Shown piece after piece: positions 1-20,000 of a stretch of DNA of 20,000 nt; the first letter of the stretch is position 1, and each line of letters starts with the position of its first letter. Under the pieces are notes generated by a model. The model ran no database searches and was not told the DNA's origin. It saw only the letters and a list, made by a program, of their open reading frames with translations. Source of the DNA: an uncultured virus (IMG/VR IMGVR_UViG_3300010885_060749). Taxonomy: Duplodnaviria > Heunggongvirae > Uroviricota > Caudoviricetes. The DNA lies in the IMG/VR virus record IMGVR_UViG_3300010885_060749. The stretch is one strand, 5' to 3'. Made by a program: the position numbers and the translations under genes.

Positions 1-962
1 CTAGAAGCCCTGATCGGCTGGAGGTCGGCTACGTTAAACGTGGTTGACGTAGAGTCAGAATTTGTCTTAGTAGCTACGAACGCCGTGTTCGAAAGAGAGT
101 ATCCGAAAGCAACGTTGCTGTTACCAGATCCGGTGTACCCGCCGATGAACCCGCGGTCTCCAGTGCTGCTTGCCGGAAAAGCTCCGGAAGCAAATCCAAA
201 TCCAACGAGAGGGTCTTTGATGATTAGGTTACTGGAAGATACGGTTGTTGTCACTCCCTGGACTTCGAGATCACCAGGGATTACAACCCTACCGGTGCTT
301 GAACCGAGGTTAACTGTTGTAGCGGAAGAAGCTACGTTGAACGTTCCAGCGGTGGTTGTTATGTCTCCACCGTTGACGGCAACGTCTCCCGTGACTGTGA
401 CATTTCCAATCAGAGCGCTTGTTCCCTGGACGGACAGGTTTCCGGCGGACTGAAGGCCAGAGCCGCTGATGACACCCAAACCGTCGATACTAGCTACAGG
501 AAGACCCGAAAAAATATCTTTGAGAGTGAACGACCCAGAGCCTACGATCGGACCGGAGAACACGGACGTGTTGACGGCTGGGTTGCTGCTTGAAACTGCA
601 AAGAATACGTCTGATCCTTTGGAGTTAGCCGCAGAGCTGAAACCGATCGCGATGGACGACGTCGTGTAAGCTGCAGCTGCGCTAGCTTCGCTGAAGACTG
701 TAGGTGCACCGCCGCCACCGCCGCCTGTCGATGCGATGGTGACCGAGCCGTCCGAGCCCGTTGTGAGCGTGATGTTGCTGCCCGGCTTGAGGTACTCTCC
801 CCCACCCGCAAGTCTTGTAAGCGAGCCCGTTATATTCGTTGCGTAAACGGTTTGCCACTTATTCGCCGAAGAGCCGATGTCATTCGTTGCAGACACAGGA
901 ATCAGTGAACCAGTTACTGCGATGGTTCCCAGCGAACCAGATAAACTACCTACGAAAGCCAT
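1..962 (-). CDS. Ser/Thr/Gly-rich tail fibre-like structural protein, 3' end beyond the left window edge (not in ORF track)
   Basis: Manual translation from ATG at 962 (GGAG RBS upstream) is open to the edge: MAFVGSLSGSLGTIAVTGSLIPVSATNDIGSSANKWQTVYATNITGS...GDVAVNGGDITTTAGTFNV...GDLEVQG...KDPLVGFG...GDRGFIGG...LQPIRAS. It is clearly paralogous to the 1117-aa protein. Confidence 0.85.
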   Translation of the reverse strand, partial: MAFVGSLSGSLGTIAVTGSLIPVSATNDIGSSANKWQTVYATNITGSLTRLAGGGEYLKPGSNITLTTGSDGSVTIASTGGGGGGAPTVFSEASAAAAYTTSSIAIGFSSAANSKGSDVFFAVSSSNPAVNTSVFSGPIVGSGSFTLKDIFSGLPVASIDGLGVISGSGLQSAGNLSVQGTSALIGNVTVTGDVAVNGGDITTTAGTFNVASSATTVNLGSSTGRVVIPGDLEVQGVTTTVSSSNLIIKDPLVGFGFASGAFPASSTGDRGFIGGYTGSGNSNVAFGYSLSNTAFVATKTNSDSTSTTFNVADLQPIRAS

Positions 963-1008
963 GATATCACTCCAATTTCAGTTCATCTCTAACTATCAAC
1001 GAATACGG

Positions 1009-1920
1009 TTATTCGTCGATTAATTGCATCAACATCTTGTAGTTTTTTCCAGTCTTGTTGTTTACAATTCTGAGGAAGTCGTTTTCCTCGATCACAGTCC
1101 AGTCGCCGCGCTCGTTTCGAAGGTGAAGGTCGCCTGTGTATATGTGAGCCCAACGTATCGCATCAGTTCCAAGAGTGTATGTGTTGTGAGCGTCAGGAAC
1201 GATGGATCCTTTCATTCCGACTGAACCGGTGATGTACAAGGAACCCGACATATAAATGTTGGAAGTCCCAGCTGTGTCAGTCGTCCCGATCCTGATATTT
1301 GTTGTCGACCCTTGATCTCCGCCCTGACCGATGTTAATGTTCTTTATGAGACCTGAGACCGTCGCCCCAGTAGCCAGATTAATACCAATCGAGCCAGTCC
1401 TGCTTGCTGCAACGTTGAGCGTGAATCCGTTAGCGTTGCTGGAATTTCCGAACGATATTGTTGAAGCAGCCCCACCGATCGCAACCGAGCTCACTCCTGT
1501 CGCAAATATTGTGGTTGATGATGCTGAGCTCGTGATGTCGCCGCCGTCAACTGCAAGATCTCCCGAGATTGTTAATGAGTTTGATCCCGTTGCGAATACA
1601 AGACCAGAAGAAGCTCCAAGAACTCCATTGTCATTAAACTGTATCTGTGTGTTTGATCCCGTTGGAGGGGAAACAAACTCGATTAAGTTGGCGTCAGCTA
1701 CACCATCACGATACCAGTACTTTTTTGAGGATCCGCTGACGATGAGTCGAACTTCCATCGACTTAAATCTAAGAGCGGATGGAATGCCAGCGTTTGCTGC
1801 GGTGAGAGCAGATGGAACGGTGTCGGCGGAACCAGTGAATGGTCCCGAGTACGAGTCAACTGGAACAGCATTGACTGGCTGGATTCCATATGGTAGCTGA
1901 AGTCCGGGAGTTACTGGCAT
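1009..1920 (-). CDS. Tail fibre-like protein (303 aa)
   Basis: Contains the fibre motifs GSNTQIQFNDNG and GDLAVDGGDIT. The C-terminus (TYTLGTDAIRWAHIYTGDLHLRNERGDWTVIEENDFLRIVNNKTGKNYKM) resembles the terminal domain of aquatic myovirus fibre proteins. Confidence 0.75.
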   Translation of the reverse strand: MPVTPGLQLPYGIQPVNAVPVDSYSGPFTGSADTVPSALTAANAGIPSALRFKSMEVRLIVSGSSKKYWYRDGVADANLIEFVSPPTGSNTQIQFNDNGVLGASSGLVFATGSNSLTISGDLAVDGGDITSSASSTTIFATGVSSVAIGGAASTISFGNSSNANGFTLNVAASRTGSIGINLATGATVSGLIKNINIGQGGDQGSTTNIRIGTTDTAGTSNIYMSGSLYITGSVGMKGSIVPDAHNTYTLGTDAIRWAHIYTGDLHLRNERGDWTVIEENDFLRIVNNKTGKNYKMLMQLIDE

Positions 1921-1932
1921 GCTGCTCTCTAA

Positions 1933-4900
1933 TTATGCCCTTACGATCGAGTGACGGTGACTCGAGGCGTACGGGGAAGCGATTGTCATAGTGTAGACCT
2001 TGTACGAAACAGCAGTACCACCACCATCATTCACGTTGAACGTGGAGAGCACGTAGCTCGATGTGATGTCAGCGTTCAAGGCGTCCAGATCGGTTACGGA
2101 AGAGATGGTGTCTGATGCCGCAACCGTGGTTGGCAGCGCCATGGTGAAGTTGACTTGGGTATTTCCAGTATCAAGCTGCGTGGTGCCACCGGCGCTCACC
2201 AGCGTCTTTGTTCCAAGTGCTCTGACGTTTGCAGAGTTCACTGGGGCGGAAGCGGAAGGACCGTAGAAGATTCCGTACTGGAACGTGATTGTTGTGCTTC
2301 CTGATGTTGAAGTCTGGTAAGCATCAACAACTTGGACTCTGTAGAGCAACGACGTGGACGTGTTGAGAGAAGAGTCGTTGTGGCTTGTCGAAGGAATTGA
2401 GATTGAGGATGGGTTACCCGAGACAGGAACTGCGCTCAAACCTGGAACGTCTGTCCAACCTCCCGTTCCATTGACCTGATACTGAACAGAGTAACTTGAA
2501 ATTGGCGCGTTCGACCTGTTCCTGGTAATGGTGCCGGTGATTGTTGAACCGACATTTCCACGCTCTCGAAGCGTGTTTGTCTCGTTTGAGAACCCACCAC
2601 CTGTCGTGGTCGTGACAGTGAGCGCCATTGTCGGAGCGGCATAAGCTTGTGGAGTCAAGTTCACGGCAGTTGTGAGCGTAGCTCCCGCGCTGTCAGTTAT
2701 GATGTACTGGTAGTTGAGAATTGTGGTGAAGAAAGAACCAACCGTGAAAGTGTGATCGTAGTACAGAGGATTTGTCGTTGCGCTTGTCAGAGTCGTCCAA
2801 GCCCCTGTTGAGCCGCTTCTGAACTGAAGCGCTGCTGTCGAGACTGTTGCGCCGAGAGTGTTGATCGTATAACTTCCAGTGATGGATGTTGTGATTGACC
2901 CGGAGATACCGAATGTGGAAGTGATCGGGTTTGTTGGAGTAAGATTCACGGTCGGATTGATAGGCTCTGCAATTGCAAGGAGGATGACTTCCGCAGGTGT
3001 CTTTCCAGTTGCTGGGATCGTGGTACCGGTTGCGTATCTTCCAAAAGTTCTTCCACCAGTCAAAGAAACTGAAAGATCACTCGGGAAAACGTAAGAGTTA
3101 ACAGTGACCTGACCGTTGGCGGATCCCGAAGTAATCGAGATGCTTCCTGTCTGTGCCATGGCGCTGGATGAGCTTGCAACAAGGTAAGGTGTACCGTCCG
3201 TTAAGCTTCTGAGTGATCCGCTCAATCCACCAGTTGCTTTGATCGTGACACCAGTCAGAGTATCAGTCGTCTTATTGTAAGTTAGACCGCTGTCACCACC
3301 GAATGTTGTTCCACCATCATTAAATTGAACGTAAGTGTCGGATCCACCCGGAGACCCACCGCCACCGCCTGAAGCAGTGAGTTCCCACTGTCCGGAAGAA
3401 TTGTAGTTGACGGTTACACCGCTTCCGGTGATGAAATCAAGACCGCCAGTAGTCTTTCTAAGAGACCCAGTTATATTCTGCGCAATAAGTGAGCCTGTTA
3501 CCTGAACGCTTGAACCGCTGATCGTTACAGCAGAGTCGCTATTGATAGAGAGGCTCTTACCAGTGTAAGCGCTGATGGTAGCGTTCTGTCCTGAGCCGCT
3601 AACAACACTCAAAAACTGAGAGTTGTCTTTCTCAAATCCAATTCCCTGAGAGCCTGCAGTGATTGATAGCAAGCTACCGGTTAGCTTGGTTAAACCCGTT
3701 CCGCCGATCTGAAACGTCTTACCGGCTGCAGCTGCGAGTGATGTAAGATCTCCCGATCCGCTGCTAATTGTTGCGAAATTAGTTCCATGACGCTGGAAGT
3801 TGATAACACCAGCGCCGTGATTAATAGAGACTGTTGAACCGCTTAGCTGAGTCGAAGCTGTTCCGCCAACGCTTAAGTTTAGGGATTGAGCTGAGATGAC
3901 AGAGTCACTTGCGCCGTCGTAGGTCGCTCGAAGAAACTCTGAAGCTCCGCGATAAAGTAAGATTTGACCGTCGTTAGATCCAAGCGTTAGGGTAGATCCA
4001 CTAATCGTGAGATTTACCGGTGTTCCTGACTGTAATCTTCCAAGTATCTTTGGGCTGAATAAGTTGGAGCTATCAACCGCAAGTCCGCCGTTGGAATTCG
4101 AATCAAACCATGTAAGACCAGAGTACGAATCAATGTGGACTGAGCTGCCAGAGAGATACAACGACGGAAAAGCAGCTTCTGTCGATCGAATGAGAGCTGA
4201 TGAACCACCAGATCTTGAAAAAGAGATGTACTCAGACTCAGCTTCAAAGAATTTAACCGTATTTCCAGAAGCAGCTTTCAGCTGGACTGCAGTTCCGCTG
4301 GCAACTAGCGTCGAACCGTCTGAAGACGTAATAAAAGCTGTTGTTCCGTTGACTTGAAGAGATGAAGCTCTGATCGGCTGCAAGCTGCTAACAGCAATTG
4401 CAGTTGCGCCGGGAGTGGATGTTGTCTTTGTGGCGACAAATGACCCGCTGTTGTTCGACCATGCAAAAGCGACATTGTTACCAGCTCCCGTGATACCACC
4501 GATGAATCCACGATCTCCAGCTGATCCAGCCACCGATCCGGTGGTGAAACCAAGACCTATGAGCGGATCTTCAACCGTGATATTGGAAGCGTCAACAGTT
4601 ACAGTCGTTCCCTGGACTTCAAGATCGCCCGGAACTACGACCCTGCTTGTGCTTGATCCGAGGTTGAGAGTTGTTGCTGAAGTTGCAAGGTTAAACGTTG
4701 ACGCAGTTGTGGTAATATCTCCACCGTCGACCGCAACGTCACCCGAAAATTGAGCGTTTGTTCCCGTTACGTTACCAATTACGTAATGTGATCCAGAGAT
4801 GACGACATCGCCACCGAACACAGACTTTCTAGCAGTAGCATCAGTAATGCCAGATGTTCCGCTGACAAAGAAGAATACATCGGAACCGGCGTTCTGGGCT

Positions 4901-5286
4901 GCGTAACTTGACCCCAGAGCTCCCGCAATGGATACTGAAGCGGTTGAGTTGAGACGTGGGGATGGGGAAAGCTCATTCCAGTTGCTTGTGCCTCCGCCCC
5001 CTCCTCCGACAGAATATGACGCGCCCGCTGAGTTGTAGATTGTACCTGAAATGACGACGTCACCCTTGAAAGTGACAACTCCACGAGATGATGAATTTTT
5101 AGAACCTGCAGTTCCTGAAATGAAAAGCCAGGTATCAGATCCGGTCGTGAAATGTGATGCGAAGAACCCACCTGACTGATCCGTTGCAGAACCAAGCCCA
5201 TAGATCAGAAGCGGTGAAGATGCAGTGCTTCCAGAGTTGATGATCTGGTTAACGCGTATCTGTCTTGCGCGAAAATCTGCTGACAT
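1933..5286 (-). CDS. Long tail fibre / receptor-binding-like protein (1117 aa)
   Basis: Long S/T/G-rich ORF with poly-Gly hinges, a GSDTYVQFNDGG motif, about five ~52-aa SGS-initiated repeats and beta-rich C-terminal domains. Confidence 0.8.
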   Translation of the reverse strand: MSADFRARQIRVNQIINSGSTASSPLLIYGLGSATDQSGGFFASHFTTGSDTWLFISGTAGSKNSSSRGVVTFKGDVVISGTIYNSAGASYSVGGGGGGTSNWNELSPSPRLNSTASVSIAGALGSSYAAQNAGSDVFFFVSGTSGITDATARKSVFGGDVVISGSHYVIGNVTGTNAQFSGDVAVDGGDITTTASTFNLATSATTLNLGSSTSRVVVPGDLEVQGTTVTVDASNITVEDPLIGLGFTTGSVAGSAGDRGFIGGITGAGNNVAFAWSNNSGSFVATKTTSTPGATAIAVSSLQPIRASSLQVNGTTAFITSSDGSTLVASGTAVQLKAASGNTVKFFEAESEYISFSRSGGSSALIRSTEAAFPSLYLSGSSVHIDSYSGLTWFDSNSNGGLAVDSSNLFSPKILGRLQSGTPVNLTISGSTLTLGSNDGQILLYRGASEFLRATYDGASDSVISAQSLNLSVGGTASTQLSGSTVSINHGAGVINFQRHGTNFATISSGSGDLTSLAAAAGKTFQIGGTGLTKLTGSLLSITAGSQGIGFEKDNSQFLSVVSGSGQNATISAYTGKSLSINSDSAVTISGSSVQVTGSLIAQNITGSLRKTTGGLDFITGSGVTVNYNSSGQWELTASGGGGGSPGGSDTYVQFNDGGTTFGGDSGLTYNKTTDTLTGVTIKATGGLSGSLRSLTDGTPYLVASSSSAMAQTGSISITSGSANGQVTVNSYVFPSDLSVSLTGGRTFGRYATGTTIPATGKTPAEVILLAIAEPINPTVNLTPTNPITSTFGISGSITTSITGSYTINTLGATVSTAALQFRSGSTGAWTTLTSATTNPLYYDHTFTVGSFFTTILNYQYIITDSAGATLTTAVNLTPQAYAAPTMALTVTTTTGGGFSNETNTLRERGNVGSTITGTITRNRSNAPISSYSVQYQVNGTGGWTDVPGLSAVPVSGNPSSISIPSTSHNDSSLNTSTSLLYRVQVVDAYQTSTSGSTTITFQYGIFYGPSASAPVNSANVRALGTKTLVSAGGTTQLDTGNTQVNFTMALPTTVAASDTISSVTDLDALNADITSSYVLSTFNVNDGGGTAVSYKVYTMTIASPYASSHRHSIVRA

Positions 5287-5612
5287 TAACTTAGAACCTC
5301 AATCGCATGGATATGGACAGAATCGCTAGTCGGAGTGGAAGCTTTTAAAGTGACGCTTGAAGCCGAAATACTTACGATATACACGCTGAAGTTCGCAGTT
5401 GCTCCTTTTGGAGTAACAGTAACTTTCGGTGGAAGAGAAAACTTGCCAGTAGGAAAGCTATACGTAAGCTCATCGCTACCGCCAAAAGTAGCGATTGCAG
5501 CGTCTATATTCACATTAGCCAAGTCAGACTCCGTCAGGAAGTAATTTCTGGGTTCACGACGCAGGAATGGATACGTCTTTTTGTAGCGTTGTAGATCGAT
5601 CCTCGTCGGCAC
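5286..5612 (-). CDS. Small beta-rich fibre-associated protein (108 aa)
   Basis: GTG start with GGAGG RBS. The stop overlaps the start of the long fibre gene. The TYSFP..FSLPPKVTVT..VYIVSISASSVTL pattern resembles gp53-like/H-lectin-like fibre domains. Confidence 0.65.
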   Translation of the reverse strand: MPTRIDLQRYKKTYPFLRREPRNYFLTESDLANVNIDAAIATFGGSDELTYSFPTGKFSLPPKVTVTPKGATANFSVYIVSISASSVTLKASTPTSDSVHIHAIEVLS

Positions 5613-5641
5613 AGCCCGCCTCCAGCACTAAGTATTCTGAG

Positions 5642-6949
5642 CTAGAGCATCTGACCTGCGAGAGTCGCGAGTTCCGACCGTTCTCCTCTCTCAAGAGTAA
5701 TATGACTTGTGAGATGAGAAGTCTTTAGCTTTTCAACAGAAATAGTCAAACCGTTAGAGTAGCTGTCAATGTAAGGAGTGTCAATCTGATCAGTGTCTCC
5801 AAGGAGAACGATCTTGCTGTTCTTACCAGTTCTCGTGATGATCGTCTTCAACTCATGAATTGTCGTGTTCTGAGCCTCATCAACAATGATGAAAGCATCA
5901 GCGAATGTTCGACCACGAATGAAAGAGAGCGGAGCAACGTCAATATCACCTCGGGCTCTCATCATCTCAAAGAATGTTGATTCTCCAAACGCTTGCCTGA
6001 AGTTGTCGACAATCGGAGATAGCCACGGAGCCATCTTGTCGTTGATATCACCGGGTAGGAAGCCAAGCTCCTTACCGACGGGCTCAATTGATCTTGTGAT
6101 GATGATACGCTTGTACGTCTTCTCACTGAAACCCTGCATTCCAGCTGCGAGAGTAAGGAAAGTCTTACCGGATCCAGCAAGACCTGAAAGAGAGACGAGG
6201 GGAATCTCTGGATCAAGCAGAGCGTGAAGAGCAAACTTTTGCTCTTTGCTCCTAGCATTGATGCTGTTGCACTTGTAGTTTAAGGGCAGAAGCTTTCCGT
6301 TCTTATGGATTGCAAGAAAAGACTTCTTTGGATCAAGATCGGAGACAGCGTACACAAACTGATTCGGAAAGAGCTCAGGCATCCATTCCTCGACCTCAAG
6401 CTCCTTCCTGGAGTAGAAGGTATCAATGTCACGATCAGCGAGCTCAATCGTCTCCTGACCTGAGTACATCTGGCGACCTTCCTTCACACTCCTGATGTGA
6501 TCGCGGAAGTAATCCTCCGCGATAAGACCCAGCGCGTCGCACTTCACTCTAAGGTTAATGTCCTTCGTTACGACCTTCACAGGCACCCCTGGGTGTCTCT
6601 GCTTTAGGCCCAGGGCCACGATAACAAGTTGGTTATCACCTTTGGATGAATCGAGGCCAGAGGGCATCTGGATGCCCATAGGGCTCATCTCATTCTCAAC
6701 CCGAATGGTCTGGTCCCCCGGCACCTGGACACCATCGTGAAGGTGACCTCCCTGCTGACGGAGCTGATCGAGGTACCTGTTCACGTATCGAGCTGACGAT
6801 CCGAGTAGGTCTTGACGCTCCTTGAATCGATCCAACTCCTCAAGCACCACTAACGGAAGAATCACATCATTTCCGGGAAATGAGTGAATGCTCTGCATGT
6901 CATGAAGGAGAACCGACGTATCAACTACAAGAATCTTTCTGGTACTCAA
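5642..6949 (-). CDS. phoH: PhoH-family ATPase with N-terminal PIN domain (PhoH2/YlaK-like)
   Basis: PIN motifs VVDTSVLL, VLEELD, DNQL and VTKDINLRVK. PhoH motifs GLAGSGKT, LGFLPGD, RGRTF, IIVDEAQN and GDTDQID. TTG start with AGGA RBS. Confidence 0.93.
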   Translation of the reverse strand: MSTRKILVVDTSVLLHDMQSIHSFPGNDVILPLVVLEELDRFKERQDLLGSSARYVNRYLDQLRQQGGHLHDGVQVPGDQTIRVENEMSPMGIQMPSGLDSSKGDNQLVIVALGLKQRHPGVPVKVVTKDINLRVKCDALGLIAEDYFRDHIRSVKEGRQMYSGQETIELADRDIDTFYSRKELEVEEWMPELFPNQFVYAVSDLDPKKSFLAIHKNGKLLPLNYKCNSINARSKEQKFALHALLDPEIPLVSLSGLAGSGKTFLTLAAGMQGFSEKTYKRIIITRSIEPVGKELGFLPGDINDKMAPWLSPIVDNFRQAFGESTFFEMMRARGDIDVAPLSFIRGRTFADAFIIVDEAQNTTIHELKTIITRTGKNSKIVLLGDTDQIDTPYIDSYSNGLTISVEKLKTSHLTSHITLERGERSELATLAGQML

Positions 6950-7021
6950 CTTTTCCTATCGAGGTTGAAAATACTCGCCTCTCAAGTAAAGATATCATCT
7001 AAGAGACAAAGGTAACATCAA

Positions 7022-7276
7022 ATGGAGAACAAATTGACAGATACCGTGATTGGCACCACTTGCTTTGCTGAGCATGAAAAGCGTGGAGCGCAATGTCAGA
7101 AGAAGGGATGCAGGCAGTGGATGAATTCATCCTGTCACATGAACTGCGCGATCATCGCTGCATCCCAGAATGATGAAGGTATGACTCTTCAGCAGATTGG
7201 AGATATATTCAACATCACGAGAATGAGAGTCTGTCAACTAGAAAAGGCCTCACTCCAGAAGATATCTGTGGAGTGA
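7022..7276 (+). CDS. Stand-alone sigma70 region-4 HTH protein with Cys-rich N-terminus (84 aa)
   Basis: MTLQQIGDIFNITRMRVCQLEKASLQKI matches the sigma70 region 4.2 pattern (TLEEVG..F.VTRERIRQIE.KAL.KL). The N-terminal half carries a Cys/His cluster. Confidence 0.8.
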   Translation: MENKLTDTVIGTTCFAEHEKRGAQCQKKGCRQWMNSSCHMNCAIIAASQNDEGMTLQQIGDIFNITRMRVCQLEKASLQKISVE

Positions 7277-7281
7277 GGCCT
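7241..7281 (-). terminator. Intrinsic terminator-like hairpin closing the minus-strand operon; overlaps the 3' end of the convergent sigma-4 gene
   Basis: Perfect 13-bp inverted repeat AGGCCTCACTCCA (7245-7257) / TGGAGTGAGGCCT (7269-7281), followed on the minus strand by a short TTTCT tail. Confidence 0.6.
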
Positions 7282-7298
7282 CGCCTATAATTTCGCGA

Positions 7299-7646
7299 TT
7301 AAGACTTGCTTGCAGCTGTCAAAAGAGCGATGATATCAGCCTTTGTGCTTGTGGGAGAGACGGTAAGACCCATCGAAACTGCCGCTTCGGTCAACTGCGC
7401 TTTGGTCCAAGTCGGATCCCAAGACACAACAGGAGCAGTCTCAACAACGTTTGCGTCGATCGGCTCAGGTGCGGGGGTCGTATCGGTCTGAACCGGAACG
7501 CTTTCTACCACCTCGGTTACAAGCTCTTTGATCTCTATAGGAGCTTGCTCCACGGGGGCTTCAACAATTTCTTGAGTTGCCTGGTCGTCGGTCGAAACCT
7601 CAGCAAAATGCGGCTTTCCAGCAAGTCGATAGAGAGATGCTGGCAT
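7299..7646 (-). CDS. Protein with acidic linker and C-terminal Rho-N/HeH(LEM/SAP)-like nucleic-acid-binding domain (115 aa)
   Basis: Start moved to the ATG at 7646, just after the upstream stop. The C-terminal WTKAQLTEAAVSMGLTVSPTSTKADIIALL fits the helix-extended-helix pattern. Confidence 0.65.
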   Translation of the reverse strand: MPASLYRLAGKPHFAEVSTDDQATQEIVEAPVEQAPIEIKELVTEVVESVPVQTDTTPAPEPIDANVVETAPVVSWDPTWTKAQLTEAAVSMGLTVSPTSTKADIIALLTAASKS

Positions 7647-7647
7647 G

Positions 7648-7851
7648 TTACTCTGCAGCCTTCCTGCTCTTCTCAACCTCGACCATGGACTTGATAAGAG
7701 TCGCAGCTTCTTTCTTCAGAAGTCTGAGTCCACGACGAGCACGAACACCAGCAGACGCGTTTCCGCCTGCATTCTTCTGGATGTCAAGATCCATCGACTC
7801 GATTAGGGTCTTAACACGATTCCAAGTCTCAGCGATTGCTTCATTTGCCAT
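7648..7851 (-). CDS. Histone H1-like Hc1-family DNA-binding protein (67 aa)
   Basis: KTLIESMDLDIQKNAGGNASAGVRARRGLRLLKK matches the Hc1 signature (..K...GNK.AG.RARK....L). Confidence 0.75.
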   Translation of the reverse strand: MANEAIAETWNRVKTLIESMDLDIQKNAGGNASAGVRARRGLRLLKKEAATLIKSMVEVEKSRKAAE

Positions 7852-7854
7852 TTT

Positions 7855-8091
7855 TTACTCCGTTGTTATGATGTTTGAAGAAACTTGCGCTCCTTCGAGC
7901 GCTTCTTTGGCAACTGTAGAGATGACCATTAGGGCTTCTCTGTCTTCCAGCTCCATTGCCAAAAGCTTAATGATATTTAGAATTTGACGCTGATTTACGC
8001 CAAACTTCAATATTTCAGAGACAATTTGTCTTGATTTTAGAGTTTCCTGCGCCCACTTCTCAGTCTCTGTTTGTCCAACTTTCTCAGTCAT
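7855..8091 (-). CDS. Hypothetical protein (78 aa)
   Basis: Tightly packed in the operon; its start overlaps the upstream stop. Confidence 0.7.
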   Translation of the reverse strand: MTEKVGQTETEKWAQETLKSRQIVSEILKFGVNQRQILNIIKLLAMELEDREALMVISTVAKEALEGAQVSSNIITTE

Positions 8092-8534
8092 TAGAACGCC
8101 TCTATCCTGAACTTTCCGTCATCTACAAAAATTAATCTCTTACCGTGCAGGTCACCCACCTCGTCTTCCTCTTTAGCTAGTGTTATCCACTGATCCCAAG
8201 ATTTAGTGAGATAAATCCACTCGGCCTGCTCCCATGTAGCAATGTCACATTGGTAAGATTCTAAGACTCTGATAAGATCTTGAGATATTGAAAATTTTAT
8301 GTCTTCAATATTCGGAAGAGATTTTGCATCTTCTTTTGAGGTCAACTCTGATTTACAGATATCTGTGATTTTATGAATGACACCACAGTTATTGCATTGA
8401 GCAAATTTCGGTTGGACAGTGTCAGAATCATCAATCACAGAAAAAACTGCAAACTTATGAAATACGGGATCAGCAGCATTCTTAAACTGTGGAAGAATGC
8501 AATGACATTGAATTAAGTGCTTGATCCCTTGCAA
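8091..8534 (-). CDS. Hypothetical protein with putative zinc ribbon (147 aa)
   Basis: Contains CHC...CNNC...C. Packed between neighbours, with a TTG start. Confidence 0.7.
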   Translation of the reverse strand: MQGIKHLIQCHCILPQFKNAADPVFHKFAVFSVIDDSDTVQPKFAQCNNCGVIHKITDICKSELTSKEDAKSLPNIEDIKFSISQDLIRVLESYQCDIATWEQAEWIYLTKSWDQWITLAKEEDEVGDLHGKRLIFVDDGKFRIEAF

Positions 8535-8537
8535 GTT

Positions 8538-8792
8538 TCACCCGAAGAGCTTGTTCTTCTTGGGAGCATCAGACTCTTTCTGAATTTCTTTGAAAAGCGA
8601 GATGTACTGATTAACGCCGTTGTACCCCACACTCTCAATCGTTGACTTTACGATGCTTGTCGCACGAACAACCTGATCGTCCGAAAGCTTCATCTCGTTC
8701 TTTAGGACCAAGGTCAAGTTAGCCGTTACGTTATCAGAAATTGCACCGAGAACGTCATGCGTTACTCTACCGACATCAGATTCAAGACTCAT
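8538..8792 (-). CDS. Hypothetical protein (84 aa)
   Basis: Start moved to the ATG at 8792, which is preceded by a GGAGAGG RBS (MSLESDVGR...). Confidence 0.7.
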   Translation of the reverse strand: MSLESDVGRVTHDVLGAISDNVTANLTLVLKNEMKLSDDQVVRATSIVKSTIESVGYNGVNQYISLFKEIQKESDAPKKNKLFG

Positions 8793-8839
8793 TTTTTCCT
8801 CTCCATTAAAATTCACAATAAAGCTCAAAAAAGTAAAGG

Positions 8840-9283
8840 TTATTTTGTGAGTCTGTCAGCTATTGTTGCAGCAGCCCAAGCGTCTGGCTTGATTGTCGGA
8901 GAGAATCCCATACCAGAAATGTAATTCTGAGCTATTTTTGCGACCCGATTAGACTTGTTCTTGGGATTCGACGCGATATCAGCGTGAACGTGTATTTGAA
9001 GATTAGGATTCATCTTTCTTATCTGATCGGCTACAGTAACTGAGCTGTGAACTTCAGACAGGAGCCTGTCCTCAAGACACGCGTAAGTTGATCTAACTCT
9101 TTTGTCTCTTTTGAAGAAATACTTACCGCCCCGTCCGGGCCAGTAGAGACAAATGACCGAGGCAAAGACCCAAGAACCTGACGAAAGCTGGGAATCCGAT
9201 CCCACAAACACCTGGCACTCGTTGTCAATTTGAGAAATTATCTGTGAGAAATCGTTTTGATTTCCGCTCGGGTCTAACCACAT
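8840..9283 (-). CDS. Ribonuclease H-like YkuK (DUF458) family protein
   Basis: Motifs VFVGSDSQ, GRGGKYFF, RLLSEV..S, VHADI and IKPDAWAAATIADRLTK. Confidence 0.85.
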   Translation of the reverse strand: MWLDPSGNQNDFSQIISQIDNECQVFVGSDSQLSSGSWVFASVICLYWPGRGGKYFFKRDKRVRSTYACLEDRLLSEVHSSVTVADQIRKMNPNLQIHVHADIASNPKNKSNRVAKIAQNYISGMGFSPTIKPDAWAAATIADRLTK

Positions 9284-10506
9284 TTGTCAACCTCCAAAAT
9301 GGTGCTACACTTGGTCAGAATAGAAATGAAAGATTTAGAGCTCGATGTTCCAGCTTTTAAAGCTGAGAATGGAAGAAGCGTGCCGGAGTAATTAACTACG
9401 CCGGAAGACATGCACGATTTTGCGTATCGAAGTCCAAAATCAACACGATCTCTTTGAATACCGGAAAGTGACTTCTTGTCAGCACCGATCTTTATTGTTA
9501 CGAGACCAGAACCAAGTGCGCCAAGACGACGCCGGATGAGATCTGACTGATCTTGATCGCAGCTTGATAATTTTGATGCTAATCTAGAAACAACGTTAGA
9601 AACTCTATTCTCTTTAAACTCAATCTCAGTAGATGACAAGTTACAGACAATTTGATCAGCAGCAACGCAGGAATCTAGATCAACCGATGAGATAAGCTGT
9701 CCTTTGTCCGCCGATACAGGTTCCGCGCCAAAGCAATTCGCAAGATCTGCCATCCCATTCACTCCAACTTCATCGAATGGAATCACCACAGGAACCACTC
9801 GTGCCGTCTGTCTCTTGATGTTGACGGCTGAGGTCGCGATGACCTCTTCGTTAAATCCTCTTGCGAAGATAACAACGGGAATTTTTTTGTCGTAAGAGTC
9901 TTGAAATATCCTATGACACTCTGAGACGCTTTCAATGATTCCATCGATAAAGACTATTTTGCAATTCTGGACTGCAATTTTAGATTGACCCGCAGCTGCA
10001 AAAAAATCTGACGGTGGATGCCATCGACATGATTGCGTTCCGTAGGTGATCTCTGTCTTTTGAACGTCACTAGAGTCTAAGACGATCTTTCCGTTTCTCC
10101 CAGCTATCGAAATTGAATCAACCACAATGTCAGAGACTATTTGGTCAGATAGAGACAGCAGACTCTTCCTAAGATCATCCACACTGAACCTATGACCAAA
10201 GTCCAGATCTAAGTTTTTTGATCTAGCGATCTCAGAAAGAGCAACAAAAGAACCACCAGCGCTTTGCTGCTCAGCGTCAAGCAAGCATTTTAGAAGGAGG
10301 TTCCTGGTGGGAGACTCAGGAACAGTTTCTGAAATAGCTCTAATACTCTCACATTCGCAAAGAGAGATTGAAGAATCTCCAAGATTTACGAAAATACTTC
10401 TTTCTTTTAACTTTCTAAGAAGATCAGAAGCAAAAGATCTCCAGAGCTTTTGGCTGTTTTCGGGATTTTTTGTGAGTCTGCGCTTCATCGTTTGAATTGT
10501 ACTCAT
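9274..10506 (-). CDS. Degenerate GroEL/cpn60-like protein (410 aa)
   Basis: Apical-domain-like segment NCKIVFIDGIIESVSE...PVVIFARGFNEEVIAT..VN...MADLA. RRRLGALGSGLVTIKIGA resembles GroEL ERLAKLAGGVAVIKVGA. No GDGTT motif. Confidence 0.72.
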   Translation of the reverse strand: MSTIQTMKRRLTKNPENSQKLWRSFASDLLRKLKERSIFVNLGDSSISLCECESIRAISETVPESPTRNLLLKCLLDAEQQSAGGSFVALSEIARSKNLDLDFGHRFSVDDLRKSLLSLSDQIVSDIVVDSISIAGRNGKIVLDSSDVQKTEITYGTQSCRWHPPSDFFAAAGQSKIAVQNCKIVFIDGIIESVSECHRIFQDSYDKKIPVVIFARGFNEEVIATSAVNIKRQTARVVPVVIPFDEVGVNGMADLANCFGAEPVSADKGQLISSVDLDSCVAADQIVCNLSSTEIEFKENRVSNVVSRLASKLSSCDQDQSDLIRRRLGALGSGLVTIKIGADKKSLSGIQRDRVDFGLRYAKSCMSSGVVNYSGTLLPFSALKAGTSSSKSFISILTKCSTILEVDKCG

Positions 10507-10537
10507 TCGATGGTTAAGAGATAAACGATGGTGAACG

Positions 10538-10969
10538 TTATGTTGATCTATTCTTAACGGTCGACTCTGCCCAGTCGATAGCTCCCAGAAGATAAGGATA
10601 GCATCTTCTTCTCATTTCGTCCCAAGTGAGCCAATGATAGCCATCGTGCTCGTACTGCTTTGTTTCGGGATTCATGAGTATCTCCGGCTCCTGATCCGTA
10701 GATGCGATGTAGACGATAACATCTTTGTGAGGGCGTTCGGAAACGAAATAATGGTTCCCCCACAGCATGTCAGATGAAGAAACATTGATACCAGCTTCTT
10801 CTCTGCACTCTCTCACTGCAGCATCAATATCACTTTCTCCAACCTCAACGTGTCCTTTTGGGATATCAATCTTTCCCCACACTCTGAGACCGAGTACTTC
10901 CCACGTTGTACCGTTTCTTCGAACAATTACGAAACCAGCTGATCTTTCTTTTTGTTTTTTCGCTTTCAT
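10538..10969 (-). CDS. NUDIX hydrolase (Ap4A hydrolase-like)
   Basis: Nudix box PKGHVEVGESDIDAAVRECREEAGI, plus SAGFVI and EHDGYHWL. Confidence 0.9.
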   Translation of the reverse strand: MKAKKQKERSAGFVIVRRNGTTWEVLGLRVWGKIDIPKGHVEVGESDIDAAVRECREEAGINVSSSDMLWGNHYFVSERPHKDVIVYIASTDQEPEILMNPETKQYEHDGYHWLTWDEMRRRCYPYLLGAIDWAESTVKNRST

Positions 10970-11030
10970 AATGACCTAAAGTTAAATAGATCTTATAAAC
11001 AACTTCCGAACAAGTTCAGATGCAGGGAAC

Positions 11031-11504
11031 TTAACGGTAAATTTTATCCTTACCAACTTTCTGCGCAAAGTAGCTGAGCAATGAACCACCGGCAATGTTA
11101 GCTTGCCATTCTATCGGACTAAGGTGGTGAGGTTTCGTTATTTTTTCAGGGACAAGACCTAATTCGTGCTGTCTGAGATGAAAAACCTCATGAGCGATAG
11201 ATCTTAGCATATCAGCCAAAGATCTCCCATGACAGTAGATCTTGATTCTATTTTCGCTGAATGAGCAAATTGCAGTTGTTACGATGTGCGATCTCTTCCT
11301 ATTTGCGCTGAGAAAGCATTTATACTCTCCCTCAAGTTCTAAAGAGTCGACGCAAAGAGACAGAAAATCTCTAATGATTTTCTGGTCCTTCTTTTCAATC
11401 TTAAGGCCCTTGTCAATAAAAATAGAAAAATTCGAGGTCTTATTGATCTCAACCCCGTCTTCCAGTTTGGACATTAGGCTTTTGACAAGCTGCGATGTTT
11501 TCAT
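11031..11504 (-). CDS. HExxH zincin-like metallopeptidase domain protein
   Basis: LRSIAHEVFHLRQ with a downstream E.QAN motif. Confidence 0.7.
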   Translation of the reverse strand: MKTSQLVKSLMSKLEDGVEINKTSNFSIFIDKGLKIEKKDQKIIRDFLSLCVDSLELEGEYKCFLSANRKRSHIVTTAICSFSENRIKIYCHGRSLADMLRSIAHEVFHLRQHELGLVPEKITKPHHLSPIEWQANIAGGSLLSYFAQKVGKDKIYR

Positions 11505-11516
11505 GCATCTTAAATA

Positions 11517-12008
11517 TCACGACTTGGACTTAAGCGCATCAACGAGTGTGGAAGACGATTGAACTTTTCCTCCTCCAACATTGAAAATCACTTGAGTTCC
11601 CATTTGCTCGCAAAGGTCAAACTCGGGAACGTTCGAGGCTGCGTCCCTGTCTCCCCCTTTTGTGAATGCGAAGGGTTTCAAAATAGCCAGGGCACCCGTG
11701 ACAGTCTGACTTCCATCGTCCCATGGAACAACGTAATCGACCCCCTTCACACCTGCGATGATCTCCATCCTTTCGGATGCTGGCATGAATGCGTATCCTT
11801 TCTTGCGCAGAAGAAAGCCGTCACCATTGACGATGACGGCTAGTTTGGTCCTTCCACCGATCTTCTGCGCAAGACTAGCAGACTCTATTAAGCAACGTAA
11901 ATGACCGACGTGCATCGGATCAAATCCACCTGATGTGACGATGAGTCGCTCGCTCTTTATGTCTGCAAGAATGCGAAGATCATCGACTGAATCAAGAATC
12001 TCTGACAA
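11517..12008 (-). CDS. Cytidylyltransferase-like nucleotidyltransferase (TagD/RfaE/RibL family)
   Basis: SGGFDPMHVGH (HxGH), ERMEII..VKGVDYV, KGGDR and QSSS. TTG start with AGGAG RBS. Confidence 0.9.
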   Translation of the reverse strand: MSEILDSVDDLRILADIKSERLIVTSGGFDPMHVGHLRCLIESASLAQKIGGRTKLAVIVNGDGFLLRKKGYAFMPASERMEIIAGVKGVDYVVPWDDGSQTVTGALAILKPFAFTKGGDRDAASNVPEFDLCEQMGTQVIFNVGGGKVQSSSTLVDALKSKS

Positions 12009-12016
12009 AGTATCTC

Positions 12017-13645
12017 CTAAGTTTTGTGAATAGACTCGCGGAACGACTCAGGAAACATGTCCCGCTGCTGTCCGTAAAATCTATCCCAATCAGAGTCCAA
12101 GATATAGGAGATTGCATGATCATCTGCAGAGCGGATTGAACGACCGAGTGATTGGATGATGGTCTTTGCAGTCTGAAGAGGGTACCACCAGCTCCACTTT
12201 CGCATGCGCTTCTGGACCAGCTTGTCACCAAGGTAAGGATACGGCACCTTACAGATGATCTGGAATCGACTTAGGTCTCCCTTGAGGTCAACTCCTTCAG
12301 TCATCGATGGGGTTACGAGAACCGTCGGCTCCTTGCTGCTGATGTGCTGGTTGAGAACATCCTCACGATCCTCGGACTTGTGAGTCAAGAGACGCTTACT
12401 CCTGATGTTCTTCATGATGTAGCTGGACACCTTGTAAGAATGGCAGTGGATGATGCCCTTCTCGTTCGGGTGAGCGGCGAGGATCTGCCGGACCGCCTCG
12501 GCAAGCTTCGGAAGAGTGTTGTCAATCTCCGCAGCACTCATCTTACCGATCGAGCTCACGAGAACGGGTCGATTCTCAACCGGGAAGGGAGACGGAAGGC
12601 TGATGAAAGCCGTCTGCTCGAGTGGAATGCCGAGACTTTCACAGAATGCACGCTGATTGAGGATCGTGGCGGAGAGCATGAGAACCTTTCGACCGAACTT
12701 GAACAGCGACTGCTCCGAGTACGGAGAGATATCGATGGGCTTGAACTCGAGCCGACGGGTCTTTCGATCTTCAGTCTCGGTGATGTTAAAGACCCAGTTG
12801 TCCTCATCGAAAAGATCGATGAATCGATTCACCTTGCACATGTGCTTGTCAAGCATCTCAATCTGACGCGATAGAGCGTCGAACTCCTTCACCTTCTCAC
12901 GAAGACCAGCATGCTGCTCGAACATCGCCTCGATATGCTTTAGATGAGAGGTGAGCTTCGTGATGTAGACGTTTTTGATCCAGTCGAATGCAGCTCGCTC
13001 GCTGTTGAGAGTCTTCGGCATCTGGAGGTTCAGAACAGTCTGGGCAAACTTCTCAGAAACTGAGACCTCGATAAACTTGCTGAGCTCGGAATCTGAGTTG
13101 TGAGCCTCATCGATAACAAGAACATCACGGGGAAGAAGCTTGCCCGCGTAGGTCGTTTCAGCCATGAAGTAGGAGAAGTTAGTGATGGACTCCGGAGATT
13201 CCATGAACTTTCCCTTTGCTTCCTTGTAATTGCAGCTGAACGAGCAGGTACGGAAAAACTTGGAGGTCTTGTCCTGCTCGAGCTTGAGAAGCCGCTGCGA
13301 CTCACCACAAGACTGCTTCTTGTGGTACTTGCACTGGTAGTTCGAACTCGACTTAATCGAGGTCATCGGGCCCTTGCAACCGCCGAAGTCATCAAGGTAC
13401 TGCTCCTGCAGGATCTTCTGGGTCGTGAGGAAGTAAGACCCTCGCTTGTAGTCCTCCTGATGGGGAAGCCAGTTCGAAAGAGCTCGAGAGATGCAGACAC
13501 CGATGGCGGATTTGCCGACACCGGTCCCTGCCTCGACAATAACGAACCTCTTTCCGCTCTCAAACTCGCTGAGAGCGAACTCGATCGCCTCACGCTGCTG
13601 GTCACGGATTGCGCCAAACGGGAAGAAGCTCTCGTACGAAATCAT
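12017..13645 (-). CDS. DinG/Rad3-family ATP-dependent DNA helicase
   Basis: Q-motif RDQQ, Walker A EAGTGVGKS, a Cys cluster, DEAH, LSAT, EGVDLKGD, KVPYP and QSLGRSIRSADD. Confidence 0.92.
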   Translation of the reverse strand: MISYESFFPFGAIRDQQREAIEFALSEFESGKRFVIVEAGTGVGKSAIGVCISRALSNWLPHQEDYKRGSYFLTTQKILQEQYLDDFGGCKGPMTSIKSSSNYQCKYHKKQSCGESQRLLKLEQDKTSKFFRTCSFSCNYKEAKGKFMESPESITNFSYFMAETTYAGKLLPRDVLVIDEAHNSDSELSKFIEVSVSEKFAQTVLNLQMPKTLNSERAAFDWIKNVYITKLTSHLKHIEAMFEQHAGLREKVKEFDALSRQIEMLDKHMCKVNRFIDLFDEDNWVFNITETEDRKTRRLEFKPIDISPYSEQSLFKFGRKVLMLSATILNQRAFCESLGIPLEQTAFISLPSPFPVENRPVLVSSIGKMSAAEIDNTLPKLAEAVRQILAAHPNEKGIIHCHSYKVSSYIMKNIRSKRLLTHKSEDREDVLNQHISSKEPTVLVTPSMTEGVDLKGDLSRFQIICKVPYPYLGDKLVQKRMRKWSWWYPLQTAKTIIQSLGRSIRSADDHAISYILDSDWDRFYGQQRDMFPESFRESIHKT

Positions 13646-13707
13646 TCTGATGTCCTCATGGGTGTGTAGTCAATTGTAAACTGCACAGCAGGTATGAACA
13701 GAAAGAT

Positions 13708-14010
13708 TTACTTGAATTTTGGCTTGTTCGGATCGAAACCCGGAGAGTTTAGCAGACTCTTGTAGGCTCGATCAGCTTTGTCACGTGCCCAAAACATCGC
13801 ATCATTCTCCGACTTGAAACGACGCGATGGTGTCGAGAGCGAATCATCATCATCAACTTTAACCTGGGCGATGTAGACCCCGCCGACCGGATCAGCAGTG
13901 ATCATAACGTGGACACCAGGGTAATCTTTCCATGTGAGCGGGTCGGGTCGAGGAGACTTCAGGTCACGCCCAAGCTCCTCACGTATCAATTTTCTGAGAA
14001 GCTCAATCAT
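13708..14010 (-). CDS. Hypothetical protein (100 aa) with N-terminal LRKLIREEL motif
   Basis: ATGA overlap with the upstream ORF; plausible composition. Confidence 0.7.
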   Translation of the reverse strand: MIELLRKLIREELGRDLKSPRPDPLTWKDYPGVHVMITADPVGGVYIAQVKVDDDDSLSTPSRRFKSENDAMFWARDKADRAYKSLLNSPGFDPNKPKFK

Positions 14011-14171
14011 CGCAGCTGGGACTCCGCAATCTTAACCTCACGGGATGCACTCCGGAGCCTCTGGAGCACCGCGGCATCCTGTAGGTCCAGTAACCTGGCT
14101 GCCTGCTCCAGATCCTTTAGCGCCCTCCGGAGTAGCTGTTGCGCCCTTATTTTTTGGTCATCCGTTGCCAA
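14007..14171 (-). CDS. Small helical hypothetical protein (54 aa)
   Basis: Start moved to the TTG at 14171 (GGAG RBS and ATACTTA motif upstream). The longer track ORF runs through a terminator hairpin. Confidence 0.55.
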   Translation of the reverse strand: MATDDQKIRAQQLLRRALKDLEQAARLLDLQDAAVLQRLRSASREVKIAESQLR

Positions 14172-14200
14172 GGTTTCGTCTCCATCCTTAAGTATGCCCC

Positions 14201-14235
14201 AGAAACAGTTTGGGCTCGCCGAAGCGAGCCCAAAC
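14201..14235 (-). terminator. Intrinsic terminator with cUUCGg tetraloop
   Basis: Minus strand GTTTGGGCTCGC-TTCG-GCGAGCCCAAAC (12-bp perfect stem) followed by TGTTTCT, just after the lysozyme stop. Confidence 0.75.
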
Positions 14236-14242
14236 ACTATCA

Positions 14243-14761
14243 TCAATCGATCATAATTTTTTCCATGAGCTTGACACGCTCACGTGCTTTTCGCTCCTTG
14301 TGTTTCGGGCGTTCGATCTCCTTGCAGAAAGCGAGAGCGTGCTGAGTAGCAGTTCCTTCACTTTCTTCGAGAGCCATCACACGCTCGTTCTTTCGAACAG
14401 CTTTTGCGATACGATCTACCGATGTGACCACATCTCTCATCTCTTCCTTCGTCATGTTGTGGCCAAGACCTTTCGGGTTGAGCTGAAAGATGCCACGCTC
14501 ACCAGCTTTGCCAACAACAGAAACATCAAGACCACTCTCGGCATAAGCGTTGACAAGTGCTCCGATAATGAGCTCATTTGAGAATCCATGCTCTCTCAAA
14601 CGCTCCTCAACTTGATGAGCTACAGCTTCTTGATCTGAGTCAAGAATGAACAATGAAGTTACAGGGAATGGATTAGGAGCAGGCTGCGGTGGGACCGCAA
14701 CCTTAGATGGCCAAAGAAAAACTCCTAAACAACAGGCCAGCAGAAGGGCCCTACTCATCAT
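14243..14761 (-). CDS. Lysozyme-like muramidase (phage tail lysozyme-like fold) with N-terminal signal/anchor
   Basis: GFS....GALVNAYAESGL, GERGIFQL and AFCKEIERP. Hydrophobic N-terminus followed by a Pro-rich linker. Confidence 0.75.
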   Translation of the reverse strand: MMSRALLLACCLGVFLWPSKVAVPPQPAPNPFPVTSLFILDSDQEAVAHQVEERLREHGFSNELIIGALVNAYAESGLDVSVVGKAGERGIFQLNPKGLGHNMTKEEMRDVVTSVDRIAKAVRKNERVMALEESEGTATQHALAFCKEIERPKHKERKARERVKLMEKIMID

Positions 14762-15062
14762 TATCCGTGAGCTGATTCCCCGTGGCCTGAGCGATAGACC
14801 ACGCGCGGGCTCGAATGTCGAGCATCACCTCGCTGCGACGCCGACGCGGATTCCACCGATTACGAAACTTGGGATTGCTGCGCTGACGAAGGAGCTTGCG
14901 AAACTTGCGCTTGCAGACGCGTGCTTCTCTCTCTGACATGGAGGCGAGTGCCTCGTCGATGCTCTTCGGACGATCGTCCTTCGATGCGCATGCGACTGTC
15001 GGGTGGACAATCCCAAGCTGCAGGGCGACCAGATCGCTGAAAATTTCGATTTGCCTGTACAT
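14751..15062 (-). CDS. Arg-rich hypothetical protein (103 aa)
   Basis: Strong AGGAGG RBS; overlaps the downstream gene start. Confidence 0.65.
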   Translation of the reverse strand: MYRQIEIFSDLVALQLGIVHPTVACASKDDRPKSIDEALASMSEREARVCKRKFRKLLRQRSNPKFRNRWNPRRRRSEVMLDIRARAWSIAQATGNQLTDNDE

Positions 15063-15075
15063 GTTTACCTCCTAG

Positions 15076-15117
15076 AAAAAACCGCCGGGCCCCGATAAAT
15101 ATTCGGCGACCCGGCGG
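15076..15117 (-). terminator. Intrinsic terminator downstream of the tRNA cluster
   Basis: Minus strand CCGCCGGGTCGCCGA-ATATTTA-TCGGGGCCCGGCGG followed by TTTTTT. Confidence 0.8.
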
Positions 15118-15332
15118 ATGTTTACTGACCCCCAGTACCGTGAGGACGTTCAACTGGTCAAACAACGGTCTGGTCACTGAAGCTGATCGGTACGACCTGC
15201 GTGTTATAAGACCGGAGAGACCTCGGTCCCAATCTCGAGCGCTCAGACCCGTGGATTGCAATAAGTTTGTGCCTCTCGAGCGCGCAACCCCATGATTTTG
15301 CACGCTACTGCAGTTGACGAATCAACAGCATC

Positions 15333-15407
15333 TGGTGATCCCACTGGGAGTTGAATCCAGCTTACGAGATTGAAAGTCTCGAGTCCTAACCGATAGACGA
15401 TGGGATC
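15333..15407 (-). tRNA. tRNA-Glu(TTC)
   Basis: Cloverleaf with GATCCCA/TGGGATC acceptor, CGAGA-CTTTCAA-TCTCG anticodon arm and encoded CCA. A53.C61 mismatch in the T-stem. Confidence 0.92.
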
Positions 15408-15411
15408 GATG

Positions 15412-15485
15412 TGGTTGGGGCGCAAGGATTCGAACCTTAATTCGCGGGGTCAAAGCCCGCTGTCCTACCGTTGAACGACGCCCCA
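15412..15485 (-). tRNA. tRNA-Gln(TTG)
   Basis: TGGGGCG/CGCCCCA acceptor, GCGGG-CTTTGAC-CCCGC anticodon arm, GGTTCGAATCC T-arm and encoded CCA. Confidence 0.95.
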
Positions 15486-15527
15486 ACATGGTTCCGTTTT
15501 TTGGAAGGGTTTCCTGAAACCTTCAGA

Positions 15528-15806
15528 TGGTGGGCCCTGTGGGAATCGAACCCACAACCTTGGGATTACATACCACTTCGACTTTCGTCGCCTTTGCAGT
15601 TCGTGGTCTGGACTATACCATCACCCTCGTCTTTCTCGTTAGGGTGCAGCCCCTCTAGTCTCTACACGTTCCCTTTCGGGCTTCGCTCGGGATTGTCATC
15701 AGCATTACCTGTTAAGAGTTCCCCGAATTTGGGCTGTGTTCGACAGAGATTTCTCCCTGAAGCTTCCATTGAAAGTCCCTTGCTCTGCCAGTTGAGCTAA
15801 AGGCCC
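15528..15806 (-). tRNA. tRNA-Lys(TTT), split by a group I intron (exon 1 15806-15772, exon 2 15568-15528)
   Basis: Joined exons give a 76-nt cloverleaf: GGGCCTTTAGCTCAACTGGCAGAGCAAGGGACTTT|TAATCCCAAGGTTGTGGGTTCGATTCCCACAGGGCCCACCA. Confidence 0.92.
15569..15771 (-). ncRNA. Group I self-splicing intron (IC3/Azoarcus-like, 203 nt, no ORF) between anticodon positions 35 and 36
   Basis: P1 CUUU|C-AAU-GGAAG with a U.G pair at the 5' splice site; P2 CAGGGA-GAAA-UCUCUG; P3 CAGCCC/GGGCUG; P element AAAUUCGGGGAA with P4 UCGGG/CCCGA; R GUGUAGAGACUAGA; S GGUAUAGUCCA (P7 GACUA/UAGUC); P9-region CGAC-GAAA-GUCG; terminal omega-G. Confidence 0.93.
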
Positions 15807-16477
15807 GTTAAATTTTCTTTTAACTTTTTCGCTCTGAAGTAGTTTGCACCTTTAGGAGCTAAACCAACTTTAATCAGCGCCTGACGAATTGACAAGCTGC
15901 TTTTTAGTGCTTCTGAAAGATCTTCATCACTCACTCTTTTTCTAGAGTTACTTTTGCTTTTATTTCTGCCTCTCCACGTGTGAGTTAGAGAATGGCAATT
16001 TGGGCAAAGAAGCTCTAGGTTCGATCTGTCATTATTATTTGTGTTTCCATCGCGATGTTCAAGCTCTAGAGTTATTTTTTGTCCGAGCCAGTTTTCTAAT
16101 CCGCAATGGTTACATTTACCAGATTGTTCACGGAAAATTTTTTCTCTTTTCAAGATGATTGAAAGTTCTTCAAATGAAGCATTTAGCTTGACTTCCAATC
16201 TGTTTTGATTATATCTTTCGCGTTCAAGCTTTGCATCATTTTTATCGCAATTTGACTTGTGCCCTATCAGAGCCATCTTCGAACCGAATTTTTTACCGCA
16301 CCCATCACACTCAAAATCTTTGGGACATTCTCTACCAGACAAAGACTTTGAGACTTTTTCATTTATCTCTTTTCTCTTCGATCTAGTCGAAAATGACCTC
16401 GAACATTTTGCGCTGCAGAATCTTCCGCTTCCATACGAGGCATCATGAGAGATTGAGCAATTTTCGCATTCGAACAT
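15797..16477 (-). CDS. Free-standing HNH homing endonuclease with zinc fingers
   Basis: HNH core CNHC...LELEHRDGNTNNNDRSNLELLCPNCHS. N-terminal CxxC..CxxxC finger, a C2HC-type finger (FECDGCGKKFGSKMALIGHKSNC) and a C-terminal SIRQALIKVGL..KGANY helical module. Visibly more AT-rich than its flanks; GAGG RBS. Confidence 0.9.
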   Translation of the reverse strand: MFECENCSISHDASYGSGRFCSAKCSRSFSTRSKRKEINEKVSKSLSGRECPKDFECDGCGKKFGSKMALIGHKSNCDKNDAKLERERYNQNRLEVKLNASFEELSIILKREKIFREQSGKCNHCGLENWLGQKITLELEHRDGNTNNNDRSNLELLCPNCHSLTHTWRGRNKSKSNSRKRVSDEDLSEALKSSLSIRQALIKVGLAPKGANYFRAKKLKENLTGL

Positions 16478-16527
16478 AAGTTAATCCTCTTGTTTTAGAT
16501 ATTAACCTGAGTTCGAATTTGTGATCT

Positions 16528-17124
16528 TTATTTCGGCTTCACGCCACTTTTTAGCACAATCTCGCAGATGTGATCGAGACGCTCAACGTGCTCAAAAGCT
16601 GACCACGGATCACCAGCGACTGCGCAGACCCCGTGATTCGCTTGCCCTACGATATCATACTGGAGCGACCCGTCCGGTAGGCACCCCAGATGCACCCCAG
16701 TCATATCGCCCAGTTCACGTGATGTTGCCGGCAGGGCAGGTACGTTAGGCCCTACTCGGGTGTACCGGTTCACTTCTGGAAACTGTCTGGCGAGCTCCTG
16801 AAGGTCCCAACCTGCAAACATTGCTGCAACCACATGGGTCGCGTGAACATGAACGACGGCGCGGGTTTTTGTGAAATCCTTCTGAATGAGCCAGTGCATA
16901 TGAAGCTCACCGCTTGCGGTTTGTCCGGAAGGAGCGATTACGCCGTCATCGACAAGCTTGCACTTCACGATATGCTCTGGGTGGATGATAGTCTTCCTCC
17001 AGCCTGAAGGCGTGATGTACAGAGTCTTCGAGTTATTACGACACAGTGAGATATTTCCGTCACGATTTGTGATCCATCCACGATCGTAGCACTTCCTCAT
17101 CACGTCGCCAATTGCAGTTAGCAT
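16528..17124 (-). CDS. Class II aldolase/adducin family protein (198 aa)
   Basis: GNISL, ITPSG, SGELHMH, AVVHVH..H and NHGVCAVA. Start moved to the ATG at 17124 (GGAG RBS); the track's extension crosses a terminator and another ORF. Confidence 0.88.
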   Translation of the reverse strand: MLTAIGDVMRKCYDRGWITNRDGNISLCRNNSKTLYITPSGWRKTIIHPEHIVKCKLVDDGVIAPSGQTASGELHMHWLIQKDFTKTRAVVHVHATHVVAAMFAGWDLQELARQFPEVNRYTRVGPNVPALPATSRELGDMTGVHLGCLPDGSLQYDIVGQANHGVCAVAGDPWSAFEHVERLDHICEIVLKSGVKPK

Positions 17125-17149
17125 GCTAATTTTCTCCGCTCGTAAATAT

Positions 17150-17178
17150 GAAAACGGCTGGCAACCAGTGCCAGCCGT
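17150..17178 (-). terminator. Intrinsic terminator after the small lipoprotein gene
   Basis: 10-bp perfect stem ACGGCTGGCA/TGCCAGCCGT with a 5-nt loop, followed by TTTCATATTT on the minus strand. Confidence 0.7.
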
Positions 17179-17200
17179 CGCTCTATTTTGAGCTTTAGGA

Positions 17201-17308
17201 TCACTCGGCCGTAGTGGCAGAGCTCGTATCAGTGCCGGTATCGTCCTTACCACCGGTGCAACCACCGAGGAAGAGAGAACCGAGAACTGCAAGAATGACG
17301 AACTTCAT
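17201..17308 (-). CDS. Small lipoprotein (35 aa; not in ORF track)
   Basis: AAGGAG RBS. MKFVILAVLGSLFLGGCTGGKDDTGTDTSSATTAE has a basic N-terminus, a hydrophobic core and lipobox LGG-C, and is followed by its own terminator. Confidence 0.75.
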   Translation of the reverse strand: MKFVILAVLGSLFLGGCTGGKDDTGTDTSSATTAE

Positions 17309-17364
17309 TGTGCTTCTCCTTTGAGACGTTAATTTTAACTCTTTTACTGAGACTATAAACAGAG

Positions 17365-17440
17365 TGGTGCCCCGGGCGGGATTCGAACCCGCCCTACAGA
17401 GATTTTAAGTCTCCTGACTCTGCCGCTGGTCTACCGGGGC
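17365..17440 (-). tRNA. tRNA-Leu(TAA) with short variable region
   Basis: GCCCCGG/CCGGGGC acceptor, GGAGA-CTTAAAA-TCTCT anticodon arm, 5-nt variable loop, GGGTTCGAATCCC T-arm, A73 and CCA; 76 nt. Confidence 0.92.
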
Positions 17441-17450
17441 CAACAGAAAG

Positions 17451-17479
17451 ACTATACTGGTGACGAGTTCAATTTGCAA
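17451..17479 (-). promoter_or_regulatory. Sigma70-type promoter for tRNA-Leu
   Basis: TTGCAA-N17-TATAGT on the minus strand, ending 10 nt before the tRNA 5' end. Confidence 0.65.
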
Positions 17480-17482
17480 CGA

Positions 17483-17489
17483 ATATTTA
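17483..17489 (+). promoter_or_regulatory. ATANTTA putative phage late-promoter motif (one of eight exact upstream copies; see findings)
   Basis: ATATTTA lies 5 nt before the kinase ATG, and the same motif precedes seven other genes. Confidence 0.5.
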
Positions 17490-17494
17490 ACAAG

Positions 17495-18529
17495 ATGAAC
17501 GGAAACCTAAGAAAGCTGATACGCTTGATGCTGGAATCGGACGCCACCGCGCCACTACCAGCCCACCATGTCCCAGCAGATCCGTTTGTGCAGAGACGAG
17601 CGAAGATGGAAAGTGTGGCCAAAGATGTCGCAGAAGAGATGGGATTGGCCGACGTTCGATACCTGTCAAGATCCAAGAGGCTGTACGGAGCTTACACATT
17701 CTCAGCCGTCGACGAGAGAAATGAAAACGTAATTCTTAAGATTCAGCCCCTGAATGAGATCGAGAGCTACAAACGCGCCCAGCAAGCGATTGTCAGACTA
17801 CCAGACCGGGTTGCTCGCCATATGCCAGTGATCTATAAGATCAGAACGCTAGAGGACCTGGGAGTTCCGCTTCCAACTGATGACTTTGGAAGTCCAGAGA
17901 ATCTGGGTGTCATTGTCATGGAGAGACTCGAGGAGCTACCGGGAAATATGTTCGATCTCATTACCCAGCCAGCGACTCGATCCATCCACTCTTTAGGCTC
18001 TCTTGTTAGCGATCGTGAAGCTTTCTCAGCAGTCGTTGATGAGGCAATGAGCAGATCGAAGCGCGCGGTCGACGCAGCGATTGCCGGTGCTCCAAGAAAA
18101 TCAGACCCAGCCGAAGAATTCAGCAGACTTAAGAAAATGCTGGTCTCCGCATCTTATGACCCTGAGGTAACAGATCAAGGTAGTGGAATAATGCTCTCGG
18201 CCATTGACGGACTAAGATCGGCGATTGGAAAGAAAGTTGAGCTCTGGTGCCGCGCGCTTGGAATCACCAGACCTGGTTCAATACAGTCGTTGAATCAGAT
18301 GATAATGAGCTCAATAACGAGCTTGCTCGGACGTCGAGCGGTTCCGAAAGAGCCGACGAAAGAAGTCCCTGGACCGCTTGGAAGAATCAAGGGAGTCCGG
18401 GAACTCGTGAGCGCACTTGAGGATCTAAAGTCAATGAACATCAATCCGTCTGACGTTCACGGAAACAACATCATGCTAAGGCCGGAGACAGGTGAGCTTG
18501 TTCTGGCTGATCTAGGTCACTTCACCTAA
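17495..18529 (+). CDS. Protein kinase-like (PKL fold) protein with a helical insertion
   Basis: VILKI (ATP Lys), VIVMERLEEL hinge, catalytic loop SDVHGNNIM and LADLG (DFG equivalent). Start placed at the ATG at 17495. Confidence 0.8.
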   Translation: MNGNLRKLIRLMLESDATAPLPAHHVPADPFVQRRAKMESVAKDVAEEMGLADVRYLSRSKRLYGAYTFSAVDERNENVILKIQPLNEIESYKRAQQAIVRLPDRVARHMPVIYKIRTLEDLGVPLPTDDFGSPENLGVIVMERLEELPGNMFDLITQPATRSIHSLGSLVSDREAFSAVVDEAMSRSKRAVDAAIAGAPRKSDPAEEFSRLKKMLVSASYDPEVTDQGSGIMLSAIDGLRSAIGKKVELWCRALGITRPGSIQSLNQMIMSSITSLLGRRAVPKEPTKEVPGPLGRIKGVRELVSALEDLKSMNINPSDVHGNNIMLRPETGELVLADLGHFT

Positions 18530-18749
18530 TCATCTCATCGATAATTTCCTCTATCATCTCGCGAAGCCTCATCTGCTTGAAGTATTTTGCGATCTTACGA
18601 CGAACGTCAGGTTCCACCATGAGACCCGGCGCGTCAAGCATGTCAGGCTCGTGACCATAAGTCGGGTCATGTGGTGCCTTTGTCTTCGCGCGCGGCTCCG
18701 AGAGTTTATGCCTCCCGGCTGGTGACTCACCTGACGTTCTCCATCTCAT
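18522..18749 (-). CDS. Hypothetical protein (75 aa)
   Basis: ATGA-coupled to the upstream small ORF. Ends in LREMIEEIIDE. Confidence 0.6.
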   Translation of the reverse strand: MRWRTSGESPAGRHKLSEPRAKTKAPHDPTYGHEPDMLDAPGLMVEPDVRRKIAKYFKQMRLREMIEEIIDEMIR

Positions 18750-18895
18750 TTCTTTTCATCCTTTGTGTACCACAGAAATGATGCGCACGCAATTAGCAAC
18801 GTGACATCTGAGATCCAGAAAAATGTTCGACCCATCGGATCAAGCAGCATCCACATGAAGAGCCTGAACCAGTAGTCGACAATCTTAAAAATCAT
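18746..18895 (-). CDS. Small hydrophobic/membrane protein (49 aa; not in ORF track)
   Basis: MIFKIVDYWFRLFMWMLLDPMGRTFFWISDVTLLIACASFLWYTKDEKK exactly fills the gap, with ATGA overlaps at both ends. Confidence 0.65.
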   Translation of the reverse strand: MIFKIVDYWFRLFMWMLLDPMGRTFFWISDVTLLIACASFLWYTKDEKK

Positions 18896-20000
18896 CTACA
18901 GCTGCCGTAAAGATCGGTCGTAGCCCCTCCAGGAACGTTGACTTCAACAAACGGCTCATAGCAACCTTCCGAGTTGACGTTTCTAGTGTCAGTCCAGATG
19001 AGAGAGCCTCCAAGATACACACTCACCGTAACGTCGTTCTGACCCATGTAGACGGAACCTGGGTAGTCGTGCACGTAGACCGTGTAGGTCCCTCGTGCCG
19101 GTGAGTCGATGTTGATGTTCTCGGGACCAGTTCCCATGATGTCATCGAGATCGAGAACGGGGTTGTCAGCAGTGCCTGCGGCGCCCCAGTTAAGTCCGCC
19201 CCAGGTACAGTTCGCGTAATAGCAGTCGGATGTTCCCGTCAGGACCCCACCGTCATCCAGGAGGTGAAGGTCCATGTCATCTCCCGAGTAGGTCCAGAAC
19301 ATCTCGATCCAGAGACCGCTACCAGCGGTGGCGTTCAAGGTCGCCTGACACGGCTCCGACTCTAGGCCATCGTTGTCGACCACTACAAGCTCTCCGATGT
19401 ATTCTCCAGCGACATCAGGAACAAAGTTACGACGATTCGCAGTTCCAGCTGGCGTTGTTGCTGTTGCACCCGCTGGTGACGAGATCAACGTCCAGCGATA
19501 ATCAACGATTGAACCATCTGAATCGTATGAAGAATTTCCGACCCAATCGGCTGATCCGTGAATCGCCTCCACCTCAATCGGATCAACGGAGCAGACTGCA
19601 ACGGGTTGCGAAAGTGGCGGTGCAGTATCGCCTGTCTCTCCCGTATCGACATTGATCTCTGCGTGAGCTAGCAGAGGCACACTAGTATTAGGATGGCTAG
19701 GATCGTTAGAAAGGATTTGAAGGACACCGCTTGTTTCACTCCCATCTGAATTGTAAGTGATCGTTAGCTCAACAGAATCATCAGGCTCATATGTTCCCGT
19801 CAATGGCTCAAGGAGCGTGAACGTCTCTCGTCCCTCTCCTATCTGCATCGCTGTCACATTGAGAGCGACAGAACCCACCGATGACATCGTTATGATGCTA
19901 GCTGAGCTCTCACCCGCTGGAACGATCCCAAAGTCAATTGACTCCGGGTCGACCTGGATCGCAGGCGTCCCATCCGGAGGCGGATCTTTAACCGGATGAA
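18892..20000 (-). CDS. Exported Ig-like (ASH/choice-of-anchor D) + PKD-like + YfaP/DUF2135-like protein; start beyond the right edge
   Basis: The frame stays open past 19887 to the edge (HPVKDPPPDGTPAIQVDPESIDFGIVPAGE...). Contains LQILSNDP, a DTGETGDT linker, SYDSDGSIVDYRWTL and DMDLHL...LDLDD..GTGPENINI...GTYTVYVHDY. Confidence 0.8.
   Translation of the reverse strand, partial: HPVKDPPPDGTPAIQVDPESIDFGIVPAGESSASIITMSSVGSVALNVTAMQIGEGRETFTLLEPLTGTYEPDDSVELTITYNSDGSETSGVLQILSNDPSHPNTSVPLLAHAEINVDTGETGDTAPPLSQPVAVCSVDPIEVEAIHGSADWVGNSSYDSDGSIVDYRWTLISSPAGATATTPAGTANRRNFVPDVAGEYIGELVVVDNDGLESEPCQATLNATAGSGLWIEMFWTYSGDDMDLHLLDDGGVLTGTSDCYYANCTWGGLNWGAAGTADNPVLDLDDIMGTGPENINIDSPARGTYTVYVHDYPGSVYMGQNDVTVSVYLGGSLIWTDTRNVNSEGCYEPFVEVNVPGGATTDLYGSCR

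Follow-up and report, generated by a model that had tools for sequence, protein, structure and literature searches.

Can a phage tRNA gene that is interrupted within its own anticodon still supply a tRNA, and how might an intron come to lie there? The question is raised by a locus on the minus strand of a DNA fragment from an uncultured virus. The window, i.e., the whole stretch of DNA that was analysed, comprises 20,000 nucleotides and corresponds to bases 8096–28095 of a single 63,651-bp IMG/VR virus record. The reading preferred here, with a probability of roughly 85%, is that a large freshwater phage carries, within its tRNA array, a functional gene of tRNA-Lys(UUU) split between U35 and U36 by a compact, ORF-less, IC3-like group I intron, the splicing of which is predicted.

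The phage fragment and its tRNA array

A phage source had been proposed in an earlier note written from the nucleotide sequence alone, and the origin of the window agrees with it: the IMG/VR virus fragment carries genes of phage type, namely those with PIN-PhoH, helicase, NUDIX, and tail-lysozyme domains and those of HNH endonucleases. CheckV assigns the 63,651-bp record a completeness of 21%, which suggests a large phage, and near-identical DNA is found in four freshwater-metagenome runs. The window also contains an ORF of 1117 aa (1933–5286, minus strand) for which neither Pfam nor PHROG gave a match at E ≤ 0.001; a number of the ORFs next to it are likewise without assignment.

Apart from the split gene, the 63.6-kb contig encodes 14 other tRNAs recognized by ARAGORN, mostly with U34 anticodons; none of these is a tRNA-Lys, and the split gene therefore fills a gap. 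It is the first gene in a Lys-Gln-Glu run (Table 1). AAA accounts for 302 of the 878 Lys codons in 45 long ORFs, and this codon share, together with A73 and the UUU anticodon, provides circumstantial evidence that the tRNA-Lys would be charged by lysyl-tRNA synthetase and used in translation.

The same contig carries, outside the window, a second split tRNA gene, that of tRNA-Asn(GUU), also interrupted at 35/36 (CUGU/UAA; G000:C1, approximately 1738–2006, plus strand, equal to L008:1477–1745). Its intron of 195 nt is 71% identical to the Lys intron and has a P1 guide, GGCAG, that fits G34; it scores 32.9 bits with Rfam, under the cut-off, and ARAGORN misses the gene.

The array also harbours genes other than those of tRNAs. 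A class II aldolase-like ORF (16528–17292, minus strand) and an HNH gene are located between tRNA-Leu(UAA) (17365–17440, minus strand) and tRNA-Lys. In one natural allele, L298, only about 290 nt separate tRNA-Leu from tRNA-Lys, and the aldolase-like ORF and the HNH gene can therefore be considered insertions into the array. Three more HNH-like fragments related to that of the window occur outside it in the same array (G000:C1:673–855, 3482–3625, and 4658–4876), which makes the array rich in genes, or remnants of genes, for homing endonucleases.

Exons, borders, and detection of the split gene

When the minus-strand segments 15806..15772 and 15568..15528 are joined by script, a 76-nt tRNA-Lys(UUU) is obtained, recognized by ARAGORN as tRNA-Lys(ttt). 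The spliced cloverleaf is canonical, with a 7-nt anticodon loop and UUU at positions 34–36 (ARAGORN on the joined exons), and the natural intron-less alleles described below have the same sequence and are likewise called tRNA-Lys(ttt). The borders are exact. They are set by seven intron-less alleles, and the omega-G at 15569 directly precedes exon 2; the border letters, T/C...G/T, allow one placement only, between U35 and U36. The anticodon stem of the tRNA contains an A27/A43 mismatch, leaving four pairs to hold the exons.

The insert is a group I intron. In the 20-kb window the Rfam model RF00028 (Intron_gpI) matches 15783..15587 on the minus strand along its full length (model positions 1–253) with 56.6 bits, above the gathering cut-off of 50, and an E-value of 3.2e-12, and thus this is not a chance match. 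The intron is too short to leave room for an endonuclease ORF. The Rfam match, the joined exons, and the intron-less alleles together bear out the earlier claim of a group I intron without an ORF in tRNA-Lys(UUU) at 35/36; the coordinates proposed for it (15528–15806), the lengths of 76 nt for the tRNA and 203 nt for the insert, and the anticodon were all exact, the feature being on the minus strand.

It had also been foreseen that a standard tRNA scan would miss or mis-call the gene, and both outcomes were encountered. At default settings ARAGORN does not report it in the window, and with introns allowed it returns a wrong call, a tRNA-SeC(tca) with a 185-nt intron. The program was also dropped as a means of finding borders, since its introns-allowed mode gave wrong isotypes and sites; the alternative of testing all U/G joins proved too permissive.

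Table 1. Coordinates of the split tRNA-Lys gene, the structural elements of its intron, and adjacent genes (positions in the window).
Feature	Position	Strand	Description
tRNA-Lys(UUU) 5' exon	15772..15806	-	35 nt; acceptor and D arm, 5' side of the anticodon stem, loop nt C32 U33 U34 U35; ends CUUU
Group I intron	15569..15771	-	203 nt, ORF-less; starts CAAUGG; omega-G at 15569
tRNA-Lys(UUU) 3' exon	15528..15568	-	41 nt; starts UAAUCC; U36 A37 A38, 3' side of the anticodon stem, variable loop, T arm, acceptor, A73, encoded CCA
P1	15763..15775	-	CUUUC/GGAAG, 5 bp; exon C32–U35 and intron nt 1 with the internal guide (intron nt 5–9); U35.G (intron nt 6) wobble at the 5' splice site
P2 hairpin	15744..15759	-	6 bp, GAAA tetraloop; 6 of 6 pairs changed on both sides across 24 introns
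P3 5' strand	15731..15736	-	CAGCCC/GGGCUG; partner 15647–15652; 5 of 6 pairs compensatory
P3 3' strand	15647..15652	-	partner of 15731..15736
P4-P5-P6 domain	15666..15726	-	P4 of 6 bp, UCGGGG/UCCCGA; short P5 and small hairpin; P6 of 3 bp, GCG/CGU; P6a with GAAA loop; no P5abc extension
P7 5' strand	15656..15660	-	GACUA; pseudoknot with 15611–15615; 5 pairs, 100% paired; last pair A-U in 11, U-A in 11, G-C in 2
P7 3' strand	15611..15615	-	UAGUC; start of the conserved 16-mer (P7 3' strand, J7/9, first P9 strand)
P8 hairpin	15623..15645	-	ACCCU/AGGGU
P9 domain	15573..15606	-	closing helix CCAC/GUGG round two hairpins (GCAA and GAAA loops); then UAUG ending in omega-G
tRNA-Gln(UUG)	15412..15485	-	next gene of the array
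tRNA-Glu(UUC)	15333..15407	-	same array
HNH endonuclease gene	15797..16477	-	free-standing; 226 aa; TAG stop is tRNA nt 8–10

Fold of the intron and its covariation

The fold of the intron is conserved. From an alignment of 24 related introns, extended at their two ends by 9 and 6 nucleotides of the exons, RNAalifold derived P2, P3, P4, P5, P6, P6a, P8, the closing helix of P9, and one P9 hairpin, with compensatory changes in 27 of 40 pairs. The full model of 51 pairs consists of these helices, P1, the second P9 hairpin, and the P3/P7 pseudoknot (the names of the helices within the P9 domain are labels given in this analysis). Across the 24 introns 94.8% of its cells are paired, compared with 30–41% when the partners are slid by 1–3 columns; both sides have changed in 29 of the 51 pairs, and the covariation score was matched by none of 500 shuffles. 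P2, P3, P4, P5, P6, P8, and P9 are also obtained in the minimum free energy (MFE) fold of the single sequence, the energy of which is itself unremarkable for the composition (z = -1.05; an equally good fold was obtained for 30 of 200 shuffled sequences). No P10 pairing was seen in the intron fold. Of the core elements that the earlier note had listed, P1 with its U.G pair, P2 with a GAAA loop, P3, P4, P7, and omega-G are present, and P6, P8, and the P9 domain can be added to them.

The P1 guide tracks the anticodon of the host tRNA: it reads GGAAG opposite CUUU of tRNA-Lys and GGCAG opposite CUGU of tRNA-Asn, with A changed to C where U34 is replaced by G34. The hallmarks of subgroup IC3 are the presence of P2, the lack of P5abc, and GNRA loops on P2 and P9. 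The intron has a compact architecture of this type, with a GAAA loop on P2, a short P5, and P9 hairpins with GCAA and GAAA loops.

Natural alleles with and without the intron

A search with a 26-nt stretch of exon 1 yielded 12 loci, one from IMG/VR and 11 from metagenomes, and in 11 of them exon 1 is identical to that of the window. Seven loci (L291, L293, L296, L298, L299, L300, and L301) are intron-less, with both exons identical to those of the window and directly joined. Four others carry a 203-nt insert, which is identical to the window intron in L294 and L297 and 93.1% identical in L292 and L302, and the remaining locus, L295, is a different tRNA-Lys. The presence or absence of the intron among otherwise identical alleles shows that it is optional at the DNA level. 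An intron-carrying allele (L292) and an intron-less one (L293) have the same upstream flank, indicating that the gain or loss of the intron was recent.

Between the window and each of L292 and L302 there are 14 differences, of which nine fall in paired positions, and all pairs are retained. Three double compensations are found in these 93% alleles: A-U to G-C in P2, G-C to C-G in P6, and U-A to C-G in P9a. This is direct evidence of a fold under selection in the lineage of the phage, and the pair-preserving differences are the best available argument for continued splicing, which is thereby predicted.

An exact exon-exon joint was encountered among the contigs of four runs. In a 209-nt contig from the RNA library X15 position 15772 is joined to 15568, the 203 nt are skipped, and the exons contain no mismatches; the joint was not seen in the contigs of the DNA runs X5 and X6. 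In the X15 contig, however, neither tRNA-Gln nor the spacer belonging to it is present, the sequence departs from that of the window 10 nt upstream of the tRNA, and Lys is followed by Glu as in L296, an intron-less allele. An interpretation as spliced RNA was therefore rejected, and the contig most likely comes from an intron-less strain.

The neighbouring HNH gene and the spread of the intron

Beside the ORF-less intron an HNH ORF overlaps the 5' end of the tRNA by 10 nt. It matches 12 PHROG families at E ≤ 0.001, of which 11 are annotated as HNH endonuclease (best 1.5e-28). Among its relatives in IMG/VR, of which the best 80 of 175 were examined, 69 lie in phage tRNA arrays and have a tRNA within 1.5 kb, often one starting about 25 nt or less from the end of the HNH gene. 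In six loci of the same 80 (L226, L233, L251, L253, L273, and L276) the relative is located inside a group I intron of 726–785 nt in phage tRNA-Leu(UAA), at 34/35. In a tblastn comparison of the 12 allele loci the HNH gene was found in three of the four intron carriers and in none of the eight others, i.e., there was no HNH without the intron; two of the three HNH carriers do not differ from the window, and L292, the fourth intron carrier, lacks HNH.

These arrangements raise the possibility, put forward here tentatively, that the intron spreads by homing in trans ('collaborative' homing). In relatives infecting the same cell, the HNH endonuclease would cut the intron-less tRNA-Lys gene close to or at the insertion site; the intron, alone or together with the HNH gene, would be copied in during repair, and it would in turn shield the phage's own gene from the nuclease. 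Such a route concerns the spread of the intron and is compatible with the preferred reading of the gene. It is favoured by the position of the HNH stop codon inside the tRNA (nt 8–10), by the occurrence of HNH in 3/4 intron carriers vs. 0/8 other loci, and by the relatives that lie inside tRNA-Leu(UAA) introns in six loci or within 1.5 kb of a tRNA (69 of the best 80); in addition, collaborative homing is documented for two phage systems in the passages concerned of a 2014 review (PMC3984707). However, the intron occurs without HNH in L292, and independent genotypes are few, as the sequence of the window recurs unchanged in L294 and L297, and L299 extends only 11 nt upstream. Moreover, the HNH relatives are mostly located beside uninterrupted tRNAs, so adjacency to tRNAs is a habit of the family with or without an intron; the array contains the three further HNH-like fragments mentioned above, and the other Lys 35/36 introns (L031, L040, L050, and L051) have no HNH in the approximately 270 nt upstream.

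In its wider form the proposal is just as doubtful: the HNH gene and the ORF-less intron might together home in trans to the anticodon region of tRNA-Lys genes in phages, the intron spreading by repair and protecting its own genome, and phage tRNA arrays might display stages in the assembly of mobile group I introns as well as being a main reservoir for jumps between isoacceptors (Lys, Asn, Arg, Leu, and Met). If this were true, the natural alleles, with the intron and the HNH gene each present or absent and the HNH family captured in tRNA-Leu(UAA) introns, would represent successive stages of mobile-intron assembly. The allele series (intron with HNH, intron alone, and neither, with identical exons) is a clean system for studying trans homing and the origin of mobile introns.

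Predicted splicing and alternative readings

According to the preferred reading, the array would be transcribed and the intron would fold. Guanosine would then attack after U35, held in the U.G wobble of P1, and the 3' end of exon 1 would subsequently attack after the omega-G. The exons would be held by the anticodon stem and not by a P10 helix, and the product would have the anticodon loop CUUUUAA. In the Anabaena pre-tRNA the anticodon stem reportedly holds the exons together. At the DNA level the intron is optional and, on this reading, moves horizontally, having repeatedly changed its host tRNA within phage tRNA arrays. Against the reading count the short P1 (5 bp), the anticodon stem of only four pairs, a fold in which no P10 was seen, the unremarkable MFE, and the Rfam scores of related introns, which are mostly under the cut-off.

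Two other readings concern splicing itself. That it needs a protein, maturase-like or a host factor, or that the intron acts as a timer delaying the supply of tRNA-Lys in infection, is improbable: classical small tRNA introns self-splice in vitro, and with 7 of 12 loci being intron-less there is no need to assume an essential role in regulation. Some group I introns do need protein cofactors, according to a part of the same review (PMC3984707), and the present intron, being very compact, has few peripheral contacts, but no candidate cofactor was identified. Still less probable is a decaying passenger intron that no longer splices, with the gene a tRNA pseudogene; the short P1, the unremarkable thermodynamic z-score, and the fact that the one exon-joined contig seen in an RNA library most likely stems from an intron-less strain would fit such decay, but every core helix is intact, none of the nine paired differences breaks a pair, the exons are 100% identical to those of the intron-less alleles, and this is the only tRNA-Lys of the array.

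Related introns in phages and bacteria

A 16-nt element, beginning with the 3' strand of P7, is identical in the window intron, the tRNA-Asn intron of the same contig, and the intron of Gordonia phage Daredevil. Scans for exact matches to this 16-mer retrieved 82 IMG/VR stretches and at least 120 loci in bacterial genomes taken one per species. Host tRNA and site were called by a strict cloverleaf check combined with U at -1, omega-G, and the P1 wobble as a tie-break (Table 2). Two sources of bias affect the resulting census, namely the exact 16-mer and the loci that received no host call (44 of the 82 viral ones and 22 of the at least 120 bacterial ones listed).

Table 2. Host tRNAs and insertion sites of introns with the exact 16-mer; bacterial counts refer to the matches listed.
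Host tRNA and site	Viral loci	Bacterial loci
Lys(UUU) 34/35	8 (7 distinct)	at least 2
Lys(UUU) 35/36	7 (4 distinct, 181–192 nt)	0 among the matches listed
Lys(CUU) 35/36	0	at least 2
Leu(UAA) 34/35	5	at least 49
Leu(UAA) 33/34	3	0 among the matches listed
Arg(CCU) 36/37	4	at least 27
Arg(UCU) 34/35	4	at least 1
Met(CAU)	4	at least 12 (all 33/34 among the matches listed)
Asn(GUU)	2	at least 2
Leu(CAA)	1	at least 1
Ser(UGA) 34/35	0	at least 1
Anticodon CUA 33/34	0	at least 1

Lys(UUU) is the most frequent host among the called viral loci (15 of 38 calls from the 82 16-mer loci). Its description in the earlier note as an unusual host in phages is therefore not supported, and the cultured Gordonia phage Daredevil also has such a host, split at 34/35. 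Within the 16-mer sample and among the bacterial matches listed, Lys(UUU) serves as a host mainly in phages, and the Lys(UUU) 35/36 site, found in seven viral loci (four distinct) and in none of the bacterial ones, was seen only in phage contigs.

The suggestion that the intron is about as small as the smallest natural group I introns holds insofar as it is compact, but its phage relatives of 181–192 nt are smaller. In the 16-mer family and among the matches listed, phage tRNA introns (L031, L040, L050, L051, L022, L059, and others) are shorter than bacterial ones (L091–L210): those in tRNA-Lys have 181–192 nt, compared with at least 207 nt in Leu(UAA) and at least 215 nt in Arg(CCU). Within the 16-mer sample the phage members rank with the most compact of natural group I introns. 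Very small phage introns of 181–203 nt could be of interest to ribozyme engineers.

Trees of 123 introns are poorly resolved, 51 of 120 inner branches being open. In these weak trees the nearest to the window intron are the Asn(GUU) 35/36 introns, and the Lys 35/36 introns do not form one clade; host switching among isoacceptors with similar loops thus seems to have been repeated. The related introns are mostly under the Rfam cut-off: of six tested none reaches it, four scoring 32.9–38.3 bits and two having no match at E ≤ 0.001.

As ARAGORN at default settings misses the gene, and the Rfam cut-off misses most of its relatives, phage tRNA sets are under-counted. In the present phage the sole tRNA-Lys and one tRNA-Asn would be reported absent. 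Phage tRNA arrays are a common home of compact introns of the tRNA type, including those of cultured Gordonia and E. coli phages. In the latter, the jumbo phages Escherichia virus TH47 (L003; MT446416, approximately 162.2–162.5 kb) and Turkey5 (PQ471516), a group I intron of 230 nt, scoring 100.5 bits with Rfam, interrupts a tRNA with the anticodon CAU at 36/37; the site is the classical one of Azoarcus Ile(CAU), and ARAGORN with introns allowed miscalls the gene as Arg(acg). It is also worth mentioning that in Rhizobium phage RHph_N3_13 (L004; MN988507, approximately 37.5–37.8 kb) a group I intron (Rfam, 83.6 bits) adjoins a CDS annotated as 'partial ribonucleoside reductase N-terminal protein', and this nrd gene is probably intron-split rather than partial.

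Comparison with known systems

Group I introns in the anticodon loops of tRNAs have long been known, and the window intron is a solid further example of a phenomenon that is under-annotated, with no new mechanism. According to the relevant part of the 2014 review, every group I intron known from phages at that time resided in a protein gene, although phages have many tRNA genes (PMC3984707). No paper dealing with group I introns of phage tRNA genes, or with an intron in Lys(UUU) at 35/36, turned up in a literature search; in the parts of the candidate papers that were accessible, the passages concerned introns in protein genes or the terms stood in reference lists only, as in PMC11809585, where the accessible part has the term only in the title of a reference on group I introns in 23S rRNA.

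The classical IC3 introns of tRNAs are those of Leu(UAA) at 34/35, Arg(CCU) at 36/37, fMet at 33/34, and Azoarcus Ile(CAU) at 36/37, named Leu.3Ug, Arg.5Ug, fMet.2Ug, and Ile2.5Ug, respectively (Williams 2020, bioRxiv 10.1101/2020.01.27.920355). The window intron resembles these bacterial and plastid introns in its tRNA host, its location in the anticodon loop, its compact form without P5abc, the U at -1, and the omega-G. The exact 16-nt P7/J7-9/P9 element is common to it and to at least 49 Leu(UAA), at least 27 Arg(CCU), and at least 12 Met(CAU) bacterial introns, and it can be aligned with the classical introns at approximately 62–69% identity; owing to the shared 16-mer and this alignment it is grouped with them. 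Its membership in subgroup IC3, based on architecture and on homology to the IC3 classes, is best expressed as IC3-like. Unlike the classical introns, it has tRNA-Lys(UUU) as the host, 35/36 as the site, and a phage genome as the residence, and its length of 203 nt compares with at least 207 nt in the bacterial members among the matches listed.

Williams raised the number of intron-split tRNA classes in bacteria from 4 to 21 (bioRxiv 10.1101/2020.01.27.920355). As in those classes, the exons define the borders and the rule of U at -1 and omega-G applies, and the window intron would be 'Lys.4Ug' in that nomenclature. The survey covered bacterial and archaeal genomes, not phages, and the portion of its running text that was available names no Lys class.

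A close counterpart in a cultured phage is that of Gordonia phage Daredevil (NC_048021, approximately 41.8–42.1 kb; L002:357–667, minus strand), an actinophage in which tRNA-Lys(UUU) is likewise interrupted. Its intron, too, has no ORF, belongs to this family, and contains the 16-mer. It differs in length (238 nt), in its site one nucleotide earlier (34/35), and in sequence, being 63% identical to the window intron; it has no Rfam match at E ≤ 0.001, and no annotated feature lies beneath it.

With regard to mobility, the locus resembles the collaborative homing systems of cyanophage psbA and of T7-like phages, as described in part of PMC3984707, in the combination of a free-standing endonuclease with an ORF-less intron and in the existence of intron-less alleles in related phages. 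It differs from both in that the host gene is that of a tRNA and not of a protein, in that one allele has the intron without HNH, and in that homing is here a tentative proposal.
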